A stretch of DNA of 64,000 nucleotides from the NCBI GenBank assembly GCA_023061495.1, contig GCA_023061495.1_3643.1; one strand, 5' to 3'. The notes below the pieces were generated by a model, which worked only from the letters and a program-made list of their open reading frames with translations, did not search any database and had not been told where the DNA came from. The DNA comes from Escherichia coli (GTDB lineage: Bacteria; Pseudomonadota; Gammaproteobacteria; Enterobacterales; Enterobacteriaceae). The position numbers and the translations under genes were made by a program. Position 1 is the first letter of the stretch, and every line of letters starts with the position of its first letter. Positions 1 to 64,000 of the stretch are shown one piece after another.

Positions 1-197
1 TTAGCCTTGGCAATAACTTCTTTTCCAGAATTGTCAAAAATGAACGCCATAACTTCCTGATGATCATTTTCAACTTTTACACTAACACGTGCATAGTTGG
101 CAGATGGGTGCAAACGCTCCAGCTTAGACATTTTGTGGGAAATGAAAGACACCATACCTTCAGTGATTTCTACGTTGCCAGTGATTTCAATTTGCAT
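1..197 (-). CDS. hypothetical protein, 3' end runs off the window (MQIEITGNVEITEG...)
   Basis: ATG at 197, frame open to window edge; promoter-like TTGACA-N17-TATTAT just upstream at 250-278 on minus strand; not in ORF track because no stop inside window. Confidence 0.35.
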   Translation of the reverse strand, partial: MQIEITGNVEITEGMVSFISHKMSKLERLHPSANYARVSVKVENDHQEVMAFIFDNSGKEVIAKA

Positions 198-249
198 AAC
201 GTGCTCCTTTTAAGGAAGAGAGAATAACAACCATCTCTCTTTGAAAACA

Positions 250-278
250 ATAATACTATAGCTGAAGCGTTGTGTCAA
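250..278 (-). promoter_or_regulatory. sigma70-like promoter (TTGACA-N17-TATTAT)
   Basis: minus-strand -35 TTGACA at 278..273, 17-nt spacer, -10 TATTAT at 255..250. Confidence 0.45.
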
Positions 279-284
279 CAGTTT

Positions 285-575
285 TTACAGCTTATTATCG
301 ATAGTATCTAAAATATCTACAGCAAGATCTGCCATTTTTCTAACATACTCTGCAAACTCAACAGGATCCTTGATCAAAGAATTCACAGGGTCGTACCCTA
401 GAGCGTTCAAAATGGCTGCAGCATCTACAACCTTCTCATCATTTGCGGAGATCTCACCGTCAAACTTGTGGGTCCATTTTGAGTCAATCTTGGCATGGCA
501 GAATTGGTCCATGCTTATTACACCATCTTTTTTAAACGATTCGGTGTTATCAGTATCCAAAACTAAATCCATCAT
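285..575 (-). CDS. hypothetical early protein
   Basis: 96-aa ORF co-oriented with the minus-strand early block; no recognisable motif. Confidence 0.45.
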   Translation of the reverse strand: MMDLVLDTDNTESFKKDGVISMDQFCHAKIDSKWTHKFDGEISANDEKVVDAAAILNALGYDPVNSLIKDPVEFAEYVRKMADLAVDILDTIDNKL

Positions 576-592
576 AGTGGCACCTCACTGTT

Positions 593-991
593 TCAGTCTA
601 GCTTTTCTTCAACAACCCCGTAGCTCGGGGCAGAGTCAAGAGCTTTTTGGTTTAAAAGTGGTGTAGCAGAATCTGCAAACGGTGTCCAAGTTTTTGTTCT
701 GGCATTCCAGTAATGCTTCACTCTGGAATCTGGATGCACTATAACAAAAACTTTTTCACTTGTCAACACATTAATTTCTTCCACACCCTTGCTGACAATT
801 TCTCCGTCATAGCCCCCAGTCTGGTACCCTTCGTACCAGGTTCTTGCATAGGCATAGCCAGCCTGCCAGCATGCAGCCTCCTCCGAGGTGGAGACTACGT
901 AGAAGTCTTTCTCAAATTCTGGGATACGTCCTTGCTTTACGCTCCAAGCTCCGCGAATTTTCATTGTTACTTTGAAAAGCTTGTTCTTCAT
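593..991 (-). CDS. hypothetical early protein
   Basis: 132-aa ORF, co-oriented, tight spacing to neighbours. Confidence 0.5.
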   Translation of the reverse strand: MKNKLFKVTMKIRGAWSVKQGRIPEFEKDFYVVSTSEEAACWQAGYAYARTWYEGYQTGGYDGEIVSKGVEEINVLTSEKVFVIVHPDSRVKHYWNARTKTWTPFADSATPLLNQKALDSAPSYGVVEEKLD

Positions 992-992
992 A

Positions 993-1247
993 CTACCGCT
1001 CTACAATCTCTACGTCTGTTCCTACACCGAAGGCATAGTAATGTTCTTCCCCAAAGTAATACTTGGGGACACCAGCTTTGATCAGGTCTAACCCGCGAAT
1101 AAATACCACACCGTGTGATACAGTGGAATGCTTCTGACGCACAGGATCGTTGTCAGGCAACCATTCAAAGTACACCGCAGGTACAACCTTCCCTTTAAGA
1201 AAGGATTGCCCCAAGTAGACGTTAGAATCAAGAATTTTGACCTTCAT
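993..1247 (-). CDS. hypothetical protein, MKVKxLDSN paralog family member 1
   Basis: 84 aa; shares N-terminal MKVK[IVF]LDSN.Y.GQ...GKV and C-terminal G.DVEIVE with ORFs 1228..1461 and 4851..5084. Confidence 0.55.
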   Translation of the reverse strand: MKVKILDSNVYLGQSFLKGKVVPAVYFEWLPDNDPVRQKHSTVSHGVVFIRGLDLIKAGVPKYYFGEEHYYAFGVGTDVEIVER

Positions 1248-1461
1248 GATCGTCCTCCACTATCTCCACATCCTCCCCTAGGGCAAAGTTGTAGGCCCAC
1301 TGACTGTCAAAGCATTCCTGAGACGCGCCAGCGGCAATAAGATCTGCCCCTTTTATTTTTAAAAGGTCAGGATAATCTTCGTTAGGGATAGCGGTAAACA
1401 CTTTTCCAACTAAAGGCTCTTGACCAATATAGAAGTTTGAATCTAAAACTTTCACTTTCAT
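1228..1461 (-). CDS. hypothetical protein, MKVKxLDSN paralog family member 2
   Basis: 77 aa; paralog of 993..1247 (MKVKVLDSNFYIGQ...EDVEIVE); overlaps upstream neighbour by a few codons. Confidence 0.55.
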   Translation of the reverse strand: MKVKVLDSNFYIGQEPLVGKVFTAIPNEDYPDLLKIKGADLIAAGASQECFDSQWAYNFALGEDVEIVEDDHEGQNS

Positions 1462-1745
1462 CAGAGGTCTCCATCGGGCGGTTGTGGAACGTAAACACTG
1501 TTACGAATCTCGTCAGCAGTGTAGTAACAAGTTTTTCCCTCTCTGTCCCTGGCAGCAATGTATTCAGCTATACCAATAAGTGCCATAGCCTTGGTGGCGT
1601 ATCTCTTAAGCTCGTTAGCTCCCCAGCAAAATCTCTGCCAAAACGGTATGAAACCGAATAGGTACACCTTCTGTTTCACTATCCAATAAGTTCCTTTACA
1701 GATCACTTTAAACTCTGCAGCACTGTTACTGACACCATTGCTCAT
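1461..1745 (-). CDS. hypothetical early protein
   Basis: 94-aa ORF, start/stop overlap with neighbours. Confidence 0.45.
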   Translation of the reverse strand: MSNGVSNSAAEFKVICKGTYWIVKQKVYLFGFIPFWQRFCWGANELKRYATKAMALIGIAEYIAARDREGKTCYYTADEIRNSVYVPQPPDGDL

Positions 1746-1757
1746 TATCTTCTCCTT

Positions 1758-2042
1758 TTATTTTTCTGGGTTTGGCAGATATTGCACATTGGCGGGAGGA
1801 ACACCGGATAGCTCCCAAACAACCATAGTGCTGTACCCTGGCACACTTCTAACATTTAAAAGAGTAGGAGCACCAACACATTTAAACTTCCTTTTCCCGA
1901 ATCCGTTCTCCATCATAACCCAGTATCCGGTATCCTGATCACCTGGAATTTGTGTTCCATCATCGTCCACCCAGCGGACGGTCCATTTCGATACAGCAAC
2001 GGCTCGGTATTTAAACTTTTTAAACCACTCAAACAGTTTCAT
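1758..2042 (-). CDS. hypothetical early protein
   Basis: 94-aa ORF co-oriented. Confidence 0.45.
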   Translation of the reverse strand: MKLFEWFKKFKYRAVAVSKWTVRWVDDDGTQIPGDQDTGYWVMMENGFGKRKFKCVGAPTLLNVRSVPGYSTMVVWELSGVPPANVQYLPNPEK

Positions 2043-2137
2043 AATTCAGCCTCGCATAGCCATAATAACTATAAACAGACAAATAATGAATCCGAATGCC
2101 ACGCCACCCATAAACGTTAATATTGATGCGACCATAA

Positions 2138-2323
2138 TCAATCATCCTCGTTTGGCAGCTCTTCCATTTTGACATACCGGAAAGTGTTGCCGTAATAGTT
2201 GATCCATGACATCAACTCGTTTTCTTGCTCTTCCTCTGGGATTGACTCTCGGATGCTGACAAGTTTTAAGAAAATCCAATCACAATCTACACCCATCCTA
2301 CCGGACAGGCAATAGTGCTTCAT
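2138..2323 (-). CDS. hypothetical small protein
   Basis: 61-aa ORF co-oriented. Confidence 0.35.
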   Translation of the reverse strand: MKHYCLSGRMGVDCDWIFLKLVSIRESIPEEEQENELMSWINYYGNTFRYVKMEELPNEDD

Positions 2324-2341
2324 AGAACCCTCCCGACTGGT

Positions 2342-2536
2342 TTAAAATATTGCTTCTTCCATTGCACCTGAGAGCAACAAAGAGGTAATATGGCTAACAT
2401 TCATCTCAGACTCTACTTCCTCCCCTTTGAAAGGTTCGCGGCAGAATAGAACTGTTTCAGGACTTTTACTTCGAACAATATAATACAAATCATTCAAGGT
2501 GTTGTAGTAATAAGTGTTAAAACGTAAGTTTTTCAT
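2342..2536 (-). CDS. hypothetical small protein
   Basis: 64-aa ORF, stop overlaps start of 2533..2820 neighbour. Confidence 0.35.
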   Translation of the reverse strand: MKNLRFNTYYYNTLNDLYYIVRSKSPETVLFCREPFKGEEVESEMNVSHITSLLLSGAMEEAIF

Positions 2537-2820
2537 TTTCTAGTCCCCTTCTTAGATTTTTGTGCAGAAACGCTTTCTGCAATACGAGACAGGCGTTCTT
2601 CTGAAGCTTTACCTACCCCAGGTTTCTTGAGCGGGTTATCTTTATGACCGCAATCCAATTGGATGCTAGATACCTCCCCAACCTTGTAAGTCAATTCTAA
2701 CAAAAGGTTGTCGTCCTTGTCAAATGTTTTTACGATAAATTTTTTATCGTCCTCCTGAACTTCATACCTAGTACCTGCAGTATACAGCATGGTGCCATCA
2801 GTGTAGGATATCCAAATCAT
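2533..2820 (-). CDS. hypothetical early protein
   Basis: 95-aa ORF with ATGA-type overlap to both neighbours. Confidence 0.45.
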   Translation of the reverse strand: MIWISYTDGTMLYTAGTRYEVQEDDKKFIVKTFDKDDNLLLELTYKVGEVSSIQLDCGHKDNPLKKPGVGKASEERLSRIAESVSAQKSKKGTRK

Positions 2821-3164
2821 TGCACCTCCTTCTGCTGCAACAGCATTAACTCTTTGTTGGAAATCTTTACTGCTGTCTTTATTGTTCCATCTTCACGGAA
2901 CCACGACCAGAATTCTACAGTGTCGCCACTATCAAGCAAGGCATGACCGTGGTAAAAATCCTTGTCCTTAGACAGTTTCTCATCTATATCTGCATCGACA
3001 CATTCGTGATCCATAGCATTTTGCCTGAATGCATCGGTTATGCCAAGGCATGCCTTGCTCTCAAGACTGGTATATCCGATATCTTTTAATTCAGTTTCCC
3101 AAGTCCAGTAGCCTACAAAAGCCACAACAGCTGCCCACATCAATATCGACTTAATCTTTGGCAT
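2817..3164 (-). CDS. hypothetical membrane-anchored protein
   Basis: N-terminal hydrophobic segment (ILMWAAVVAFVGYWTW) then soluble domain. Confidence 0.5.
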   Translation of the reverse strand: MPKIKSILMWAAVVAFVGYWTWETELKDIGYTSLESKACLGITDAFRQNAMDHECVDADIDEKLSKDKDFYHGHALLDSGDTVEFWSWFREDGTIKTAVKISNKELMLLQQKEVQ

Positions 3165-3224
3165 TCTCTCTACCTCTTTCTTAGTTTATTTAATTATGGC
3201 ACATCCTTTGTGCCTTGTTGCACA

Positions 3225-3686
3225 CTACTTGAACAACAGTTCAAGATAGTGCAAAATTAACAGAAGTTGAATTACGCCTAGCACAACGGCGAGTATATTA
3301 ATCTTAGAATCAAAAAACTTCTTAACTTTTACCCAAAAAGGCTCCTTAATGTCCTTCACGATCCTATTTATAGATGATTTCATATCTCTGATTACCATCC
3401 TAAACATTAGAGACGGATCTTCCTTCTCTGTAACAGAATCGAAAACATACTCTCTTCGATCACAAGGACCTCCAGATCTGCGTATTAACCTCTCCACAGA
3501 GACCTCGTACGACACACCTGTAACGTAATCATCTATGACAAGTAGTGACGGGTCTTTATCATCCAAAGGTATCAGAGTTATCTTTCCAGATTTTGTTAAA
3601 ATTTCTCCTTTTTCAAGCAAGGTGTACCAATGCTCTCTACCAAGATTGTTGAGGCACGTTTTTACATATTTAACAAACATCGTCAC
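3225..3686 (-). CDS. hypothetical protein (C-terminal hydrophobic tail)
   Basis: 153-aa ORF; C-terminus ILAVVLGVIQLLLILHYL looks like a membrane anchor. Confidence 0.5.
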   Translation of the reverse strand: MTMFVKYVKTCLNNLGREHWYTLLEKGEILTKSGKITLIPLDDKDPSLLVIDDYVTGVSYEVSVERLIRRSGGPCDRREYVFDSVTEKEDPSLMFRMVIRDMKSSINRIVKDIKEPFWVKVKKFFDSKINILAVVLGVIQLLLILHYLELLFK

Positions 3687-3886
3687 CCCTCATCGCACGT
3701 CTGATATAACCATTCTATAAAATCTTGATACCACTCTCCCTCTGAACGCTCCGTAGGCCAATAATCTTCCCCATCTCTTGCATTAAAATCCGAGTATTCA
3801 ACTTTCCACTCCTTTACCAGCTCGTGGAGAAGGTTTTCAGCCTGTTCTAAGGATTTATTTTTTGTCATCACTGTCCCCTTTTTCAA
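3683..3886 (-). CDS. hypothetical small protein
   Basis: 67 aa, start overlaps stop of upstream small ORF. Confidence 0.4.
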   Translation of the reverse strand: MKKGTVMTKNKSLEQAENLLHELVKEWKVEYSDFNARDGEDYWPTERSEGEWYQDFIEWLYQTCDEG

Positions 3887-3974
3887 GATAATTATACATC
3901 AGTGCCGCGCCACCCAAAATGGCTACCAGCAGTAATACTCCAGAGAGCATTTCAATAAACATGGCTTGAAACAT
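3855..3974 (-). CDS. putative 39-aa single-pass membrane peptide (MFQAMFIEMLSGVLLLVAILGGAALMYNYLEKGDSDDKK)
   Basis: found by hand, below ORF-track size cutoff; hydrophobic core; TAATG overlap with upstream ORF. Confidence 0.3.
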   Translation of the reverse strand: MFQAMFIEMLSGVLLLVAILGGAALMYNYLEKGDSDDKK

Positions 3975-4105
3975 TAGAAGGCCCCCTCTAATTTCACGCA
4001 CCATTTTAAATACACACTCTTTTCCCATGAAGATGCTGAACTAAGTTCTGCATAGAATGCAATCTCCCTAAGAATAGTATAAACAGTTTCAGGCACTGTT
4101 ACCAT
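3974..4105 (-). CDS. putative 43-aa peptide
   Basis: found by hand; stop overlaps downstream ATG as TAATG, start overlaps 3' end of 4089..4325. Confidence 0.25.
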   Translation of the reverse strand: MVTVPETVYTILREIAFYAELSSASSWEKSVYLKWCVKLEGAF

Positions 4106-4325
4106 TCTTATCTACCTCCTTCATTTTCCTGACGGTTTTACAGTGATCTACCAAGCACATAACAACAATGAAGAGAACGACAGGCCAAAAAGGTGCGGCA
4201 GTGATTATAGTTATAAAGTCGTCAAACTTAATTTTTCTACAAGATATGATGCAAAGAGTTGCTAAAACAACCATTGTCAGAAAGGTCAATGCGCAATACC
4301 AAACCAGCACAGTGTCTATAGTCAT
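4089..4325 (-). CDS. hypothetical membrane protein
   Basis: two hydrophobic stretches (LVWYCALTFLTMVVLATLCII; ITAAPFWPVVLFIVVMCLV). Confidence 0.45.
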   Translation of the reverse strand: MTIDTVLVWYCALTFLTMVVLATLCIISCRKIKFDDFITIITAAPFWPVVLFIVVMCLVDHCKTVRKMKEVDKNGNSA

Positions 4326-4326
4326 A

Positions 4327-4854
4327 CTACATCTCCTGGTTCAAACTGTTAAGAAAGGATACCCTGTCTTCGCTATTTTTCTCTGTGATATACCCTCCAA
4401 ACATGGAAAGAATCACATGCTTCAAGTAATCTTTTTCTGGATCGCTTAGATGATTGCGTGGCTTTATTTCCACATCATGATAGTCGTACAATCCACAATC
4501 ATGATACCCCCAGTATCGACACACCTCAATACTGATCGGGAGTTTTTTGTCACACGAAACTTTCCAACGGGTTACGTTGTTACCAGGGGATAAATCCTCG
4601 CCCACCTTCACGAATGACAGATCGTAACTCATAAACTTTTCGTACAGTTTAAGCACAAAACTCTCGACCTGTGGAGAAACACCAGCCACTAGCTGAGCGT
4701 ATCTATACTTACTTTCGATAATTTTTCGGCGCTTTGCTGTAAGGTTTATTGCAGCAATTTGACTTTCTGAGTATCTCCAAGGCTTATATATAAATGCTTT
4801 CGGGTCTTTGTCGCCATAAAAATCTTTCCAATCAACTAGCAGCATACCTGTCAC
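4327..4854 (-). CDS. hypothetical early protein
   Basis: 175-aa ORF co-oriented. Confidence 0.5.
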   Translation of the reverse strand: MTGMLLVDWKDFYGDKDPKAFIYKPWRYSESQIAAINLTAKRRKIIESKYRYAQLVAGVSPQVESFVLKLYEKFMSYDLSFVKVGEDLSPGNNVTRWKVSCDKKLPISIEVCRYWGYHDCGLYDYHDVEIKPRNHLSDPEKDYLKHVILSMFGGYITEKNSEDRVSFLNSLNQEM

Positions 4855-5084
4855 TCCTCCACAACTTCAAGGCCTTTGCCGCCTCGTTCTGGTAGATTAC
4901 TTAAAGACAGGTAATACGTATAGTAAGGAGAGATCCTGCCAGACTCTGCACCTGCAGATAGTAAATCTTTTCCCTTAACCATGACAACATTATCGTTTGC
5001 AGATAGTCGTTTTGCTTCCACAATTTTACCAACGCAGTCAACCAAGGAAGGGTACCCTAAATCTGTAAGAAATTTAACTTTCAT
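4851..5084 (-). CDS. hypothetical protein, MKVKxLDSN paralog family member 3
   Basis: 77 aa, MKVKFLTDLGYP...GKIV...KGKDLLSAGA...LEVVEE; divergent paralog of 993..1247 and 1228..1461. Confidence 0.5.
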   Translation of the reverse strand: MKVKFLTDLGYPSLVDCVGKIVEAKRLSANDNVVMVKGKDLLSAGAESGRISPYYTYYLSLSNLPERGGKGLEVVEE

Positions 5085-5123
5085 GCTACCTCCTACTTCT
5101 ACCGTCCCTGGTAAGATAAATTA

Positions 5124-5522
5124 TTACTGAACAGAGCGCGGAGCTGGGAAGGATAACTCTTCTAAAGAGAAGATTTCATTTCCCACAATCCATGTTGCCG
5201 GATCATCTGGGTTGACCGGATAGATAATCATCACCTCGTCCGTGTTACATACCCGCTTTTTACCTGTGGAGTCATCAGCAACCAGCATACGCGGTTCTTC
5301 AGAAATGCACAGGTAGCCTCCTCGGCCCACTGTTCCTTCCACAGGGTCTTGTCCTTTGATCACGATGATTATCTTCTCCCCTGAGGCGATATTACCTTGC
5401 ACACTCACCGTTTGACCAACCTTGGATGTGCCAATCTTAGTGACTTCGAACATTACATCCCGAATTACCGTTGCATAATCGCCAGACACTTTCTTACCTT
5501 CTTTAGTGATCTCAATCTTCAT
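5124..5522 (-). CDS. hypothetical early protein
   Basis: 132-aa ORF. Confidence 0.5.
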   Translation of the reverse strand: MKIEITKEGKKVSGDYATVIRDVMFEVTKIGTSKVGQTVSVQGNIASGEKIIIVIKGQDPVEGTVGRGGYLCISEEPRMLVADDSTGKKRVCNTDEVMIIYPVNPDDPATWIVGNEIFSLEELSFPAPRSVQ

Positions 5523-5758
5523 ACACTGTGCTCCTTAAATGAATCTATGTAATCAATTAAATCCCAAGCATCCCTATGACCTGTCAGAGGGTATACTTCT
5601 CCAAGAGGGATCATAGCAGTAAGTCTATCAAAAACCCAATCCGGACGCAACATCTTATGGTGATATTCCCACTCACCTTCTACAGACTTTTTCTGAGTGA
5701 TCAGAATCTCTGTGTAGTGTTTTGCCTGTCTTGAGTAAATTGAAAATGACTTATACAT
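5519..5758 (-). CDS. hypothetical early protein
   Basis: 79-aa ORF, start overlaps neighbour. Confidence 0.45.
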   Translation of the reverse strand: MYKSFSIYSRQAKHYTEILITQKKSVEGEWEYHHKMLRPDWVFDRLTAMIPLGEVYPLTGHRDAWDLIDYIDSFKEHSV

Positions 5759-5795
5759 AGATGACCCTCCCTCTTGTTGAAAACAAAATACACTA

Positions 5796-6080
5796 CTACC
5801 AAGTCACTGTCAAGTAGGCAACCGTGTTATTTTTCTCCGGAGAGATGCCAACAACATCCACCTGCAGACCTCCTGCCCTCAAATCTCCAACGATGTGTGG
5901 AAAGTAGTCTGAGAGGTGTGATGGGAGATTTATCGAAAATCCACATCCCAGAAAGCCTGCTAACGCTTTATTTTGTATCTCCCCTACAATCGCATCATAA
6001 ATAGAGTTAAGCTCGTCAGGAAGCGTTACAGGACGTTTTAGAGCTAACTGGTGCAACTTGTCCTTAGCACTCATTTTCAT
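5796..6080 (-). CDS. hypothetical protein
   Basis: start moved to ATG at 6080 (MKMSAKDK...), which forms an ATGA overlap with the methyltransferase stop; ORF track begins further upstream at 6149. Confidence 0.45.
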   Translation of the reverse strand: MKMSAKDKLHQLALKRPVTLPDELNSIYDAIVGEIQNKALAGFLGCGFSINLPSHLSDYFPHIVGDLRAGGLQVDVVGISPEKNNTVAYLTVTW

Positions 6081-6610
6081 TTCAAGTCTGCCTCTGGTGG
6101 TGCCAACCACATAAATGGCGGCAAGTCTAGACGGTTTTTCTTGTCCCATACAAAATATGCATATGCCTGCCCATCCGTTCTACCATTGGATTGGAATGAC
6201 GGACGCTTAGATATTGTGATCACGGTGGTAGGTGCATTATCAAGCCACCATTCAAATCTGGCCTTGCTTTCCAGAAAATTAAGACGCAAAAGCATAATAA
6301 CTACGTCAGCATCTTTCAACGCCTTGTCTACAAACTCACGAGCCAGGCTGTACGGTGGGTTGGTGATAATACAGTCAACATGGTTGTATTCTGTATTCAG
6401 ATAGTCAACACCTTCTTGGATTTCTCCCCATGCAGATCCTAACGGCATACGGGAGTAGAACACACCTGAGGCACTATTCCTGCAAGGCTCTAAGTAAGTC
6501 CAGTCTTCTGGGAACGGAATAAGGTCATACAGCCCTTCTGCACACCACTCCGGTGTCACATACTCATCGTAAGCGTTACGTTGTTCATCAGGTTTTCTAG
6601 CACAAGTCAT
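6077..6610 (-). CDS. DNA N6-adenine methyltransferase (Dam-like)
   Basis: catalytic motif IV NPPY in IITNPPYSLAREFV; size typical of small phage Dam-like enzymes. Confidence 0.7.
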   Translation of the reverse strand: MTCARKPDEQRNAYDEYVTPEWCAEGLYDLIPFPEDWTYLEPCRNSASGVFYSRMPLGSAWGEIQEGVDYLNTEYNHVDCIITNPPYSLAREFVDKALKDADVVIMLLRLNFLESKARFEWWLDNAPTTVITISKRPSFQSNGRTDGQAYAYFVWDKKNRLDLPPFMWLAPPEADLK

Positions 6611-6621
6611 GCAAATCTCCA

Positions 6622-6650
6622 GATCATAAAAGCCCTCCGAAGAGGGCTTT
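6622..6650 (-). terminator. rho-independent terminator hairpin (AGCCCTC-CGAA-GAGGGCT) after protease gene
   Basis: perfect 7-bp stem, CGAA tetraloop, U-rich run on minus strand. Confidence 0.5.
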
Positions 6651-6661
6651 AGAATTAATGT

Positions 6662-7711
6662 TTAAGCTTCTTCGACAATTCCTGCGCCCAGGATTTTTTC
6701 ATTGAGCTCTTTTGCTGTTTTAATAATATTGTCCACCAGACGCTTACGGGTCTTATCTTTCACCTGAACTTCTTCGCCGCCGTTCAGGGTGGTTTTCAAT
6801 TGGGACAAAATGTCCTGAAGCTCTACCACAGAGAATCGCTGCAGATCTTCCGAGGTAATCTCCCCCAGTGCAATCTTAACGGTCTCACCACTCTCCATCT
6901 GCAGATTCAGGAACACAGTGTGAACATCACCTTTCATACCATTTTCTTTTGCAGACTCAACAGCATGAACCAGCTCGTCCAAAGATGTGCATTGGTGAAT
7001 CTCTGGCAGGCCTGCTTCGCCTAGCACACCTTCTTCATCACTTTTTGCCAAAAGCTTTTTCGGTTTCTGTCCATTCTGAATGCGCTGAATGTTTTCATCG
7101 TCCAGAATGATAGCACCAGTTCTAGATGCCAGCTCTTCTCCATCTAACCACACTTCACCGCCAGCTGTGATGGATGCGATCTCATCTTCTGTTAACACCC
7201 CACCGTAGTATTTTTCGATCAGGCGTTCAAAACGTTTCTTCCAGTAGTTGATCTGGGTATTCATGTTCACACCGTTACCATAGGTGCCACCTTGATAGTA
7301 GTGGAACATAAATTCTGTGTCCGGAGCCACAGTTCGTTCTTTGCAACCCAGCCATAAGATTGTTCCTGCCGAGCAGCACATCCCTTCAGCGTGTACAACA
7401 ACGCTTGCCTGAGACTCGCGGAATGCCTGCAAATACGCCATAGCAATGTGAACGCAACCACCAGGACTGTTAATGATTACACGGATACTTTCTTCTGGCT
7501 GAGCCATACGGATCGTCTGTAGACGAGACATGTGATCTTGTAGGTCGTCCAAATCGTCGATATAAAGAACGTGGTCAACAACAGGTGTTGGGTAGCTGTA
7601 TGTTTCCATAATACCACCAGGCATACCGAACATTTTGTTACTCATAGGTTCGAAACCGTTCTGTTTTTCTTTCATGCCGTGTACCATGGTGCTGCGAGGT
7701 GTTAAATTCAT
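6662..7711 (-). CDS. ClpP-like serine protease with C-terminal extension
   Basis: ClpP-like motifs INSPGGCVHIAMA, GMCCSAG (Ser) and MFHYYQGG (His); about 150 extra C-terminal residues. Confidence 0.7.
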   Translation of the reverse strand: MNLTPRSTMVHGMKEKQNGFEPMSNKMFGMPGGIMETYSYPTPVVDHVLYIDDLDDLQDHMSRLQTIRMAQPEESIRVIINSPGGCVHIAMAYLQAFRESQASVVVHAEGMCCSAGTILWLGCKERTVAPDTEFMFHYYQGGTYGNGVNMNTQINYWKKRFERLIEKYYGGVLTEDEIASITAGGEVWLDGEELASRTGAIILDDENIQRIQNGQKPKKLLAKSDEEGVLGEAGLPEIHQCTSLDELVHAVESAKENGMKGDVHTVFLNLQMESGETVKIALGEITSEDLQRFSVVELQDILSQLKTTLNGGEEVQVKDKTRKRLVDNIIKTAKELNEKILGAGIVEEA

Positions 7712-7771
7712 GAGAAATCCTTAATATTGGAAGTTGAAAGCTATTTATTTAAACCTGATTCACATTTACCT

Positions 7772-8083
7772 TTATTTAGCAATCACTATAGAATACTTAC
7801 GATTGTCAGAAGCATCACAGCTCAACGATTGCCAGTCTACCACATACCACGTATCATTGTCAACAATTACTTTGTCGCCTGTTCTGTAGCAGGTGCTGCT
7901 TTCAATAATTCGAGACTCGATAAAGAATCTGTGTCTGCGCTCACGTAACAACGCTAAGTTGATTATATTACCACCGCTGTCCTTGGTCCACACATTCTTG
8001 GATCCCTTATTTGCCAAAATTGTCTCACCGTTATAGACAAATAGGCAGTATATTTTATTCAGTCTCTCTTGTATTGTAGCCAT
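7772..8083 (-). CDS. hypothetical protein
   Basis: 103-aa ORF downstream of promoter 8113..8141. Confidence 0.45.
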   Translation of the reverse strand: MATIQERLNKIYCLFVYNGETILANKGSKNVWTKDSGGNIINLALLRERRHRFFIESRIIESSTCYRTGDKVIVDNDTWYVVDWQSLSCDASDNRKYSIVIAK

Positions 8084-8112
8084 ACTGTGCCCTTCTCCTT
8101 GTTTTGTCCAAT

Positions 8113-8141
8113 AATAATATCTAAAGCTTACCTGTTTGTCA
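8113..8141 (-). promoter_or_regulatory. sigma70-like promoter (TTGACA-N17-TATTAT)
   Basis: minus-strand -35 at 8141..8136, 17-nt spacer, -10 at 8118..8113. Confidence 0.55.
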
Positions 8142-8186
8142 ACAACTGTTTTAGATATTTAAGGGTGGAATAACCACCCTTCTGTA

Positions 8187-8975
8187 TTACTCGGAAACAG
8201 GAGTCCAAATATGATTTGCACGATCCTCAATAAGATTAAGTGCAATCTGACGGCCCAACCCGGAACGAACAACATCGTCCGGGCTATCAAAGCTAATCAT
8301 TCCAACCTCAGGATCTGGATGACGCGTAAAGAAATCTGTCACCCATGCAAGGCCAGACTTACCGGGGATGTCACGTTGGCTGTTATCACCCATAATTACA
8401 AGGGTGGCCTGATCAGAGATCCTTGTGATAATTGACAACATTTCTTCAGGGTTAGTTTGCTGTGCCTCGTCAATCAGGACAAAGCATCGCTCATCGAAAC
8501 TACGACCACGAATGCTTTCAACTTCACAAATCTCTATACGGCTGTTCTGACCGTCTCCCAGCATTGCGGCAAAAGCACCTTTGCCAACACGACGACAAAT
8601 CGTGTCCATCATACTACGAAGGTAAGGCCAAAGCTTCTGCATTGACGTTCCCGGTTTGTATCCGCTTGATTTCCCGGTCTGTACATAAGGACGTGCAACA
8701 ATGATCTTATCAATCTCATTCTTACGCAGAAGATCACCTGCATATGCAGATGCCAGGAATGTCTTACCAGATCCAAACACACCGTTTACAATAATAATCT
8801 TACGTGACCCTAGATAATCAAGATACTTTTGCTGCTTTTTATTCATTGGTCGGAGAGCTGGAGCGGTGTGCTCTCGTTCGTCAGCAAATTTCTCAGCAGC
8901 CTTACGCAGGCGATCAGATTTGCGAGCCTCTCTAGCTTCATCACGCATGCGTTTTGTTTCTTTAGCTCGACCCAT
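8187..8975 (-). CDS. phoH: PhoH-like ATPase
   Basis: Walker A GVFGSGKTFLA; overall PhoH-like length and layout. Confidence 0.8.
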   Translation of the reverse strand: MGRAKETKRMRDEAREARKSDRLRKAAEKFADEREHTAPALRPMNKKQQKYLDYLGSRKIIIVNGVFGSGKTFLASAYAGDLLRKNEIDKIIVARPYVQTGKSSGYKPGTSMQKLWPYLRSMMDTICRRVGKGAFAAMLGDGQNSRIEICEVESIRGRSFDERCFVLIDEAQQTNPEEMLSIITRISDQATLVIMGDNSQRDIPGKSGLAWVTDFFTRHPDPEVGMISFDSPDDVVRSGLGRQIALNLIEDRANHIWTPVSE

Positions 8976-9013
8976 GTTGGGACTCCTTTCAGATTGAGAT
9001 GTGCCAAGTACTT

Positions 9014-9364
9014 TTACTGCAACAGTTTTTCAATAGCCGCTTCCATGCTGCTTGCAACAGCCTGAACTCGGATATTCATCTCTTCTTGGTGGATCAGCTC
9101 CTTAAGCTCTTTAATGGTAAATTCTTTAGAGAAACCTTCCACCATAATCTTGTGCAAGGCTTCTTGCGTGTCCACTTGCAAGAACTTTTCCAGTTTGTTG
9201 GCAGAGGCTTCTAAATCAGCCCGAATACGAGGGTCATCTGTGCGATTCAGCATCAGGCGTAAGCCATCAAGATTAGTAGAAATAGCGTCTGCATGTTGAG
9301 TAACTAACCGTGGCAAAATGAGATCTACAAACTTATTAGCCAAATCGATACGTTCTTGTGTCAC
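9014..9364 (-). CDS. hypothetical protein
   Basis: 116-aa helical-looking ORF; GTG start overlaps stop of small upstream ORF. Confidence 0.45.
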   Translation of the reverse strand: MTQERIDLANKFVDLILPRLVTQHADAISTNLDGLRLMLNRTDDPRIRADLEASANKLEKFLQVDTQEALHKIMVEGFSKEFTIKELKELIHQEEMNIRVQAVASSMEAAIEKLLQ

Positions 9365-9474
9365 TGTTGCACCCCCTCTTCATCCTCATGATGTTTCTTT
9401 TCACGCTTGTGTTTTTTCTTAAGCTCAAGCGCAATCTCTTTTTTGTACGCCTTCTTCAAGGCCTTTTTAGCCAT
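9361..9474 (-). CDS. putative 37-aa lysine-rich peptide (MAKKALKKAYKKEIALELKKKHKREKKHHEDEEGVQQ)
   Basis: found by hand; GGAGG RBS 5-6 nt upstream; preceded by promoter 9504..9533. Confidence 0.3.
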   Translation of the reverse strand: MAKKALKKAYKKEIALELKKKHKREKKHHEDEEGVQQ

Positions 9475-9503
9475 TTGGCACCTCCTCTGCTTTCATTACG
9501 CTA

Positions 9504-9533
9504 ATTATAACCAACTTAACAAGACTTTGTCAA
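9504..9533 (-). promoter_or_regulatory. sigma70-like promoter (TTGACA-N18-TATAAT)
   Basis: minus-strand -35 at 9533..9528, -10 TATAAT at 9509..9504. Confidence 0.55.
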
Positions 9534-9536
9534 CAA

Positions 9537-10028
9537 TTAGTCAACCTGAACCCAACCTCCTGCTACCTTTTTAAACATTCTTTGGTTATCGCTGCCTCGG
9601 AATGGTTTCTTGGTTGGTAAATCTTTTACATACTTTCCATCAATGACGATATCAGCCAGTTTAAGAACATCACTAGAGATATGCTCAAATGTGAACCCAG
9701 TATACACAAGAATAGTTTTCTTGTCACCAAACTTTTCCTTAATTCTCCTCATAAGGTCAATAATACCTGGCTCATTATAAGTAGCCAAAGGCTCTCCACC
9801 TAGTAAAGAAATACCGCATACAGAGTCATTGTCTAAATCCGACAAAATTTTCTGCAAATCTTCTTCGGTGAACTCTCTTCCTTTATCTTTTGACCAAAAT
9901 GCTTGATTAAAGCAACCAGGACAAGCATGTGGGCACCCAGATACCCACAAAGCTATCCTAATACCTGGTCCCTCGGTGTAAGATATCTCTGTATACCCGG
10001 CAATATTCATACATACTCCGCGTCGCAT
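9537..10028 (-). CDS. nrdG: anaerobic ribonucleotide reductase activating protein (radical SAM)
   Basis: CxxxCxxC cluster CPHACPGC near N-terminus; small size; adjacent to nrdD. Confidence 0.8.
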   Translation of the reverse strand: MRRGVCMNIAGYTEISYTEGPGIRIALWVSGCPHACPGCFNQAFWSKDKGREFTEEDLQKILSDLDNDSVCGISLLGGEPLATYNEPGIIDLMRRIKEKFGDKKTILVYTGFTFEHISSDVLKLADIVIDGKYVKDLPTKKPFRGSDNQRMFKKVAGGWVQVD

Positions 10029-10186
10029 TTAGGACAATGCCAAATAAAATCGTCCAGTGCCTTACACCAACGAAGATTGCAATGACAACCACACTTGCAA
10101 ATTTTATAAATACCTGATGACATACTGCACCTCCTAGCTCACTGTGTGTCAATAATATGCCACATCCTTGTGGCTTTTGTCAAGAA

Positions 10187-11446
10187 TCAGCAACCACAAC
10201 TTCCGTAGTGCTTAACTCGCTCGATAACTTCCGCTTGCTTACCTTTATTGTAAGGACGGGAGTTAGGGCTGGAAAGGTATCCAGACACACGTCGAATTAC
10301 ACTGATCGTTCCCTCTTCATGGTTTCCACACCCTGGGCATACAAAGCCTTTAGCTGTTGCACTGAACTCACCAGAGAAACCGCACTTGAGACATTTATCT
10401 ACAGGTTGGTTAATACCAAAATACATAATGTGTTTATATCCGAAATCAACAAGAGCTTCCAAAGCATCTAAGTTGTTTTTCAGATTTGGTGTCTCTATGT
10501 ACCCAATGTTGCCACCAGAGGAGATCATAGCAAAACCTTCCTCATACTTCCACTTATCAAAAGGCGAGCTATTGATCCATACTGGCTGATGGAAACTGTT
10601 GGTGAGGTATTCATGCTCGTGCTTCAACACTTCTGGGTATTCACGATCCAGACAGGTTGCAGCTTTATAGCATAAACTCTCAGAAGGTGTGCCGTACAAG
10701 CTAAATGCTAGTCCACTTTCCTTCTTGTATCGCTCACAAGCATCTTTCATGTGCTGAAGGATTCCAAGAGCTAAAGCCTTGTCACCCTCTCTGCCCAAAA
10801 TCTGACAGGTTTCATACACACCAATATACCCAATACTGATGGAAGCGTACCCGTCATAGAAGAGTTTATCGATACTCTCTTCAGGATCCAGGCGAGCAAG
10901 AGCTCCTTCACACCACATGATAGGGTTCTGCCCTGCCTTTGTTCCTTTTAGACGGTTAACCCTTACAAGGTGAGCCTCGTATGCAAGATCCAAGTATTCG
11001 TCAAGAACTGCAAAGAAATCAATACCTTCCGTCTTAGCTTTTGCCGCAATCATTGGTAGGTTAAGGCTAACAACACCCAAGTTGAATCTGCCAAGGTATT
11101 TTTCATCACCCTCCGGTGTAACATATTTGCCAAGGAACGACCTACATCCCATGCTTGTTACTTTGCCGTCTGTTGAACCTGTCACTTTACGATTTAGCGG
11201 AACAGAAACAAAGTCAGGATAAATCCGCTCTGCAGAGCATTCTAGGGCTAATCGTTTCAAATCGTAGTTAGGATCCCCAGGGTTCATGTTGACACCCTCC
11301 TCTAAGAAGAACAGCACTTTAGGGAACACAGGTGTGATCCGTTCTTCACCAAGACCCATTTTGTGAACTTTCAAGTAGTTTTTGGTAATCATTCTACCAA
11401 AGACCGAAGTATCCAGCCCTAAACTTAATGTGATGAATGGAGTCTG
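10187..11446 (-). CDS. nrdD: anaerobic ribonucleoside-triphosphate reductase, exon 2
   Basis: glycyl-radical motif RRVSGYL near C-terminus and Zn ribbon CLKCGF...CPGCG; 5' boundary inferred from intron splice logic (ORF track extends to a GTG at 11470). Confidence 0.75.
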   Translation of the reverse strand, partial: QTPFITLSLGLDTSVFGRMITKNYLKVHKMGLGEERITPVFPKVLFFLEEGVNMNPGDPNYDLKRLALECSAERIYPDFVSVPLNRKVTGSTDGKVTSMGCRSFLGKYVTPEGDEKYLGRFNLGVVSLNLPMIAAKAKTEGIDFFAVLDEYLDLAYEAHLVRVNRLKGTKAGQNPIMWCEGALARLDPEESIDKLFYDGYASISIGYIGVYETCQILGREGDKALALGILQHMKDACERYKKESGLAFSLYGTPSESLCYKAATCLDREYPEVLKHEHEYLTNSFHQPVWINSSPFDKWKYEEGFAMISSGGNIGYIETPNLKNNLDALEALVDFGYKHIMYFGINQPVDKCLKCGFSGEFSATAKGFVCPGCGNHEEGTISVIRRVSGYLSSPNSRPYNKGKQAEVIERVKHYGSCGC

Positions 11447-12244
11447 CTGTCTCCACCCCTGTGTTTCCACAGGGCCAGACTATCTCTTACTCTACTTCAA
11501 TAAGATAATAACCCTTTATTGTGAGATGCTTACCTTCGGCATTTCCTTCGATAGCCCTGTGGACGTTTCCTACGTTCAAATTTAAGGCTTTTGCACAGGC
11601 ATAGAGTGAAGGATATTCACCCACCAAGGTTTTCCCTTGGTATGCCTGCACTTTCCTGTAGCACTTGCCTGGACAAAGCCCTGTTCGGAAAGCATGTCTC
11701 TTATTATCTTCCGGCAAAACCCACTCTAGGTTAGACGGATGATCATTCAATGTATTGCCATCTTTATGATTCACTTCCCAGTTTTCAGGGTCTTCTGGGA
11801 CATCTGGCAAACAATACAAGGCAACAACCCTTGAAGTTTGGATTCGAATCTTTTTACCTTTGTGGTTGAAAGAATACATATAGCGGCGTTTAACATGCTT
11901 GTTACCTTTTCCATAACCTCCCCACAATATGGGGTGCAGCATTCCACGTTTTCCGTATACGTTTCCCACCTCATCAATCACATAGTTTGATTCTTCACCA
12001 TTAAGAATGATCTTTTTCATAGAGTCTCTCCCTTTCGAAGTTAGTATTTCAACTAACCCCTACACTACTCGGTTCAGAAATGTTTGTCAAGCATCTCTGC
12101 CTTTCGTTAGTCGTTACAACCGTTCCAACTCCTGTAAGAACTAGTCACGGGATTGGCATAGCTTTCGCCTTAGCGTTCCCCGTTAGCCGGATTCACCGAC
12201 CCCTCTTATGAGGTTAGGAGAGTTTTACAACGGCCAGTTTGTTA
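11447..12244 (-). mobile_element. group I intron interrupting nrdD, carrying an HNH homing endonuclease ORF
   Basis: nrdD frame stops at TAA 12244..12242 immediately after exon end CAACGGT; intron-internal GCCGTTG (12234..12228) can pair with exon CAACGGU to form P1 with a U-G pair at the splice site; about 220 nt non-coding 5' of the HNH ORF; 3' boundary approximate. Confidence 0.6.
11487..12020 (-). CDS. HNH homing endonuclease (intron-encoded)
   Basis: HNH motif WEVNHKDGNTLNDHPSNLEWVLPEDNKRH; sits between the two nrdD halves. Confidence 0.8.
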   Translation of the reverse strand: MKKIILNGEESNYVIDEVGNVYGKRGMLHPILWGGYGKGNKHVKRRYMYSFNHKGKKIRIQTSRVVALYCLPDVPEDPENWEVNHKDGNTLNDHPSNLEWVLPEDNKRHAFRTGLCPGKCYRKVQAYQGKTLVGEYPSLYACAKALNLNVGNVHRAIEGNAEGKHLTIKGYYLIEVE

Positions 12245-13105
12245 ACCGTTGACAGAAGTTAACGTATTGATTTGGTAGAGCAAAGTTTGCATACTATCAA
12301 ACACGTCTTTATCTGTCATTTGCATTGCAACAGTCTCAGCATCTGGCAACCAATGTTCCTGACAAAATTTAAGGTTCTTCTCATAGGTTGCTTCAGCATA
12401 CTGTGCCAGATAATGATCAATATGGCTCATGGTCTGACCACCATATTGAGCACTAGCTACTGCACTAGAGATTTGGCTAAGGATTGTTGTTGCAACCCCT
12501 ATTGACTTCGGCTTACTGACATGGGCGTTACCAATGTTGAATCCGTTTTCCAGCATATCAGGATAATTTACCAAACAACAGTTTGTTAACGGACTGATCA
12601 GGTAGTCAAGATCATGCACATGGATGAAGCCTTTGTTGTGCTCTTCGGAGACACGGTCTGGCAGGATCTGTGTTGATGCAAGATGTTTGCTAAGGATGCC
12701 TGCAAGCAGGTCACGATGAGTATGAACATGATTAGTAGGCTTATTTGCGTTTTCTTTTGTAAATTCATCACAAGTGCGATCCAAGAAGCCGCTAATATCT
12801 GCAAGCAGTTTTCCACCTGCCTCTCTGTTATTATCTCTTGTCTGTCTATACTGGATGTATTCTCTGGCTGCACATTTTAAACCCATATCCATAAGAGCAT
12901 CTTCAACAAGGATATGGATATTTTTTACAGAGATCGTGCACTGGTCGGTTGGCAGATTGTTGGCAACAACTTCATTAACCGCGCAGGCAATCCGGTAAGC
13001 TTCTTCTTCAGTATGTCCAGACTCAAGTAAGGCGGACTCTGCCGCCTTGATCACCTTAATTCCGTTATAAAACTCTTCTCTACCGTCCCGTTTTACAACT
13101 TTCAC
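12245..13105 (-). CDS. nrdD: anaerobic ribonucleoside-triphosphate reductase, exon 1
   Basis: N-terminal cone-like region and NrdD-like motif FIHVHDLD; ends at the intron 5' splice site. Confidence 0.8.
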
Positions 13106-13380
13106 TTTTTCTCTCCAAAACCATTCTTAACAAAAGAGATAAAATCGTCAGCACCACCTATGTGGATACTGTCAAGGTTGCTTTCCAAGAAGATCTGAGG
13201 CAACGTTCTGGGAACAAATGGGCTACACTTCTCGATAAGCTCTTCTTTTGTGTATCCTTCACCTAGCGTCTTGTATACGAAAGGTATGCCTTTGCTGACT
13301 GCAAATTCTTTTGCTCTTACACAATGTGGGCAGTTATCCTTACCGTAAATGATGATGAAAAAAGATTTTTCGCAGCTCAT
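13102..13380 (-). CDS. glutaredoxin/thioredoxin-like protein (NrdC/NrdH-like)
   Basis: redox motif CPHC in YGKDNCPHCVRAKEF; sits between nrdB and nrdD. Confidence 0.7.
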   Translation of the reverse strand: MSCEKSFFIIIYGKDNCPHCVRAKEFAVSKGIPFVYKTLGEGYTKEELIEKCSPFVPRTLPQIFLESNLDSIHIGGADDFISFVKNGFGEKK

Positions 13381-13383
13381 ATA

Positions 13384-14472
13384 TTAAAACTCCCAAATTT
13401 CTTCTTCAGCGTCGTTAACAGTTGTGTTGACGCGGTAGTCAGTGTTCGACATTTCTTGGTTCGCCGTCTGTTGCAATGAAGGTTTCATCCACACCTGCAT
13501 AAACGGTAGCGGGTCCTTTGTTGGCGGCACAAAGTCTTTGTCGATGTCGTAATAATCATAAATCGGTGAGCAGTTATAGTCAACCCATTCTTTAAGCAAC
13601 GGTGAATTAAGACCTATAATCGCTCTTCCTTCGCTGAAAATATAGTCACTCCAACCGTACTCCTTGGTCCGCACTTCGTCAAGAATTTCTTTTAACTCAC
13701 CCTTAATCTCAAGAAAGCTTTGCTCCCATGCAGGATCATCAAGCAGGATATCGATGATAGCAAAATCACCTTTCGAATGCAGCATTTCATCAAGCATAAT
13801 TTTTTGAACAAGTTGTGCCACTTGAACAAAAATACCTTGCTCAGCTACTGCGAACGTACATGCAAAACTTGCAATAAACTCAATACTTTCTAGGGCTAAA
13901 AGTGCAAAAAGTGCTCTAAGGATACATTTCCGTACAACATCTTCTTCAACACTGGAAGGATCCAGTCGGTATTTTGCACCAATAACCTCAAGCTCTTGCA
14001 TATATTTGACAATAACTCCAGATCTGCTCAGCACGTTCTGGTTTTCCTGAATCTCTTCTATAATCTCGCGAGCATTAGGAAGGCATTGTCTAACAATCTC
14101 TGAGTAAGTTAGTGCATGAAGAACCTCAATCTCAGACTGCTTCATCAACAAGGTGAAAAGTTCACTGTTGGTGATAAATGGTGAAAACAGACAAATGATA
14201 GACCTTGCTGCAACACTGTCTGCCTCCCATTGCCACATCAGTGTCTGCACCATCACATCGTAAGTTGACTTTGAGCATGTTACGAAATCAGAAATAGACT
14301 GTGACAAATCTACTTCGTCCTCTGCCCAATCTTGTTCTTTTTGTTTTTTGTATAGTTCAAACAGCTGTGGGTACTTTTTGTTAATAGAGTCGTACATCCC
14401 CATCTGCTGTCCTAAAAACAGCGGATAATCACCAGTTTTATGAGCAGTGTTCTCAGTATTAAATACAGCCAT
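13384..14472 (-). CDS. nrdB: ribonucleotide reductase class I beta subunit
   Basis: size and position directly downstream of nrdA; conserved acidic C-terminal tail (EEEIWEF). Confidence 0.8.
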   Translation of the reverse strand: MAVFNTENTAHKTGDYPLFLGQQMGMYDSINKKYPQLFELYKKQKEQDWAEDEVDLSQSISDFVTCSKSTYDVMVQTLMWQWEADSVAARSIICLFSPFITNSELFTLLMKQSEIEVLHALTYSEIVRQCLPNAREIIEEIQENQNVLSRSGVIVKYMQELEVIGAKYRLDPSSVEEDVVRKCILRALFALLALESIEFIASFACTFAVAEQGIFVQVAQLVQKIMLDEMLHSKGDFAIIDILLDDPAWEQSFLEIKGELKEILDEVRTKEYGWSDYIFSEGRAIIGLNSPLLKEWVDYNCSPIYDYYDIDKDFVPPTKDPLPFMQVWMKPSLQQTANQEMSNTDYRVNTTVNDAEEEIWEF

Positions 14473-14485
14473 TATTCTACCTCTA

Positions 14486-14507
14486 AAATGGGGCCGAAGC
14501 CCCTTTT
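14486..14507. terminator. intercistronic hairpin GGGGC-CGAA-GCCCC between nrdA and nrdB
   Basis: 5-6 bp GC stem with CGAA tetraloop flanked by A-run and T-run; could act as attenuator or processing site. Confidence 0.35.
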
Positions 14508-14510
14508 AAA

Positions 14511-16826
14511 TTACAGTGCACAACTTTCGCAATACGGATCTTCAACTGAACTATCTGCAATCAAAGGATAGTTCTTTCTGGTTTCATCTTCAGCCTGTTT
14601 CTTCGCGTGAAGCTCCTCTGTCAAAGAGTCACCAGCACCAACCCGAGAGTTTAAGTAATACCATGTCTTCATCCCGAATTTAGTAGCACGGATAAGATAC
14701 CCAAGCTGCTCCTTCATTGAAATTTTACCATCTTTCAACTTGGTGTAATCAATATATAGGTCAGCACTGATTGCCTGTCCTGTGAATTTTTGAATCACAG
14801 CATACATATCAATCATGTCGTTAGTATCAACGTCCCAAGCCGAGGTATAATACTCTTTCAGTTCATCATATTCAGGAACGATAAACAGCACCTGCCCTTG
14901 TGGCGACTTTTTAAAGATAATGTGCTCACGGACAGGATAAACCCCGTTAGTTGTGTTTGTTGCCAACGAGGAGCTTTCATTAGGCATATATGCTTCAAGA
15001 ACGCTATTACGTAGTCCACCGTTTTCAATAATTTCTTTACGTAACCCTTCCCAATCCTGCTTAAGAGAAGGATCTTTCACCACACTATCGACCTCTTTGT
15101 TATAAGTGTCGATTGGTAACCAACCCTCTGGGTATTTTGTTTTATGCATCCACTCGCAGACACCACGCTCTTTTGCCAATCGTAAACTTGCCTTATGCAA
15201 GCTGTAGCTGTGAAGCTCTGCAAGATCGTGAACAAGCTGTTTACTTTCAGGAGACCCGTAAGCAACCTTGTGGCTGGCAATAAAATGTGCAATATTGGTA
15301 AGGCCAACCCCGATGGATCTGCGTTTTTTAACAGTGCTCTCCATATTTTCATACGGATATGTCATGATTTCCATAACATTGTCAATCATAAGCACAGTGT
15401 AGTATGCAACATCCTCATACTCCTCTGGGGTAACCCTTCCAGCTACAAGGGATGATAGGAAGCACAATGCAACCTCACCATCATCAGCATCGTACTTGAA
15501 GATATTACGCATATCTGAATAGCCTTTTGTCGGAAGGGCTATCTCTGCACACAGATTACTTGAATAGATTACATCTTTAAAAGGTGTATGCCTATTCATC
15601 TCATCTGTCCAGTACACATACAGCCTGCCTACCTCGGTACGCTGCGTGATCAGTTCAACAGCAAGGTCTCTAGCACGGATCCATGTTTTAGGAATGCTGT
15701 CATCTTTAGCGATACGATCAACCTCTGCATCAAACTCCTCCATAGACATGGTGAAGATACCCTCGTGCAGTTGAGGTGCGTGCTTATAAGAAACAAGCAT
15801 CCAATCTAAATTCTTAGCCACACGGTTGATAAATGATCTATTAATACCTATAGAGTAGTCCATAGTGTTGATTCTTTTTGAAGCAACAGTCATAGGGTTT
15901 CTCAAACGGATCAGTTCATCAATCTGTGGATCTAGCGCAAGGAATGATACCGTTGCCGAACCTCCGCGTGATTGTTGTCTATTCTCCTTAACCCCAGCAT
16001 CAATGCCTCGATAATATGGAAGCTTACCCATATGTTTAATAGTGTTACCACGAACACCATCACCTGCAGATCTTGATGATAGATAGTAGCCAATACCTGC
16101 TTGGTTAACCGTCATTGTGTACGCAACTTCACGTGCCACACCAATAGATTTTGCTGTATCGTCCGCTCTTATTACGCAACAAGATGCATACCCTGTCTTA
16201 CCTGTGCGTAGACCGTTTAAGTACGGTGTCGGGGCATTAATCTTCAAGTCCGACAGATAAGTGTATAATTTTACAACATCGTTGATACGACGTTCTTTCG
16301 GCATATTCTTCATGACAGCCATTGCTATCCCCATAAACATCATCTGGGGAGATTCAAACAGGGTGTCTTTAAGAGTATCCTTGATCCCGTATTTGTCGCG
16401 AAACTGTTTAAGGACTGCATAGCCATAACCGAGATCTTTACTGTGATCAATAACAGCGTCTAAAGTGTTTAACTCGGTAAAGCTATAACCCATATCCTCC
16501 CAATACCCTTTATCAACCATGGTATTGTAAAATGAGGGTAAGGAAGGGATCTTTGTAAATCCTCCAAAAGCCTCTTTATAAATCTGACCGATAAGAACAC
16601 GACCAGCCATACGAGAATGGGCTTCGTCTTTACGGCTAACACAGGAGTCTATGATAGCTTGGTTAACTTCTTTGGTTGTACACCCATCATACAGCCGTTT
16701 GTATGCATCAAGTGCAATATGTGACCAATTGCCGTTACCGTCGTCACCGAAAATAGCTGCCTTATTTAAACGTTCTGGATCGAATGCCGCTTCACATCCG
16801 TTGCTTTTAATTACCTTGGTGATCAA
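14511..16826 (-). CDS. nrdA: ribonucleotide reductase class I alpha subunit
   Basis: 771 aa; active-site motif NLCAEIALP; C-terminal cysteine pair CESCAL. Confidence 0.9.
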   Translation of the reverse strand: MITKVIKSNGCEAAFDPERLNKAAIFGDDGNGNWSHIALDAYKRLYDGCTTKEVNQAIIDSCVSRKDEAHSRMAGRVLIGQIYKEAFGGFTKIPSLPSFYNTMVDKGYWEDMGYSFTELNTLDAVIDHSKDLGYGYAVLKQFRDKYGIKDTLKDTLFESPQMMFMGIAMAVMKNMPKERRINDVVKLYTYLSDLKINAPTPYLNGLRTGKTGYASCCVIRADDTAKSIGVAREVAYTMTVNQAGIGYYLSSRSAGDGVRGNTIKHMGKLPYYRGIDAGVKENRQQSRGGSATVSFLALDPQIDELIRLRNPMTVASKRINTMDYSIGINRSFINRVAKNLDWMLVSYKHAPQLHEGIFTMSMEEFDAEVDRIAKDDSIPKTWIRARDLAVELITQRTEVGRLYVYWTDEMNRHTPFKDVIYSSNLCAEIALPTKGYSDMRNIFKYDADDGEVALCFLSSLVAGRVTPEEYEDVAYYTVLMIDNVMEIMTYPYENMESTVKKRRSIGVGLTNIAHFIASHKVAYGSPESKQLVHDLAELHSYSLHKASLRLAKERGVCEWMHKTKYPEGWLPIDTYNKEVDSVVKDPSLKQDWEGLRKEIIENGGLRNSVLEAYMPNESSSLATNTTNGVYPVREHIIFKKSPQGQVLFIVPEYDELKEYYTSAWDVDTNDMIDMYAVIQKFTGQAISADLYIDYTKLKDGKISMKEQLGYLIRATKFGMKTWYYLNSRVGAGDSLTEELHAKKQAEDETRKNYPLIADSSVEDPYCESCAL

Positions 16827-17131
16827 TTTGCTTCCTCCACTTCATCAACGTATTTATCAAGGCAGGTATCAGTGTCTTGTTGGATAAAAGTATCCTCTTC
16901 TACAGAGATATTTATAATTTTACCTGTATATTCATCATAATAAACATCATCATACATTTTAATATCGTTTGTCAGACCGTTGAACCAAAGCCAACCAACA
17001 TACTCTGCCCGACTTGCAAAACCAAGATCCTTCCACTTGGAGTTATGACTCATCTTCACCACCTTAGCTTTCAATACCGAATAATTTTTCCAGGCGATGC
17101 AGATCTTCAAAATTGAAAGGTTCATCAACAA
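16823..17131 (-). CDS. hypothetical protein
   Basis: 102-aa ORF with start overlap to nrdA. Confidence 0.45.
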   Translation of the reverse strand: MLMNLSILKICIAWKNYSVLKAKVVKMSHNSKWKDLGFASRAEYVGWLWFNGLTNDIKMYDDVYYDEYTGKIINISVEEDTFIQQDTDTCLDKYVDEVEEAN

Positions 17132-17564
17132 TATGAATATCTTCAGCCTTTTCAGATTGTTTTGTATACTTTCTCACATTAACACGATCTTCTACGGGGA
17201 TATCATACGGAAGATCTTGAACAAGCATTGCCTCACCGGGTGCTTTATCTACATCTAAAATATCTACACCGTTATACATCTGCGGGTATCTAAAGTCTGC
17301 ACGCATGACACCAGCAAATACATCTGCCTTTCGATAATGGGTTGGCTTATTTTTGCATCGAACGTTTTTTCCACGAAGAACATCAATATTTTTTAAATCA
17401 AACCCTACAGCAAAGAGTGCAGCTCGGAGACCGTTTCGTGTGCGAACGTTAAATCCGGGAACAGTAGATAGGAAGTCTAAAGTAACTGAAATAAATGTCT
17501 TTTTAGGAATCATAACATTACTCATATCTGTCTCCATTTCTGGCTCACCAACAAAGTGAGCCAT
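17064..17564 (-). CDS. hypothetical protein
   Basis: 166-aa ORF downstream of consensus promoter 17566..17594; no confident motif. Confidence 0.45.
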   Translation of the reverse strand: MAHFVGEPEMETDMSNVMIPKKTFISVTLDFLSTVPGFNVRTRNGLRAALFAVGFDLKNIDVLRGKNVRCKNKPTHYRKADVFAGVMRADFRYPQMYNGVDILDVDKAPGEAMLVQDLPYDIPVEDRVNVRKYTKQSEKAEDIHIVDEPFNFEDLHRLEKLFGIES

Positions 17565-17565
17565 T

Positions 17566-17594
17566 ATTATAGACTATCTAATACTATTAGTCAA
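17566..17594 (-). promoter_or_regulatory. sigma70-like promoter (TTGACT-N17-TATAAT)
   Basis: minus-strand -35 at 17594..17589, -10 at 17571..17566; preceded by palindrome CCTATC-N-GATAGG. Confidence 0.55.
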
Positions 17595-17623
17595 CACAAA
17601 AGTTACCTATCGCTGTGATAGGA

Positions 17624-18607
17624 TTAACCTTTCATGAAGTGGTTATTAAGCAGCTGTCTGTGCTGAACCCACCCACAAAAGTTGGCAGACCAGAATTTAC
17701 CATCACGGTCTTGATGGGTTACACCTTCCTGCCAAACACAGCTGTCCTGTGTGATTTCACATGAAGACAGGTAGTAGTTTAAACGTTCCATCGCGTTATC
17801 GTGATCCATAGGTGTTGCCTGGTGCTCGTAAGGGCTTGCATGAATACGATCCCCACCAATCAATTTTTTAGCCACACTGTCTGCCTTTTCAAACGTGCTG
17901 TCAATATTTCGATAAGATACTTGTGCACAGCAACTAGCACTAATAGACAGAGCTTCTTTAGTATCGAGAATGCAGAGCTTTCCTTCTGTGTCACGTACAG
18001 CGTAGTTAAACTCTCCGTCCAAATAAACATGCTCTACATATGGGGTGTGCCATTGACCCGGTTTAAGGATTTCAGGAGTGCTATTCATAATAGCATCCTG
18101 CATGCAATTAGCCAACATCTGAATCGTAGGATCCGCATCGTGCCAGCAACGCAGGTGGAAAAAATTATTCCACTCGGTGCTTGTTACAACTGTTTTCATG
18201 CGCTGAAACGGCTCTACTAAGCGGTTACATACTTGCTTATGGTAACCAGCAAGGGCGAACTTCTCTGCATGCCAAGCGGCGTTTTTTGCAGCTTCTTTCC
18301 AAAACTCTTCAGGGGTCATCTCCATGTCAGTGTATTCTACACGGATCTTTTGATCGTGTTCCCCTCCATCTTCCATTCCTCGCTTATTTACACCGAAGCG
18401 AACTGGCATTGCCGGATTCTCCACAATTTGCTGCAGCATCTTGCTGACAGGTACTGCACGAGAAGACATAGCGTTTCGGCTGAACATTCGATGTGTCATA
18501 AGCTCTGAGTGAATAATTCGAGGATATTCTAGCTCAAAAGTAGTGATACGCTTACCTTTCTCGGAAATGCTGTCGGCAATAATCTTTGCAGTGCACAGTT
18601 TTAGCAT
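17624..18607 (-). CDS. thyX: flavin-dependent thymidylate synthase (ThyX-like)
   Basis: ThyX-type signature HRMFSRNAMSSR (RHR-x7-S-x-R pattern). Confidence 0.65.
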   Translation of the reverse strand: MLKLCTAKIIADSISEKGKRITTFELEYPRIIHSELMTHRMFSRNAMSSRAVPVSKMLQQIVENPAMPVRFGVNKRGMEDGGEHDQKIRVEYTDMEMTPEEFWKEAAKNAAWHAEKFALAGYHKQVCNRLVEPFQRMKTVVTSTEWNNFFHLRCWHDADPTIQMLANCMQDAIMNSTPEILKPGQWHTPYVEHVYLDGEFNYAVRDTEGKLCILDTKEALSISASCCAQVSYRNIDSTFEKADSVAKKLIGGDRIHASPYEHQATPMDHDNAMERLNYYLSSCEITQDSCVWQEGVTHQDRDGKFWSANFCGWVQHRQLLNNHFMKG

Positions 18608-18807
18608 TATTTAGCTCTCCTTGTTTTAATTTTGGAAATTTCGTCTGGGTTTATGTTGGCCTTAAATGCAAGGTATCTGTTAAACATATCGGAGCACATA
18701 TCTTGGGTGATCCTAGAGGCGTACACCAGCTTACCACCCAGATCATACACCTCTAGCCAGTCACCGTATCTGACTACAGGATCGCCACCTTTAGAACATC
18801 TGCCCAT
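18607..18807 (-). CDS. hypothetical small protein
   Basis: 66-aa ORF, ATGA-type coupling to neighbours. Confidence 0.4.
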   Translation of the reverse strand: MGRCSKGGDPVVRYGDWLEVYDLGGKLVYASRITQDMCSDMFNRYLAFKANINPDEISKIKTRRAK

Positions 18808-18808
18808 T

Positions 18809-19402
18809 TCAAATACCTTCTAAAAACTTCCCTATTTTATACCAGCTGTTAGCGGTATAGTCAACACTAACCTTCAACTCCTCGAATTGTTCATAAGGAG
18901 TGTCTTTTAAGATTTTAATAACTTCAGGGCGTGAAGCGAATTGGTTCAGGTATTCATGCCTGTCGTCAATTATAACATCTACAGCCACATTACCTTTGAA
19001 ATGTGTGGCGTAGAAGCCGTGACCCTGGGTGTGATCGTCAAGATCCATAAAATCGCTGGTCCAACGCTTTAAGAACCTTGATTTAGATGCAAGGTGACCT
19101 TTCTTGCATACAGAGATAAACGCAAGCTTGTGACCACGAGCCACCAAATCTTTCATAACCTCAATAGCCCCCTCTTCAGGCTTAAGAAAGTCGTAGAGGA
19201 ACGGGTCACTCCAGAAATCAAAAGGCCCTATGATGTTTTCTTTGGGGCGATCAGGCCAATACTTTGACAGATCGTAATACATCAGTCCGTTAGAAGGTTT
19301 AGCGACTGTCTTGCTGGCTGGACCATATAAACGCTCTAGCCACTCCCACCATGCTGTTCCTGAGTCTACCAGTGTTAAATCTACATCAATTCCGATCAGC
19401 AT
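18809..19402 (-). CDS. HAD-family 5'(3')-deoxyribonucleotidase-like phosphatase
   Basis: HAD motif I DVDLT at N-terminus (MLIGIDVDLTLVD). Confidence 0.6.
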   Translation of the reverse strand: MLIGIDVDLTLVDSGTAWWEWLERLYGPASKTVAKPSNGLMYYDLSKYWPDRPKENIIGPFDFWSDPFLYDFLKPEEGAIEVMKDLVARGHKLAFISVCKKGHLASKSRFLKRWTSDFMDLDDHTQGHGFYATHFKGNVAVDVIIDDRHEYLNQFASRPEVIKILKDTPYEQFEELKVSVDYTANSWYKIGKFLEGI

Positions 19403-19407
19403 TGTTC

Positions 19408-20010
19408 TCAGCCCTCTTTAGCATCAATATACTTGCACACAATCTCAGATGCGCACTCCCAAGGAGCTCCCTCGGGGTTAACAACATCAAACTCAATACC
19501 TTTTATCCCGTTCTTCTCTAGGCTAAGGTAAGTTCTGGAATCATTTCCCCAATCATATCCTGCACGGTGGATACGGAACAGTAGAAGATCGCCACCTGTG
19601 ATGGATGCGTACTCGCCAAGGCATGCCAGCTCCTCTTTGAAGCCACCATCGGAGTAAACAACAACCCCTTTACCTTCAGGGAAATCTTTCTTCAAGGATG
19701 CGACTGCGGCCTTACCGAAAGCATCTTCACCAAAGATAGGTTTGATCAGATTTTCACTACAATGGATCATCCATTCTCGCGGAGAAACATGCTTGCCGTC
19801 TATCATTAAGAACGGGCACGGTTCTTCTTTGTAGCGGCGATCATAGAGTGCATTCCACAACTGTGGTGAAATACCAGCTGCCTTAATTGCCACACTGAAT
19901 AGCATTTCCTTTACCTCGCGGTGATGCGAGTTTGGAATGGCTTCCAACAAAAGATCTGCGATATGGTCTTTTCCAGAACTTGGTGGAGCATTAAGAACAA
20001 TAATATCCAT
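19408..20010 (-). CDS. P-loop nucleotide kinase (dNMP kinase-like)
   Basis: N-terminal P-loop LNAPPSSGKD; small kinase size; nucleotide-metabolism neighbourhood. Confidence 0.5.
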   Translation of the reverse strand: MDIIVLNAPPSSGKDHIADLLLEAIPNSHHREVKEMLFSVAIKAAGISPQLWNALYDRRYKEEPCPFLMIDGKHVSPREWMIHCSENLIKPIFGEDAFGKAAVASLKKDFPEGKGVVVYSDGGFKEELACLGEYASITGGDLLLFRIHRAGYDWGNDSRTYLSLEKNGIKGIEFDVVNPEGAPWECASEIVCKYIDAKEG

Positions 20011-20213
20011 TAAAAACCTCCGTGGTATTCTTCAACTGCATCAATAATACTTTTACACTTATCTACCAGTTCGTTAGCTACTACGGCATCGTCTTCCCAA
20101 ACAGCCTCCTCAATCTGATCAAGCAATGATCGCATCTTATTCATCATTTCTGGGATAAAGCTTTCTGAAAAGCTGTCTGGAATTGTTAACTCTGGTGTCA
20201 TTGCGGTCTCCAA
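20010..20213 (-). CDS. hypothetical small acidic protein
   Basis: 67-aa ORF. Confidence 0.4.
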   Translation of the reverse strand: METAMTPELTIPDSFSESFIPEMMNKMRSLLDQIEEAVWEDDAVVANELVDKCKSIIDAVEEYHGGF

Positions 20214-20228
20214 TCATACTGCACGTTA

Positions 20229-20687
20229 TTAGAAGTTTGTTTTTACACGTCCCTTTTCATCTACTTCGTTGTTAGCTAAAAGCGTTACAAAGTCTGTAAA
20301 ACGAACATGAAGAACTCTTTTCTTATCCAGGTATCCCAAAGCCACGCCTGAGAAATTTAGCATCAAAGGGGCCAAAGAAGCTCTAGCACTGAGATGCTGC
20401 TGCTCCACTCTTCCAACACCCTTAGTATAAGAAGGGTTGAGATTGTAAGTTCTGAATCCAAGTTTTGTTGGAGCTTTAGAATTAAAAACAACTTTATAAC
20501 GTTTCTTACTCAGCTTATGTTCCAGAATAAGCATTCCCTTTTCGCCCCGGATAAGCTGAAAATCTGTAAAATGCTCTTTTAAGACAAAAGGTAGTGCCAG
20601 CCCCATAGCCTGCCCCCTTTGCACGGCTGTCTCACCAAAAGCTTTTGCATCAGTAAGCTCTTTAGTCAAGTCTATACTTTTGATCAT
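20229..20687 (-). CDS. hypothetical protein
   Basis: 152-aa ORF. Confidence 0.45.
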   Translation of the reverse strand: MIKSIDLTKELTDAKAFGETAVQRGQAMGLALPFVLKEHFTDFQLIRGEKGMLILEHKLSKKRYKVVFNSKAPTKLGFRTYNLNPSYTKGVGRVEQQHLSARASLAPLMLNFSGVALGYLDKKRVLHVRFTDFVTLLANNEVDEKGRVKTNF

Positions 20688-21468
20688 ACCTAGTCTCCAA
20701 AATGTATTGTAGTTCTTTCTTGCCTATACTCTTCATTCCAGCAGTCTTACCTGCTTCTTCTTGAAAAGAAGAATAGCATTCAGCAAACACTCTGTCAACA
20801 CCATCAACTAAAGATTTTATGAAATATGTTGATTCTTCAGATTTTGGGTCATCATCTCCCAATACTTTTCCAGCATTATATCCAACACGTCTTATGCAGA
20901 AGTCGTAGTCATCCGGTGTGCTAAAAGAAAATAGCTTATTCTCTCCAATCTCTACAGGATCCCTATTGCACACCTTTTTCTCCCAAATTTGGAAAACACA
21001 TGGCACGTCATAAGGTTTGTCGTTAAGTAAAAACGAGTTCTTGGGGCACCTTTCGCTGTAGATAAGGTGCATTGACATGTCCAGCTTGTTTGCAAAAAAT
21101 ATTTTTTCAAATGTCCGTGGCAAGATGAAGGCTATAGCCCCGCCAGGCTCTAGCAATGATGCACAGTGGTTAAAGAACTTGCAAGCTAAAGACGAATTTT
21201 TGCCGAATGGAGGATTACCTATGAAGACATCAGCCTTAGGGTACACCTCTAAGAAGTTTGCCTTAATACACGGTGTTGGGCCTTCAAACTCAGGATCTGG
21301 TACCAAATCGTACGACAGTATCTCTGAAAATAGTTTTGAAAAAGAACCTTTTCCAGCAGAAGGCTCAACGTATGCACAATTCCCATACCTACCTTTTACT
21401 TTACCAACAAGATATTCTGCATACTCAGGGTCTGTGTAATATTTGTCGTTGGACTCTTTCTTGCTCAA
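20662..21468 (-). CDS. DNA N6-adenine methyltransferase
   Basis: motif I VEPSAGKGSF and motif IV NPPF (FIGNPPFGKN); start moved to TTG at 21468 with GGAGG RBS, because the ORF-track start lies inside a terminator hairpin. Confidence 0.6.
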   Translation of the reverse strand: MSKKESNDKYYTDPEYAEYLVGKVKGRYGNCAYVEPSAGKGSFSKLFSEILSYDLVPDPEFEGPTPCIKANFLEVYPKADVFIGNPPFGKNSSLACKFFNHCASLLEPGGAIAFILPRTFEKIFFANKLDMSMHLIYSERCPKNSFLLNDKPYDVPCVFQIWEKKVCNRDPVEIGENKLFSFSTPDDYDFCIRRVGYNAGKVLGDDDPKSEESTYFIKSLVDGVDRVFAECYSSFQEEAGKTAGMKSIGKKELQYILETRYDQKYRLD

Positions 21469-21479
21469 AGTGCCTCCAA

Positions 21480-21506
21480 AATGAAAAGGGAGGCGCAAGC
21501 CTCCCT
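21480..21506 (-). terminator. rho-independent terminator (GGGAGGC-GCAA-GCCTCCC)
   Basis: 7-bp GC-rich stem, GNRA-type loop, U-tract on minus strand; directly after exonuclease gene. Confidence 0.5.
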
Positions 21507-21513
21507 CTACTTG

Positions 21514-22497
21514 TCAGATTATCTGAATCAGGGTGTTTTTCATCTCTTCTCGGGTACGGATGTTGTTACGATCACGAACAACAGATCCACAACCTTCGCA
21601 GCGGTAGGTTTTAAATGCACTCAGCTGAGTATACGCCAAAGCCTCTTCCTCGTGAAGGTGTTCTCCACCACAACGTGGGCAACGAACTTTTGACTCCTCA
21701 TCTTGGTAGTACAACGACATGTTGGGGTGCTGCTTAGCAAACGGACGCGCCAGCAAATATAGGCCTTCCAGAGACAAGATGTCCCCAACATTATACTCCC
21801 GCATCTGTTTAAACGCCTCAAGATCACCATGAACACACTTGATCCACATTTCAAATGTGTGGTCAATTAGTTTCTGTCGGGCCAGTTGGAAGTATTTACA
21901 TGCATACTCTAACGTGTTTGCATTCAAACGGAATGCCTTTTTAATCATCTTGAGGGTGTCAACCTCTTTGTATGGGCTTGTTGGCGGCAAACCGTGAAAT
22001 GCAAATCGTTGGTTGGCCCACCCACAGTCAAAACCAGAGTTGTGTGCTACTGCTACATCACATTTATCCAGATAATACCACAAATCTTGAATCAGCTCAA
22101 GATCGTTGTGGATATCCTCGCCCCACATTTTGTAATCAGGAAGAGCACAGTCAACCACACTGGGGCTGTCTAACCATTTACCTGCGAAAGTTAGCATATA
22201 GGGCATAATTTCAATACCGCAGGTTTGAATGTTGGTCTTATAATGCCCAAAGAACCAGCCGTTTGTTGGGGATGTCTCTGTATCATACACCCAAACTTTA
22301 GCACCTTTGTGTTCTTCAAGGAAGCGCTCCGTTGCCTCTCCTACAATCTCTGACATATTCTCTTGTGCACGTTTAAGCTGTAGCCGGATCCAGCTCTCAC
22401 GTGACTCACGACCTAGAAATTCACGAGCAATTTGTCTATTGGTGTATCCCTGTTGCTTTAGTGTTAAAATTTGCTCAAGAGTTAACTTTGTCATCAT
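21514..22497 (-). CDS. DnaQ-like 3'-5' exonuclease
   Basis: DEDD-type motifs VYDTETS, HNSGFDCGW, YNVGD; C-terminal Zn ribbon CPRCG...CEGCG. Confidence 0.65.
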   Translation of the reverse strand: MMTKLTLEQILTLKQQGYTNRQIAREFLGRESRESWIRLQLKRAQENMSEIVGEATERFLEEHKGAKVWVYDTETSPTNGWFFGHYKTNIQTCGIEIMPYMLTFAGKWLDSPSVVDCALPDYKMWGEDIHNDLELIQDLWYYLDKCDVAVAHNSGFDCGWANQRFAFHGLPPTSPYKEVDTLKMIKKAFRLNANTLEYACKYFQLARQKLIDHTFEMWIKCVHGDLEAFKQMREYNVGDILSLEGLYLLARPFAKQHPNMSLYYQDEESKVRCPRCGGEHLHEEEALAYTQLSAFKTYRCEGCGSVVRDRNNIRTREEMKNTLIQII

Positions 22498-22509
22498 CGT
22501 TAAGATTCC

Positions 22510-22731
22510 TTAGTAAAACTGAAGAATGTCTTTTAAAGCGAAGTCACGATATTCGCCCTTGTCTACATCAAATGCATGCATCAACCACTGATCTTCTTTA
22601 TGATAATCTGTAGAGCCAAACCATAAACTAGGCTCAGTAACGCAGCGATCTGCAACAACACCTTTCCAGTTACGGTATTTCATCCTGATCAGAACTGAAT
22701 CACAAGGATTGAATACCTTTTTCGTCTCCAT
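22510..22731 (-). CDS. hypothetical small protein
   Basis: 73-aa ORF. Confidence 0.4.
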   Translation of the reverse strand: METKKVFNPCDSVLIRMKYRNWKGVVADRCVTEPSLWFGSTDYHKEDQWLMHAFDVDKGEYRDFALKDILQFY

Positions 22732-23275
22732 AGAAATCTCTCTCCTCAGTTTTCTTTATAAACTCCTGCATGTAGGCCTCAATAGCCTCATGCTTGGTGT
22801 ACTCTGAATTAATGACAAGATCGAGATCCGATTCTGCCCGTGCAATAATCGTAGCTTTAGAGCATCTCCTCAAGAACTTTGTCATATCGTCCCTGTAGTT
22901 TTTGTGGAGCGGGAAGTCGCTGTAGTCTTTCTCCAGATAGTCAGCCATCCGGCGCAACGCCTCTGATAAACTGCAATCTGTGTACTCGTTACAGTATTTC
23001 ATCCAGTATTTAAGCACATACCCCTCGAAGGTATTAGTGCATTGGGACAAAACACCCCTGCAACGACCAGTTAGATGATCATGATCTAAACAAGGCTTAC
23101 GAAGTGGTTCACACAAGATCGGATCAAGACCATCCTGCTCTTCTGACAATTCTTTTCGAAAGTTGGCTATGTCCTTAGAATCTTTTAGCCACCCGCTATG
23201 AACGGGGGCCTTGACAGCTTTCTTTCTTATTTTACGCTTTGCGATAATCCCTCCAGATGCGCCCTGCCTATCCAA
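22700..23275 (-). CDS. endonuclease VII-like junction-resolving enzyme
   Basis: CLDHDHLTGRCRGVLSQCTNTFEG closely matches the recalled T4 endonuclease VII (gp49) core ...HLDHDH...GKVRGLLCNLCNAAEG. Confidence 0.65.
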   Translation of the reverse strand: MDRQGASGGIIAKRKIRKKAVKAPVHSGWLKDSKDIANFRKELSEEQDGLDPILCEPLRKPCLDHDHLTGRCRGVLSQCTNTFEGYVLKYWMKYCNEYTDCSLSEALRRMADYLEKDYSDFPLHKNYRDDMTKFLRRCSKATIIARAESDLDLVINSEYTKHEAIEAYMQEFIKKTEERDFYGDEKGIQSL

Positions 23276-23856
23276 TAAGCATCTGCGAGATCGGCCTTAC
23301 CTTGTACCAAATTGATCCCATCTAGGAACCCAGGTTCAGATACTTCGCAGGCCTTAACCATCAACTTTTTATCCATTGTAACAGGTTTCTTCACAGCATG
23401 CTCTTTACCTGTCTTTTTGTCAAGCTTTTTCTTCTCCTCGAAAGCAAGTTCCTCAGGAAGATGACTACGAGCAAACTTTTTGGCAGTTGTTGGTGTCACT
23501 GTGTGGACCTTAAACAGGCCGTCATTTTCACAATCAGCTAAGGCATCCCAAAGCATAACTTCAAGACCGTAAAACAACCCAGCCAGTTCACGTGTGGCAT
23601 CACCGCGTGATCCAAAGGAAAGCCCTTCCATAACTACGGTGTCAACGCCGTGCGTGTGGATATAATATCTGACCTGTTTGCAGATCCAGTCAATACGCTC
23701 AGCAGCTGTTGCAAAAGAAACCGTCCCTGGTTTCTTCTCTTTTGCAGATGAGCTTTGAGTTCGTAACACAACCTTATGAACAGGCTTTCCATCGTCCCAT
23801 ACAACGCAAGCTGTGTGTGTCAACGACTGGTCTATGGATAATAGACGCTCTCTCAT
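23227..23856 (-). CDS. RuvC-like nuclease (possible resolvase)
   Basis: N-terminal LSIDQSLTHTACVV (Asp), later VMEGLSFG (Glu) and DLADAYWIG (Asp) in RuvC-like order. Confidence 0.45.
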   Translation of the reverse strand: MRERLLSIDQSLTHTACVVWDDGKPVHKVVLRTQSSSAKEKKPGTVSFATAAERIDWICKQVRYYIHTHGVDTVVMEGLSFGSRGDATRELAGLFYGLEVMLWDALADCENDGLFKVHTVTPTTAKKFARSHLPEELAFEEKKKLDKKTGKEHAVKKPVTMDKKLMVKACEVSEPGFLDGINLVQGKADLADAYWIGRAHLEGLSQSVK

Positions 23857-24188
23857 GCTTCCTCATCCTCCTCTCCTTCATCAGGAGCATAAGCCTTATC
23901 TTTGAACAAGACGAGAGAGCAAAGCTTAACATCTGTTTCCACACTGGTGAACATGCATAACCGCTCGCCCTCAATCAGCTCACAATCCTCTTTTAAAACA
24001 GCAGACCATACACGGTCATCTGCGTAATCATCCGTGTACAGGATGTATGAAATGGTGTCATCTTCATACAACCGCCACATACCTGTGGCAACAACGAATG
24101 TGTTTTTTGTTTTAAGTGTCCCTGTTGTATGATCATCCTCAAAAACAGCTTCCATAATTGCGTTATCTACAGCATTTTTAGTCATCAA
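23853..24188 (-). CDS. hypothetical protein
   Basis: 111-aa ORF with acidic C-terminus. Confidence 0.45.
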   Translation of the reverse strand: MMTKNAVDNAIMEAVFEDDHTTGTLKTKNTFVVATGMWRLYEDDTISYILYTDDYADDRVWSAVLKEDCELIEGERLCMFTSVETDVKLCSLVLFKDKAYAPDEGEEDEEA

Positions 24189-25324
24189 ATTGCTCCAACA
24201 TTTCTAAGAACGTTAACAAGTTTTGTTTGATCATTGAATGTTCGCTTCATATACAAACAGTCAAAAATTATACTCATCCATTGACCTACGGAAATTCTGC
24301 GATCAATACCATTGAAGTCAGTATACTTAACAACACCTTTCGGGAACCACTTCTTGTACTGATCAATAATAGCCACCCACATCTCCTTTGGAGTGCTGCA
24401 CTGAGACAGTAGGTAGAATGCTGAGGCATCCCCGAACTTACCCTTACCGATAAGTCCTTGATACGGCTTGATATTGTCAGCAGAGTCACCACACAGCATT
24501 TGGTATCCGAAGAACAGCATCCCGTAACCACCAACCTCTCCATTAGGCTTCATGAAGATGTTCCCCATACCGTTATCGATCAGCATAGGGGTTTCCCTTA
24601 CAAAATCTCCCTTATCGTTTCGCATGGGATCGAACACAAGCCCCGGTAGTGTTCTTTGGTCCTTATCAATAGAGATAATAAACTTGTTGAACTTACCTGT
24701 TTTTTGGTAGTGGTTCCAACCTTCAAATTGCTGGATAGCTAACCAGTCGTCAGCCTCGATACCGTTGATCACTTGAGCATTATACTGCTTTTGGAGATAC
24801 TGTCTTGCATCTCCAAGCAGCAGTGGTCGAAGAGTATTGTTACGGTTGGCTTTATATCTTTCCGGCATGGGAAGATCTAGTCTGAAATTACCTGTTCCTC
24901 CAAGCACTCCTACGCACCGATCTTCAGGAATACCAAGATAGTTAAGGACTGCATTAGCTTTACACTTAATTGTGTGCAAGCAGTTCTCTACAGGATCAGG
25001 GGTTTGGATATCCAAGACATCGAAATCTTCGCGTGTCCACGGAATAAACTCCTTGCCAGCTTTTTTACATGCAGCTTCACGGTTGGTGTTCTCAGCCTTT
25101 AACCAACCGCCAACTGCGTTCTTCTGCCTCCCCCAAAACTCTGTTCGTGTTTTGAACACCTTCTTACGTCCGGAGGCTTTATGTGTTACCTCAATTGTCC
25201 TTTTTTCACAACTTGCTGCAGCTTGATATGCAACCTGATCGAAGTCATAATAGACTATAGCGTCAGGTTCAAGAAGATCGGCAAGACAATCTATGGACTC
25301 AATAAGTGGATATTCTCTACTCAA
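24185..25324 (-). CDS. 5'-3' exonuclease / flap endonuclease
   Basis: 5'-nuclease motifs IEADDWLA and GDSADNIKP (H3TH-type). Confidence 0.7.
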   Translation of the reverse strand: MSREYPLIESIDCLADLLEPDAIVYYDFDQVAYQAAASCEKRTIEVTHKASGRKKVFKTRTEFWGRQKNAVGGWLKAENTNREAACKKAGKEFIPWTREDFDVLDIQTPDPVENCLHTIKCKANAVLNYLGIPEDRCVGVLGGTGNFRLDLPMPERYKANRNNTLRPLLLGDARQYLQKQYNAQVINGIEADDWLAIQQFEGWNHYQKTGKFNKFIISIDKDQRTLPGLVFDPMRNDKGDFVRETPMLIDNGMGNIFMKPNGEVGGYGMLFFGYQMLCGDSADNIKPYQGLIGKGKFGDASAFYLLSQCSTPKEMWVAIIDQYKKWFPKGVVKYTDFNGIDRRISVGQWMSIIFDCLYMKRTFNDQTKLVNVLRNVGAI

Positions 25325-25625
25325 AGACCCTCCTGTTAGTTATTCTGCAAGATGGTTGGATGCTGTAATGGAATGCATCCTCACTTTCTGCAATAAGTGA
25401 CTCAACATCCCAATACTTTTCAAAAAGGAACGGATTGGAACCCCAATGATGAGTTATTTTCATCAAGGAGTCTGGTATCAGATAACCAGAGATCTTAATT
25501 ACATCGCCAGGTTGAATTGTGTTTTCATGAAGGTTGCTTGCCTTCTTCAGGATCATACCTTTATGATTCTCGTTTGCATACAACTGGACAATATCTTTAT
25601 CTTCAACAATAAAAATTTTAAGCAT
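25317..25625 (-). CDS. hypothetical protein
   Basis: 102-aa ORF. Confidence 0.4.
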   Translation of the reverse strand: MLKIFIVEDKDIVQLYANENHKGMILKKASNLHENTIQPGDVIKISGYLIPDSLMKITHHWGSNPFLFEKYWDVESLIAESEDAFHYSIQPSCRITNRRVFE

Positions 25626-25684
25626 ATCTAGTTCTCCTAGTTTATAAATACCTGAACGATAATATCAGATTAATAACACTTTTG

Positions 25685-25978
25685 TCAAGACTTTTTAGTC
25701 TTCCTTGGGGAGCTTTTTGTTGATTTTTTCCTTTTGTGGTAGATTCCAAGTGCAGCGTTTTCTTGGGCGCACGTTTTAACAGTTCTCAGACAAGAACTTT
25801 CAGCTTTAGGCAGGTTTAACTCCCACCAACCAAGCCAGTAAAGTTCTGATTCAGACAACTGCTCAGATTCAGCCTTCCGATACAATGATTGCATACCCCT
25901 AATAATATCGTCCAGAGGTGTATCGAATACAAAAGCTGTCTTATCAAATTTCTCTTTTACAGGTTTCTTAGCCATCAA
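25685..25978 (-). CDS. hypothetical basic protein
   Basis: 97-aa ORF, Lys-rich C-terminus. Confidence 0.4.
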   Translation of the reverse strand: MMAKKPVKEKFDKTAFVFDTPLDDIIRGMQSLYRKAESEQLSESELYWLGWWELNLPKAESSCLRTVKTCAQENAALGIYHKRKKSTKSSPRKTKKS

Positions 25979-26432
25979 GGTAACCCTCTATCCACGAAAA
26001 GTCGGTCTTCCATTCCGGAACTTTACTAAGCTCCCGCCACTCTGCAAAGCAGTCTCGGTAATAAGCTTCAGCCATGCCCTTAGTGATCTTATTTACCTTA
26101 GCCAACTGATTAACTGCCTGAGCATATTTCCCACGGATATTTGCTAACCCAGGATGCACCGATGTGTGACAATCTGGGCACAGGGCTATCAGTCCGACAA
26201 GCCGGATCACCCCCTCTTCGAAGGTGTAAAGTTCATGACACTCCACAGGGTGTTTGCTACCTTTGCCACCACACACCTCGCAAGTGTAGTTGGCTTCTCT
26301 GTAGCACTTCTTACGGATCTTATCCCACTCACTCTTCTTCACAGCGTTTCGGAGGTTATTATACCAAGCTGTTTCTGGGATCAGTTGCACAATAAGCCTG
26401 CGTTCAGACTTCATTAAACGTCCGTCTTCCAC
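25968..26432 (-). CDS. HNH-like zinc-finger nuclease (possible homing endonuclease)
   Basis: CEVCGG...HPVECHEL...CPDCH arrangement typical of His-Me finger/HNH proteins. Confidence 0.45.
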   Translation of the reverse strand: MEDGRLMKSERRLIVQLIPETAWYNNLRNAVKKSEWDKIRKKCYREANYTCEVCGGKGSKHPVECHELYTFEEGVIRLVGLIALCPDCHTSVHPGLANIRGKYAQAVNQLAKVNKITKGMAEAYYRDCFAEWRELSKVPEWKTDFSWIEGYLDG

Positions 26433-26441
26433 GTATCCTCC

Positions 26442-26648
26442 TCATTCAAAGAAATGGGTGCGAGGGCAGGAACCTGCCTCACCTTGTTTCACAAGCTCAT
26501 ATAGCTCACCTTGGCTTGTCTCATAAAGGCAAATACGTTTACCATTGTCCCGATATACATCTACAAGGTACGCTGTCTCACCTGCAAACACGACACCACA
26601 GACAAGGCATGCTGCCATGAACAAAATTGCCAACAGAAAATCTTTCAT
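26442..26648 (-). CDS. small secreted or membrane-anchored protein
   Basis: N-terminal signal-like segment LLAILFMAACLVCGVVFA; adjacent to endolysin. Confidence 0.4.
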   Translation of the reverse strand: MKDFLLAILFMAACLVCGVVFAGETAYLVDVYRDNGKRICLYETSQGELYELVKQGEAGSCPRTHFFE

Positions 26649-26679
26649 GGTTAAACCCTACCAAACATTTTATGAGGTG

Positions 26680-26708
26680 ACAATACCACGTCCGTGTGGT
26701 TATGTCAA
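26680..26708 (-). promoter_or_regulatory. possible promoter (TTGACA-N17-TATTGT)
   Basis: minus-strand -35 at 26708..26703; weaker -10 at 26685..26680. Confidence 0.35.
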
Positions 26709-26711
26709 CCA

Positions 26712-27191
26712 TTAATCCAGTACTGTGCCTCCGGCTTTTCGGAAGACGTCCAGCATCTTCTCTATGTTTTCTACACGCTGATCATACAGTTTACCAGCCC
26801 CCGGTGGTGGTGGGAAACTTGCCCAACGGCTACGGCATTTATAGATAGCTGAACGGATCCTTCCTTCATAAATGTCATCAAGGGCTTTACATTCGCGGAT
26901 CAACTGTTTTGCTATGGCATCCTGACTTGCCGGACCAAAATCTCTTAAGCCAAGCTGCTTCATGTAATGCTTAGCGTATTTCTCCAGAATTTGGTATCTG
27001 CCAAATGCTGAAGAGGTAAGGCCCGGTCTTAATTTGACATAAATACCGGGATGCCTGCTGAGATCCTCTATGTATTTTCCACCAACAAGGATGTGGTACG
27101 AAGCATCTTCGCCACCATACCTGTCAGTACCTTCTGAGTGTGAAATCATCGAAAAAAATGCTCTCAATTGTACATTTTTATCTAGCTTCAT
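26712..27191 (-). CDS. endolysin, lambda R-like lytic transglycosylase
   Basis: strong resemblance to recalled lambda R: F.MISHSEGTD, GRYQ, KQLGLRDF, RW/IWASFP.PGAG, AGGTV at C-terminus. Confidence 0.8.
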   Translation of the reverse strand: MKLDKNVQLRAFFSMISHSEGTDRYGGEDASYHILVGGKYIEDLSRHPGIYVKLRPGLTSSAFGRYQILEKYAKHYMKQLGLRDFGPASQDAIAKQLIRECKALDDIYEGRIRSAIYKCRSRWASFPPPPGAGKLYDQRVENIEKMLDVFRKAGGTVLD

Positions 27192-27904
27192 TTAAACCTC
27201 CGATTAAACCACTCTTCCAACGAATCATCATGTTTTGCATATTCTGCGGATTTTCTGACGCATACAGCATCCCACCACTCCGTGTATTGCCCCAAATGAT
27301 ACCTTTTGCTGTTTTCAGCAATCTGAACTTGCCACTTGTCAGTATCGTGTCTCCATTTAACACCTGTACACCCAGATGTGTTATTAAGTTTTAGTATTTT
27401 GCCTTTATAAGTACCTGAAACTAGCTGTTTTCTTGCCTCTACAGCCTCATCTTTGGTCTTAAAGTACCCAGCAAACCTATCTCCTTCGAGGGTGTTATAT
27501 ACTGCATACCATAAACCACATTTCTTATAAACTCCTAAGTTACCGTGCGGGTTATTTTTCGGGAGTAAATTATTTCTTATACGGTCCTTGTTGTTATCAC
27601 TGTAGGTGCCCATAGAAAGATTTTCTATATTATCCTGGCCTTTTATATCATTTAAATGCCTGACAAGAAAGTTTTTTGTTAAAGAGTTATAAAACATGTC
27701 GTAAATAATTCTATGACGCTTCTTATCACCACCTTTATGAGAGTTGATTATAACATACCCTTGTGCATCATTACAACCAGCTTTTGTGCCAGCTTTTATG
27801 AAGAGTTGATTTTTACCTCGGCCTCTATAATGATTCTTTGTCCAAACTAGCTCCCCATCTTTGTACCAAAATGCAAAATTATCATTGAAGAAGAAATTAA
27901 TCAT
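27188..27904 (-). CDS. HNH homing endonuclease with AP2-like DNA-binding domain
   Basis: HNH core GYVIINSHKG...HRIIY...VRHLND; C-terminal AP2-like GVKWRHDTDKWQVQI; N-terminus abuts assembly gap so start may be incomplete. Confidence 0.65.
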   Translation of the reverse strand: MINFFFNDNFAFWYKDGELVWTKNHYRGRGKNQLFIKAGTKAGCNDAQGYVIINSHKGGDKKRHRIIYDMFYNSLTKNFLVRHLNDIKGQDNIENLSMGTYSDNNKDRIRNNLLPKNNPHGNLGVYKKCGLWYAVYNTLEGDRFAGYFKTKDEAVEARKQLVSGTYKGKILKLNNTSGCTGVKWRHDTDKWQVQIAENSKRYHLGQYTEWWDAVCVRKSAEYAKHDDSLEEWFNRRFK

Positions 27905-27914
27905 TTTTTTTTTA

Positions 27915-28011
27915 NNNNNNNNNNNNNNNNNNNNNNNNNNNNNNNNNNNNNNNNNNNNNNNNNNNNNNNNNNNNNNNNNNNNNNNNNNNNNNNNNNNNNN
28001 NNNNNNNNNNN
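27915..28011. other. assembly gap (97 N) flanked by homopolymer T runs
   Basis: literal N run in sequence. Confidence 0.95.
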
Positions 28012-28167
28012 TATTTTTTTTTTACTCTCCAATCTACTTATAGCATATCCGATCAACAACACTGTACAGCATGGTTATATTGCACAGTGCGAATATCAGG
28101 GCATATGCAGGTGCCAATTGAAAACACTCATTCAATTGGCTACCGTTATCTACTAAACATACCTAAA

Positions 28168-29451
28168 TTATTCCAGCACCTCCCAAGTGTCTGGGTTAAC
28201 ATTTCGGACGCAGATACCGACAGGGAATTGGTAGTTGTTGTCTTCTGTCCTTGCTTGATATTTGAAGGTGACAAACTTGCCGATCATTTCCTGCATCCTG
28301 TCATAGCTACGCTCCTCGTGCGTACCTTTCATCTTCATTTTAACAACAATACCTTCCTTGTCAACACAGATAAGAACACCTTCATCATTCTTATCTTTCT
28401 CAACGTCAATAACTTTCACCTCAGCATCGTTGAACTTTTTCCATTTCAATGCTTCAGATGTTCGCTGACCGTATTCGTATTTACCACAGAAGTTACGCAT
28501 GATAGTACCTTCATACCCTTCGGACATGAATACACCGACAGATTCTTCGCAATGATCAACTGTGTACGCAAGCTCTGCGTCAACAACCTTGATATGGTCA
28601 AGCATCAGAGTGGTAATGGTATCTTCTACATCCATAAGATCCTTGCAGCGTCCAGATTCTGTTTCTGGATCCCACCACACCTTGTCACTAGGAATATCAA
28701 AAATGTGATACTCTAGATCGTAGCTACAGTACCCACCGTAACGCAAATCATCACGAACAGGCTCAACATCAACAGGAATATCTACCTTGTTGAAGTTTTT
28801 GTATGTTGATAAGCCTGCCTTAATTGCGGCATGACGTCGTTTTTTATCTGCCTCGTAGTCTTTATCGATCTCGGCCTGAATCTCTTCCTGTGTGCGCCAC
28901 CGTTTAGCAAGAGACACTATTTTCTGCAGAGGCAGACCATGAATATAGATCTCTCCGTCGAGCTGTTTAATCCCGGTGGTGAAGTGGAAAGAACGAAGTT
29001 GCTCCAGAAGCTTTCCTTGAATAGGGTAGGACTTATTACCACGGGAAATAAATTTAGGCTCACCATTTTGGAAAACAACAAGTAGACGAAGGCCATCTAA
29101 CTTACGCAAGATCCAGCAAGGTAATTTAAGTGCCTTTCCACGCTTCAGGTAGTCATGCACCAGCATGGGTAAAAGGTCAACACCCTGCTCGCAATCTTCC
29201 ATATTTTCAACATACCCCAGACGGACTTGTTTTTCCCACTTACTGATCGCTTCCAGCTCAGCCTGTTGCTCAGCTGTAGTTTCATTGGCACGACCCACAT
29301 TCTTAGGTGTGCAGATCGTCTCTTTGTATTGCAGTTTACCATCAAGCTTGCCAAACTCTACGATAACCTTATCACCATCCGTGAATACTTTCCACTGTTG
29401 GTAGCTGCCATCTTTGTTCAGTGCGTACAGTGTTGTTTTGATCTGATGCAT
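28168..29451 (-). CDS. ATP-dependent DNA ligase
   Basis: adenylation motif I KLDG (WILRKLDGLRLLVVF), ligase-like size. Confidence 0.8.
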   Translation of the reverse strand: MHQIKTTLYALNKDGSYQQWKVFTDGDKVIVEFGKLDGKLQYKETICTPKNVGRANETTAEQQAELEAISKWEKQVRLGYVENMEDCEQGVDLLPMLVHDYLKRGKALKLPCWILRKLDGLRLLVVFQNGEPKFISRGNKSYPIQGKLLEQLRSFHFTTGIKQLDGEIYIHGLPLQKIVSLAKRWRTQEEIQAEIDKDYEADKKRRHAAIKAGLSTYKNFNKVDIPVDVEPVRDDLRYGGYCSYDLEYHIFDIPSDKVWWDPETESGRCKDLMDVEDTITTLMLDHIKVVDAELAYTVDHCEESVGVFMSEGYEGTIMRNFCGKYEYGQRTSEALKWKKFNDAEVKVIDVEKDKNDEGVLICVDKEGIVVKMKMKGTHEERSYDRMQEMIGKFVTFKYQARTEDNNYQFPVGICVRNVNPDTWEVLE

Positions 29452-29720
29452 TACTCAGCCTCTTCCTTAAAAATTTTAAACATCTCTTCTTTGCTCATTA
29501 CCAACCAGTCTCCCATAAAGTCAACTAACCAATCCCCTTGGTACAAGACCAGGTTACCAAACGGCTCGACAAGCTCACACATGCGAAGAATATCTCTGGT
29601 TCGAACAGGTGACGATGTAAACACACCTGTATCAATCCACCGTTGCAGATCAGATACTGATGAAGAGCTTCCGTCAAACTGGTGTGCTTCTACAGGTTTA
29701 GCAAGATTAAATAACGGCAT
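29451..29720 (-). CDS. hypothetical protein
   Basis: 89-aa ORF, start/stop overlap. Confidence 0.45.
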   Translation of the reverse strand: MPLFNLAKPVEAHQFDGSSSSVSDLQRWIDTGVFTSSPVRTRDILRMCELVEPFGNLVLYQGDWLVDFMGDWLVMSKEEMFKIFKEEAE

Positions 29721-30015
29721 TGCAGTCCTCCTTCTCTAATAGGTCTTTTATCGGGTAAACAAGCAGGTGCGGATCGTAATAACTTATAGTCTTATTCTGC
29801 CACACTATGAACTTAATTACAACTAAATTTACCACATCTTTATCCCCATGTAGTCCAACACACAAATTTGTCCATATTTTGTGGTTGAATACTTTGCTGT
29901 CGATGTAGATCTTAGTGTCAAACTTATCCTCTATCCTACCTATAAGTTTAACCAATTCTTTCATCTGATCACCAAACACAGCATCGTTTTCAAGATCTCT
30001 GGAGTGCTTGTACAT
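29707..30015 (-). CDS. hypothetical protein
   Basis: 102-aa ORF. Confidence 0.45.
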   Translation of the reverse strand: MYKHSRDLENDAVFGDQMKELVKLIGRIEDKFDTKIYIDSKVFNHKIWTNLCVGLHGDKDVVNLVVIKFIVWQNKTISYYDPHLLVYPIKDLLEKEDCNAVI

Positions 30016-30079
30016 AACTTTCTACCTCACTTGCATACTTTCCGAAACAAGTAAAGCCGGGATCGCCCCGGCTATGTTA

Positions 30080-30793
30080 TTAAATATATTCTGTTACATC
30101 CTTGAAGCTTGAAGGCTTCATAATCTTACCTTTACTGTCGAGGAATATGATAACTTTATTTCCGTTGTAGAATTCTTCTTTAGCAACAAAACCTTCATAG
30201 CGACCATCAAAGCGTCGCTCAAGATCTTTAATCTCCAACTCGATGAGTTGTTCAGCAGGCATATCTGCACTGGCACCGTGTGAATACCGCAGATGGTTGA
30301 CGCGTGCAAACTTGCTGTCATTAGATTTTAGAACTTTCCGCATCATCCCGCACACATCACCGCGAAGCTGGAACAGCAAAGCTGTTGACAACTCTGCTAA
30401 GCGGTAAGCAGACGCTCTTTGCTTAGAGGTATTTTTAGCAGCGATCAGTGTATCATAAAATTCACCGATCTTAAACTTAAGACCTCGCGGATTATCAAAC
30501 AGGTTTGACCACTTTTCATGGTTATCGTTAACAAGATAGGCGGCATAACTTGTGACAACGTGAAGATCGCAGGCCTCTTTTAGGAGATGATCCCCACCAT
30601 CACCTTTCTCCAACTCTTCCAAAACTTCATTGAACTCTTCCTCAATGAAACTAAGTTGGAGTTCGAATGGTGTGTATGATTTTTTCACTTTAGCTGCTAC
30701 ACGGTTCCAATTTTCCACCCAGTTGGCAGACCAAAGGTAGTTTTCAGGTTGAGACAGTTTTTCCAGGTTGTCGATCAGTTTAGTATTCAGCAT
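30080..30793 (-). CDS. hypothetical protein (possible MazG-like all-alpha NTP pyrophosphohydrolase domain)
   Basis: acidic helix cluster IEEEFNEVLEELEKGDGGDHLLKEACDL reminiscent of MazG E-x2-E/D metal-binding helices; weak. Confidence 0.35.
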   Translation of the reverse strand: MLNTKLIDNLEKLSQPENYLWSANWVENWNRVAAKVKKSYTPFELQLSFIEEEFNEVLEELEKGDGGDHLLKEACDLHVVTSYAAYLVNDNHEKWSNLFDNPRGLKFKIGEFYDTLIAAKNTSKQRASAYRLAELSTALLFQLRGDVCGMMRKVLKSNDSKFARVNHLRYSHGASADMPAEQLIELEIKDLERRFDGRYEGFVAKEEFYNGNKVIIFLDSKGKIMKPSSFKDVTEYI

Positions 30794-30807
30794 TAGAAGG
30801 CCTCCGC

Positions 30808-31569
30808 TTACAGTTCCATAAAGTTTTCTACGATGTCAATAAATGTTTTATCAGAGAAAGCATCAACCGCCCCGTTAAACCAAACTGGGATGCCGCGATC
30901 CTCGTACTGGTAAATGTCACTACGTGAAATGCCATTCTCCCATAAATGCTGTGAGTCGTATTTGTTAACGATCAGTAGTTTAGTCCCATTATTACAGGCA
31001 GGGAATAGCTCCCAGTTAAAATTGATAACTGTGTTGGAACACCCTACAAGGATAACCATATCATTGCTCGTCAGAGAAGTCAACAGGTCATACATGTCTG
31101 TATATTTTGGAGCTACTTCTCCGAAGAACACTACATTAGGCTTGACCCAAGTATACTCGCTTGCATCTACCTCAGAGTATCCAATGTCTTTAATGACGTC
31201 ACTCCCTTCATCATCCTCATAGACTATTTCTGGCAAATATCCGTGGACATGTAAAATATCTTCATGTTTTACACCAGCACGCTCCAGCAAATCATCTACA
31301 TTGGTGGTCAGGTTGATCACACGACCAGACCAGCGGGAATACCACTCAGCGATCCGGAGATGTGCAAGGTTAGGCTCAACACTCCCCAAAGCTACACGAC
31401 GTGCATTGTAAAAGTCATGCACCTTATAGTAGTTCTTGGTAAAGGTGTGGATGTTACACACCTCATCGATGCTGAAATTCTCCCACATTGCAGTGCCACC
31501 AGATCGGAAAGTGGGGATACCAGATTCAGCGCTCAAACCAGCACCGGAGATAATGATCAGTCGTCGCAT
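30808..31569 (-). CDS. Sir2-family (sirtuin-like) NAD-binding protein, no obvious Zn ribbon
   Basis: Sir2 signature ISGAGLSAESGIPTFRSGG, later TTNVD and HVHG; no CxxC pairs where sirtuin Zn ribbon normally sits. Confidence 0.7.
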   Translation of the reverse strand: MRRLIIISGAGLSAESGIPTFRSGGTAMWENFSIDEVCNIHTFTKNYYKVHDFYNARRVALGSVEPNLAHLRIAEWYSRWSGRVINLTTNVDDLLERAGVKHEDILHVHGYLPEIVYEDDEGSDVIKDIGYSEVDASEYTWVKPNVVFFGEVAPKYTDMYDLLTSLTSNDMVILVGCSNTVINFNWELFPACNNGTKLLIVNKYDSQHLWENGISRSDIYQYEDRGIPVWFNGAVDAFSDKTFIDIVENFMEL

Positions 31570-31577
31570 AAGTGTCC

Positions 31578-31928
31578 TCAGTAGATGTTTTGTTTAATCT
31601 CTATTCCAAACTTTTTAAACGAGTCAGCAGCAAGCATGAATTTACGAGCCGCTGATGGGTTAGAAGTATGCACGAAAATCTTCACGTTGTCAACTACAGG
31701 AGGCTTACCAAATACAAATTTTTCCTCCAGCATGGATAGGCAATCGTACCCTTCAAATACCTCTCCGAGATCGTTGTCCATGTGCCACTCAGAAACGCGC
31801 CTGTAGAGCTTTCCCTTATCGTTAATAAAATCCATAAACTCGGAGGAATTCTTTAGCCAAAGAGCATCTGGGAGCCCATAATTTGACGGATCTCTCAAGT
31901 CATCCAGCCACACAATCAACTTCTTCAT
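31578..31928 (-). CDS. hypothetical protein
   Basis: 116-aa ORF between RNA ligase and Sir2 genes. Confidence 0.45.
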   Translation of the reverse strand: MKKLIVWLDDLRDPSNYGLPDALWLKNSSEFMDFINDKGKLYRRVSEWHMDNDLGEVFEGYDCLSMLEEKFVFGKPPVVDNVKIFVHTSNPSAARKFMLAADSFKKFGIEIKQNIY

Positions 31929-32860
31929 TGCATATAGTCCTCGTTGTAGAAATAGCAGTCAAGTATCTCACGGCGTTCCTGTTCCAGGAGGCAATTCCAC
32001 ACATCTTCTGTGTAGTTTCTACGAATGAAGTTTACCATGCCGTAAAACTCTTCGTCAACACGCTTAAAGATATCATCATCCCAAATCTTCCAAGCTCTCC
32101 CTCTCATCACGGCCTTCCGTGCCAGATAGTATGGAGACTTGATCTTCAGTTGCAGGTCATAAGGGTAGTAAGGTTTACGGATCATATACCCTTCGCCCCT
32201 TGTTTCTGCAGCCAACTCTTTTGCATGGCTGAACGGAATTTCACGCACAGTGTGAGGACGTTTTGCACCAAGGTATTTGGCAATCCAGTCTAAAGCTGCT
32301 TCTGGCAGCATTATTCCAGAATCATTGTATCGGCAACCGATCAAATAGGCACCATGATCTTCCTGAACAATATGCGGATCTGAAGGATGGCAAATTTCAA
32401 ACATAAATGTCATATTTTCATTTCCCATAACCTTCTTGATAAGATCTAAATTACCACATTGATCCTGGATGGTTTCCTTTGCGAGATTACAATATGGGGA
32501 ATCAAGAGATCCGGTTGTTGAGAATAATAGTTCACCTTTATGAGAGGATACCACGCCAAGGAATCCGTTCTTTTTCTCTACCGCCGTCACAAGCTTATTG
32601 TCAGGCAGGTTGGTGGAGTTTTCTCCCAAGTTAAACACTTTTGTGAAGGGCCATGCCACAACATTTCCTTCATTACCGACAACAATGCCACGGCACTCCA
32701 GTAGACGCGGAGACAAATGCCATAGATTGTTGTAGAATACTTTTCTGGCATATTTGTAGATCTTTAATCCAAGATCTGGATAATACCGACTGGTTACAAG
32801 ACCTTTATCCACTAAATCATCTGCATTAAAATACTTCATCATACATTCCTCGTTTGTCAT
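31925..32860 (-). CDS. RNA ligase-like nucleotidyltransferase
   Basis: covalent nucleotidyltransferase motifs: I KxNG (VEKKNGFLGV), IV EGYMI, V LQLKIK; distinct from the DNA ligase at 28168..29451. Confidence 0.6.
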   Translation of the reverse strand: MTNEECMMKYFNADDLVDKGLVTSRYYPDLGLKIYKYARKVFYNNLWHLSPRLLECRGIVVGNEGNVVAWPFTKVFNLGENSTNLPDNKLVTAVEKKNGFLGVVSSHKGELLFSTTGSLDSPYCNLAKETIQDQCGNLDLIKKVMGNENMTFMFEICHPSDPHIVQEDHGAYLIGCRYNDSGIMLPEAALDWIAKYLGAKRPHTVREIPFSHAKELAAETRGEGYMIRKPYYPYDLQLKIKSPYYLARKAVMRGRAWKIWDDDIFKRVDEEFYGMVNFIRRNYTEDVWNCLLEQERREILDCYFYNEDYMQ

Positions 32861-32903
32861 TTTGTCACTCTATCTTGCCACACAAATAAACCCGTGTCAA
32901 CAC

Positions 32904-32932
32904 TTGAAATGAACAAAATAGTTATGTATAGT
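32904..32932 (+). promoter_or_regulatory. sigma70-like promoter (TTGAAA-N17-TATAGT)
   Basis: -35 at 32904..32909, -10 at 32927..32932, followed by GGAGG RBS and ATG at 32966. Confidence 0.5.
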
Positions 32933-32965
32933 ATACTATCATTAAAATTAAAACGGAGGATTGCT

Positions 32966-33376
32966 ATGTCTAAAATGCTATATATCGTGCGTGGTCTACC
33001 AGGTTCTGGCAAATCAACACTGGCAAATGCACTATCTTTAGAAGGGCTGTATCCACATTTTGAGAACGACATGTTCTGGTACGACGACGATGGAAATTAC
33101 AACTGGGATGCAAGTAAAGTAACACTTGCAGCAAAATGGTGCAAAGATAACGTAGAAGATATGATGCATATGGGATACGACCGTATCGTGGTAAGCAACA
33201 CATTCACAAAAGAAAAACATGTGCAAGAGTATGTTGACATGGCTATCCGTCATGGGTATAGTTACACCGTAATCGTGGTTGAAAACAGGCACGGTAACAA
33301 AAGCATCCATAATGTTCCTGATAAGGTTGTGGATCGTATGGAGCGCGAGCTTAAAAACTGCATTAAACTTAAGTGA
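32966..33376 (+). CDS. polynucleotide 5'-kinase (P-loop, Pnk-like)
   Basis: N-terminal P-loop RGLPGSGKSTLA as in T4 Pnk kinase domain; start moved from ORF-track 32894 to RBS-supported ATG at 32966. Confidence 0.65.
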   Translation: MSKMLYIVRGLPGSGKSTLANALSLEGLYPHFENDMFWYDDDGNYNWDASKVTLAAKWCKDNVEDMMHMGYDRIVVSNTFTKEKHVQEYVDMAIRHGYSYTVIVVENRHGNKSIHNVPDKVVDRMERELKNCIKLK

Positions 33377-33383
33377 GGAATGC

Positions 33384-33938
33384 ATGAAATATTTTGTAAC
33401 AAGCGACACACACTTTCTCCACCAGCGGGTTATGGAGTTTGATTCATGTCAAAAGCACCGATCTCAGTATAATAGCAATCTTGACAGTATGAACGAAGGA
33501 ATCATCGCAGAGTGGAACTCTGTTGTATCACCGGAAGACACTGTGTTTCACTTGGGTGATATTGCATGCACTAAGGATAAGAATATCAACAACTTACTTC
33601 CAGATATTCTAAATATGTTGAACGGACATATTATTCTTGTTAGAGGAAACCATGACACAAGGACTACTGTAAGAATTATGAAAGAGTTCGGTCATGATGT
33701 TGTAGATTATTACGAGCTTAGACACAACAAAAATTTGATCTGCATGAGTCATTACCAATTCGCAACATGGAACCGCAAGCCCCACGGATCAGTTCAACTA
33801 TTCGGTCATGCTCACGGAACCACACAACAGTTGTTTGGCAGGCAGTTTGATGTAGGTTGGGATGTGTGGGGGAGACTGTTACCATTAGAAGAGGCATATA
33901 GCATTGCAATGTGTTTTGATATTGACAGCAGGGAGTAA
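33384..33938 (+). CDS. calcineurin-like metallophosphoesterase
   Basis: motifs SDTHF (D-x-H), HLGDIA (GD), RGNHD (GNHD/E); start at RBS-supported ATG 33384. Confidence 0.7.
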   Translation: MKYFVTSDTHFLHQRVMEFDSCQKHRSQYNSNLDSMNEGIIAEWNSVVSPEDTVFHLGDIACTKDKNINNLLPDILNMLNGHIILVRGNHDTRTTVRIMKEFGHDVVDYYELRHNKNLICMSHYQFATWNRKPHGSVQLFGHAHGTTQQLFGRQFDVGWDVWGRLLPLEEAYSIAMCFDIDSRE

Positions 33939-33985
33939 TCCCTGCTATTTTAAAGAAAATTGCCACACAAGGAGAATGAGGAGAT

Positions 33986-34336
33986 ATGAAAGAGGAGGAT
34001 AAGCTGCCATACCTTAAAGTCCCATTTGGAATACTGTCTATGTCAAAAGTTTTGAATGATACAACTGGAGAGGTTGTTGTTCTTGACTTGTATGACAAGA
34101 TCGTATACTGCTACCTGTACAACTGGTATAAGCTTGGAGGAAATTCACGCTTCACACCCAGCACAAGGAAAATTGCAGCAGATATTGGGATAAAGAAAAC
34201 AAAAGCAGCATCGTGCGTTAAAACTTTAGAATGTGCAGGTGTGGTTGAAACATCCACACAAGGGAGAGGTAAAAGATGCACATTTTCCAAAGTTTTGCCG
34301 CCAGAAGAAGTTATTCGAATGGCAACAACTGGTTAG
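33986..34336 (+). CDS. putative HTH DNA-binding protein
   Basis: helix-turn-helix-like segment TRKIAADIGIKKTKAASCVKTLE; directly upstream of palindrome cluster. Confidence 0.45.
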   Translation: MKEEDKLPYLKVPFGILSMSKVLNDTTGEVVVLDLYDKIVYCYLYNWYKLGGNSRFTPSTRKIAADIGIKKTKAASCVKTLECAGVVETSTQGRGKRCTFSKVLPPEEVIRMATTG

Positions 34337-34422
34337 ACCAGTAAAAACTTAAATATCTGTACTATAAAGGTTCGTATGTTTTATGTTCACTTTAGAGCTG
34401 AGATTATTAACTGCCCGTGAGA

Positions 34423-34571
34423 CGGACACTACTGTCCGCCACGCGGACACTAACTGTCCGCAATACGGACACATAAAGAATATAACTAAAATAACTAAAT
34501 AATAAAAATAAAAGATCTAGTACTTATGGTACTAAAGTACATATACTTAACTTATGTAGAATATACTAGAT
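34423..34571. promoter_or_regulatory. palindrome/iteron-rich regulatory region (operator- or origin-like)
   Basis: CGGACA-N4-TGTCCG (34423..34438), CGGACA-N5-TGTCCG (34444..34460), half-site CGGACAC (34466..34472); tandem ATAACTAAA x2 (34482..34499); inverted repeat ATCTAGTA/TACTAGAT (34515..34522 and 34564..34571) in AT-rich DNA. Confidence 0.45.
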
Positions 34572-34609
34572 CCTAAGTACCATGTTTTAAATTTATTACT
34601 TATTATGGG

Positions 34610-34945
34610 TAGTGTCGGCCCTTCATTGGCACTCGCCTACGGGGGGCGAGATGCCGGGCCTCCATAGTGCACACAATAACAGGAGTGCATACATGCAGGA
34701 CGGTTAACATGTGGGGGGAGCGAAGCGATAGCGCAGGCCAAAGGCCGAGCACTAATGTGGACCACCGACGAAAGCTTGCCAGCGCCGTAAGGAGTCGGTT
34801 GAGAGACTCCCGCGTGAGTTTGGTTAAAGTTTATGTGTGGAAACGGACAAGAAGGCTCCTAAATCTTCCCACAGCTGTGTAAACTCTACCAAGTAAGGCA
34901 ATCGCACCAGTTTGATAGAAAAGCTCGTTACAAGGCGATACAGTG
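34610..34945 (+). ncRNA. candidate structured non-coding RNA (GC-rich block A)
   Basis: about 330 nt, markedly more GC-rich than flanks; extended complementary segments (e.g. CGGCCC...GGCACTCGCC...GGCGAGATGCC...GGGCC); only ORF is Arg-rich and non-genic in character; ends at T-run 34939..34944; strand assumed. Confidence 0.3.
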
Positions 34946-34977
34946 AGTTTTTTCTATAACTTGAAGAGGAGGCAGTT

Positions 34978-35556
34978 ATGAGTTCACTCAAAGATGACCG
35001 CGAAAAGATTGCAAAACGTTATCAGAATGAAGAACAGATGGAGAAAACTTTCAAGTGGAAGCCAGGTTTCCAGCGTAATCATTCTAACGCTCGTGATCGT
35101 AAGCATCCGGATAAGTGGCTAACACCGCCAAATGATGGTATGCAGGTTGGTGATGAGAAGGAGCTATCACCTGGAAAAGATGGCAACTACATTCGCACTA
35201 AGGACGCTGGTCCAAAGGATGACAGCTATCTTGTAGATAAGGTTCTTGATGGTATTGATGTAGATGTTGACACCACACGGAACTTTTTTCTTGGGTGGTA
35301 TCGCACAGGTTTTTTCGACATCAAGGCCATTCGTCGTGTTTGTGATATTAAAAAGTCTGCATATGATGACGACTCGTTACATCGCACCCTGAGGCAATAT
35401 TCAGAAAGATATGGTCATCCGGTTATCACTCTTGACGATGTTCACGAAGTGATGTATCATGCAGAGGTTGTTGCAGGCAGATTTGGTGATGCATATCTTG
35501 ATATCCTTTCTGCAAACGATGAGGTAATGTTGAATAAGATTTACTACGAACGTTGA
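34978..35556 (+). CDS. hypothetical protein
   Basis: 192-aa ORF with GAGGAGG RBS. Confidence 0.5.
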   Translation: MSSLKDDREKIAKRYQNEEQMEKTFKWKPGFQRNHSNARDRKHPDKWLTPPNDGMQVGDEKELSPGKDGNYIRTKDAGPKDDSYLVDKVLDGIDVDVDTTRNFFLGWYRTGFFDIKAIRRVCDIKKSAYDDDSLHRTLRQYSERYGHPVITLDDVHEVMYHAEVVAGRFGDAYLDILSANDEVMLNKIYYER

Positions 35557-35566
35557 GGAGAGCTTA

Positions 35567-35755
35567 ATGAACAATCCAGTAGCAAAGAATTGTAATAAGT
35601 TCAACAAGTCTGCAATTCACACTGACAGGAAAAAGAACTGGTCACCGGACATTGACGAGGAGCTTGAGAATTACTTTGAAGATCTAGTTACCAATGCAGG
35701 TGAGGTTGCGATTAAAGAATATGCAGACAGGAGAGATAAGGCCGGAATCTGTTGA
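35567..35755 (+). CDS. hypothetical small protein
   Basis: 62-aa ORF. Confidence 0.4.
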   Translation: MNNPVAKNCNKFNKSAIHTDRKKNWSPDIDEELENYFEDLVTNAGEVAIKEYADRRDKAGIC

Positions 35756-35780
35756 CAAAAATAATGTTACCTGATAAGAT
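35752..35780 (+). promoter_or_regulatory. sigma70-like promoter (TTGACA-N17-TAAGAT)
   Basis: -35 at 35752..35757, -10 at 35775..35780; a second TG-n-TACAAT extended -10 lies 15 nt downstream. Confidence 0.5.
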
Positions 35781-35832
35781 CTGCAATATGATGTGATACA
35801 ATTTTTAACTTACGAGGTCTACAGGTAATGCT

Positions 35833-36075
35833 ATGTTTAAGGTTAAGCTCGTTTTTCGTTCCATGAATGAGGACTATTTAGAAGATGAAGGTGAATTTCG
35901 TGCACTGGATGATGCAATAGATTTTGCCAACGACTTAGCTTGTATGAATACGGGTTATGGGTTGTGTTGTTGGGATGGTGGTGTTCAGATTGGTGATAGC
36001 AAGATCTTCTACTTCTACCCTGAGCCCGATAACAAACAAATTAAGTATGTTTTATTTATTTGTGCTTTACAATGA
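35833..36075 (+). CDS. hypothetical small protein
   Basis: 80-aa ORF. Confidence 0.45.
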   Translation: MFKVKLVFRSMNEDYLEDEGEFRALDDAIDFANDLACMNTGYGLCCWDGGVQIGDSKIFYFYPEPDNKQIKYVLFICALQ

Positions 36076-36079
36076 GGTT

Positions 36080-36363
36080 GTTTTCGTGTATCATGATGAA
36101 TATCCAATTTAAAGATGAATTTGATGGCTTTATCTCCGGATGCTTTGAAACAGGGTTCGGAGAAGGCTGAGTTCCCCTTAGAGGGCTTGATAGTGCACCA
36201 CACTTAAAATGGTAGGGGCAGCCAGCACATGACGATGTGACCCCAGCCAACCTGTAACAAGGTCGAGCCAAAGCGCGGTAATGGGTCTCTGGTAACCCAC
36301 TTGTTGGGTCTTGTTGGTCCAGGACGCTGGGCAAGTCGCAGGGAATACTACCCTGCGGCGAAC
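36080..36363 (+). ncRNA. candidate structured non-coding RNA (GC-rich block B)
   Basis: about 280 nt GC-rich, hairpin-rich (GCAGGG-aatacta-CCCTGC, CACAT-gacg-ATGTG) with no convincing ORF; lies between a small gene and a consensus promoter; strand assumed. Confidence 0.3.
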
Positions 36364-36392
36364 TTGACAATCAGTATTTGCTGTGATAAAAT
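36364..36392 (+). promoter_or_regulatory. sigma70-like promoter (TTGACA-N17-TAAAAT)
   Basis: -35 at 36364..36369, -10 at 36387..36392; followed by GGAGGAAAC RBS and ATG 36421. Confidence 0.55.
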
Positions 36393-36420
36393 CCACCTAT
36401 CACGTGATAATGGAGGAAAC

Positions 36421-36762
36421 ATGGCGGATACAACTAAAAAGCGTCGCCGTAGAGGCAGACCTCTGAAAGAGGAGTCCAACGCCATTCAGCTAGAGAAGAA
36501 CATTCTTGACATGAAGGAATCTTTTATAGCGATGGTTCCAGAAGCTCATAAAGTTTTAAGAGAGCTGATGTTGGATCCGAAAACCAAACAAAATATTCGT
36601 CAAAGCATTGCAGAGTATGTTCTTGATAAGGCAGACCGAATGCAGGAAGAATATGATGAGATGTTTGGTGAAGAGGAAGAAGAGGTGGTAGTGGAAGAGG
36701 CTGAAAAACCAGCACCTTTTATGCCGTTTACCACAGAAATACAACCTGTTGGCAATAGCTAA
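36421..36762 (+). CDS. hypothetical protein with basic N-terminus (KKRRRRGRP) and acidic C-terminus
   Basis: start moved from ORF-track 36301 to RBS-supported ATG 36421; AT-hook-like RGRP. Confidence 0.5.
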   Translation: MADTTKKRRRRGRPLKEESNAIQLEKNILDMKESFIAMVPEAHKVLRELMLDPKTKQNIRQSIAEYVLDKADRMQEEYDEMFGEEEEEVVVEEAEKPAPFMPFTTEIQPVGNS

Positions 36763-36771
36763 AATATTTTC

Positions 36772-36800
36772 TTGACAAACTTTGCTTAACAGTGTAATAT
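36772..36800 (+). promoter_or_regulatory. sigma70-like promoter upstream of tRNA cluster (TTGACA-N17-TAATAT)
   Basis: -35 at 36772..36777, -10 at 36795..36800. Confidence 0.6.
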
Positions 36801-36858
36801 TGTAAACATGGTCTCCCACCTTTTCTGGCGGCTAAGGTGTAAAAGAAAGCCACCCAGT

Positions 36859-36933
36859 GCCCTGTTAGCTTAGTGGATAAAGCAGCGGCCTTCTAAGCCG
36901 TTGACACTGGTTCGAGTCCAGTACGGGGTGCCA
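36859..36933 (+). tRNA. tRNA-Arg (anticodon TCT)
   Basis: hand-folded cloverleaf: acceptor GCCCTGT/ACGGGGT, anticodon loop CTTCTAA, T-arm ACTGG-TTCGAGT-CCAGT, encoded CCA. Confidence 0.75.
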
Positions 36934-36937
36934 AATT

Positions 36938-37024
36938 GGGGAGTTATCCCGTAGAGGTAGCGGTGTAGACTGTAAATCTATTGTCATTGCGACTCGGGTG
37001 GTTCGACTCCACCACTCCCCACCA
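36938..37024 (+). tRNA. tRNA-Tyr (anticodon GTA), long variable arm
   Basis: acceptor GGGGAGT/ACTCCCC perfect, anticodon loop CTGTAAA, long variable arm, T-loop TTCGACT, encoded CCA. Confidence 0.75.
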
Positions 37025-37138
37025 AATTTATAGTTTTAAATGCATAAATCATACAGATAATGGCATTTATATTTATCGTCGTTTATACTAGTCACTAACT
37101 GCTCGAAAATCAGTGTCATTATCAGTGTTGTTTATAAA

Positions 37139-37229
37139 TGAGGGTAGGGAGCAATGGTGCTCAAGCGGTCTTGAAAACCGTCCCGTTGAGGATGACTCGA
37201 TGATGGTTCGATTCCATTACCCTCAGCCA
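37139..37229 (+). tRNA. tRNA-Ser (anticodon TGA), long variable arm
   Basis: acceptor TGAGGGT/ACCCTCA perfect, anticodon loop CTTGAAA, about 20-nt variable arm, T-arm GATGG-TTCGATT-CCATT, encoded CCA. Confidence 0.7.
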
Positions 37230-37327
37230 TATTGTTGACCTTGTAATTAAGCGAAAGCCGGAAGCAGAACCGGATTATCAAATGTTACAGTCGTCATCGC
37301 CGACTAGCAACATGGTCAACATGCTGA

Positions 37328-37424
37328 GCTGGGTAAGCCCTTTGGCAAGGGCGAGGATTTTTAATCCTGAAAATAGACGAGGTAGTCGTTGAATACATAG
37401 GTGGTTCGATTCCATCACCTAGCA
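37328..37424 (+). tRNA. atypical tRNA-like gene; anticodon loop reads UUUUUAA (UUU, Lys-like) but about 30 nt lie between anticodon arm and T-arm
   Basis: acceptor GCTGGGT/ACCTAGC (one G-U), D-arm GCCC/GGGC, canonical T-arm GGTGG-TTCGATT-CCATC; fold not fully resolved by hand; no encoded CCA. Confidence 0.4.
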
Positions 37425-37432
37425 CCTTTTTT

Positions 37433-37508
37433 GCTGATGTAGCACAATTGGTAGTGCAATTGATTTGTAATCAATAGGTTGCAGGTTCAAGTCCTGCCAT
37501 CAGCACCA
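37433..37508 (+). tRNA. tRNA-Thr (anticodon TGT)
   Basis: acceptor GCTGATG/CATCAGC perfect, anticodon stem ATTGA/TCAAT with loop TTTGTAA, T-loop TTCAAGT, encoded CCA. Confidence 0.75.
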
Positions 37509-37509
37509 T

Positions 37510-37584
37510 GGCCCTGTAGCTGGAAGGTTCAAGCAAGCGACTCATAATCGCCAGATGGTGGTTCAATTCCACCCAGGGCCACCA
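37510..37584 (+). tRNA. tRNA-Met (anticodon CAT; could be initiator, elongator or Ile2-type)
   Basis: acceptor GGCCCTG/CAGGGCC perfect, anticodon loop CTCATAA, T-loop TTCAATT, encoded CCA. Confidence 0.7.
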
Positions 37585-37595
37585 AATAATAAATA

Positions 37596-37672
37596 CTCCG
37601 CGTAGCTCAGCTTGGTAGAGCGCCTGATTTGGGATCAGGAGGTCGAGTGTTCGAATCACTCCGTGGAGACCA
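37596..37672 (+). tRNA. tRNA-Pro (anticodon TGG)
   Basis: acceptor CTCCGCG/CGTGGAG, D-arm AGCTCAGCTTGGTAGAGC, anticodon stem CCTGA/TCAGG with loop TTTGGGA, T-loop TTCGAAT, encoded CCA. Confidence 0.8.
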
Positions 37673-37718
37673 CTTTCAGTTATACTTTAAACATATACAA
37701 ACAAAAGGAACCTTTAAA

Positions 37719-37988
37719 ATGTATACACTTAAAATTGTAGAGCGTGTAAATCCAACCCATACCGTAGATTTTCGTGACGATTTCAATCCTCTGGCTGTAA
37801 ATCTTCGAGAGTCATATCATGAACTCAGCTGCGATGCAGTGGTGGTCTTTTTTGAAGACAACTCTGAAGGGGCAGTAGCTTGTGTTGTTGATAGTGAGCA
37901 GAAGTTTTATATTTACAGAGATGTAGATGCATACTTGATGAATGAAAATGCAGTTACTGTTAGAATCATCCACCGAGTGCCTCGATAA
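37719..37988 (+). CDS. hypothetical protein
   Basis: start set to ATG 37719 (AAAGGAA RBS), since ORF-track start 37629 lies inside tRNA-Pro; followed by terminator. Confidence 0.45.
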   Translation: MYTLKIVERVNPTHTVDFRDDFNPLAVNLRESYHELSCDAVVVFFEDNSEGAVACVVDSEQKFYIYRDVDAYLMNENAVTVRIIHRVPR

Positions 37989-38042
37989 GTATCAGTCTCC
38001 TTTTAGTTAGTTTCGATCTATTTAGGTTACTCAATTTTAACC

Positions 38043-38077
38043 CGCCCCGTTAGCTGTATAGCTGCGGGGTTTTTTCG
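38043..38077 (+). terminator. rho-independent terminator
   Basis: GC-rich hairpin (CCCCG...CGGGG) followed by TTTTTT. Confidence 0.5.
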
Positions 38078-38093
38078 TTTCTGGAGCCTTAAA

Positions 38094-38492
38094 ATGATTT
38101 CAGGTTTAACATGGCTGAGCAGGTATAGAGGGGTCATAAAAGGTTTAGTTTTTGCAGCGGCGATAGGTACAGCTTATCTTGGGGCCGTGTATTGGTTTAA
38201 CTCTAAGCTTAATGATGCCTACCAGGAAGGCGTGTCAGCAACAGAGTTAAAGTGGGAACGGATCCTTGATCAGCAACAAAAGCAGGCCGACAAAATTAAA
38301 ATGGGCCACGCAGAGGAGGTTAAAAACCTTGAAAAATCTCTTTCTGACCTACAGGATAAATTAAATATGGCTGAGAAGGCAGGTAAAGAAAAGCAGATCA
38401 TCTACCTCCAATCACCTGAAGGTAAGAAGTCAACACTCCCTGATCAGCTTATAGATATTTATAATGAGAGTATCAATCAGGAGGGTCGATGA
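38094..38492 (+). CDS. putative i-spanin (Rz-like)
   Basis: N-terminal TM anchor (GLVFAAAIGTAYLGAVYWF) then coiled-coil-like domain; immediately followed by lipoprotein gene with ATGA overlap. Confidence 0.5.
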   Translation: MISGLTWLSRYRGVIKGLVFAAAIGTAYLGAVYWFNSKLNDAYQEGVSATELKWERILDQQQKQADKIKMGHAEEVKNLEKSLSDLQDKLNMAEKAGKEKQIIYLQSPEGKKSTLPDQLIDIYNESINQEGR

Positions 38493-38776
38493 GAGTTGCT
38501 ACACTGTTTATTGTGTGCTTGTTATTATGTGGGTGTGCAACAAGCGTTGAGAGAGAATACAAGATTGACCCTCCGGATGTAGGAAGGTTGATTGTTAAAC
38601 CCCCGGAAGGTGCCATGAAACCACCTGCTAAATCTATGCCTTTGAAGAAAGGTGCGCCAGATGCAGTGAATTCTGGCATTATGAGGGATAATAATCTGTC
38701 TTGTAGCAATGATAGAGCTAAATTGATCATTTTGCAAGACTATATTAGAACACTGTTTCCAAAGGAGAGAGGTTAA
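38489..38776 (+). CDS. putative o-spanin (Rz1-like outer-membrane lipoprotein)
   Basis: signal peptide with lipobox-like LLCGC, proline-rich mature region; stop overlaps terminase start (TAATG). Confidence 0.55.
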   Translation: MRVATLFIVCLLLCGCATSVEREYKIDPPDVGRLIVKPPEGAMKPPAKSMPLKKGAPDAVNSGIMRDNNLSCSNDRAKLIILQDYIRTLFPKERG

Positions 38777-40323
38777 TGTCTAAGATTTACGGACCGTGTT
38801 CTGAAAAGCAGAAGATGATCCTAGAAAACGATGCGGATATTTTGGTAATCGGCGGTGCCGCAGGGTCTGGCAAGTCGTTCCTCCTGCAGTTGATGCCGCT
38901 TAAAATTATTGATGACCCCCACAGCTCTGTGGTTATGTTCCGAAGAACAACCCCACAGTTGGAAGGTGAGGGTGGGCTATGGCCTAAAGCAGTAGCTATT
39001 TATAGTGATCTGCCTGAAAACATTAAGCCAAAGTTCAGAGAGAAGGATCATAAGTTTATTTTCCCACGGTTTGATCCGAGCACTGGCAAGTGGGATAGAA
39101 GCAAAAAGGGAGCTGTTGTAAAATACTGCCACATGGAGTATGTACAGGATAAGCTTAACCATCAAGGTCTTGAGTACACCATGGTTTGCTTCGACGAGGG
39201 CACGCAGTTCGAATGGGAGCAGATAGACTATCTGATGTCTCGTCTGCGATCTCAGTCAAAGTATCCATCAAGAATGGTTATTAGCTGTAACCCCGATTCA
39301 GAACACATGCTTGCCAAACTGGTTAGATGGTGGTTGGACGATGAAGGATATCCAGATCCGGAGAAATGCGGTAAGAAAAGATATTTTATCCGACGCGACG
39401 GTGAATTTATCTGGGGAGACTCTAAAGAAGAGTTGATAGAGAAATACACCACGGTTAACGGACTGGGTGTGGAGATCAAGCCAAGACCGTTGTCATTCTC
39501 ATTTATAGGCGCAACAATATTCGATAATCCTGTCTGCTTAAGAGACAACCCCGAATACCTTGCTTTCCTTGAAGGTCTGCCGGAACTGGAAAAAGCTCAG
39601 CTTCTTCATGGTAACTGGTTTGCAAAGCCTGAGGGTGCAAACTATTTTCAAAGATCTTTCCTTCGTGATGCCGATAGAGTACCCCTTGGATCAGTATCTT
39701 GTAGGGCATGGGATAAGGCAGGAACCGAGAGAACTTCCGGTAATAAATTTCCTGACTTTACCGCCAGTGTTAAGGTAAGTAAGGATAGCGACGGCTTTTA
39801 TTACCTGTCCGGTGATTATTGTCCTGAGAACGTGGATGACGGGAGATATTCCACAGGTCTGGAAGGTAAGTTCTGTAAAAAGGCTGGTGAACGAGATGTG
39901 ATCATCAGGAAACAGGCGCAGTTTGATGGTGATGATTGTATAATCGTATTCTCTGTGGACCCAGGTCAGGCAGGTAAGAGTGAGTTCTTAACCTCCTCCA
40001 GATCCTTACTCGCCGAAGGGTTTAGGGTTGAAGAAGACCCAATGCCTTCCAACAAATCTAAACTAACAAGGTTCTCCCCTTTTGCCAATCTTGCCCAACA
40101 AGGGATGGTGAGGATTGTAAAATCCAGTTTCCATCCTGACACTCTGGAAGCATTTCTGACTGAACTTGAAAAGTTCAACGGGGAAAGATCAACATTTAAC
40201 AGAAAAGACGACTGGGCCGACTGTGTGGCTTCTGCGATTAATTTCCTGGAGAAAGAGGAGGTAGCACTTCCTTGTGTGATTCCATCAATCTCATCACCTT
40301 CTATGTTCAAGCGTTTTATCTAA
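38776..40323 (+). CDS. terminase large subunit
   Basis: N-terminal Walker A VIGGAAGSGKSFLL; 515 aa; immediately upstream of portal-sized gene. Confidence 0.8.
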   Translation: MSKIYGPCSEKQKMILENDADILVIGGAAGSGKSFLLQLMPLKIIDDPHSSVVMFRRTTPQLEGEGGLWPKAVAIYSDLPENIKPKFREKDHKFIFPRFDPSTGKWDRSKKGAVVKYCHMEYVQDKLNHQGLEYTMVCFDEGTQFEWEQIDYLMSRLRSQSKYPSRMVISCNPDSEHMLAKLVRWWLDDEGYPDPEKCGKKRYFIRRDGEFIWGDSKEELIEKYTTVNGLGVEIKPRPLSFSFIGATIFDNPVCLRDNPEYLAFLEGLPELEKAQLLHGNWFAKPEGANYFQRSFLRDADRVPLGSVSCRAWDKAGTERTSGNKFPDFTASVKVSKDSDGFYYLSGDYCPENVDDGRYSTGLEGKFCKKAGERDVIIRKQAQFDGDDCIIVFSVDPGQAGKSEFLTSSRSLLAEGFRVEEDPMPSNKSKLTRFSPFANLAQQGMVRIVKSSFHPDTLEAFLTELEKFNGERSTFNRKDDWADCVASAINFLEKEEVALPCVIPSISSPSMFKRFI

Positions 40324-40425
40324 GTGTTGCCAATCTTAATTAGATGTGGTAGAATAGAGTAATCGGAGATACTAGCCCTCTAACACGAGGGCTATTTTGT
40401 TATACTGTTTTGAGGGGTAAAGCTT

Positions 40426-41982
40426 GTGTCCAAAAAGAACCGCAGGAAACACAACGCCACAGCCAAAACTGTGAATAAATCTGGGAACGCAGGCGCACCA
40501 ACTCATAATGTTCGTATGAGTGAGATCGGTTCTGGCGCACTTTCCCAAATTATGGCAGAATCGCAATCTATGATGGTTGAGGAATTGCGTTGGCCTCAGC
40601 TGATTGCCACCGTGGAGACTATGAAATGTGATTCCACAGTTGCCACTGCCTTAGATACAAAATATGTTTTCATCACGAAAGCATTCAATGATTTTAAGAT
40701 CCTTTATAATGTTAAAAGTGAAGACTCTAAGAAAGCTGCCGAGCTTATAGAGTATTCTTTGCGTAATTTGGCAAACCAACAAACTCTTCGAGATATTGCA
40801 AGAAGCGCAGCTACCTTTAACGAGTATGGTTTTTCACTGTTTGAGAAAGTATACCGCAGAGAGAAAGAAGGTAAATATGCCGGGATGCTTCTTATTGATA
40901 AAATTGCATTCCGACCGCAGGCCAGTCTGTCCAGATCAGAGCCGTTTGTCTTTGACAAGAACAGTAGAACACTGACAGGTATTTATCAGTCACCTAATGC
41001 ATTTCTAAACACTCAGAATGCACGCTGGGCTGGACCTCTTGCTGCAATGCCTCCAAAAGGCTTTAATGAGCCTGAAATTTTCATCCCTGCTAAAAAGCTT
41101 ATGCTCATGACCCTGTCAGGAACAGAATCTAACCCTGCAGGTGTGTCACCAATGATAGGTTGCTACAGATCTTTCCGTGAGAAAGTTCTGATTGAAAACC
41201 TTGAGGTTGTTGGCTGCTCCAAAGACCTTGGTGGTGTGCTTGAGCTGAAAATTCCTTCCAATATTTTGAACAAGGCCAGCATTGACCCGAATTCGATGGA
41301 AGGGAGAATGGTTGCAGATCTTATGTTGGACGCAGCAAACGCCCATAGTGGTGAGCAAAGTTTCTTTATACTTCCGTCTGATAGAGATAAGTCTGGTAAA
41401 GAGCTTTACTCCATGACCCTGAAGGGGGTTGACGGTATGGGTAAGCAGTATTCCACTAAAGATTTGATTGATGCCCGTAAGAAGGCGATTCTTGACCGTT
41501 TCGGTGCTGGATTTATTAACCTCGGTAACGATAACGTTGGATCCTTCTCTCTGTCTGAGTCAAAACAGTCTATCCATGGTCATTTTGTTCAGCGTGATAT
41601 AGATATTATCACTGAGGCCTTCAATAAAGATCTTATCCCACAGCTTCTGGCATTGAATGGTATCATCCTTGAAGATGATGATATGCCTAAACTGAAACCT
41701 GGTCTGATTGAAGAAGTGGACATGGAGAGCTTCTCCAAGTTTGTCCAGAGGATCGGTGCTGTAGGTTACTTGCCAAAAACTCCTGCAGTAATTAATAAGA
41801 TTCTTGAAGTAGGTGGGTTTGATGAAAGATTTGACGAGGACATGGATCAGGAAGAGCTGATGAAGCTCTTGGGCCAGGATATCAGTAGGGCTGGTGATGG
41901 AATGGCTGCAGGATCCACTGGTAACGGCACTTCTAAGATGTCATCAACCAGAGATAATTCCATATCCAACATGGAAAATTAA
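40426..41982 (+). CDS. portal protein
   Basis: 518 aa directly after terminase and before scaffold/decoration/capsid genes; GTG start with GAGGGG RBS; call rests on position and size. Confidence 0.65.
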   Translation: MSKKNRRKHNATAKTVNKSGNAGAPTHNVRMSEIGSGALSQIMAESQSMMVEELRWPQLIATVETMKCDSTVATALDTKYVFITKAFNDFKILYNVKSEDSKKAAELIEYSLRNLANQQTLRDIARSAATFNEYGFSLFEKVYRREKEGKYAGMLLIDKIAFRPQASLSRSEPFVFDKNSRTLTGIYQSPNAFLNTQNARWAGPLAAMPPKGFNEPEIFIPAKKLMLMTLSGTESNPAGVSPMIGCYRSFREKVLIENLEVVGCSKDLGGVLELKIPSNILNKASIDPNSMEGRMVADLMLDAANAHSGEQSFFILPSDRDKSGKELYSMTLKGVDGMGKQYSTKDLIDARKKAILDRFGAGFINLGNDNVGSFSLSESKQSIHGHFVQRDIDIITEAFNKDLIPQLLALNGIILEDDDMPKLKPGLIEEVDMESFSKFVQRIGAVGYLPKTPAVINKILEVGGFDERFDEDMDQEELMKLLGQDISRAGDGMAAGSTGNGTSKMSSTRDNSISNMEN

Positions 41983-42049
41983 AAATTATCAACACAGGGG
42001 GTTGCAAAACCTCCTTTGGCGTGATAAAATAATCCACATGGGGAATAAG

Positions 42050-42469
42050 ATGCCACAGGAAGAAATGATTTCCTACGAAATCATCTACGAACCTGACACT
42101 AAAGATGCTCACGGTGAGTGGATGAGTAAAGACACCATCAAAAAGGCTAAAGATAACTGGGACGCAGCATACGCCGCAGGCCTAGTTTCTGAGAACCTTT
42201 TCCACTTGACCTCTACAGATGCTTTCACCATTGAAAAGACGTGGATTCAAGAAGAGTTTGATGTTGTAGTGATTGGCACTGAGCAGGTCATCAAGGCTGG
42301 CTCTTGGGTTGCTAAAGTTAAATACAATAATCCTGAACTATGGGAAGCTAAGAAGGCTGGCATTGTTGGTGGCCTAAGCATTCAGGCAACAGGTAATGTT
42401 GATGAAGAAACTGGTGAAATTACCAACGTAAACTTCGGGATCAGTGTTGTAGAAGAGGGCAATGAATAA
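42050..42469 (+). CDS. hypothetical head-module protein
   Basis: start set to ATG 42050 after portal stop (ORF-track start overlaps portal); sits where a prohead protease is usually found but has no protease motifs. Confidence 0.4.
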   Translation: MPQEEMISYEIIYEPDTKDAHGEWMSKDTIKKAKDNWDAAYAAGLVSENLFHLTSTDAFTIEKTWIQEEFDVVVIGTEQVIKAGSWVAKVKYNNPELWEAKKAGIVGGLSIQATGNVDEETGEITNVNFGISVVEEGNE

Positions 42470-43446
42470 TGTCTGAAAAAACGATTACTATTAAAGAGAA
42501 GGGGATTGCCCTGTGCCATAAGGCGCAAGGCTATAGCGCTAACAACAGACCTGTATCTCTTTTGATGAAGAGTGATCTTAAGCCTGAGCAGTTAACAGAC
42601 GATATTGTTAAGGCACTTCGCCAAGTTACTGTGGAGCTTAGTTTTGAAGAATACCTGCGTCGTTTCTTCGATATGTGGTATGATGATGCTAAAGCACTTG
42701 CACACATGCTTGGTTTTGAGATTGAAGAGGAGGCTTGGGCTAAAGAGCATCCTGATTGGGAATGGGCGCAAGCTGACGCAGAGTCTTGTATTGCATGGCT
42801 GGAAGAGCGTTGTGATAACGTGACCATTCATAAAGCTGCAAAAGAAGGTAAGCAGCTTAGTGTGGTAGATCAGTACAGCCTGTTAAAAACACAACAGATT
42901 TTTGAACAAGTAACCGCTGATCTCTTCGATAAAGAAGGGAACCTGATCAAGGCGGTACAGGAACCTGCTGAGGTAGATAAAACTACCGAGGTGGATGATG
43001 TTGCAAAATCCGCAAATACCGAGGAGAATCCGGTGGACGTAACCAAAACTAAAGAGTATCTGGATCTGCTGAAGCAAGTAGAAGAGCTGAAAGCAACCCA
43101 GAGTAAAGCTGAAGAAATCATCAAGGCCCAGGTTGAAGTTGAAAAAGCTAAAATGCTGACTAAAGCTCAAGCTTTAAGCTTTGTTGGTGAAGAAGATCAT
43201 GCAACCCTGGTTGACTTCATGCTGGAAAAAGCTAACGAACCTATTGTAGCTATGCTGGAGAAAGCTCAAGCCAAAATTGAAGAGCTGGAAGCAGAGGTGC
43301 ATAAAACCAAAGAAGAGTTTGCCACCACTGAACATGGTAATGATGGCGAACCTGTTGTGGATGATATTGCAAAATCCGCAGAAGAAATTCTTGCTGAAAA
43401 CGTTGCAAAAGCACTTGCTCGTGCACGTGCAGAATCTACTAAATAA
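42469..43446 (+). CDS. putative scaffolding protein
   Basis: acidic, helix-rich 325-aa protein with coiled-coil-like repeats between portal and capsid genes. Confidence 0.45.
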   Translation: MSEKTITIKEKGIALCHKAQGYSANNRPVSLLMKSDLKPEQLTDDIVKALRQVTVELSFEEYLRRFFDMWYDDAKALAHMLGFEIEEEAWAKEHPDWEWAQADAESCIAWLEERCDNVTIHKAAKEGKQLSVVDQYSLLKTQQIFEQVTADLFDKEGNLIKAVQEPAEVDKTTEVDDVAKSANTEENPVDVTKTKEYLDLLKQVEELKATQSKAEEIIKAQVEVEKAKMLTKAQALSFVGEEDHATLVDFMLEKANEPIVAMLEKAQAKIEELEAEVHKTKEEFATTEHGNDGEPVVDDIAKSAEEILAENVAKALARARAESTK

Positions 43447-43466
43447 GACATTAACGGGGGAAATAA

Positions 43467-43853
43467 ATGATTACCGCTCAATATTCTGATATCGTGCTCG
43501 GCAAAGTTGATTCTAGCGATGCTGGCTACAATTTTAAAGAGATCAAGGTAACACTGACAGAGCATCACCACGCTGGTACTGTTGTAACAAAAACCGGGAC
43601 TATCGCTAACGCAGACGGTTCTGATGTGTACGGCGTTCTTGTTGACCGTGCTCTTGTCAAAGATGCTGGTACGGTTCATCTTGCAAAACCATTAGAAGTG
43701 GGTCAGTCCTATAACCTGGTTGTTGCCGTTCACGGTGTTACCTTTGCAAAAGATATGCTGTTAGGTGCAGACGGAGCTAAAGCAGACCAAAGAATTCTGG
43801 ATAAGTTGGAAGCTTTAGGTAACAAAGTTCACGTCCAGACTATTGGTGAATAA
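43467..43853 (+). CDS. putative head decoration protein (lambda gpD-like)
   Basis: 128 aa directly upstream of capsid gene; Gly/Val/Ala-rich beta-type composition; host-optimal codons. Confidence 0.45.
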   Translation: MITAQYSDIVLGKVDSSDAGYNFKEIKVTLTEHHHAGTVVTKTGTIANADGSDVYGVLVDRALVKDAGTVHLAKPLEVGQSYNLVVAVHGVTFAKDMLLGADGAKADQRILDKLEALGNKVHVQTIGE

Positions 43854-43903
43854 TAAGCCCTAAATTGTTCGGGAAATATTTAAGTTTTACTTTGGAGAAA
43901 TAA

Positions 43904-44914
43904 ATGATTACTCGTAAAGATGAATTTGGCATTGTTGATTTAGGTGCTACTCTGGACCTTGTTCCGCGCCAATTCCGACTGATCACTGGTATGGATCTGT
44001 TCGAAACCCGTCTCGGCACCTCAACAATTGCTCAGATCGAGCGTGTTGATGAAGTTGTAACCGACATTCCGGCACGCCGTCGTGGCGGTGAGCGTAACTA
44101 CGTTGGTAGTGAACGTGCTCAGGTTAAAAACCTGAACATCCCGTTCTTCCCTCTGGACAAAGGCATCACTGCCGCAGATGTTCAGAACTTCCGTCGTTAC
44201 TTCACCCCTGATGCTCCGAAAACTGTTCAGGATGTAGTAACCCGCGTTGTTCGCCGTATCCGTGTTTCTCATGAAGCACTGCGTGAGAAAGCGCTGTTCC
44301 AGGCTATTCTGGGTAAATCCTATGCACCTGGTGACGCTACCTGTCAGTATGATTACTACACTCTGTGGGATGTGTCTCAGAAGTCTGTTGAGATTGACCC
44401 TGCAAAAGCAGATCAGGATCCTATGGAGGTTCTGGAAGAAGCTCGTCTGCACATCGCACTGCAAGCTGGCGATAACGCAGCTGGCTATCGTATTGTAGCT
44501 CTGTGCTCACCAGAGTTCTTCAGCGCTATTACCCATCACCCGCTGGTAGAACTGGCATACACCTATTACGGCTCTGCTCAGGAACCTCTGCGTCGCCGTC
44601 TGGGTGCTGGCGGTCAAGACAGCGTATACCGTGTGTTTGAACATAAAGGTATCACCTTTATCGAAGATATCTCTGGCAATATTCCTAAGAAAGAGGCTCG
44701 CATTCTGCCGATGGGTATTGATCAGATGTTCCAGCTGCACTTTGCTCCGGCAGACGATGTTAACGAAGCAAACACTCCAGCACAGGAACTGTACATGTGG
44801 TACAAACACTCTGCATACCTGCGTGAAGAGAAGATTGAATCTGAAACTTCTATGCTGGCAGTTAACACCCGTCCAGAGTTGGTTGTTAAAGTAACTCTGA
44901 AAAACGGTGGCTAA
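43904..44914 (+). CDS. major capsid protein (lambda gpE-like)
   Basis: 336 aa after scaffold and decoration genes; strongly host-optimal codons (CTG, CGT, GGT, AAA); strong terminator immediately downstream. Confidence 0.65.
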   Translation: MITRKDEFGIVDLGATLDLVPRQFRLITGMDLFETRLGTSTIAQIERVDEVVTDIPARRRGGERNYVGSERAQVKNLNIPFFPLDKGITAADVQNFRRYFTPDAPKTVQDVVTRVVRRIRVSHEALREKALFQAILGKSYAPGDATCQYDYYTLWDVSQKSVEIDPAKADQDPMEVLEEARLHIALQAGDNAAGYRIVALCSPEFFSAITHHPLVELAYTYYGSAQEPLRRRLGAGGQDSVYRVFEHKGITFIEDISGNIPKKEARILPMGIDQMFQLHFAPADDVNEANTPAQELYMWYKHSAYLREEKIESETSMLAVNTRPELVVKVTLKNGG

Positions 44915-44938
44915 TCACTAAGGTGATTCATCCCATAT

Positions 44939-44968
44939 GGGGAGGGGGTTCTCCCCTCCCCTTTTTTT
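44939..44968 (+). terminator. strong rho-independent terminator
   Basis: GGGGAGGGGG-ttct-CCCCTCCCC followed by TTTTTTT. Confidence 0.75.
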
Positions 44969-44996
44969 ATTTATTAGGGTTTAACAGGAGTGTCCC

Positions 44997-45842
44997 GTGA
45001 AGAGAGCCGTATATCCAGTTGAGTATGATCCTCTATTAAGAGTTTTCAACAATCAGTTAAGTTTCTATCAATTTTTAGCACAATATAACCCAGAAATCAA
45101 TGTTGGTTTATCAGCCTTGCTACCACCAACAGAATTCGTTATTGGCAGTGTTCACTATCCATGCAGAACTATTGTAGACTTCTTCGAGAAGATTGCAAAA
45201 CATACAGGCCTGCCAATTGATACTGGTATTTCAACCATCCGTATGGGTGTTATTCTTCTGTTCTTCACAGAGAACCTTGATGAAAGCACTTTAACACTGC
45301 AAAGCGGAGATGTCAATATCACACTCACCCCGTCAGTGTTTAAAGAGGTAGATGCTGCTTTCAAAGTTTCCGTGGCAGAGGGACATCTGTGGGACCCTGT
45401 AGGGATGCCTAAAAAAGTGACCATAAACGATGAGCAATGCAGCATTGTTTATGAAGAAGATACCCAAACTTTCACCATCGAATGGCCTAAGAAACGCTCT
45501 CAGGTTGTAAATCTTGGGCTGACCTCTACGATAGCTCCACCGCCTCAACCAGAGCCGGAGCCGCCTGTAGGTCCTACTGAACCTGGTGGTGGTGAAGAAT
45601 CCCAAGGTCCGACTGTACCTGAGGGAGGCACTGAGCAGGATCCTGAACAGACACAAGAATCAAGATCTTCTCGCAGTGATGTTGATGCCCTACTACAGCA
45701 GGCCGCAGCTCTTAACAACGAAGATGACAAAAGTGGTTCAAAAGATGCACTCCAAACCTTCGCCAAAGAGCACGGTGTTACCTTAAGTAAGGCAAAAACT
45801 TTCCAAAATATGATGAAAGATTTTGAGGCTGCACTGGCATAA
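44997..45842 (+). CDS. hypothetical structural protein with Pro/Glu-rich C-terminal region
   Basis: GTG start with AGGAG RBS; low-complexity PPPQPEPEPP segment. Confidence 0.45.
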   Translation: MKRAVYPVEYDPLLRVFNNQLSFYQFLAQYNPEINVGLSALLPPTEFVIGSVHYPCRTIVDFFEKIAKHTGLPIDTGISTIRMGVILLFFTENLDESTLTLQSGDVNITLTPSVFKEVDAAFKVSVAEGHLWDPVGMPKKVTINDEQCSIVYEEDTQTFTIEWPKKRSQVVNLGLTSTIAPPPQPEPEPPVGPTEPGGGEESQGPTVPEGGTEQDPEQTQESRSSRSDVDALLQQAAALNNEDDKSGSKDALQTFAKEHGVTLSKAKTFQNMMKDFEAALA

Positions 45843-45851
45843 TTTTGTTAA

Positions 45852-45886
45852 GGCCCCTTCCAAATTAGGAATGGGGCTTTATTTTT
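45852..45886 (+). terminator. possible terminator
   Basis: GGCCCC...GGGGC stem with long loop followed by TTTATTTTT. Confidence 0.4.
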
Positions 45887-45901
45887 ACGAGGTATTTTCA
45901 A

Positions 45902-46522
45902 ATGGCATGGTATGAAGATGAAGAGATTATCCCGTCCCCGCCTAACCATGATGGTGCAGTAGATACCCCAGAAGAACCACCAAAAGAAGATCCTGTACCT
46001 CCGGAACCTGATCCAGACCAACCTCTTATTAATATTATGAGGTTGTTGCTTGGCAATGTTGATGAGGAAACCCTCCCTGACGAGGTAATTAAAACATTCC
46101 TTGACATGGAGAAGTTGAAACTAAATTATCCGGCAGATCCTGATAAGCTGCCTCTGCTTAAGTACAATGTGCTTGTGCAGCTTGTGCGGTGGCTGATGAT
46201 GCAGGAAGTGTCCAGCGGTAATGCAAGTATAACTTCCCGTCTGGAAAAAATAGGTGATGAGACCATAGAGATTCGTGGTGGATCTTCCTACGCCCAATGG
46301 AAAGATTTCCTTGATTGGCTGCTGGCACACCCAGACTATGTAGATTCTGAGTTAGATGCTTACAGCAGAATGATTATCATTGGTGGTGTTCGTGTAGACG
46401 AAGGAATTCGGGTTAAATTTAATGAAAACAGCAACGGACCGTTCGATGTCCAGGGGATTACACCTATCAGTGGTCTAAATAACCAACCTCCTCGCCACCC
46501 AAGACGCAAACGCAGTTTTTAA
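45902..46522 (+). CDS. hypothetical structural protein
   Basis: 206 aa, Pro/acidic N-terminus. Confidence 0.45.
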   Translation: MAWYEDEEIIPSPPNHDGAVDTPEEPPKEDPVPPEPDPDQPLINIMRLLLGNVDEETLPDEVIKTFLDMEKLKLNYPADPDKLPLLKYNVLVQLVRWLMMQEVSSGNASITSRLEKIGDETIEIRGGSSYAQWKDFLDWLLAHPDYVDSELDAYSRMIIIGGVRVDEGIRVKFNENSNGPFDVQGITPISGLNNQPPRHPRRKRSF

Positions 46523-46575
46523 AAATTGTTGCTTTTGATGTATCTTTGTGGTAAAATACATTAGTGAGGGATATA

Positions 46576-47034
46576 ATGCTAAAGGTTAAATGTCAAACAA
46601 GGTTCAACCTAAAGCGTTTAGATCGCTTCTACAAAGAACTTGTGAGACTTGAAAGTAAAACAATAACCTACGGCTTTTATGACGAACCTCACCCGTCAGG
46701 CTTAAATATGGCAACATTGGCAGCCATTCACAACTTCGGTTGGAACGGGCTGCCTGTTCGCAATTTCATGGAGACAGCCTTTGCATTTCACAGCACTCAA
46801 CTACAGACCTTGACAGAAAAATTGTTGAGAGCTATGGCTAGAGGATCAAGTGCAGAGGCTATTCTTAAGCAGATGGGGGACACAGGGGCCAAAGCTATCC
46901 AGTTTGTTATTGAGGCTGGGCAGTTTAGTAATCCTACTGTTAGCGAGCAGTGGGCACAAGAGAAAGGCTTCAACGAGGCTATGCGGCATTACGATGTGCT
47001 GCTTGAATCTGCAACCTTTAAAATCGGACAGTAA
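46576..47034 (+). CDS. hypothetical head-tail joining protein
   Basis: start set to RBS-supported ATG 46576; position between head and tail genes. Confidence 0.4.
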   Translation: MLKVKCQTRFNLKRLDRFYKELVRLESKTITYGFYDEPHPSGLNMATLAAIHNFGWNGLPVRNFMETAFAFHSTQLQTLTEKLLRAMARGSSAEAILKQMGDTGAKAIQFVIEAGQFSNPTVSEQWAQEKGFNEAMRHYDVLLESATFKIGQ

Positions 47035-47049
47035 AAATAAGGGGGTTGA

Positions 47050-47475
47050 GTGGCAGCAGGTTATAAGCTGATAGGAAAGAACAGACTAATACCTCGTAAA
47101 ACATTCAAAGGTCGCCACAGAGTGTATAACAAAACAGTTGGTGGCCCTTTTGCCAACGAGGGGTTAGAACTTGAGTATGAAGAGTTTGATGTCTTAGAGT
47201 GTGTTGTGCAACCGTTGACAGGAAGGGCAGCTAAAGATTACTCCTCTCAAATAAATCCTGAAGGTGACAGACAGTACGAGGCTTTTACAGTTTACTCCTC
47301 AACCAAGTTGTGCAGTCCAGATGAAGGAACATATGCAATGGCTGATCAAATTCAGCTGCCTGACATCCGTGGTGACTTGAAATGGTTTACCGTTTTAAAA
47401 TGCGATGCATATGTCACATCTGGCGGTGGAAGATATAGATTTTTTGTGGTGGAAGAGCCTGAAGGAGAAAACTAA
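47050..47475 (+). CDS. hypothetical head-tail joining protein
   Basis: GTG start with AAGGGGG RBS; ATGA-type overlap with next gene. Confidence 0.4.
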   Translation: MAAGYKLIGKNRLIPRKTFKGRHRVYNKTVGGPFANEGLELEYEEFDVLECVVQPLTGRAAKDYSSQINPEGDRQYEAFTVYSSTKLCSPDEGTYAMADQIQLPDIRGDLKWFTVLKCDAYVTSGGGRYRFFVVEEPEGEN

Positions 47476-48026
47476 TGGAAGCTTTCGAAAAAGTTTTTTC
47501 TGATCTTGAAACAACCATTGCTAAGCTTGTCAAGGTTGCCACAGGAAGAACTGTAGTTCTGGCAGAAAGCTCTACCATACCGAAGCCGGAAGGTGAGTTT
47601 GTACTTTTACAAACCTTGGCGATCAATCCCACCACTTGGGAAGATAATGAGTTTCAAGATGCGGAGGGTAATGCTTACGTAACACACAGTTACACTGTTA
47701 CCTATCTGTTAACAGCTTATCGTGGCAGGGCACATGCTGCACTTGGCAGAGTATTGCAAGCAATAAACCTTCCAATGTTTTATGACAAGTATTTCCCTCT
47801 GGGATCGTGCTTTGCCTACTCTAACAATTCAACAATCTCACCTCAAAGAGTGCCGTTGAATAAGCAGGCGTATGAAAATAGGGCCACGGTAATGCTGACA
47901 TTTAACGTAAGGTTTGTTGAGACAGACATTGGGGCTTTTGAGGATCTTCAGGGAATTAAGGCTGAAATAACCACACACTTCCCTCCACCCAATTCTGATA
48001 AATCGGTTACAGACAGTGGTCAGTAA
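47475..48026 (+). CDS. hypothetical tail-completion protein
   Basis: 183-aa ORF immediately upstream of sheath-sized gene. Confidence 0.4.
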   Translation: MEAFEKVFSDLETTIAKLVKVATGRTVVLAESSTIPKPEGEFVLLQTLAINPTTWEDNEFQDAEGNAYVTHSYTVTYLLTAYRGRAHAALGRVLQAINLPMFYDKYFPLGSCFAYSNNSTISPQRVPLNKQAYENRATVMLTFNVRFVETDIGAFEDLQGIKAEITTHFPPPNSDKSVTDSGQ

Positions 48027-48098
48027 TCGTTATAATTGTGTAGTGTAATGATTACACTGCGTGTTTGATATCCGTGCACAGATATTAAGAGGAAACAA

Positions 48099-49475
48099 AT
48101 GCCATATTTAGATAAAGTGGTAGATGTTACAGTTAACCTCGGAACCCAACCTATTGACACTGTAGGTTTCGAAACTCCGCTGTTCATCGCTATCCACAAC
48201 AACTTTACTGAGCGAGCTCGTGTATATGCTGAGCTGGATCAGATGGTGGAAGACGGTTTCGCACAAGGCTCTGCAGCGTATGAGTTTGCAGCAAAAGCTT
48301 TCGGCGGTGTATTCCCTCCACAGTATGTTATGATCGGCAGACAAGCCAAAGAAAAAACCACTGTAGATTTTAAAGGTATTGCTGCCGCAGCTGATACCGA
48401 TGTCGTAATGACCATTGCAAAAGGTGGCTACAATACTTCTTTGATAGTCCCTATCTCTGGTGGAACAGGTGCAACTCAGATTGCAGAGGCAATGAAGACT
48501 AAAATCGAAGCCGATGATAACTTGGACGATATCACTGTAGAGGCTGCTGAAGGTGTTATCACCATCACTGGTAACTGCACTGTTGGTTATCATACTGGTA
48601 ACTATACAATCAAAAATATCGCCAATGCTGAAAAACCTTCTACAGTAGTTGATAAGATCAATGCTGAGCGGGACAATTGGTACTTCCTGTGCCATGAAGA
48701 CCACACCGACATTGAAGCATGTGCTAAGTGGGCTCAGGCTAACTACAAGCTGCATGTCTACTCTACTGCAGAAGATGTGACTGGCAAAGAAAGTAACATC
48801 GCCACCAAACTGATGGCTGCACAATATGATAGTGTCGGCATGTACGATCCTCGTGCGGATAAAGATTTTCCGGAGGGTGGTATCATAGGTGCTATGGCAT
48901 CCAACGACCCGTCTTACGGTGACAGTTTGCACTTAAAACAGATGCCTGGTGTGATTGCACCATCTCTGACTTTGACTCAGCGTATGGCGATTTGGGAAAA
49001 CCACGTTAACTTCTACAGAATGATTAACGGTGTTGGCGCTTTCTGGGAAGGTAAGTGTGCTTCAGGTCAGTATGCAGACGCTATTCGTTTTGCACACTGG
49101 ATCAAGTTCAGATCTGAAGAATCCATGTTCGGGTACATGCATCGCCGCTCCAATATGGGTTTAAGCATGAAGATGTCTGATGATGATCTTCCGGTTATCA
49201 AGTCTGTTCTGATGAACAACCCGATCAATACTGGCATTAAGAATGGCGCGATCCTGACAGGTTTTGACGAAGACAACAATGTGTTCTACGACCCGATCAT
49301 CACAGTTCCTAAACGTGCAGAAATCCCAACCAATCAGTTGGCTGCTCGTGTTCTGGAAGGTGTGAAAGTAGAACTGGTGTATAACAACGCCTTGCACTTC
49401 GTTCGTATCCGGATCAACGTCCTCCTGGACAAAGTTGGTTCTAAATCCACCAATGCTGTTGCAATGACTGAATAA
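48099..49475 (+). CDS. putative tail sheath protein
   Basis: 458 aa, host-optimal codons, immediately followed by a 157-aa tube-sized gene and then chaperone/tape-measure genes; call rests on order and size. Confidence 0.5.
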   Translation: MPYLDKVVDVTVNLGTQPIDTVGFETPLFIAIHNNFTERARVYAELDQMVEDGFAQGSAAYEFAAKAFGGVFPPQYVMIGRQAKEKTTVDFKGIAAAADTDVVMTIAKGGYNTSLIVPISGGTGATQIAEAMKTKIEADDNLDDITVEAAEGVITITGNCTVGYHTGNYTIKNIANAEKPSTVVDKINAERDNWYFLCHEDHTDIEACAKWAQANYKLHVYSTAEDVTGKESNIATKLMAAQYDSVGMYDPRADKDFPEGGIIGAMASNDPSYGDSLHLKQMPGVIAPSLTLTQRMAIWENHVNFYRMINGVGAFWEGKCASGQYADAIRFAHWIKFRSEESMFGYMHRRSNMGLSMKMSDDDLPVIKSVLMNNPINTGIKNGAILTGFDEDNNVFYDPIITVPKRAEIPTNQLAARVLEGVKVELVYNNALHFVRIRINVLLDKVGSKSTNAVAMTE

Positions 49476-49485
49476 GGAAGACTAG

Positions 49486-49959
49486 ATGGAAACTCAAATT
49501 TTAACTCCTTATGCGTATGACCCTAAAAAGGTCAAACTGTATCTGATGCAGCAGCGTGTCACTGGCTTCGCTGCTGACACCAAGATCGTTGTTTCAAGAA
49601 ACGAAGACAACATCTACCCTCACGTTGGTGTGGATGGTGAAATGTCTGCGGCACTGTCTCGTAACCAATCTGGTGTTATGACTGTATCCTTACAGAACAC
49701 TTCTGTATGGAACGCTTACCTTTCTGACTGGCAGAAACAGGCATCGATTACTGGTCTGGTATTCTTCCCGGTTCTGCTGGAAGGTAGCCAGGGTCCAGGC
49801 ATTGCTACAATCGGTTGGATCCAGAAACAGCCTGACCTGACTTACGGAACCGAAGTAGGTCAACTGGACTGGGATATCGGTATTCTGGATGCATGGCTCA
49901 ACCGTGACAACATCACTGGTGCTCTCACTGGCCTCGCAGGTCTTGCAGGTATTATCTAA
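49486..49959 (+). CDS. putative tail tube protein
   Basis: 157 aa after sheath candidate, followed by terminator. Confidence 0.45.
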   Translation: METQILTPYAYDPKKVKLYLMQQRVTGFAADTKIVVSRNEDNIYPHVGVDGEMSAALSRNQSGVMTVSLQNTSVWNAYLSDWQKQASITGLVFFPVLLEGSQGPGIATIGWIQKQPDLTYGTEVGQLDWDIGILDAWLNRDNITGALTGLAGLAGII

Positions 49960-49976
49960 GAGCACACTCTAGCATA

Positions 49977-50003
49977 GGCCTCACCTTTGGGTGGGGCTTT
50001 TTG
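49977..50003 (+). terminator. rho-independent terminator
   Basis: GGCCTCACC-tttg-GGTGGGGC followed by TTTTT. Confidence 0.55.
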
Positions 50004-50064
50004 CTTTTAGGGTTTTGACATATTTGTTTGTTTTTAGTATCCTATAATAAAGGAGGAGACAGTC

Positions 50065-51690
50065 ATGGCTAAATTGAGTGCAGAAAGGTTTATCGAAAAA
50101 GCTCGTAGGGTTCACGGAGATAAGTACGACTATTCTCTTATAGAATACAAAACATGCAAAGATAAGATAGAAATAGTCTGCAATACCTGTGGTAACCACT
50201 TCAACCAGACACCGGATAACCATATAAATCTAAAAAGAGGATGCCCTGTTTGTGGAGCTGAGAGATCTGCAAAATCAAGAAAGGGTAAGAAATTCCCCCA
50301 TGAGCGTGGTAACAGGTGCACTACAGAAGAGTGGATCAAGAAGGTACTAAAAAGATATCCTGAAAATGCTGAAAAGTATGATTATAGTCATGTAGTGTAC
50401 AAGACCTCTGGAGATAAGGTTGAGATTCATTGCAAAATGTGCGGAAGAATAATGCACCAGAAACCTAGCAAGCATTTGTCAGGGCAAGGATGCAAGACTT
50501 GCGCAGCAAGATCTGTTTCTGCGAAAAAAGTTCCTAGCTTCCAAGAAATAGTTGAGAGATGTGTAGAAGTACATGGTAGTGATTATGAGTATTTTGAAGA
50601 CTCTTATGTGAACACCTCAACACCTATGATGATGCGCCACAAAGAGTGTGGGAATATCTTCATGCAGCGTCCTGAATTCCATTACGGGAAAGGACAAGGA
50701 TGCCCTCGTTGCTGTCGAAATCAGTCTAATGGTGAGAAAGAGATCCTGACGTTCATTAAAAGTGTGTATAGCGGCGATATTGAAGAGAACGTGCGTATTC
50801 TGGGCAACTTTAAGGATCCTTCCAAGAAAAAGATGGAGCTGGACATTTATGTTCCGGAGCTTAAGCTTGCTGTGGAATATAATGGTGCCTACTGGCACTC
50901 TGTAGACAGTAAGGGGAAATGGTACCACATCCTGAAAAGGAAGGCCTGTGAAAAACAAGGTATTCGCATGTTGTCTATCTGGGATTGTGATTGGCAGGAT
51001 GCTCGGAAAAGACCTATCATTGAGAGATATCTCAAGAATGCTTTAGGAGTCAAAGACGAGAAGACCGTCTATGCCAGAAAGTGCACAGTTAAAGATGTGG
51101 ACAATAAAACTTACCGTGACTTTATGGAGAAAAACCACATTCAAGGGTATGCCCCCGCCAAGGAAGTGAAGAAGGGTCTGTTTACATCTGACGGCGAGCT
51201 GGTAGCTTGTATGAGTTTTAAAATACTGAAAAACAGAGATCAAAAGGTAACCCCTTTCGTTATGTGGGACATGGTAAGGTATGCAACAAGCTGTAACGTT
51301 CCTGGTGGGCGTAGTAAGCTGTTTAAGCATATCCGAGAAGAGTTTAAGATGGATCATGTTCAATCCTTCCTTGACAGAGATTACTTCACAGGCGTGTCCT
51401 ATAAGGAGGAGGATGGCTGGATTTTGGCAGAGGACGATCAGGTGTCTACGAGCTTCTGGAGCTACCGTGGTGGCAGAATGCCAAGGCAGGCGTGGTGGAA
51501 GTCAAACATCCCAGAGACACTGAAGCATCTCGGGTTGGACGAGTCCTTATACGATCCTGAGAAAACACAAGAGTGGAATGCCAAAAATGCAGGCTGCTAT
51601 ATCCTTGAAAACAGTGGCAACTCTCGCTTTGAATGGCACAGTGATGAAGGTAAAAATGATCCTGCATACTTGGATTGGTTGAAAGGTTAA
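50065..51690 (+). CDS. putative free-standing homing endonuclease (zinc-ribbon repeats plus nuclease-like domain)
   Basis: three repeats of a CxxC...CxxC module (CNTCGNHF..CPVCG; CKMCGRIM..CKTCA; ECGNIF..CPRCC); central ELDIYVPELKLAVEYNGAYWH resembles a PD-(D/E)xK/Vsr-like core; AT-rich codon usage unlike flanking tail genes. Confidence 0.5.
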   Translation: MAKLSAERFIEKARRVHGDKYDYSLIEYKTCKDKIEIVCNTCGNHFNQTPDNHINLKRGCPVCGAERSAKSRKGKKFPHERGNRCTTEEWIKKVLKRYPENAEKYDYSHVVYKTSGDKVEIHCKMCGRIMHQKPSKHLSGQGCKTCAARSVSAKKVPSFQEIVERCVEVHGSDYEYFEDSYVNTSTPMMMRHKECGNIFMQRPEFHYGKGQGCPRCCRNQSNGEKEILTFIKSVYSGDIEENVRILGNFKDPSKKKMELDIYVPELKLAVEYNGAYWHSVDSKGKWYHILKRKACEKQGIRMLSIWDCDWQDARKRPIIERYLKNALGVKDEKTVYARKCTVKDVDNKTYRDFMEKNHIQGYAPAKEVKKGLFTSDGELVACMSFKILKNRDQKVTPFVMWDMVRYATSCNVPGGRSKLFKHIREEFKMDHVQSFLDRDYFTGVSYKEEDGWILAEDDQVSTSFWSYRGGRMPRQAWWKSNIPETLKHLGLDESLYDPEKTQEWNAKNAGCYILENSGNSRFEWHSDEGKNDPAYLDWLKG

Positions 51691-51763
51691 ATTGACAATG
51701 CACTATAATCATGGTAAAATACACAAATATGGTGCACAACATGACTAATAAGGATGCTATAAA

Positions 51764-52237
51764 ATGGCTATAAACTTTAGACCTACAACAGAGATTGATT
51801 TAGCAGGGCACAACTTTGTGATCACCCACTGGGGACCGATGAAAGCAATGAAAAACATGCCTAAAATCGGTAAGATTGTAGCTGTCCCGCTAGGTGCTAT
51901 CGGTGGATCTATTCTCTCAGGCGGTCAGAATATGGCAGAGGTCCTTCCTACAGCCCTGGCTTACCTGTTCCAAGAACTTGATGATAACTCTATCGAAGAG
52001 TTATTTAAAATCTTGTTTGAAGATATTACCGTGGATGGTGTGGATAAGCTTAACCCTGATGTTGTGTTTGCAGGGCATCTGCTGGAGATGATTAAGCTGG
52101 CAGGTAAGGTTCTGGAGGTTAACTACGGCTGTTTTTTCACACAAGACGGTTTAGGAAGCCTTCTGGAGATGTTACAGCAGATGGGTATGATTCAGCAGGT
52201 GAACAATCTGGATCAGACTCCGGAAGAGCAGGAATAA
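51764..52237 (+). CDS. tail assembly chaperone (gpG-like)
   Basis: 157-aa acidic protein between tube and tape-measure genes; contains slippery heptamer near 3' end. Confidence 0.55.
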   Translation: MAINFRPTTEIDLAGHNFVITHWGPMKAMKNMPKIGKIVAVPLGAIGGSILSGGQNMAEVLPTALAYLFQELDDNSIEELFKILFEDITVDGVDKLNPDVVFAGHLLEMIKLAGKVLEVNYGCFFTQDGLGSLLEMLQQMGMIQQVNNLDQTPEEQE

Positions 52238-52497
52238 GCAAGGTTGTTGTGAGGGCCAGTGAGTGGGCAGCCAAGAACAGTTCACTCAACTGGTTCGACT
52301 TTCTTTGGTGCAGGGTGCTTAAGAATTTCAAAGGGGAAAATTTTGAATCGCTAAATCTTGCAGATATGGCGTATTTCCTGAAGCTCTGTGAGTATCTTGA
52401 TATCGAAGAATTCCTAGATACCGTCCAAAACAGGGAAATGGAGCGGGAGCAGAAGGCTGCCGCAGCTGCTGCGAAAGCTAAGCGCAGGAGAGGATAA
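52123..52497 (+). CDS. frameshift extension of tail assembly chaperone (gpGT-like C-terminal part)
   Basis: -1 frame relative to chaperone, open across the overlap; ORF-track piece 52249..52497 is its distal part. Confidence 0.45.
   Translation, partial: LRLFFHTRRFRKPSGDVTADGYDSAGEQSGSDSGRAGISKVVVRASEWAAKNSSLNWFDFLWCRVLKNFKGENFESLNLADMAYFLKLCEYLDIEEFLDTVQNREMEREQKAAAAAAKAKRRRG
52132..52138 (+). other. candidate programmed -1 ribosomal frameshift site T_TTT_TTC
   Basis: X_XXY_YYZ heptamer in zero frame of chaperone gene; the -1 frame is open from 52123 to stop at 52497. Confidence 0.5.
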
Positions 52498-52502
52498 TCT
52501 AA

Positions 52503-52538
52503 GGGCCGGATTCCTTTTCTGGGATCTGGCCCTTTTTA
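52503..52538 (+). terminator. rho-independent terminator
   Basis: GGGCCGGAT...ATCTGGCCC stem followed by TTTTT. Confidence 0.5.
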
Positions 52539-52551
52539 TTATGAGGAAAGC

Positions 52552-54891
52552 ATGGCTACAAACAAAATAGTTGCCACAACAGTCAACAAGATTGGCTTTG
52601 AGATAGAGAACTCCTCCTACAAAAAAGCTGTAGAGAAAATTCGCAGTATTGGGAGGGAGTTCAGGAAACTGGGCGAGGATTTTAACTCAGCCAACCCAAT
52701 GAGTAGATGGCAGGCAGTGGCTGTTAAAACCCAGCAAACAATGCAGCGGGTTGCCAGACAGCAATCTCAGGCAAATGCTAAACTGCACAGGGAGAGCGTA
52801 GCACAAGCCAAGAAAGAGGCTGCAGTAAGGGCTGCAATAGAACGTAGGGAGAACGCAAGACGTAAACAAGCTGTGGGTAATCTTACCGCTAAAAATCCAG
52901 AAATGGCTAGGATGCGTAAGTTCTACCAGCAGCAAGCTAAAGAGGCCAAAAAGGCTGCCAAATCTGCACCAGTGTCTTACGGCGGTTATAAGGCACCCAA
53001 GGCAAGAGTTTTGGCTAATGCCAAATCTTTCAAGTATATCCCTGGTAACCCTAATATGGGTGGTGTGGCTTCCGACCCTAACCTTGTGAAAGCTCAGACA
53101 GCTGCTATGAATCGTTATCATAGACAGCTAAGAAGAGACAGTAAAGCTGGTATGGATAATAAGCTTATGTCTGATCGTGAGGCAAGGAGAACCCACCTAT
53201 ACAACTCTGCGATAAGACTTTCTGCCAAGTATGGGGCCGGATTCCGTGGAAGCTTGCCAGGATACTCAGAGTTAGAGTCTAGGTTTGCTCGCGGTGAGAT
53301 GAAAAAGTCAACCTTTAACGCCCACCTGTCAGCTCTGCAGTCTGGATTTAAAAGCGCCACCAGCCAAACGCTTACACTGGGTGATGCCATGAGAGACTTA
53401 CGTAGGTCTGTTATTAATGCAACAGCTGCGTATACAGCTTTCTCTGGATTTGCTGCGGTTAACAGATCCGGTCACATGATGGAGGGGGCAAGTGCTGCTC
53501 TTACTGCTGTTACTGGAGATCCAAACAAAGCCAACAGCGAGGTTGCGTTTGTCCAGCAAGAGGCTATGCGTCTTGGTTTTGATCTCAAATCTGGTCTTCA
53601 AGGTTACGCCCAGATGTCGGTAAACGCCAAAAACCAGATGACAAATCAGGAAGTGCATGAGCTGTTTTCTGCATACTCACAGTATGCTGCTGCTTACGGT
53701 GCCGATGAGGTAAAATACCAGCGTGGTATTATGGCAATCCAGCAAATGCTCGGTAAAGGGCAAGTAATGTCCGAAGAACTGAAGCAACAACTTGCTGAAG
53801 CATTGCCTGGTGCATACGAACCTTTTATCAAGGCCACCAAAGAGGCTTTTGGTCTTTCTGAACTCTCCATGGATCAGTTCATGGACATGATGAAGAAAGG
53901 CGAGGTTAAAACAGCCAAGATCATGAAGTATGTGGCTAAGTACATGAACGAGGCATCTGCAGCTGGTTATGAAAGAATGCAGAAGTCTAACGTACTGGCA
54001 GAAAACAGACTGAAAACCTTCATTGAACTGTCTCGTCAGAAACTATTCACCCGTTGGGCTGATGAACTAACAGAGTTCTATTATACACTGATTCGCACTG
54101 GTGAGACTTTGCAATTTGTGTGGGATGCCTCTGGTGATTTTGTTAGTGGTTTTGTGAGAGGTCTCAACTGGGTAGTTGGTGAACTAAACAATACCATAGT
54201 CAAGATCCGCATGTTTTTCCTTGAATGGGGGATTAAATGGGGACTCATAACAGCTAAGACGAAGGAATATTCTGAAGAGCTTAATGACACCTTTAGCTAT
54301 GCTAAATGGGCAGGGTTTGCTGCTGCCATTATGCTGGTAGTGAACGCCCTGACAAAAGGTTTTGTCATGGCATCTATGCTTGTAAAAACCTTCAAATTCC
54401 TTAGTTCTATAAGAGGTGCAGCTGGAGCAGCAGGTGCAGGTGCAGCTACCACAGAAGGATCTGGTGGTGGTGCGGCAGGAAAAGGGGGAGGTGGCCTCAA
54501 GACACCTGGTGGTAAAGTTGGCCTGCTTGGTAAGCTTGGTATTATCGGTACAATATTAAGCGCCGTGGAGTTATTTAATGACCGTTTCAACCCACTGAGT
54601 GAGAGAAATCAGCAACTGGATACTGTCAGCGATATGATTCGCAAAGATATCATATCTGGAGGTAACGGGTTTGTTGATCCTTTGGACACCTTACCGGGAG
54701 GGACTCTTCCGTTGCCAGGTGGCCCTGGTTTTGCTTCTCAATTAAGAACTATGGAAATGCTCCCTTTAGAGATTAGTGATGGTAAAATCACGATTTCAAT
54801 AGATGAGGGGGAGTTTAGCAAAATACTTGATGCAAAACTTGAGTGGGAGAACAACAAGGATATTAACTTTATGTCAACAGATCTTTGGTAA
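52552..54891 (+). CDS. tail tape measure protein
   Basis: 779 aa, helix/coiled-coil-rich with Gly-rich hydrophobic segment (GAAGAAGAGAATTEGSGGGAAGKGGGG); canonical position after chaperone frameshift pair. Confidence 0.8.
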   Translation: MATNKIVATTVNKIGFEIENSSYKKAVEKIRSIGREFRKLGEDFNSANPMSRWQAVAVKTQQTMQRVARQQSQANAKLHRESVAQAKKEAAVRAAIERRENARRKQAVGNLTAKNPEMARMRKFYQQQAKEAKKAAKSAPVSYGGYKAPKARVLANAKSFKYIPGNPNMGGVASDPNLVKAQTAAMNRYHRQLRRDSKAGMDNKLMSDREARRTHLYNSAIRLSAKYGAGFRGSLPGYSELESRFARGEMKKSTFNAHLSALQSGFKSATSQTLTLGDAMRDLRRSVINATAAYTAFSGFAAVNRSGHMMEGASAALTAVTGDPNKANSEVAFVQQEAMRLGFDLKSGLQGYAQMSVNAKNQMTNQEVHELFSAYSQYAAAYGADEVKYQRGIMAIQQMLGKGQVMSEELKQQLAEALPGAYEPFIKATKEAFGLSELSMDQFMDMMKKGEVKTAKIMKYVAKYMNEASAAGYERMQKSNVLAENRLKTFIELSRQKLFTRWADELTEFYYTLIRTGETLQFVWDASGDFVSGFVRGLNWVVGELNNTIVKIRMFFLEWGIKWGLITAKTKEYSEELNDTFSYAKWAGFAAAIMLVVNALTKGFVMASMLVKTFKFLSSIRGAAGAAGAGAATTEGSGGGAAGKGGGGLKTPGGKVGLLGKLGIIGTILSAVELFNDRFNPLSERNQQLDTVSDMIRKDIISGGNGFVDPLDTLPGGTLPLPGGPGFASQLRTMEMLPLEISDGKITISIDEGEFSKILDAKLEWENNKDINFMSTDLW

Positions 54892-54904
54892 TAAACAGCA
54901 CACA

Positions 54905-54929
54905 GGGGGCTCCGGCCCCCTTTATTTTA
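54905..54929 (+). terminator. rho-independent terminator
   Basis: GGGGGC-tccg-GCCCCC followed by TTTATTTT. Confidence 0.6.
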
Positions 54930-54997
54930 TCGGTGTTGTAAAAACGGCTATTTTATGATACAATATTTAGATGGTATCGGAGTGTCCTGGAGAGGTT

Positions 54998-55882
54998 ATG
55001 CCAAGTAATATAGTTGATGAAAAAGACCTGTACAAGCCTCAAGAGGTTAAATCTCCAAAGGCTGAAAAGGCAGAGCAACAAACTGAAAGCGATGTAAAGT
55101 ACACTATGTTTGTCAGCGGTCTTAACCATGGTGGTCGCAATACGGAGATGAAGGGCAAAAACTTTACTAACGATCTTGCAATCATCTTCGATCAGATTGA
55201 GAATTACTCTTTCAAACATTCTGTTGATAAGACTGATTTTGCGGTGGAAGATAAATCTACCCTGTCAGACCACGCTGTAATTAAAGATGGTGTATTTTCT
55301 TTTACTGGTAGGGTAAATACATCACCACATATAATCTATGAGCAAAACTACATTGACAGGAATACTGACTCTAAAAACCCTGCAGCATCTATGCGACCAG
55401 GCGCTGCACTGGAGGCTTTGACTGAGATCATTAATAAGCGCCAGTTGGTTTCTTTGGTTACCGAGGAGAGGCTCCTTGAGAACTACATCATAACCAGTCT
55501 TTCTGCCAACAAGTCTGTTGGTGAAGGTGCTGCGATGGTGTTTGATGTAGAACTTACAGAGTTCCGCACATTCTACTTGAACAAGGTTGTTAATGCAACT
55601 GTATACAGCAACCCTAAGAAAGTAGGCAAGACCCAGCAAAAAGGTGCTGTCAACGATTGTAAGAATGGCAGTAACGTAGGTAACAAGAGGGACACAGGGG
55701 CATTTGCAGACACTGCATCCACAAATGCTGCAGAAGAGTGGCAGCCATACAAATCTATGATGTGGACAGATGAAAACGGTGTTACCCAATCTGCTGCGGA
55801 TTGGTATTACCAGGAATATGGAAGACCTTCTACCATAGTCCCATCTGAGCAGGGAAACTACAACAAAGTTAACGGAAAATAA
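54998..55882 (+). CDS. hypothetical tail/baseplate protein
   Basis: start set to RBS-supported ATG 54998 (GGAGAGG); 295 aa. Confidence 0.45.
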   Translation: MPSNIVDEKDLYKPQEVKSPKAEKAEQQTESDVKYTMFVSGLNHGGRNTEMKGKNFTNDLAIIFDQIENYSFKHSVDKTDFAVEDKSTLSDHAVIKDGVFSFTGRVNTSPHIIYEQNYIDRNTDSKNPAASMRPGAALEALTEIINKRQLVSLVTEERLLENYIITSLSANKSVGEGAAMVFDVELTEFRTFYLNKVVNATVYSNPKKVGKTQQKGAVNDCKNGSNVGNKRDTGAFADTASTNAAEEWQPYKSMMWTDENGVTQSAADWYYQEYGRPSTIVPSEQGNYNKVNGK

Positions 55883-55894
55883 GGGGAGCGTGTA

Positions 55895-56275
55895 ATGGAG
55901 CTTAAAGATTGGTGCATAATCACCTTTGTGTGGGACATTGACGGCTTTCCTGATCAAACCATGCGTGTTGTTTTAGACAATGAGACGTATGAAATGCGTA
56001 TGCAATGGAATGAGAGGGATGAGTCCTGGTGGCTATCTCTTGGTCCGGTAGGTGACAGCCCTTTAGTAACCAGAAAAGTAACAGCTTGTCAAGATATTCT
56101 AGACGGACTGCATTACAGAGACGATTTACCGAAAGGTAGATTGATGGTGCTGTCGTTTAAAGACGATCAATATTGGGGACGGGTTGGAAGATACAACCTT
56201 GGAGCAAGATCTGAGCTGCAACTTGTATACGGTACCCCAGTTGATCTTTACAAGGAACAGCAAGGGTTAGAATAA
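55895..56275 (+). CDS. hypothetical baseplate protein
   Basis: 126 aa with GGGGAG RBS. Confidence 0.45.
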   Translation: MELKDWCIITFVWDIDGFPDQTMRVVLDNETYEMRMQWNERDESWWLSLGPVGDSPLVTRKVTACQDILDGLHYRDDLPKGRLMVLSFKDDQYWGRVGRYNLGARSELQLVYGTPVDLYKEQQGLE

Positions 56276-57273
56276 TGGCAGAGTACAGACGTAGAACATG
56301 GCGACTGTTGTTTGGTCGTCCTGTAGAGCATGGCGGTAAATCAAAAACCAATATCCCAAAATCTGTTGAAAAGAAAGGAGAGAGTGATTCCGGAGTTTAT
56401 GAGATTAGCTCGGACACTGGTGCTGCCAATATAGAGTTTGACATACAAAAGGACAATACTAAAGAGCCAAACAAAGGCTATGTGACAGTTTACAACTTGT
56501 CTGACGATACAGTTAACTATCTAGATATGCATCAAGCTGATGCTCTTGCAGTTATGTTTGAGGCTGGCTATGATAATGAGAACCAGTTGATATTCTCCGG
56601 AACTGTAGAGTTTGTTGAGGACAGATGGGAAGGCCCGACCAGAAAAACTAAGTTCATCTTTGGTGATGGCACTGAGAACATCATTAAGTGCCAAAGCACA
56701 AGATCTTATCAGAAAGGTACACCTCTGAACTCTGTGCTTAATGACCTGCTGAAGGATATGAACTTGCCAAAAGGTAGGGTTGTTGGTTTTGGAAACCAGA
56801 CTCTGCAATACTCCATGGCTTTCTCTGGAAACACTGCAGAGAACCTCCGCAGGTTTGCAAGGCTGACAAACTCAACATTCAGCGTTCAGGACGGTGCTTT
56901 ATATTGGACCAAGGTTGGAAAAAGGTTCAAGGACTCTGTGTTTGAAATAAGTGCAGAGTCTGGGATGCACGGATCACCTACCCCTAAAAACCCAGAACCT
57001 GCTAAAAAACGAAAAGCTAAAGCTGCTGCGAAAGGTGGCACAAGTAAGAAAAAGAAAAACCCGAGAGAGGATGTTGGTCTTACTGTAACAACATGCCTTA
57101 ACGGAGCTATCCTCCCAGAGTCCACCATTTATCTTAAAAGTAGGCAATACACAGGCTTCTATAAGGTGATCACGGTGCACCATAAGGGCACCATAGAGGG
57201 CGGTGATTACACTACAGAGCTTGGCCTTGGGGAAACAATAGGTGGAGTTGTTGACAAAACTGAGGAGGTATAA
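56275..57273 (+). CDS. hypothetical baseplate protein
   Basis: 332 aa; ATGG/TAATG coupling with neighbours. Confidence 0.45.
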   Translation: MAEYRRRTWRLLFGRPVEHGGKSKTNIPKSVEKKGESDSGVYEISSDTGAANIEFDIQKDNTKEPNKGYVTVYNLSDDTVNYLDMHQADALAVMFEAGYDNENQLIFSGTVEFVEDRWEGPTRKTKFIFGDGTENIIKCQSTRSYQKGTPLNSVLNDLLKDMNLPKGRVVGFGNQTLQYSMAFSGNTAENLRRFARLTNSTFSVQDGALYWTKVGKRFKDSVFEISAESGMHGSPTPKNPEPAKKRKAKAAAKGGTSKKKKNPREDVGLTVTTCLNGAILPESTIYLKSRQYTGFYKVITVHHKGTIEGGDYTTELGLGETIGGVVDKTEEV

Positions 57274-57950
57274 TGGCAATAAATAGGAAAGATGCTGCCG
57301 TAAGATCCTTTATAGAAAAAATAATGAGGGACTACCACACCAGTATCAGGGCTAGAGTTGTCAGCGTAGATTACAGTATCCCTTCCGCAGCCGTGCAGCC
57401 AATAGCTGAAACCACGTTTGATGACGGAGATGTTGAGAGATACCCTCTTATCTATGATGTGCCAATCCAGGTGATGTCTGCAAACAGTGGGAAGGCAAGG
57501 TTAACACTCCCTATTAAGGCTGGAGATGTTGTAGGATTGCAGTTTTCAGAGAGAAATGAAAACAACAACGATGATCAACAAACTCACGGCCTGTTTCCGG
57601 GGTGGGCAATAACCTCTGTTCATTCAGACTCTAACGCTCTGCAGATCGATCCTGATAATGTAGAGTTATGGAATGATAAGGTTTATTTTAAGCTGACACC
57701 TTCTGGTGATTTTGAGCTTCAAACACCTGGTGGGACATTACGGTGCGACAGTAGCGGGGAGTTTTCTTTCACCAACGGAGCTGCCAATTTACGAGCTGCT
57801 GTGGATGGAAATATTAGAATGAATGGTGCCACAATAGACCCATCTGGTAGAATCATAACTGCTGCTGGTGTGGATTTGGACTCATTCTATGCAGAATATA
57901 AAGGTCATACCCACTCTTGCCCTGATGGTGAGACAAGTGGACCGCACTAA
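57273..57950 (+). CDS. putative baseplate spike/central spike protein (gpV-like)
   Basis: position in baseplate block; C-terminal His cluster KGHTHSCPDGETSGPH consistent with metal-binding spike apex. Confidence 0.5.
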   Translation: MAINRKDAAVRSFIEKIMRDYHTSIRARVVSVDYSIPSAAVQPIAETTFDDGDVERYPLIYDVPIQVMSANSGKARLTLPIKAGDVVGLQFSERNENNNDDQQTHGLFPGWAITSVHSDSNALQIDPDNVELWNDKVYFKLTPSGDFELQTPGGTLRCDSSGEFSFTNGAANLRAAVDGNIRMNGATIDPSGRIITAAGVDLDSFYAEYKGHTHSCPDGETSGPH

Positions 57951-57962
57951 TAGAGGGCTTGC

Positions 57963-58778
57963 ATGGCTACGCTTTATAGTGATATATTGATGGACCCACA
58001 GACAGGCGATTTGGCGATAGACAAAGGTCTTGAGTTGATAGACTCAAACCAAGTAAGTCTGCGCCAGCGCCTGTGGATGAGGTTTAATACCTGGAAAGGG
58101 AGCTGGTACTTTGACGAGTTGTTTGGCTTCCCTTATATGGACTTTCTCAGTAAGAAGGTCATGAAGACTGTTCTTGATAACAAGATTATGGAAGTGGCAA
58201 GACAAGAGCCGGATGTGCTAAACATCATAAACTTCCAATCTACTATGGATCGAAGATCGAGAACATATCAAGCGTTCTTTGAGGTTGTTACCAAGGAGAA
58301 CGAGATTGTAAGACTTGCTTTCGTAGGTCTTGATCAGTTTACCTATCCACAGCCTGATGCTGGGACAACCTCTCTCTGTGATGATGAAGGTTGGATTAAG
58401 TGGGCTAATAAACTGTACTACCTGATCAACTTTAGATTGCCTAGAACCGGGGATGCCACATGGTGGAACCAGTATGCCGGTCCTGAGATGGAAAACCCGA
58501 TCCCTGTAGGCTCTCTGTTGACTCAGGATAAAGATCTGCTGATGACTGAGGCAGAACAAACCATTAACCGCAATACCTGGACGCTTGCTCCAGATGAGCG
58601 CGAATATTCTGGTGTTATTGCTACATCTAATGATGAGGCTATTGCCAACCAGTCTGACGTNNNNNNNNNNNNNNNNNNNNNNNNNNNNNNNNNNNNNNNN
58701 NNNNNNNNNNNNNNNNNNNNNNNNNNNNNNNNNNNNNNNNNNNNNNNNNNNNNNGGTCGTGCTATTGATGTTAACTAA
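57963..58778 (+). CDS. hypothetical baseplate protein, interrupted by assembly gap
   Basis: ORF spans the N run 58661..58754, so true length and frame are unverified. Confidence 0.35.
   Translation: MATLYSDILMDPQTGDLAIDKGLELIDSNQVSLRQRLWMRFNTWKGSWYFDELFGFPYMDFLSKKVMKTVLDNKIMEVARQEPDVLNIINFQSTMDRRSRTYQAFFEVVTKENEIVRLAFVGLDQFTYPQPDAGTTSLCDDEGWIKWANKLYYLINFRLPRTGDATWWNQYAGPEMENPIPVGSLLTQDKDLLMTEAEQTINRNTWTLAPDEREYSGVIATSNDEAIANQSDXXXXXXXXXXXXXXXXXXXXXXXXXXXXXXXXGRAIDVN
58661..58754. other. assembly gap (94 N)
   Basis: literal N run. Confidence 0.95.
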
Positions 58779-58787
58779 GGGGAAATC

Positions 58788-59456
58788 ATGGCTGTAGCTT
58801 ATCCTACAATACCAATTCCAGATCTTGAAGATGCAGAAACAGTCCTGAGTGATGACTTCTTGGTTGTCAATCAGACTGATGGGACAAGAAAGGCTAAGAT
58901 TGACGATGTTGTCAACGATCTCAGCATTACTAAAATAGTCTATTTCACAGAGGGCGGCTATCTTAAGAGCAAGAAGGACTTTGCTTATGACCCAGAGACC
59001 AAGCGCTACTACACGTGGAACGGGGATTATCCTAAAATAATCCTCCCAGACTCTACTGTAGATGGTGCTGGGGGTGTGTCTGCAAAAGCCTGGTCTGTTT
59101 TTGGAGAGCTTGCTGCAACTTCTTCTGGTAGAATAGTTGATTACGGGTCTATTGGTGGTCAGCTTGATATGGACCTTGAAGTTGCTGACACTTTTAAAGT
59201 TCGACTAACTTCAAATACCACGATCTCTTTTGAGAATCAAACAGAAGGTCTTGAAGGGGTGGCGAGAACTATAACCGTATGCATTACTCAGACATCTGGC
59301 GGCAACAAAGTCTATTGGCCTGATAATGTTAAATGGGCATACGGAAGAGATCCTATCCTAACATTTACAGCTGGTGCAACAGATATTTTCAAGTTAGAAA
59401 CCTACGACAACGGGTTAACTTGGTACGGGGCACTGATTATCGCAGGAGCTATCTAA
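58788..59456 (+). CDS. hypothetical tail protein
   Basis: 222-aa ORF. Confidence 0.45.
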   Translation: MAVAYPTIPIPDLEDAETVLSDDFLVVNQTDGTRKAKIDDVVNDLSITKIVYFTEGGYLKSKKDFAYDPETKRYYTWNGDYPKIILPDSTVDGAGGVSAKAWSVFGELAATSSGRIVDYGSIGGQLDMDLEVADTFKVRLTSNTTISFENQTEGLEGVARTITVCITQTSGGNKVYWPDNVKWAYGRDPILTFTAGATDIFKLETYDNGLTWYGALIIAGAI

Positions 59457-59457
59457 G

Positions 59458-62055
59458 ATGCGTATTCAACACAACATTGATAACGTATTTCAGATGATTG
59501 AGGGGCACAGGAAGTGCCTCGATAATAACACAGGTATTACCAATCTCCCCACGCAGAACAAACTGGTAAACCAGGATGGGCTTATAGCGTCAGGTTGGTC
59601 AGGGAGCAAGATAAATAATGATTGGGCAATGCATGAGTCCCAAGCTGTGTTGATTCTGGGATACATTGAAGCATACAGGGCATCGAAAAGCGATTTCTAC
59701 TTGGATAGGGCAAAAGCTGCTTGGGAAGCTTACAATAGTCATCTTCTAGGTGCATATGCAGTAGAAAGTAAAATGCAAAGATTGTCCCACTACCCATTAT
59801 CCACAGATGGGGTTCCATCGCATGGCGGGTTTAAAGATGTAGTGGTGTCTTTTACCAATGGTAGAGGAAAAATCCCAGCTGGATCTCCGACATGGGGTGA
59901 ATACCTAGACAAGGCATTCCAAGCGTATAACGGTGTGCTAGGAAGAAACACTGTAGACTCTGATGTTTACGGCGGCACGGATGCTAACCCAAATTGGACA
60001 ACATCTGGATTAAGTTGGTGGGTTGAGTGGTATATAGCATGGGATGGTAACCGCTATTGGGCCAACGGTAGCATAGCCGACAGTGGTCATACGTCTGCAG
60101 AGTTCGGCACAATCCAACTGCAGGATAAGGGTGTTACAGGCAGCCACAAGGTAACCTACTGTGTGAGATTGCCACAAGAGCAGGGTGGATCGGTGATATC
60201 TGCTGGATCCCCTGTAATTGTAAACCCTATAAATGTGGTTGCAGACAATCAAGCCCCAGAGTTGGACGGGGAAGAAATGTGGTGTGACGCTTGTTATCAA
60301 CTCTACACTTTGACAGACGAGGAAAAGTATTACACCGCGTTTAAACAGTCTTACAACAAGTTGCTTAATTTCAGTGATATAAATGCCTACGACAAGTTGT
60401 TTAGAAAGACCACGTTGATTAAGGCACCGTTCACAGATGGTACTTGTCTCGTTGCAGGAACAGTTCCTGTCATGAGTAGGGACAGCGACGGGTATATCAA
60501 TTTTAGAATGAACGCACGCCAGCCTTGCGAAATAATCCAAAAAGGGACTACATACAAGATAGGCAGAGATGCTGAAATTGTTATGAATTTCGGAGGAGAG
60601 GGGGTTCTGTTCCAGCCACATTTCATCCTTAATGATGGCAACAATAACAAAAAACAGTATAGGATAGGGGTCCCTTTTGGAGGGTCAGAGGTAACAGAGA
60701 CAGTTGCCAAGGTTACTGATTTCGTAGAGGTGGTTGGTAAAGACGGTAACCCGTATCTTCTGCCAAAAGAGGAAAACATTGCCGTAAGCGGTGGCGCTAG
60801 TGTTAGTATGCAATATGATACCGACATTTACAACCACTCCGACAACTTCACCCGTTGCAACATAGTAAGAGGCAAAGTAACTTTAAATTTTGGAAGGGAG
60901 ATTTCTTTAAACTCAGTAACTTATCGATCAGATGATGAGATGGTAAGGGTCAAATTTCTTGACAAAGACCGTTGGTTATGGTATGCTGATCTATATGCCA
61001 CTAACGGACAATGGATAACAGAAACTCTTACCCTAGGTGATTTTAAACTAGATCCAACACAACTTCATCACACAGAAGATGAGATTAAACCTTTCTTTGC
61101 CAACCCTAAAGGAATTACCTCTGTAGATTTCAGTCTGAGCGACAGGCAGATAGGCAATGGCTTGTTCGATCTGTATTGCGTCAACACTCTGCCGCAATTT
61201 TATGTTGCAGATAGGGATGCTTATCTGATCTGGTTTAGTGTATGGATGGCAAGCAAGACAGAATCAACCGCTAAGGTTGGTGATTGCTATGTCAGAAACT
61301 ACAAGCAAGGTGCCTACAGGCACACCCCAGGTGTGTTCCCTGCCGGAAAGGTGATAGACAAGGAAAATTATCTCTTAGAGGAAAGGCCAAATTGGCCCTA
61401 TCCCGGAATGCAATATCCGGTAGTCTACTGTATGGGTGCGGAAAACATAGATCGTCAAAGATTGGCAAATACAATTGGATTTATGTACGACTCCCAAGTT
61501 TGGTATAATAACACATTTAAAACAGAAGGACCAGTTGCATCCCGCTACGTATGGCAGCGAGGTAATGAGGGGTTGACTGGTTGGTGGGAGATGGTAGATA
61601 ACTCTAAACTCCAATCAAGAGCCTTTGTTGCTGCGTGCCGCACACTATATGAGCTTAAGAAACATAAAGAACCTGTTGATGAAAGACTGTTCCTGTTCTG
61701 CCAGAAATGGGCATGGTTCCTCAACAGATTCCAGTCATCTCATTCCGGAAATCTACCTACAGACTTTAACACCTCTGGTGGATATTCTTATCAAGACAGA
61801 GGGGACAGGATGTGGGTGGTAGGTGAATGGCTTGCAGGTTGCTGCTGGCTAGGTCTGTGCGGGTATTCAGAGACAATACCTCAAATAGATATTGTTGTAG
61901 AAGCCTGTGTGAAGTTACTGCAAAAGCACCACTTCATTAACGGGGATAATGTTTTAAACGGCTGCTGGGCAGTTTCTGATCCGGTAGGCTATCACTCTGG
62001 CGAAATCCTTCGCGGTCTGGGACTTTATGCCCAATACCGTGGATTGTACCTTTAA
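59458..62055 (+). CDS. putative tail fibre/tailspike protein
   Basis: 865 aa, Trp/Tyr/Gly/Asn-rich composition typical of receptor-binding proteins; distal tail position. Confidence 0.5.
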   Translation: MRIQHNIDNVFQMIEGHRKCLDNNTGITNLPTQNKLVNQDGLIASGWSGSKINNDWAMHESQAVLILGYIEAYRASKSDFYLDRAKAAWEAYNSHLLGAYAVESKMQRLSHYPLSTDGVPSHGGFKDVVVSFTNGRGKIPAGSPTWGEYLDKAFQAYNGVLGRNTVDSDVYGGTDANPNWTTSGLSWWVEWYIAWDGNRYWANGSIADSGHTSAEFGTIQLQDKGVTGSHKVTYCVRLPQEQGGSVISAGSPVIVNPINVVADNQAPELDGEEMWCDACYQLYTLTDEEKYYTAFKQSYNKLLNFSDINAYDKLFRKTTLIKAPFTDGTCLVAGTVPVMSRDSDGYINFRMNARQPCEIIQKGTTYKIGRDAEIVMNFGGEGVLFQPHFILNDGNNNKKQYRIGVPFGGSEVTETVAKVTDFVEVVGKDGNPYLLPKEENIAVSGGASVSMQYDTDIYNHSDNFTRCNIVRGKVTLNFGREISLNSVTYRSDDEMVRVKFLDKDRWLWYADLYATNGQWITETLTLGDFKLDPTQLHHTEDEIKPFFANPKGITSVDFSLSDRQIGNGLFDLYCVNTLPQFYVADRDAYLIWFSVWMASKTESTAKVGDCYVRNYKQGAYRHTPGVFPAGKVIDKENYLLEERPNWPYPGMQYPVVYCMGAENIDRQRLANTIGFMYDSQVWYNNTFKTEGPVASRYVWQRGNEGLTGWWEMVDNSKLQSRAFVAACRTLYELKKHKEPVDERLFLFCQKWAWFLNRFQSSHSGNLPTDFNTSGGYSYQDRGDRMWVVGEWLAGCCWLGLCGYSETIPQIDIVVEACVKLLQKHHFINGDNVLNGCWAVSDPVGYHSGEILRGLGLYAQYRGLYL

Positions 62056-62058
62056 CAT

Positions 62059-62080
62059 AGGGGGCTGTTTGCCCCCTTTC
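62059..62080 (+). terminator. possible terminator or attenuator
   Basis: GGGGGC-tgttt-GCCCCC followed by short T tract. Confidence 0.35.
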
Positions 62081-62090
62081 AGGAGAAAGA

Positions 62091-64000
62091 ATGGCTGATA
62101 TTAAAGTTGTCAGAATTGAATCTCTTCCTGCCACTACCGCAGTGACAGAGGATGATTACCTGGTTGTTCAACAACCAGACCTGACCCGTCGTGTAAAAAT
62201 TGGCGATGTTGTCCATGTGGATGGGACTGTTTCTCATGTAATCTCCTTTAAGGAAGGTGGTAAGTTAAACGGCCCAATGGATTTTGCCTACTTCGAAGAG
62301 GAAGACCTCTACCTGCGTTGGAAAGGCGAATTTCCGCACACTGTTCCTGCACTGTCTTCACCTTACGCTGATGGTGGGATTACCGATGCTGCATGGATGG
62401 TATATACAGATCCGTCCTTAAGGGAGGAGCTGGAATCTACCATTGGTGCATCTATGATCATGACAGCCGAAGGGCAGTCTGTCCAGGATGTAATGGATGT
62501 TACGGTTCAGACAGCCAACGATGCTAAAGCGCTTGCACAGCGGGTAGATTTTGGTACAGTGCATACTGTAGGCGATGTCATTCACCTTGTCAACTTTGTT
62601 GGTCCTGCAGTTATTGAAGAGGGAAGAACCACTAACTACCCTTCTGAAGCAGCTGGTGAAAAATTTCTGAACGGTGTGGTATCTCGTCGTGATACTACAA
62701 CTGTTGATGGTATTTTCCGTGGCGCTACCTCAGGAGCCATGTATACCATTGCAGTAACCAACGGTGTAGCAACAACAAAAAGAATAGCACTTCGTGATGA
62801 ATTTAAACGCCTGGAGGCAAACAATCCAACAAGAACAGTTATCCGTGCTGGAGATGATTTAAACACAGCAGGGTACTTGCAGCTTGATGCAACAGGCCGT
62901 TGGGGTATGTGGAACCAGCAAACAGCCTCGTGGCAACCTCTTGCTATAGAGCAAGGCGGTACAGGAGCCAGAGATGCCGCTGGAGTCCGTATCAATATCG
63001 GTGCTTTCTATAAGCAACGTGCAGCCCTTGAGGCAAATTTTAATATCAATAACTTGACTGGTAATCAGGACGGCATATACTATCAGCCGATGACTGCTAA
63101 TGCAACTGAGGCAAATGGTTACCCTGCAGGTTCTGGTGCTGGTCACTTGATTGTTTGGCAGAACAATGCTAACGGCGGTACAGGTTGTCGTCAGGAATAC
63201 TATCCATTCTCTAACGTGGATGTTTGGTATTTGAGAACCTATCAGGCTAACACAAACCAGTGGACTGCATGGCAGCCGATGGTCAGACCTCGGAATGATG
63301 ACACCTTCAGATCTCATATCGGCCTTGGTAAAAACAACTCTCCTGCTTTCGGGCACCTTTACTTAGCGCAATACTCAGGAGATGTTAAATCTGCTTCAGG
63401 TATTCTCCATGGAGATAAATATAACACTGATGGTGTTCTAGAGCATGGCTATAGGATCTACTCCGAGGTAAGAAACGACAATAAGGCGTGGTTAACAATC
63501 CACCTGCACAAAGGCGCAAAAGGATCTGAAACTCATAGATATTTAGGCTTCCGTGAGGATGGGGTCTTAGATTGTCCTAAATATATGCAGGTTGGTGATC
63601 TGAACGGTCAGCTGGCAAACTGGGGACTTGGAGAATGGATTCGTAGTTCAGGGGCAGAAAGAGGATTCTGGGGTTCCAAGAAAGCCGCCAAGATGGTAGT
63701 CTGGGATGGAGGGATGGACGAGTCCGGTAATGGTACTCTGGAATGGGGTGTTTATAACAACCGGAAGGCCAAGTGGGAACCTTTACCTCAGGCCGCAGGT
63801 GGCACTGGAGCTACAACTTTAGCAGATGCTCAGAATCTGTTCAAAGTTCCTGTAGCGGCAGGCGTAAAAGATTTCTTAACACTGCCAAGAACTGCAGGAA
63901 TGGAAGATGGGAAATACTACCCAATCATCGTTAGAACAGATCCATACTATGCGCCCACAACTGGTACTGATATTACTATAGTTACCAGATCGTCATCTGG
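62091..64000 (+). CDS. tail fibre protein, 3' end runs off window
   Basis: hand translation from ATG 62091 (AGGAG RBS) stays open to window end; repeated GGTGA motifs (IEQGGTGARDAAGVRINIG; QAAGGTGATTLADAQ) typical of phage fibre proteins. Confidence 0.6.
   Translation, partial: MADIKVVRIESLPATTAVTEDDYLVVQQPDLTRRVKIGDVVHVDGTVSHVISFKEGGKLNGPMDFAYFEEEDLYLRWKGEFPHTVPALSSPYADGGITDAAWMVYTDPSLREELESTIGASMIMTAEGQSVQDVMDVTVQTANDAKALAQRVDFGTVHTVGDVIHLVNFVGPAVIEEGRTTNYPSEAAGEKFLNGVVSRRDTTTVDGIFRGATSGAMYTIAVTNGVATTKRIALRDEFKRLEANNPTRTVIRAGDDLNTAGYLQLDATGRWGMWNQQTASWQPLAIEQGGTGARDAAGVRINIGAFYKQRAALEANFNINNLTGNQDGIYYQPMTANATEANGYPAGSGAGHLIVWQNNANGGTGCRQEYYPFSNVDVWYLRTYQANTNQWTAWQPMVRPRNDDTFRSHIGLGKNNSPAFGHLYLAQYSGDVKSASGILHGDKYNTDGVLEHGYRIYSEVRNDNKAWLTIHLHKGAKGSETHRYLGFREDGVLDCPKYMQVGDLNGQLANWGLGEWIRSSGAERGFWGSKKAAKMVVWDGGMDESGNGTLEWGVYNNRKAKWEPLPQAAGGTGATTLADAQNLFKVPVAAGVKDFLTLPRTAGMEDGKYYPIIVRTDPYYAPTTGTDITIVTRSSS

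Follow-up and report, generated by a model that had tools for sequence, protein, structure and literature searches.

The genes nrdC.1 of T4 (anti-Septu) and bas54_0140 of Bas54 (anti-DS-28), both from large virulent phages, are short, tightly packed and non-essential, and become essential only under particular conditions (bioRxiv 10.1101/2025.11.20.689424). Nip of the Bacillus phage Phi3T counters host defence by binding to the SpbK TIR NADase, which it inhibits (PMC11984713). With respect to structure, the SH3-like small beta-barrels used for comparison here were the KOW domains of Spt5/NusG (4zn3, 5ohq), PsaE, the C-terminal domain of retroviral integrase and eukaryotic SH3 domains. The three proteins described in this study are members of PHROG 5009, with no difference in kind. 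PHROGs 13367, 8603, 15322, 20482, 7345, 13920 and 13661 are linked to it and are likewise phage families with no function assigned in the catalogue, which gives neither function, fold nor copy number and divides the five genomic paralogs among three PHROGs. All catalogues and records that we checked label the family as of unknown function or as hypothetical protein. In the literature searched, nothing was found on the paralogs of rV5, on PHROG 5009 or on a characterised member, and none of the papers covered names PHROG 5009. Vequintaviruses, the phages concerned, belong to the most frequently isolated E. coli phages of broad host range and are candidates for therapy, with functions still unassigned for most of their genes.

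The window, i.e. the whole stretch of 64,000 nucleotides analysed, belongs to an rV5-like E. coli phage and contains the three predicted open reading frames at 993..1247 (A, 84 aa), 1228..1461 (B, 77 aa) and 4851..5084 (C, 77 aa), all on the minus strand. As predicted, A and B are adjacent and overlap, by 20 nt (1228-1247), and the GGAGGA ribosome-binding site of A is located within the 3' end of B. The start of B shares one nucleotide with the stop of the upstream open reading frame at 1461-1745. C is preceded by a strong ribosome-binding site, AGGAGG. In most relatives B comprises 74 aa; the longer form found here results from a TAA to CAA change of the stop codon, brought about by a substitution that is synonymous in A, where it falls in codon 3 of the overlapping reading frame. 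The translations of all three genes contain the sequence motifs originally reported, namely MKVK[IVF]L, GK[VI], [KR]GxDL[IL]xAG and a (D/L)VE[IV]VE tail. B represents the minimal form of the domain and is the only strongly acidic protein of the three (pI 4.1); a uniformly acidic, DNA-mimic-like character was considered for the family and dropped, as strong acidity is confined to B. The three genes flank the gene for a phage-encoded ribosome hibernation factor.

With regard to transcription, the window contains 11 near-consensus sigma-70 sites, compared to 1.6 +/- 1.2 in shuffled sequences, and 8 of the 11 are co-oriented with the gene arm of A, B and C. The nearest upstream near-consensus site (TTGACA-18-TAGAAT with TG; 2694..2723, minus strand) is a predicted promoter that could drive an operon containing B and A. 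Other sigma-70 promoters are predicted at 8142-8114 and 9533-9504. The proposed placement of the genes in an early region is consistent with the eight co-oriented predicted promoters, and from these sequence features A, B and C are probably transcribed by the host RNA polymerase from sigma-70-type promoters.

Pairwise BLASTP yielded 43% identity between A and B over 83 columns (E 2e-18) and 30% identity between B and C across the full length (E 6e-8), while A and C shared a local match of 25 residues only (E 2e-4). All three proteins matched the PHROG 5009 HMM: A with E 4.2e-27 (residues 1-84 against profile positions 1-70 of 74), B with E 3.7e-38 and C with E 6.8e-35 (both against positions 1-74 of 74). 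The similarity is therefore significant and extends beyond the N-terminus, and the outcome that would have spoken against the original prediction, an insignificant similarity limited to the first residues, did not occur on alignment. A, B and C are full-length paralogs. HMM searches against all six-frame open reading frames revealed no further copy in the 64-kb window. The description as a family of three holds within the window and is incomplete beyond it, since two distant members, FV3_00139 and FV3_00140 (D and E; PHROGs 13920 and 13661, linked to PHROG 5009 by profile comparison), are located approximately 0.6-1.2 kb past window position 1 in FV3, the close relative from which these positions were inferred. 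The PHROG 5009 superfamily is thus present in five copies per Vequintavirus genome, of which A, B and C are three.

The superfamily is spread over many phages of Gram-negative bacteria. Among 1.84 billion proteins, 74 cluster representatives were recovered as relatives at E ≤ 1e-3, and all 61 relatives that were aligned matched PHROG 5009; a locus search of IMG/VR with protein B returned one locus. Three of 102 stored proteins from the representative search did not match the refined family HMM. The giant proteins P0036, P0038 and P0084 were at first considered as members; we assume that they are these three and that they are repeat-motif artefacts. Members occur in Krischvirus, phage Merlin, phages of Aeromonas, Proteus and Vibrio, and lambdoid prophages; most belong to virulent phages. 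In the lambdoid phages mEp515 and mEp554, the member is found among small genes between those for the Holliday-junction resolvase and lysis, and E. coli prophages carry one as well (cluster P0028, 309 member sequences), with neighbours that are all annotated as 'hypothetical protein'. Natural single-chain fusions of two to three domains occur (P0035, P0040, P0062, P0086), and the domain is also found as an N-terminal module joined to other domains, e.g. DUF3310.

The fold had been described as not recognisable by eye, which is fair; structure prediction nevertheless suggests an SH3-like small barrel. The AF2 model of B (pLDDT 88.4) has strands at residues 2-5, 21-23, 33-37, 56-61 and 65-69 and a helix at 38-43. 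The model of A (pLDDT 88.4) shows the same strand order, but 14 residues are inserted into the loop that leads from strand 2 to strand 3, and the insertion region 27-46 is of lower confidence; in C, 7 additional residues precede the final strand. As modelled, the domain of about 70 residues forms a minimal SH3-like barrel of five strands and includes a short helix (GxDLIxAGA) that is conserved. Foldseek searches against the PDB yielded no significant match (TM < 0.5), all structural scores were under the usual significance levels, and searches of PDB sequences with family profiles returned noise only. No Pfam family was matched by A, B or C at E ≤ 1, SH3 family profiles included, and nothing notable was obtained in NCBIfam.

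To what extent the copies diversify was addressed by dN/dS analysis (NG86) across 15 Vequintavirus loci. In all 15 loci, A, B and C are intact and syntenic. At a dS of 0.4-0.6, dN/dS was 0.16 for A, 0.11 for B and 0.11 for C, with neighbouring genes at 0.03-0.26; A occurs in two allele classes among relatives that are approximately 77% identical. Stable orthologs at all loci together with dN/dS values of 0.11-0.16 indicate that the duplications are old and that each copy is under purifying selection. The designation as diversifying paralogs is thus not supported. Loss does occur: phage Bas59 is a natural deletion mutant that lacks B and A and has kept C. The deletion joins orf4327 to orf593 at a site of microhomology and did not arise by recombination between paralogs. 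In a metagenomic Vequintavirus contig, a single B/A hybrid gene replaces B and A.

Directly downstream of A lies orf593 (593..991, minus strand), encoding a protein of 132 aa with a dN/dS of 0.06. This protein and FV3_00141 (FV3_141) are paralogs (BLASTP, E 3e-11) and share a match to PHROG 7379, which by tblastn is restricted to Vequintavirus. FV3_00141 comes after FV3_00139 and FV3_00140, the same order as in B-A-orf593. Judged by similarity and gene order, B-A-orf593 and 139-140-141 appear to form a duplicated three-gene cassette with orf593 as the candidate third member, and we infer that orf593 belongs to one functional unit with B and A. Another adjacent pair of family copies is gp226-gp225 of KFS-EC. 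C stands alone and adjoins an unrelated gene; the neighbouring orf4327 was considered as a possible third version of the cassette's 132-aa partner and rejected, as it displayed no similarity.

Published transposon data (HIDEN-SEQ) are available for phage Bas54 (MaxBurger, MZ501093), for which we confirmed the orthologs of A, B, C and orf593 by sequence. The orthologs of A, B and C were classified as 'Non-essential' on K-12 at a TA-site saturation of 0.88-0.93 and showed no conditional phenotype on one uropathogenic isolate, CFE311 (bioRxiv 10.1101/2025.11.20.689424). A, B and C are individually dispensable for laboratory lytic growth. On CFE311, insertions were depleted in the two distant paralogs, bas54_0152 (log2FC -7.2) and bas54_0151 (-6.2), and in their 131-aa neighbour bas54_0150 (-6.8); depletion was moderate for bas54_0157, the ortholog of orf593 (-2.14; adjusted p 0 in all cases; bioRxiv 10.1101/2025.11.20.689424). 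The bas54_0157 phenotype is not reproduced by insertions in B and A, and widespread polar effects are unlikely according to the authors (bioRxiv 10.1101/2025.11.20.689424). Of the features of an accessory gene, dispensability applies to A, B and C, while conditional requirement applies to D, E and the cassette partners only. For A, B and C themselves, a role in host takeover or anti-defence, as originally suggested, is putative; its support is indirect and comes from the conditionally required D/E cassette and orf593.

The best explanation in our opinion, held tentatively, is that the family forms a putative host-strain-specific accessory binding module in which the small barrel binds a strain-restricted host protein. 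Each copy would represent a small protein-binding module, and the bound host protein, present in some strains only, would be neutralised or redirected; it could, for example, belong to a defence system. The scaffold would be the conserved barrel, and specificity would reside in the tail and in the variable loops that connect strands 1-2, 2-3 and 3-4. The copies would probably be paired (B with A, D with E), and the pairs possibly joined by the 131-132-aa protein encoded beside each. Paired action is suggested because copies adjoin (B-A, D-E, gp226-gp225) and natural fusions of two to three domains exist, and modularity because the domain is fused as an N-terminal module to e.g. DUF3310. An accessory nature is proposed because the Bas54 orthologs are non-essential, Bas59 lacks B and A and a B/A hybrid occurs in the metagenome; a host-specific role of the family is proposed because bas54_0152, bas54_0151, bas54_0150 and bas54_0157 are depleted on the uropathogenic isolate. 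A wider reading, which we consider unlikely, is that the whole PHROG 5009 superfamily constitutes a widespread, modular counter-defence or host-adaptation system of hetero-pairs, assembled from a minimal SH3-like domain; in some phages both partners of a pair would be parts of a single polypeptide. In Vequintavirus, the pairs would act with a 131-132-aa partner, and the duplicated cassettes would target distinct strain-specific host factors. D-E-FV3_141 would then neutralise a factor of CFE311 and B-A-orf593 a related, distinct one. No PADLOC-DB family was matched at E ≤ 1 by A, B, C, orf593, D, E or FV3_141, and in one anti-defence survey based on machine learning the supplements do not list the family.

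It appears rather doubtful that the barrels are instead phage-internal helpers that bind, regulate or chaperone phage proteins such as the adjacent PHROG 7379 protein, the host-specific phenotype then arising from the partner. The order of two small genes followed by one for 131-132 aa does occur twice, tight packing and overlap suggest translational coupling, and within B-A-orf593 the phenotype is limited to the 132-aa gene. However, PHROG 7379 is found only in Vequintavirus, whereas the barrel family is distributed far more widely and occurs without it, and C is located alone beside an unrelated gene. Quite unlikely, in our view, are takeover factors for translation or transcription mimicking KOW or ribosomal-protein barrels (NusG/Spt5 KOW, L24, eL14) that would bind to the ribosome or RNA polymerase and act together with the hibernation factor encoded by the phage. 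KOW (PF00467) was matched neither by the 61 relatives at E ≤ 0.01 nor, like any other Pfam family, by A, B or C at E ≤ 1. The structural scores are below usual significance and any SH3-like barrel retrieves KOW domains; furthermore, relatives in other phages have no linked HPF gene. Clinical isolates differ mainly in their prophage content, and a family member is present in lambdoid mEp515 and mEp554 and in the E. coli prophages of P0028 (309 sequences), as would be expected if the proteins acted in inter-phage competition or superinfection exclusion and not on the host's own defences. We regard this as improbable: the proteins have no membrane or signal feature and are predicted soluble barrels, no PADLOC match was obtained and most members reside in virulent phages. 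That the genes are non-functional duplicates or spurious open reading frames, as their individual dispensability and loss in some isolates might suggest, is effectively refuted by purifying selection (intact in 15/15 loci, dN/dS of about 0.1 despite dS of 0.4-0.6); good ribosome-binding sites, confident folded models and retention of the family across distant phages also speak against it.

Taken together, a 'dark matter' family now has a predicted fold, a copy number of five, a cassette context and a link to conditional essentiality. If its members are strain-specific host-factor binders, they would account for part of the host-range variation among Vequintaviruses and add a new minimal scaffold to phage counter-measures. 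In comparison with known SH3-like barrels, the family has no sequence-profile match in Pfam, KOW and SH3 included, and is set apart by the conserved helix GxDLIxAGA after strand 3 and a long loop between strands 1 and 2. Nip differs in its size of 279 aa, its HU-like dimerisation domain and its origin in a temperate phage of a Gram-positive host; its predicted architecture of two SH3-like domains parallels the paired and tandem copies described here by analogy only (PMC11984713). Unlike nrdC.1 and bas54_0140, the family members have no matched defence system and A, B and C have so far no conditional phenotype. Like them, the family genes are short, tightly packed and dispensable on K-12, and a clinical isolate is known on which the phage conditionally requires D and E.

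The three small window genes A (993-1247, 84 aa), B (1228-1461, 77 aa) and C (4851-5084, 77 aa), all on the minus strand, were present with the motifs described for them. In pairwise BLASTP, A and B shared 43% identity (E 2e-18) and B and C 30% over the full length (E 6e-8), while A and C gave a local match only (E 2e-4). All three matched PHROG 5009 ('unknown function') over the full length of its profile (A, E 4e-27; B, E 4e-38; C, E 7e-35), indicating that the similarity is significant and spans the whole protein rather than the first residues. As had been noted, two copies are adjacent and overlapping: B and A share 20 nt, and the GGAGGA ribosome-binding site of A sits within B. The start of B and the stop of its upstream ORF have one base in common, and the ribosome-binding site of C is AGGAGG. 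B has 74 aa in most relatives, where its overlap with A is 11 nt; in the window and in phage SYGMH1, a synonymous change in codon 3 of A turns the stop codon TAA of B into CAA, extending B by three residues. HMM searches against all six-frame ORFs revealed no fourth copy within the window.

Searches of Pfam, NCBIfam, PADLOC and PDB sequences gave no match. AlphaFold2, run on B with a 17-sequence family alignment, returned a confident model with a mean pLDDT of 88.4 and a pTM of 0.76, comprising strands at residues 2-5, 21-23, 33-37, 56-61 and 65-69 and a short helix (38-43) that bears the most conserved motif, GxDLIxAGA. The model of A (pLDDT 88.4) has the same order of elements, with the 14-residue insertion looping out, at lower confidence, between strands 2 and 3. 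We read this as a predicted SH3-like fold that could not be placed in any characterised superfamily.

An HMM of 53 short family members was run against the remainder of the genome of the related phage FV3. Two additional members were found approximately 0.6-1.2 kb past window position 1, downstream of the hibernation-factor (HPF) gene: D (FV3_00139, 87 aa, HMM E 3e-6, PHROG 13920) and E (FV3_00140, 110 aa, HMM E 4e-6, PHROG 13661). Profile-profile comparison supported the membership of both (D, probability 91%, E 1e-6; E, probability 78%, E 1.8e-5). The first 36 kb of FV3 contained no family member. The original observation of a family of three holds for the window, and two more members lie just outside it in FV3. 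E is followed by FV3_00141 (131 aa) and A by orf593 (593-991, minus strand), and these two genes are paralogs (BLASTP E 3e-11; both PHROG 7379). B-A-orf593 and D-E-FV3_00141 (FV3 99363-100358; L016:1364-2359; approximately 0.6-1.6 kb beyond window position 1) are thus two copies of one three-gene cassette, one on each side of the HPF gene. C is solitary, and its neighbour orf4327 (4327-4854) is unrelated to orf593. From close relatives, we infer that D, E and FV3_00141 also occur in the window's own genome, outside the window. The orf593 product has 132 aa, was found by tblastn in Vequintavirus only, is highly conserved (dN/dS 0.06) and had no match in Pfam or the PDB.

Saturating transposon sequencing ('HIDEN-SEQ') of the related phage Bas54 (MaxBurger, MZ501093) has been reported in a 2025 preprint that does not discuss the family genes (bioRxiv 10.1101/2025.11.20.689424). 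We established orthology by sequence: bas54_0158 corresponds to A (79% identity), bas54_0159 to B (90%), bas54_0166 to C (94%), bas54_0157 to orf593 (98%), bas54_0152 to D (97%), bas54_0151 to E (97%) and bas54_0150 to FV3_00141 (98.5%). On E. coli K-12, A, B and C were classified as 'Non-essential', insertions having hit 14/15, 16/18 and 15/17 TA sites, respectively (bioRxiv 10.1101/2025.11.20.689424). In the resampling comparison of K-12 with a uropathogenic isolate, A (log2FC -0.30), B (+0.98) and C (+0.72) all had an adjusted p of 1, and D (-7.16), E (-6.17), bas54_0150 (-6.77) and bas54_0157 (-2.14) all had an adjusted p of 0 (bioRxiv 10.1101/2025.11.20.689424). The D-E-bas54_0150 cassette is strongly conditionally required on this isolate, and bas54_0157 is conditionally depleted. 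Insertions in B and A do not reproduce the effect of those in bas54_0157. The D and E insertions may be polar on bas54_0150; the authors argue against widespread polar effects (bioRxiv 10.1101/2025.11.20.689424). The isolate is evidently CFE311, since sample 311 is named in the command line and the same table shows depletion of bas54_0063, which is reported to act against DS-28 (bioRxiv 10.1101/2025.11.20.689424). In Extended Data Table 8, that command line stands in the sheet 'resampling_K-12_vs_CFE303', and the next sheet seemingly repeats identical numbers (bioRxiv 10.1101/2025.11.20.689424).

A, B and C are real, conserved and dispensable. The proposed anti-defence or host-takeover role is a reasonable hypothesis that rests on the paralogs, not on A, B or C themselves, and it can now be tested. 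The preferred reading, which we hold only tentatively, is that the copies are small binding modules, each aimed at a host factor that differs between strains. Specificity would come from the variable loops and tail, in which paralog differences and insertions fall, and the conserved barrel would provide the scaffold. The adjacency of copies and natural tandem fusions suggest that they may tend to act as pairs. A rival is that the proteins bind the ribosome or RNA polymerase in a KOW-like manner. They might also be purely phage-internal helpers of the 131-132-aa partner that recurs in both cassettes. Inter-phage exclusion is a further alternative. That the genes are non-functional is effectively excluded, A, B and C being under purifying selection and intact and syntenic in 15/15 loci.

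Those loci are the window and 14 Vequintavirus loci, from which orthologs of 17 genes were taken. By Nei-Gojobori, dN/dS was 0.16 for A (dS 0.58), 0.11 for B (dS 0.40) and 0.11 for C (dS 0.40), compared to 0.03-0.26 for neighbouring genes; D (0.10), E (0.09) and FV3_00141 (0.06) are likewise under purifying selection. With values of 0.11-0.16, A, B and C are old duplicates, each under purifying selection; the original label 'diversifying' is unsupported, with no sign of ongoing diversification across the 15 loci. Two allele classes of A, approximately 77% identical, occur, as in several neighbouring genes, reflecting the mosaic character of the gene arm. Phage Bas59 (EduardKellenberger, 131.5 kb) has lost approximately 4 kb across a microhomology junction: B, A and most of orf593 are gone, the remaining 3' end of orf593 is fused to orf4327, and C, D and E are kept. 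In a 133-kb metagenomic contig, one 70-aa B/A hybrid, with its breakpoint within the conserved DLIxAGA motif, replaces both genes. This natural variation agrees with dispensability.

Window 1-7000, which holds densely packed short genes on the minus strand, shares 97.4% identity with Escherichia phage vB_EcoM_SYGMH1 and 95.5% with FV3, where nearly all counterparts are labelled 'hypothetical protein'. It matched 121 phage records, essentially all Vequintavirus (rV5-like myoviruses, ~136 kb). Eighteen GenBank MG0656xx 'Campylobacter phage' records are ~90% identical to this region, and their C. jejuni host label looks doubtful. Window ~600-4850 is a hotspot of indels. Missing from Bas54 are ~1.9 kb, with the orthologs of ORFs 1758-2042 through 3225-3686; for the last of these genes (3225-3686, minus strand), the label differs between records: 'virion structural protein', 'putative structural protein' or 'HNH homing endonuclease'. 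Five minus-strand genes (1461-1745, 1758-2042, 2342-2536, 4089-4325 and 4327-4854) occur in two sharply different allele classes, with alignment scores against the window allele of 52-75% of self-score in Vequintaviruses otherwise 90-97% identical, a sign that short segments are exchanged in mosaic fashion. The window holds 11 near-consensus sigma-70 promoters (at most 1 mismatch in 12), compared with 1.6 +/- 1.2 in shuffles. Of the 11, eight are minus-strand sites (250-28364) co-oriented with the genes, including a perfect TTGACA-18-TATAAT at 9533-9504, and three are plus-strand sites (33234, 36364 and 51692). These sites would fit transcription of the arm by unmodified host polymerase and say nothing of timing. 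The GC skew flips sign near ~32000, where the minus-strand gene arm gives way to the plus-strand arm in divergent transcription.

The original observation was sound yet incomplete. This five-copy family with a predicted SH3-like fold, already catalogued as PHROG 5009, belongs to a broad phage superfamily of uncharacterised function. Among 1.84 billion cluster representatives, a profile search returned 74 proteins at E<=1e-3, most of 63-87 aa, with the common consensus MKVKLLNDGGYxG...VGKVVxA...IxGxDLIxAGA...YxF...EVEVVEE; 61/61 aligned relatives matched PHROG 5009 and 35/61 also PHROG 13367. With distant members as query, tblastn placed the family in Krischvirus (T4-like), Citrobacter phage Merlin, Aeromonas phage MQM1, Proteus phage Isfahan, Vibrio phage VpV262, Dhillonvirus LL5 and others. 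The lambdoid phages mEp515 and mEp554, as well as E. coli prophages, also carry members, in a stretch of small unknown genes that separates the Holliday-junction resolvase from the lysis genes. Eight longer relatives (106-253 aa) carry the domain N-terminally, followed in P0080 by a DUF3310 domain, and four (P0035, P0040, P0062 and P0086) hold two or three domain copies in one chain. The T4-like Krischvirus KFS-EC encodes three to five copies in 3.5 kb (L022, 7403-10825), among them the neighbouring genes gp226 and gp225; an unannotated ORF (10496-10825, E 0.002) is one of the candidates. Thus, multiple and adjacent copies, as in KFS-EC and the multi-domain chains, are a trait of the whole family beyond this phage.

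Follow-up and report, generated by a model that had tools for sequence, protein, structure and literature searches.

The question raised by this locus is whether a ClpP-like serine peptidase, encoded far from the head genes of a phage, matures the prohead or serves some other purpose. The window analysed (the whole stretch of 64,000 nt) derives from an rV5-like myovirus (Vequintavirus) with 97% nucleotide identity to the E. coli phages SYGMH1, HMD-6 and FV3. The initial annotation had placed the gene about 33 kb from the portal, scaffold and capsid genes, which is accurate (the portal gene begins 32.7 kb away), and had described the head module as having no recognisable protease, which is not. 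Since the head cluster carries a putative head-maturation protease of the normal kind, the distant ClpP-like gene is read here as a separate one; we consider it fairly probable that an enzyme of the XkdF/S78_2 type serves head maturation and that ORF 6662..7711 encodes a distinct, non-structural peptidase with a ClpP fold. The head genes concerned are these.

40426..41982, plus strand: portal protein gene (PHROG 113, E=2e-88; Pfam Portal_Mu)
42050..42469, plus strand: putative prohead protease of the XkdF type (Peptidase_S78_2), 139 aa, with an alternative ATG start at 42038
42469..43446, plus strand: scaffold-like head protein gene (PHROG 2970; rV5 gp62 homologue)
43904..44914, plus strand: major capsid protein gene of the lambda-E type, 336 aa (Pfam Phage_cap_E, E=2e-38)

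The protein encoded between portal and scaffold, earlier said to hold no protease motifs, matches PF14550 over profile positions 10-123 of 126 (E=8.7e-18; 65 bits, the cutoff being 24) and PHROG 3017, labelled 'head maturation protease', at E=7e-14; PF14550 is likewise carried by all 120 of its listed homologues (listed from 288). Public records already call homologues 'prohead protease' (e.g. MZ501073), 'XkdF-like serine protease' or 'peptidase'. Across 20 diverse homologues (55-76% identity), residues D19, H21, H52, K89, S110 and E123 are invariant, with Ser110 lying in GGLSI here and in GG[LV]S among the homologues; His52 is paired with Ser110 as the putative active site, the choice of catalytic histidine being read from the sequence. 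Upstream of the ORF stand a ribosome-binding site and the late-promoter-like TGATAAAATA, with the motif at 42022, and the stop codon overlaps the start of the scaffold gene. The gene order portal-protease-scaffold-decoration-capsid is common to the window phage and ICP1, in which the homologue of the slot protein, gp125 (Peptidase_S78_2), belongs to the transcription class 'Late' and the homologue of the scaffold-like protein was shown to work as a scaffold. Moreover, homologues of the slot protein were detected at low level in CB7 and W70 virions by published mass spectrometry.

The slot protein resembles the XkdF/Peptidase_S78_2 proteases in passing the Pfam threshold, in its conserved His and Ser and in its portal-scaffold position, but differs from many XkdF-type relatives in being short (139 aa) and in having no N-terminal extension of ~60 aa. 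A longer form of 191 aa, starting with GTG at 41894, was considered and set aside; the additional N-terminal stretch runs into the portal gene and bears no resemblance to the N-terminal extension of the 208-aa relatives, and the form of 139-143 aa is therefore preferred. Among sequence relatives none with a solved structure was found. We suggest that the slot protein is a putative head-maturation protease occupying the canonical place between portal and scaffold. An annotation trap attaches to this ORF, in that its best PHROG match, PHROG 1530, is labelled 'DNA methyltransferase', and the RefSeq records of rV5 and FV3 give its homologue that same label.

It had also been proposed that processing of the capsid protein by the ClpP-like enzyme would speak against a role outside the head. 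This test proves to be off target: in rV5 virion data a peptide of the 336-aa lambda-E-type capsid protein begins at residue 5, and therefore the rV5 capsid protein is not N-terminally trimmed.

The ClpP-like gene and the parts of its product are as follows.

6662..7711, minus strand: ClpP-like serine peptidase gene, 349 aa (rV5 gp122 homologue; PHROG 5410)
7067..7579, minus strand: predicted ClpP-fold core, residues ~45-215, including the handle helix (150-169), with AF2 pLDDT of 80-92
7370..7372, minus strand: codon of Ser114, predicted nucleophile, aligning with E. coli ClpP Ser111 of the precursor (Ser97 mature)
7301..7303, minus strand: codon of His137, predicted general base, aligning with E. 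coli ClpP His136 of the precursor (His122 mature)
6929..7066, minus strand: variable linker, residues ~216-261, mostly predicted disordered (pLDDT <50 at 222-240 and 259-262)
6677..6928, minus strand: family-specific C-terminal domain, residues ~262-345, ~85 aa, a beta-hairpin followed by helices

That this ORF is a gene is well founded. It has a ribosome-binding site (AAGGA, 8 nt 5' of the ATG), its product is 100% identical to a protein of phage YP-6, residues 59-168 match Pfam CLP_protease (E=5.6e-13; 49.6 against a gathering score of 20.2), and the full-length protein matches PHROG 5410 (E=3.8e-155, residues 24-345 on profile positions 4-322 of 323), a profile labelled 'ATP-dependent protease' and found in Vequintavirinae-like phages. 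The gene is also already known, having been annotated in more than 100 rV5-like genomes since 2013. When its structural model is compared with the PDB by Foldseek, ClpP chains rank first (E ~2e-9, target-normalised TM 0.65-0.73, 160-173 aligned columns), and the fold of the modelled protein is ClpP/crotonase-like with a handle helix.

The Ser and His motifs of the ClpP family reported in the initial annotation are confirmed, with Ser114 (in GMCCSAGT) and His137 (in FMFHYYQGG) in register with the catalytic pair of E. coli ClpP. Both are invariant in 25 family members (alignment A1) and in distant relatives (alignment A4), being kept out to relatives with 20-30% identity, and the oxyanion-hole motif NSPGG is conserved in the family as in E. 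coli ClpP. The third position of the triad, Asp171 in ClpP, is Glu186 here; most of the 25 family members have Gln, and distant relatives have Asp, Glu or Gln.

Outside the core the protein is less constrained: the N-terminal 43 residues are variable and predicted to be disordered, and at the other end the ClpP core stops near residue 200-215, so that ~135-150 aa remain, in line with the C-terminal extension of roughly 150 aa noted before. This extension begins with a linker of ~45 aa, which is gap-rich and poorly conserved in the family alignment, and ends with a domain in which Phe293, Glu297 and Arg322 are invariant. An exhaustive profile search for this domain in 1.84 billion representatives returned just family members, fragments and three repetitive proteins, and neither a PDB sequence search nor BFVD gave a further match. 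A helix-extended-helix reading of the domain (SAP or Rho N-terminal), suggested by the pattern F-x3-E-L ... R-x2-L-I, was not supported, with Pfam HeH matching a single member at E=0.08 and hhalign against E. coli Rho giving a probability of 0.2%. Homology between the C-terminal extensions of the rV5 type and of ICP1 gp211 was likewise rejected (hhalign probability 0.4%). PADLOC gave no significant defence or anti-defence similarity for the ClpP-like protein.

Three further features define the transcription unit to which the gene belongs.

8114..8142, minus strand: sigma-70-type promoter-like site TTGACA-17-TATTAT, agreeing with 11 of 12 consensus positions, equivalent to rV5 P121
7772..8083, minus strand: ORF of 103 aa (PHROG 5456), first gene of a two-gene unit
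6626..6647, minus strand: intrinsic-terminator-like hairpin GCCCTC-TTCG-GAGGGC followed by TTTTAT, 15 nt past the stop codon of the ClpP-like gene

The unit thus runs from the sigma-70-type promoter through the 103-aa ORF and the ClpP-like gene to the terminator, on the strand opposite to the head genes, and the promoter and terminator around it are identical to P121 and t122 of rV5 (rV5 Table S4). No Vequintavirus transcriptome was found in the literature, and the timing is therefore taken from promoter motifs and from the ICP1 homologue: ICP1 gp211 is classed as 'Middle-late', together with PhoH and NrdB, and the head genes of that phage are late. 'Middle-late' timing in ICP1 overlaps with head assembly.

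Two options had been put forward to account for the gene, and the first of them, prohead maturation by a distant protease, loses its premise, since the XkdF/S78_2-type protease fills the head slot. The second, another role, fits better and is favoured by elimination and by context, namely the gene's own sigma-70-type unit, the absence of its homologues from the published virion proteomes of rV5, CB7 and W70, the middle-late class in ICP1 and the possession of other head proteases by the phages of its relatives; the particular roles offered with it, host proteolysis or processing, are not demonstrated. We propose that head maturation would be carried out by the XkdF/S78_2-type serine protease of 42050..42469, and that the ClpP-like peptidase, made from its own host-RNA-polymerase-type unit in the replication/nucleotide-metabolism arm of the genome, would be catalytically active in the infected cytoplasm, where it may cleave host or phage proteins independently of ClpX and ClpA. 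The fast-evolving C-terminal domain on its flexible linker would then be a recruiting module, and the neighbouring PhoH a candidate functional partner. A literature search for phage-encoded ClpP as such returned no papers.

An alternative that we regard as unlikely is that the ClpP-like protein is a second, remote head or virion protease, which the C-terminal domain would target to proheads and which would cut internal or minor head proteins beside the XkdF-type enzyme. Considering the profile scores, its best characterised relatives are indeed ClpP-related head-maturation proteases, to which it stands nearer than to cellular ClpP (NF045542, 62.9 bits, E=3e-17, and PHROG 1684, 84.6 bits, E=2e-23, versus 33.5 bits for TIGR00493); Gordonia phage capsid maturation proteases match at 28-31% identity, and ClpP-type prohead proteases (PHROGs 94, 2976 and 133 also belong to this group) often carry C-terminal additions in the form of scaffold or targeting regions, including protease-scaffold and protease-capsid fusions. 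However, the NF045542 score falls below the cutoff of 120, and the gene, unlike those of the ClpP-related head proteases, lies outside the head module, whose protease slot is held by an enzyme of a different fold family; it is far removed, on the opposite strand and in a sigma-70-type unit. The neighbour conserved across lineages is PhoH and no head gene, and C-terminal extensions are missing or unrelated in other lineages.

The virion proteomes of three related phages also argue against a second head protease. For rV5, MudPIT reported 19 virion proteins, from which the ClpP-like gp122 is absent; that study, done on an old ion-trap instrument, missed the XkdF-like protease as well. No Clp protein is listed in the virion tables of CB7 and W70, in which the XkdF-type protease was detected. 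In favour of a virion role, besides the middle-late class of the ICP1 homologue, is work on BF23, a T5-like phage, published in 2023, which states the function of the BF23 Clp protease to be unknown and which detected this distant homologue in purified virions; but the signal consisted of three peptides of low intensity, was exceeded by that of dihydrofolate reductase from the same sample and may be a contaminant. Some association of the ClpP-like family with capsids is conceivable. On contigs that are probably the same, to judge from the equal lengths of the longest ones, identity is 42-47% for the ClpP-like family versus 68-73% for the head protease, and the former thus appears to evolve faster.

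The immediate neighbours of the unit, a PhoH gene and a methyltransferase, had been correctly named, although the latter is weak.

8187..8975, minus strand: PhoH-like ATPase gene (Pfam PhoH PF02562, 161 bits), a conserved neighbour of the family
6077..6610, minus strand: methyltransferase-like ORF, 177 aa, downstream of the ClpP-like gene (PHROG 799 'DNA methyltransferase', E=5e-67; Pfam Dam and EcoRI_methylase matches weak, below cut-offs)

PhoH is adjacent to or near the ClpP-like gene in rV5-like phages, ICP1, Barbavirus and Otagovirus, and stands beside or near it in eight of 10 sampled metagenomic contexts (seven of them distinct, as two share a layout); in the ninth the neighbour is a PIN-domain gene only. 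This recurrent pairing, seen in most lineages sampled, is a new lead. It suggests a reading in which the ClpP-like peptidase and the PhoH ATPase, which some lineages have as a fusion with a PIN RNase, would form a phage two-component machine acting, for example, on stalled ribosomes or ribonucleoprotein. In such a previously unrecognised system, proteolysis would be linked with the nucleotide-dependent remodelling of RNA or ribonucleoprotein, for instance in order to clear or reprogram host ribosomes or to destroy a defence factor. Consistent with a joint function, the two genes are directly adjacent in unrelated genome backgrounds, and frequently share 1-8 nt of coding sequence (in four of the metagenomic contexts), and their flanks vary by lineage, comprising terminase and portal, NrdAB, dCMP deaminase and ligase, or a methyltransferase; one lineage has the two genes in the opposite order, with a PIN-PhoH fusion as the partner. 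Yet the evidence is that of gene neighbourhood, and PhoH is SF1-helicase-like and reported to be an RNA helicase, neither a protein unfoldase nor AAA+. In several lineages, among them Pakpunavirus, T5-like phages, phiTE and K491, the peptidase gene has no PhoH gene beside it, in the window a promoter and the 103-aa ORF lie between the two genes, and our literature search found no paper linking PhoH with a ClpP-like peptidase. We hold the two-component machine to be distinctly unlikely, and the same applies to the wider system built upon it.

Finally, the protein could be a genuine ClpP subunit, in keeping with its GenBank name, 'ATP-dependent Clp protease proteolytic subunit'. It would then form 14-mers, either by itself or together with host ClpP, and ClpX or ClpA of the host would drive these so as to redirect host proteolysis. 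With cellular ClpP (MEROPS S14; PDB 1TYF and 6WR2) it does share a fold of ~170 residues with the handle helix, the NSPGG motif and the register of Ser and His. Local identity is, however, 27%, the Asp171 position is Glu or Gln, and the phage protein has an additional linker and a C-terminal domain; its variable N-terminus, predicted to be disordered, corresponds to the residues that form the gated pore in ClpP. The assignment by HMM recommended in the initial annotation gives a split result, in that Pfam CLP_protease is matched and the curated ClpP and NF045542 cut-offs are missed: all NCBIfam ClpP models score 22-41 bits against cut-offs of 228-361 (TIGR00493, 33.5 versus 308.6; PRK00277, 38.2 versus 249; PRK12553, 41.3 versus 228). 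Moreover, the residues that we take to form the ClpX/ClpA-docking pocket of E. coli ClpP, Y60, Y62, F82, I90, M92, F112 and L114, are aligned with R77, I79, E99, H107, E109, T127 and A129, so that in this comparison, a pairwise alignment at 27% identity and not a structural superposition, six of the seven are not conserved, mostly being replaced by charged or polar residues; R77, E99, H107, E109 and T127 do not vary among family members. Judged from these alignments, docking of the protein to host ClpX or ClpA is improbable. For the family, the label 'ATP-dependent Clp protease subunit' used in GenBank is likely to mislead, and we consider a genuine ClpP subunit very unlikely.

The distribution of the family agrees better with the separate, non-structural peptidase that we favour. 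Members occur in Vequintavirinae, ICP1, T5-like phages, Pakpunavirus, Otagovirus, Barbavirus, a 253-kb jumbo vibriophage and an N4-like phage. Genes labelled 'ATP-dependent protease' in ICP1 (gp211), T5-like phages (BF23 ORF45), Pakpunavirus, Otagovirus and Barbavirus (PHROG 1827) specify this core too, with Gly-Gly, Ser-Ala and His invariant, and have a non-structural genomic setting as here; the relatives of the PHROG 1827 type are, however, just 19-26% identical, and their C-terminal extension is absent (forms of 182-204 aa) or unrelated. In a T5-like phage and in the 253-kb vibriophage K491 (of KVP40 size, with T4-like replication genes) the relatives lie in replication/nucleotide-metabolism regions. 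T4-like phages have a head protease of the gp21 type. The T5-like BF23 has a separate prohead protease, ORF164.

As first posed, the finding matters little, given that the head module has its own putative protease and that the ClpP-like gene has long been annotated. The family is nevertheless a widespread orphan across many phage groups, and its pairing with PhoH, often with overlap, provides a candidate partner for each of two long-standing orphan phage genes; were a PhoH-ClpP system real, phage PhoH genes and the genes called 'ATP-dependent protease' in many virulent phages would receive their first function. Additionally, a 2026 preprint describes a CBASS system that is triggered by proteolytic cleavage and defends against Vequintavirinae, its specificity there being different from that for T4 gp21. 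Vequintavirinae therefore carry two candidate trigger proteases, and for this link it matters which of the two is active in the cytoplasm. As to the other flank of the ClpP-like gene, a methyltransferase is found 3' of it in Barba21A and phiTE as well.

We propose that the head module of this rV5-like myovirus holds its own conserved, late-expressed XkdF-type protease, that the ClpP-like protein encoded far from it is very probably not the main prohead protease, and that the latter is most likely a non-structural peptidase active in the cytoplasm. More than 110 rV5-like E. coli myoviruses (Vequintavirus, including SYGMH1, HMD-6, FV3 and the BASEL phages) match the ClpP-like region at 94–97% nucleotide identity. 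About 18 GenBank records titled 'Campylobacter phage' (MG0656xx, host C. jejuni), which carry no annotation and are in some cases partial, show 95–99% identity to rV5-like phages over 5500..9000 and 41900..43500, which points to wrongly assigned hosts or to contamination. By GC skew and ORF orientation, the window falls into two arms.

Features of the two arms
1 to ~32 kb, minus strand: arm of replication and nucleotide-metabolism genes
6647..6626, minus strand: GC-rich hairpin and T-run, matching rV5 t122
6662..7711, minus strand: ClpP-like gene, second gene of a compact unit
preceding the ClpP-like gene, minus strand: 103-aa ORF (PHROG 5456), first gene of the unit
8142..8114, minus strand: promoter-like site TTGACA-17-TATTAT, matching rV5 P121
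from ~33 kb, plus strand: arm of structural genes
38776-40323, plus-strand arm: large terminase
40426-41982, plus strand: portal
42050-42469, plus strand: XkdF-type protease (PF14550, PHROG 3017)
42469-43446, plus strand: scaffold-like protein (PHROG 2970)
43467-43853, plus-strand arm: decoration protein
43904-44914, plus strand: major capsid protein, lambda-E-type

The initial annotation saw no recognisable protease in the head module, a view contradicted by the ORF between portal and scaffold, which passes Pfam PF14550 (Peptidase_S78_2, 'putative phage serine protease XkdF'; E=8.7e-18, 65 bits against a cut-off of 24) and is also matched by PHROG 3017, 'head maturation protease'. PF14550 is present in all 120 listed homologues (288 found), and Asp19, His21, His52, Lys89, Ser110 (within GG[LV]S) and Glu123 are invariant in 20 diverse ones. 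Between the portal stop codon and the protease ORF lie a stem–loop, the late-promoter-like TGATAAAATA and a ribosome-binding site. GenBank labels it 'prohead protease' (BASEL phage HeinrichReichert), 'XkdF-like putative serine protease' (YP-6, ECML-10) or 'peptidase' (rV5_ev); the 'DNA methyltransferase' of the RefSeq records of rV5, FV3 and Murica apparently derives from PHROG 1530, its best PHROG match, and looks like an annotation error that masks the head protease. The 190/191-aa version annotated in rV5 style starts at a GTG (41894) and shares 89 nt with the portal gene; since its N-terminus is unlike the ~60-aa N-terminal extension (DLPxS...) of 208-aa relatives, the 139–143 aa form is more likely to be the true one.

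Published data bear on the same module. The distantly related Vibrio phage ICP1 has the same gene order (capsid gp122, decoration gp123, gp124 and the Peptidase_S78_2 protein gp125), with all four classed as 'Late' by RNA-seq and the scaffold role of gp124 demonstrated experimentally. Detected in virions were, for Pectobacterium phage CB7, a 21-kDa 'prohead core protein protease' encoded between portal and scaffold-like protein and, for Escherichia phage W70, a PHROG 1530 'capsid maturation protease'. Processing of the capsid protein, a question raised by the initial annotation, finds no support at the N-terminus: the protein was covered to 83% in rV5 virions, with one peptide beginning at residue 5, and is therefore not trimmed there. 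The head protease would be expected to cut the scaffold rather than the capsid protein. In W70 virions 913 spectra came from the presumed scaffold (PHROG 2970), versus only 2–3 peptides in rV5 and CB7; where a classical scaffold is fully removed, this one may stay in part within the mature head.

The puzzle of a lone, distant protease thus dissolves: the ORF at 6662..7711 is real, but the head module carries a protease of its own. Preceded by a ribosome-binding site 5' of its ATG, the ClpP-like ORF encodes 349 aa, matches Pfam CLP_protease over aa 59–168 (E=5.6e-13) and matches PHROG 5410, 'ATP-dependent protease', at full length (E=4e-155). The Ser/His motifs noted initially are borne out, Ser114 and His137 aligning by BLASTP to the catalytic Ser and His of E. 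coli ClpP, and NSPGG to its oxyanion motif. Both residues are unvaried across 25 family members and invariant also in relatives of 19–26% identity (ICP1, Pakpunavirus, Barbavirus, Otagovirus and a Klebsiella phage). An AlphaFold2 model (mean pLDDT 72) comprises a disordered N-terminus (residues 1–43), a confident ClpP core (~45–215), a disordered linker and an alpha/beta domain (~262–345), the last two accounting for the C-terminal extension previously noted; Foldseek against PDB returned only ClpP structures (target-normalised TM ~0.7). Within the otherwise variable N-terminus of the family, an F-G-x-P-G and a Y-P motif are conserved (7628..7645, residues 23–28 region), with Phe28, Gly29, Tyr40 and Pro41 nearly or fully invariant.

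Several features speak against the name given in GenBank, Clp protease subunit. All curated NCBIfam ClpP models are failed (22–41 bits against cut-offs of 228–361), and the ClpP-related head-maturation model scores 62.9 against a cut-off of 120, yet is the best-scoring named relative. The position of the catalytic Asp171 holds Glu186, and Gln in most family members. The hydrophobic pocket of E. coli ClpP for the IGF/IGL loops of ClpX/ClpA, which we take to comprise Y60, Y62, F82, I90, M92, F112 and L114, aligns to R77, I79, E99, H107, E109, T127 and A129, five of these seven replacements being invariant in the family. Judged from these alignments, docking to the ClpX or ClpA of the host is improbable; the more specific mechanism, a non-structural cytoplasmic peptidase working without such docking, we offer only tentatively.

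The C-terminal domain, a beta-hairpin with helices in which Phe293, Glu297 and Arg322 are invariant, gave nothing significant in Pfam, no match among PDB sequences and a single match in BFVD, itself a family member; when 1.84 billion representatives were searched exhaustively with a profile, the matches were confined to family members, fragments and three proteins of repetitive sequence. Comparison gave no support for a helix-extended-helix, and showed the extension of ICP1 gp211 to be unrelated. Many relatives have no C-terminal extension. Against the same relatives the domain shows 20–29% identity versus ~60% for the core, and so diverges much faster; the whole protein, at 42–47%, also diverges faster than the head protease, at 68–73%, on apparently the same contigs. 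Such a pattern would suit a lineage-specific module for recruitment or partner binding.

P121 and t122, matched at the ends of the compact unit, are a promoter and a terminator predicted for rV5. A copy of the rV5 late motif with one mismatch lies within the 103-aa ORF (7964-7973), so that the ClpP-like gene may be expressed partly late. The motif, TGGTAAAATA, occurs 19 times in the window with up to one mismatch versus 5.9 expected by chance, including plus-strand copies at 40347, 42022, 46549, 51712, 53708, 54780, 59126 and 61501, and many copies lie 5' of plus-strand structural genes. No Vequintavirus transcriptome was found in the literature; the ICP1 homologue gp211 (326 aa) is 'Middle-late', as are the nearby PhoH (gp208) and NrdB. 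The MudPIT virion table of rV5, with its 19 proteins, does not include the homologue gp122 (349 aa), and the CB7 and W70 tables list no Clp protein. In T5-like BF23 a distant homologue, ORF45, whose function its authors state to be unknown, was weakly detected in purified virions.

The gene is already annotated and belongs to a widespread, functionally uncharacterised phage family, with relatives in 1154 phage records (tblastn). The closer ones lie outside the head module, among replication and nucleotide-metabolism genes, in ICP1, Pakpunavirus, Barbavirus, Otagovirus, Certrevirus phiTE, a Klebsiella phage and a T5-like Demerecviridae phage (both adjoining a dNMP kinase) and the 253-kb vibriophage K491 (flanked by DHFR and a DNA repair gene); an N4-like phage also has one. 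T4-like phages use gp21 as prohead protease, and T5-like phages have a separate one (BF23 ORF164); large virulent phages thus repeatedly carry, away from the head module, a second peptidase that is ClpP-like. Phage ClpP is patchily distributed, as expected for peptidases deployed against the host (Iyer et al., 2021).

As initially described, the gene lies far from the head genes (32.7 kb from the portal gene) and neighbours PhoH (PF02562, 161 bits) and a weakly methyltransferase-like ORF. PhoH is directly 5' of the protease gene in Barbavirus (with a methyltransferase 3', as in the window) and in Otagovirus (8-nt coding overlap), one ORF away in rV5-likes and two in ICP1. Among ten diverse metagenomic relatives, a small sample in which kinship is ignored, PhoH is directly adjacent on six contigs (L011/L012, L014, L015, L017, L018, L020; four with 1–8 nt overlaps), of which L011/L012 and L020 have the same layout and probably belong to a single lineage; a PIN–PhoH fusion lies directly 3' in L016, an overlapping PIN-domain gene 3' in L019 and PhoH 2 kb 5' in L013, and L021 has no PhoH or PIN context. 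Across many phage backgrounds that are unrelated, a PhoH or PIN–PhoH gene directly adjoins the ClpP-like one, and their CDSs often overlap by 1–8 nt (loci L004, L005, L011–L020). The surrounding genes vary by context (terminase and portal, NrdAB, dCMP deaminase and ligase), so inheritance of a syntenic block does not by itself explain the pairing. We found no paper linking the two genes. A classical unfoldase–peptidase pair is unlikely because PhoH is kin to SF1 helicases and is a reported RNA helicase; functional coupling, a candidate from gene neighbourhood, is plausible.

Besides this linkage, interest remains in which of the two proteases triggers a protease-sensing CBASS reported to act against Vequintavirinae. 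According to a 2026 preprint, EcCdnG CBASS fires on proteolytic cleavage and protects against Vequintavirinae Bas48–59, with a specificity that differs from that for T4 gp21; the products of 6662..7711 and 42050..42469 are the two candidate triggers in the window.

Follow-up and report, generated by a model that had tools for sequence, protein, structure and literature searches.

The nrdD gene of an rV5-like coliphage, coding for the anaerobic ribonucleotide reductase, is split on the minus strand by an insert of 798 nt. We consider it very probable that the nrdD of a Vequintavirus has here acquired a mobile intron of group I, which is of the SPO1 type, belongs to subgroup IA and has two additional hairpins following P3. 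The phage is an FV3/rV5-like coliphage of this genus, and the window means here the whole 64-kb stretch of DNA that was analysed. After the predicted splicing, nrdD is almost certainly expressed as a single protein of 706 aa.

It should be noted that the intron is already known in the sense that close relatives have a spliced CDS in their GenBank records. It is an ordinary mobile element, and it leaves current understanding unchanged. The result matters mainly for annotation, and GenBank records of FV3/rV5-like phages mostly give two NrdD fragments plus an HNH gene. In addition, it is a further documented case of phage ribonucleotide reductase genes attracting homing introns, and it adds a second, independent nrdD site near the T4 site.

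The interrupted nrdD gene and its predicted splice junction

Exon 1 (12245..13105, minus strand, 287 codons) encodes the ATP-cone and the N-terminal part of NrdD and ends in AAC GGT. Its start codon is a GTG that overlaps the stop codon of the glutaredoxin gene upstream. Pfam placed the ATP-cone at residues 1-91, followed by positions 1-154 of the NRDD profile. Exon 2 (10187..11446, minus strand, 419 codons plus stop) begins with CAG ACT CCA (QTP) and matched NRDD positions 155-562 as well as Gly_radical (79.8 bits); nrdG lies downstream of it at 10028..9537. A preliminary description had the NrdD frame stopping at 12244..12242 directly after CAACGGT and resuming about 800 nt later in an ORF with the glycyl-radical motif RRVSGYL, and we found both ORFs in just this arrangement on the minus strand. 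The in-frame stop TAA follows exon 1 directly and makes up the first three bases of the insert. The NRDD profile continues from 154 to 155 across the insert, and the two exons thus encode one contiguous NRDD domain.

The junction TSVNG|QTPFITL had first been placed by frame logic, and it agrees with the intron-less allele of the related phage ECP2303. This allele, which has the wobble variants GGG/CAA, reads ...GTCAACGGG|CAAACTCCATTC, and it aligns to the window up to 12246 and from 11447 on, with nothing between. Comparison with ECP2303 alone leaves an ambiguity of 1 nt (GGT|..G|CAG or GG|T..A|GCAG). Only the former gives an exon-end U paired with G and an intron-final G, and the intron was therefore assigned to 12244..11447 (798 nt). 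The last intron base is G11447, and joining GGU to CAG restores the frame as in the intron-less allele. The ligated junction is predicted to be ...GUCAACGGU|CAGACUCCA... (AAC GGU|CAG ACU), and the junction-spanning peptide should be ...LTSVNGQTPFITL... (VNGQTPF).

The joined protein was also compared with uninterrupted NrdD, and it is collinear with both ECP2303 and T4 NrdD, with no gap at the junction. The predicted spliced NrdD is 44-46% identical to T4 NrdD; the sequence of the T4 NrdD structure places the junction at G190|Q191, and exon 2 is collinear from Q191 on. Meanwhile, exon 1 differs from that of three relatives at 16-35 nt and at no amino acid, and exon 2 differs from its relatives at 37-41 nt and at 4-7 amino acids. 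Judged from these sequences, both exons are open and under strong purifying selection in the intron-containing lineages. A scan for promoters and terminators gave nothing exceeding the shuffled expectation, and motif and Rfam scans found a second intron nowhere in the 64-kb window.

Structure and covariation of the intron RNA

The intron (11447..12244, minus strand) begins with UAA, the in-frame stop of exon 1, and ends with G; it is absent from the ECP2303 allele. All elements given below lie on the minus strand. The 5' strand of P1 is the exon end CAACGGU (12245..12251), in which U12245 is the 5' splice-site U, and its 3' strand is the internal guide sequence GCCGUUG (12228..12234), in which G12234 pairs with U12245. 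This P1 had been proposed from the letters alone, and 12251..12245 and 12234..12228 are indeed exact complements with a terminal U·G pair. In the ORF-less intron of phage HeinrichReichert, the exon reads AAACGGT and the guide GCCGTTT. The P1 pairing is more than chance, because this is a compensated change from C-G to A-U. The trinucleotide CUG at 12235..12237 faces the exon-2 CAG (11446..11444) as a possible P10 partner, which is weak with 3 bp only, and HeinrichReichert has 2 bp at most.

The 5' strand of P3 (CUCUCCU, 12216..12222) pairs with 12032..12026, and HeinrichReichert has CUCUGC/GCAGGG here, a compensated change relative to the window intron. Two extra hairpins, which would be called P3.1 and P3.2 by position, lie between P3 and J3/4 (12186..12213): the first is CCUC-AUAA-GAGG (12213..12202), and the second is GUCGG-UGAAU-CCGGC (12200..12186), which covaries in homologs. 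Both are found in the SPO1 intron and are missing from the T4 introns. J3/4 (UAA), P4 (CGGGG/CCCG), the P5 region, P6 (GAC/GUU with a distal hairpin) and J6/7 occupy 12113..12185 according to alignments with Rfam and with R1, a family-specific covariance model described below. The 5' strand of P7 (GACUA, 12108..12112) is the complement of UAGUC at 11482..11478, the P7 3' strand. Two hairpins, P7.1 (12107..12064) and P7.2 (12060..12037), fill 12037..12107 between the 5' strand of P7 and the 3' strand of P3. Such peripheral hairpins are typical of subgroup IA. The region is framed by GUAG...GAAA, as it is in relatives, in T4 td and in SPO1.

The 3' strand of P3 (GGGAGAG, 12026..12032) is also the Shine-Dalgarno sequence of the HNH ORF, and its GGAG ends 7 nt before the AUG. 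P8 is formed by 12025..12019 (5' strand) and 11495..11489 (3' strand), and the HNH ORF fills its loop. J8/7 (AAGAGA, 11488..11483) and the 3' strand of P7 (UAGUC, 11482..11478) are part of the stretch that matched Rfam best, and together (AAGAGAUAGUC) they agree with the Rfam consensus. P9 (CCCUGUG-GAAA-CACAGGG, 11474..11457) is followed by a 10-nt tail with the terminal G at 11447. The group I layout is thus complete, from P1 with its U·G pair through P3 to P9, with P7.1 and P7.2, to the terminal G.

Minimum free energy (MFE) folding, which is independent of our own covariance model, yields P1, P3, both extra hairpins, P4-P5, P7.1, P7.2, P8 and P9. The z-score was -5.4 for the ORF-deleted window intron, and a value of -4.6 was also obtained. 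Among 18 homologs, all six P3 pairs form with the own partner in 13, as against 6.5% of the cross-sequence controls. In the same homologs, own partners exceed those from other sequences in P6 (100% vs 51% paired), P8 (100% vs 47%) and the extra hairpin (99% vs 64%), and P6 remains fully paired through six strand combinations. In 20 unrelated IMG/VR homologs, 88.6% of the cells are paired vs 72.6% in shuffles (0 of 500 reach 88.6%), the covariation score is 0.421 vs 0.121 in shuffles, and pairing drops to 28-51% when partners are shifted by 1-3 columns. The second extra hairpin is 92.5% paired in these 20, with four of its six pairs changed on both sides. In the alignment of these 20 (A2), the first shows 57.9% pairing, a low value due mostly to its short loop being misaligned, and its support is weaker than that of the second. 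In summary of the helices, P3, P5, P6, P8 and the second extra hairpin covary across unrelated viral homologs, and the group I intron claimed at the outset does have a core supported by covariation. P4 and P7 are invariant in the set of 18, which by covariation speaks neither for nor against them; the homologs were selected on P4.

Several choices define these counts. The whole-intron MAFFT alignment A1, in which variable hairpin arms were badly aligned, was left out of the pair counts. P3 and P8 in the homologs were located by a search constrained with the GAA(A/G) motif. Anchored searches for P8 and P3 picked wrong helices because the length of J8/7 varies, and a longest-helix search without constraints was too noisy and was left unused.

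Comparison with group I covariance models, proposed in the preliminary description, was positive for one model and below threshold for the other. R1 was built from 20 unrelated metagenomic (IMG/VR) relatives with the lineage of the window left out. It found the 5' domain of the window intron (12235..12108) with 67.1 bits (E 1.5e-14), and it gave 55.7 bits for the SPO1 DNA polymerase intron and 13 bits for T4 nrdD. However, Rfam RF00028 gave the window 26.7 bits (E 5e-4 in a 3.5-kb regional scan, E 0.0096 in the whole window), below its gathering score of 50 bits, and an intact ORF-less relative reached 29.8 bits, also below 50. In the same kind of scan, T4 nrdD scored 105.3 bits, T4 td 40.3 and T4 nrdB 35.7. 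The sub-threshold score therefore weighs less, since T4 td and nrdB, two proven introns, fall short of the threshold as well.

Two Rfam placements were rejected. The window match extends over 11744..11457, but its 5' half lies inside the HNH ORF and is spurious, and the J8/7-P7-P9 part alone is real. In the ORF-less relative, Rfam placed P3 as CGCUGGC with CAGGG; this cannot form in the window, where the strand forms a covarying local hairpin.

The predicted endonuclease, natural alleles and known introns

The HNH ORF (11487..12020, minus strand, 177 aa) had been described as occupying most of the insert, and more precisely it lies in the P8 loop. It starts with an AUG inside the P8 5' strand and stops with a UAA that straddles the border between the P8 3' strand and J8/7. 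Pfam HNH_3 matched residues 78-107 with 29.4 bits (cut-off 24.8). In addition, the ORF aligned over its full length with I-HmuI (PDB 1U3E; residues 8-160 vs 8-159, E 5e-4), and in the HNH region NHKDGN...NLEW of the ORF stands against DHKDGN...NLRW of I-HmuI, with the same domain order. We thus predict that the ORF is an HNH homing endonuclease of the I-HmuI type. It occurs at at least 95% identity in 28 phage records; all but one of the other matches are below 60%, and those among the matches listed are at about 30-45%.

The intron was found in 43 of 122 related records, without the ORF in 14 and with it in 29. Three natural alleles are therefore represented: no intron (ECP2303), an ORF-less intron (HeinrichReichert) and an ORF-containing intron (the window). 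The ORF-less intron of HeinrichReichert is 257 nt long, and its insertion site is identical to that of the window intron. Furthermore, synonymous differences cluster beside the site, and 12 of them fall within the final 50 nt of exon 1 in the ORF-less allele. This clustering and the presence/absence polymorphism are indirect signs of mobility. The three alleles are carried by coliphages that are easy to grow, among them members of the public BASEL collection, and would offer a convenient E. coli system for homing by nicking endonucleases of the I-HmuI type.

In the BASEL phages Bas54 MaxBurger (MZ501093) and Bas58 HeinrichReichert (MZ501073), the GenBank nrdD is a joined CDS, and the authors set the intron boundaries through comparative genomics (PMC8594841). 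The MaxBurger locus is 94.7% identical to the window and has a two-piece joined nrdD CDS with a nested 'putative homing endonuclease'. However, nrdD is begun at M72 in the BASEL annotations, and the ATP-cone included here is left out. In the papers that were searched, the nrdD intron of the BASEL phages is given neither an RNA structure nor a subgroup, and no experiment on its splicing is described. Our literature search found no paper on the nrdD intron seen here; the rV5 paper has terminase introns only.

The closest known system is the DNA polymerase intron of SPO1 (also SP82/phi-e) with I-HmuI. It has the same order of P1, P3 5' strand, two hairpins, GCUAA, P4-P6, GUAnnGACUA (P7), P7.1, P7.2, GAA(G/A)n, P3 3' strand, P8 with the ORF, GA(G/U)AUAGUC and P9. 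In both introns the ORF lies in the P8 loop with its stop codon overlapping the end of the P8 3' strand, and R1 matches both over its full length. I-HmuI (174 aa) and the ORF of the window (177 aa) align end to end, but they are distant (E 5e-4). The SPO1 intron differs in its host gene (DNA polymerase instead of nrdD), in the phage family and in the bacterial phylum. Moreover, its ribosome binding site lies in the loop, whereas that of the window intron is the 3' strand of P3 itself. Self-splicing and nicking have reportedly been demonstrated for SPO1, and the layout of the SPO1 type has been characterised to date in Bacillus phages.

The T4 nrdD (sunY) intron with I-TevII shares the host gene and even the segment ...Y-E/Q-x-N-T-L-x-S-x-N-G-Q-T-P-F..., and like the window intron it belongs to subgroup IA, with P7.1/P7.2, the P4 motif ACGGG(G)AA...AAUCC and an in-frame UAA at its start. 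However, it splits the codon of Y180, and the site of the window intron corresponds to the boundary of G190 and Q191. The window intron thus represents an insertion separate from that of T4, because its site is 32 nt downstream. In the T4 intron, moreover, the two hairpins that follow P3 are missing, the ORF lies 3' of the core and leaves it uninterrupted, and the endonuclease is GIY-YIG instead of HNH. Within the same subfamily, Pectobacterium phage CB7 (Vequintavirinae, Certrevirus) has HNH introns in terL, DNA polymerase, nrdA and nrdB that splice by RT-PCR, and no nrdD interruption was reported in it; the likeness is drawn from the published description (PMC7344957).

Proposed splicing and homing, and alternative explanations

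For splicing, we propose that P1 forms in the folded pre-mRNA between CAACGGU at the exon end and the guide GCCGUUG. A free guanosine bound in P7 would attack after U12245, and the freed exon 1 would then attack after the terminal G11447. In this way ...AAC GGU would be joined to CAG ACU..., giving an uninterrupted NrdD of 706 aa with TSVNG-QTPFITL. Ribosomes on unspliced RNA would be halted by the UAA with which the intron opens. For mobility, by analogy with I-HmuI, the enzyme may cut or nick the intron-less nrdD of co-infecting phages near the insertion site, and repair would copy the intron and flanking exon sequence into the intron-less allele. In addition, an RNA that is being translated into the endonuclease should be unable to fold its ribozyme core, and vice versa, because P3 uses the Shine-Dalgarno sequence as its 3' strand and P8 contains the AUG.

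A broader reading is that an intron/endonuclease pair of the SPO1 type crossed to enterobacterial phages, with this stretch of nrdD being a convergent hotspot and P3/P8 forming an unusually tight switch for the endonuclease. We regard this combination as tentative and rather doubtful.

It is very unlikely that the group I intron has decayed and lost splicing, which would make nrdD a pseudogene. In the laboratory, aerobic growth does not require nrdD; the sub-threshold Rfam score and the weak P10 are in line with it, and the T4 nrdB intron endonuclease is annotated as defective, so decay of such elements is common. However, no core pairing is broken, the core covaries with relatives, and the R1 score of the 5' domain is above that of the proven SPO1 intron. 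Moreover, the exons are open, with no amino-acid change in exon 1 beside its nucleotide changes, and the HNH ORF is intact with an HNH region that aligns with I-HmuI. A further alternative is that nrdD was split by a free-standing HNH gene, and that each half is translated on its own, the two polypeptides then associating into a working enzyme with no splicing of the RNA. Such a case is reported for Aeromonas phage Aeh1, whose nrdA is split by mobE and whose halves assemble without splicing, a precedent cited in PMC3653736. FV3 and most GenBank relatives list two separate NrdD fragments plus an HNH gene, and a 427-aa ORF that takes in exon 2 can start at an in-frame GTG (11470). But this GTG is part of the P9 hairpin and is not preceded by a good Shine-Dalgarno sequence, and the NRDD profile match does not extend to the first 7-8 codons (METQGWRQ), which belong to the intron. 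Furthermore, the HNH ORF is flanked by about 260 nt of ribozyme sequence that is conserved and covaries, and the 257-nt ORF-less version at the same site is not accounted for by insertion of an endonuclease gene and would leave exon 2 startless. We hold separate translation of the two halves to be extremely unlikely.

Virtually no weight can be given to an intervening element of another kind, be it intein, group II intron or translational bypass element. Phage ribonucleotide reductase genes are known to harbour inteins among other elements (PMC3653736). Nevertheless, an intein is excluded here because the stop codon formed by the first three bases puts the insert out of frame with exon 1. The Rfam scans of the region gave no match to a group II intron or to any family besides group I. 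As for bypass, the known element is 50 nt long, and the 798-nt insert is far longer. A group I intron of the SPO1 type is the reading that we keep for the insert. As a separate observation, the same layout is common in viral metagenomes, with 77 of 123 motif hits; it scores under 30 bits with Rfam, and many introns of this layout may be unannotated.

Structure of the nrdD locus and its predicted splice junction

The window comes from an rV5-like coliphage (Vequintavirus), and its closest match is phage FV3 (97.8% across the locus and 98.3% across 6 kb). The genes nrdB, glutaredoxin, nrdD, and nrdG are located on the minus strand (14472..9537), as are all nrdD features described here. Exon 1 of nrdD (13105..12245, 287 codons) encodes the ATP-cone and positions 1-154 of the Pfam NRDD profile, and the next ORF of the NrdD frame continues this profile from 155 to 562 and contains Gly_radical and RRVSGYL. 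The 798-nt insert (12244..11447) opens with TAA in frame with exon 1 and carries an ORF of 177 codons (12020..11487) with a Pfam HNH_3 match above cut-off. A preliminary description had read this arrangement as nrdD split by a group I intron with an HNH homing endonuclease, and all of its coordinates were correct. In addition, nrdD starts at a GTG overlapping the glutaredoxin stop (GTGA), and Pfam places the ATP-cone at residues 1-91 (window 12892..13105). The GenBank annotations of the BASEL phage collection begin nrdD at the M72 equivalent, and the ATP-cone is thereby lost.

The related phage ECP2303 has an uninterrupted nrdD, and the window sequences ..12246 and 11447.. align to its adjacent bases. 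Across the junction it reads GTCAACGGG|CAAACTCCATTC, that is TSVNG|QTPFITL, which bears out the predicted protein junction. Sequence comparison by itself leaves two boundary placements, 1 nt apart. Group I chemistry requires an upstream exon ending in U and an intron ending in G. The placement 12244..11447 alone gives both, and the last exon base, U, then pairs with a G in P1. Thus, we assigned the intron to these positions. The ECP2303 allele differs from the window at the wobble position on either side of the insertion site (GGT to GGG and CAG to CAA). The spliced NrdD would have 706 aa. Its alignment to T4 NrdD shows no gap, with exon 1 ending at the counterpart of G190 and exon 2 opening at that of Q191.

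RNA anatomy and covariation

The insert has a group I core, as the preliminary description had proposed. P1 (12251-45/12234-28) is followed by P3 (7 bp, 12222-16/12032-26), two extra hairpins (12213-02 and 12200-186), J3/4 (UAA), P4 (12182-78/12152-48), P5 (within 12177-53), P6 (12146-44/12120-18), P7 (12112-08/11482-78), P7.1 (12107-064), P7.2 (12060-037), P8 enclosing the ORF (12025-19/11495-89), J8/7 (11488-83), P9 (11474-57), and the terminal G (11447). Minimum free energy (MFE) folding, which took no input from this model, recovered P1, P3, both extra hairpins, P4-P5, P7.1, P7.2, P8, and P9 in the ORF-deleted window intron and in a natural ORF-less intron (z-scores -5.4 and -4.6, respectively; none of 200 shuffles folded as well).

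The general group I model of Rfam, RF00028 (gathering score 50 bits), gave 26.7 bits for the window (E 5e-4 regional, 0.0096 whole window) and 29.8 bits, also under the gathering score, for the intact ORF-less relative (257 nt). The T4 nrdD intron, whose core is uninterrupted, scored 105.3 bits. The T4 td and nrdB introns, which are proven to self-splice, reached 40.3 and 35.7 bits and are also under the gathering score; thus, phage introns that are atypical or interrupted by an ORF normally score low with Rfam. A second covariance model, R1, was made for the intron 5′ domain (138 positions, 21 pairs) from 20 unrelated metagenomic relatives. R1 matched the window over its full length (12235..12108, 67.1 bits, E 1.5e-14), and it gave 55.7 bits for the SPO1 DNA polymerase intron and 54.4 bits for the Bacillus phage S4-2 intron, versus 20 bits for T4 td and 13 bits for T4 nrdD.

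Compensated changes were found between the two Vequintavirus variants in P1 (CAACGGU/GCCGUUG vs AAACGGU/GCCGUUU), in P3 (CUCUCC/GGAGAG vs CUCUGC/GCAGGG), and in the second extra hairpin (GUCGG/CCGGC vs GUCAGC/GCUGGC). For 18 ORF-less homologs, we matched every 5′ strand either to the 3′ strand of the same sequence or to that of another one. All six P3 pairs formed with the own partner in 13 of the 18 and with other partners in 6.5% of comparisons. The corresponding pairing was 100% and 51% for P6, 100% and 47% for P8, and 99% and 64% for the second extra hairpin. We also aligned the 5′ domains of the 20 metagenomic relatives, none of the window lineage, with MAFFT, and from this separate alignment RNAalifold predicted P4, P5, and P6 together with the second hairpin. 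In this alignment, 88.6% of cells were paired versus 72.6% in shuffles (0/500 reached 88.6%), the covariation score was 0.421 versus 0.121, and pairing dropped to 28-51% when the partners were slid by 1-3 columns. Because neither P4 nor P7 varies, these helices count neither for nor against covariation.

Relatives, natural variants, and possible mobility

The SPO1 intron has the same element order as the window intron, including the pair of hairpins that separates P3 from J3/4. Both introns hold their endonuclease ORF in the loop of P8, and the 3′ strand of P8 overlaps at its end with the ORF stop codon. These hairpins are missing from the introns of T4 td, nrdB, and nrdD. The SPO1 endonuclease I-HmuI (PDB 1U3E) aligns with the window ORF over its full length (residues 8-160 vs 8-159, E 5e-4), with the HNH motif region conserved; relatives of the ORF outside Vequintavirus are ~30-45% identical among the matches listed. 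The T4 nrdD intron carries the GIY-YIG enzyme I-TevII and interrupts the Y180 codon, 32 nt upstream of the window site, which indicates that this conserved segment received the two introns independently. In the partial genome of Bacillus phage S4-2, a gene is interrupted by an intron that shares the SPO1-type layout and is not annotated (L005 1440..2151); its HNH ORF follows P6 rather than lying in P8. Furthermore, scanning IMG/VR for the P4 motif ACGGGGAA...AATCCCGTG yielded more than 120 loci; GCTA precedes the motif in 77/123 hits, as in the window, and by this count the SPO1-type layout is frequent in viral metagenomes (loci L006-L125; see also L002). Given the poor RF00028 detection, many such introns are probably unannotated.

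The insert is present in 43 of the 122 related phage records matching the locus. The HNH-ORF form accounts for 29, and an ORF-less form of 257 nt occupies exactly the same site in 14, for instance in HeinrichReichert (Bas58; L002 1807..1551). The ORF-less-intron allele shows 12 synonymous differences within the last 50 nt of exon 1 (L002 1858..1808 vs window 12294..12245) against ~4% elsewhere, a cluster that resembles a tract co-converted from a divergent donor. We infer that the intron may be mobile through its HNH enzyme, because of the I-HmuI homology, the presence/absence polymorphism among relatives, and these clustered differences. The phages phita32, C2, JEP1, nomine, and 241Ecol014PP have a further nrdD insert ~85 codons downstream, absent from the window; that of phita32 (L003 1251..2002) combines a T4-like P4-P6 (ACGGGGAAACTCCAGAACGGACAATCCCGTG) with an ORF of 510 nt and matches the Rfam group I model at 35 bits.

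From its anatomy, the intron would splice by the standard two-step guanosine-initiated pathway. The ORF Shine-Dalgarno (GGGAGAG) is the P3 3′ strand and its AUG lies inside the P8 5′ strand, so ribosome loading and core folding should compete. This competition would be reminiscent of the translational control reportedly acting on I-TevI in T4 td.

Alternative readings and previous annotation

A free-standing endonuclease gene might have split nrdD into two separately translated halves, but the ribozyme is conserved, an ORF-less variant exists, and exon 2 lacks a proper start, all of which contradict this reading. Decay to a dead intron in an nrdD pseudogene is also contradicted, since the core is intact and covarying and both exons are under purifying selection: exon 1 has 16-35 nt differences and no amino-acid difference from three relatives, and exon 2 has 37-41 nt and 4-7 amino-acid differences from relatives. 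This selection supports expression of both exons as functional protein. An intein is excluded, as the first intron codon is a stop.

The finding of an nrdD intron is correct, well supported, and already known. The record of group I introns in phage nrdD goes back to T4 sunY, and no other ribonucleotide reductase gene is found split as often in phages (PMC3653736). In phage CB7 (Vequintavirinae), genes other than nrdD carry HNH-containing introns that were shown to splice (PMC7344957). GenBank gives nrdD as a joined CDS, with the same intron as the window, in Bas54 (MaxBurger, with the ORF) and Bas58 (without it), and the BASEL paper set intron boundaries by comparative genomics (PMC8594841). 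The rV5 paper mentions only terminase introns, and our literature search found no paper with RNA structure or splicing data for the window nrdD intron. The remaining value is that the two-fragment nrdD annotation in most records can be corrected, and the intron could serve as an experimental system.

In addition, ~20 GenBank records (MG0656xx) titled 'Campylobacter phage' (e.g. C2, A147, A135) share 93-99% identity at the nrdD locus with the rV5-like phages of E. coli, which suggests mislabelled hosts or coliphage contamination. Elsewhere in the window (36859..37669, plus strand) at least six tRNA genes are clustered, and Rfam scores two longer candidates there higher as tRNA-Sec-like, yet under that family's threshold.
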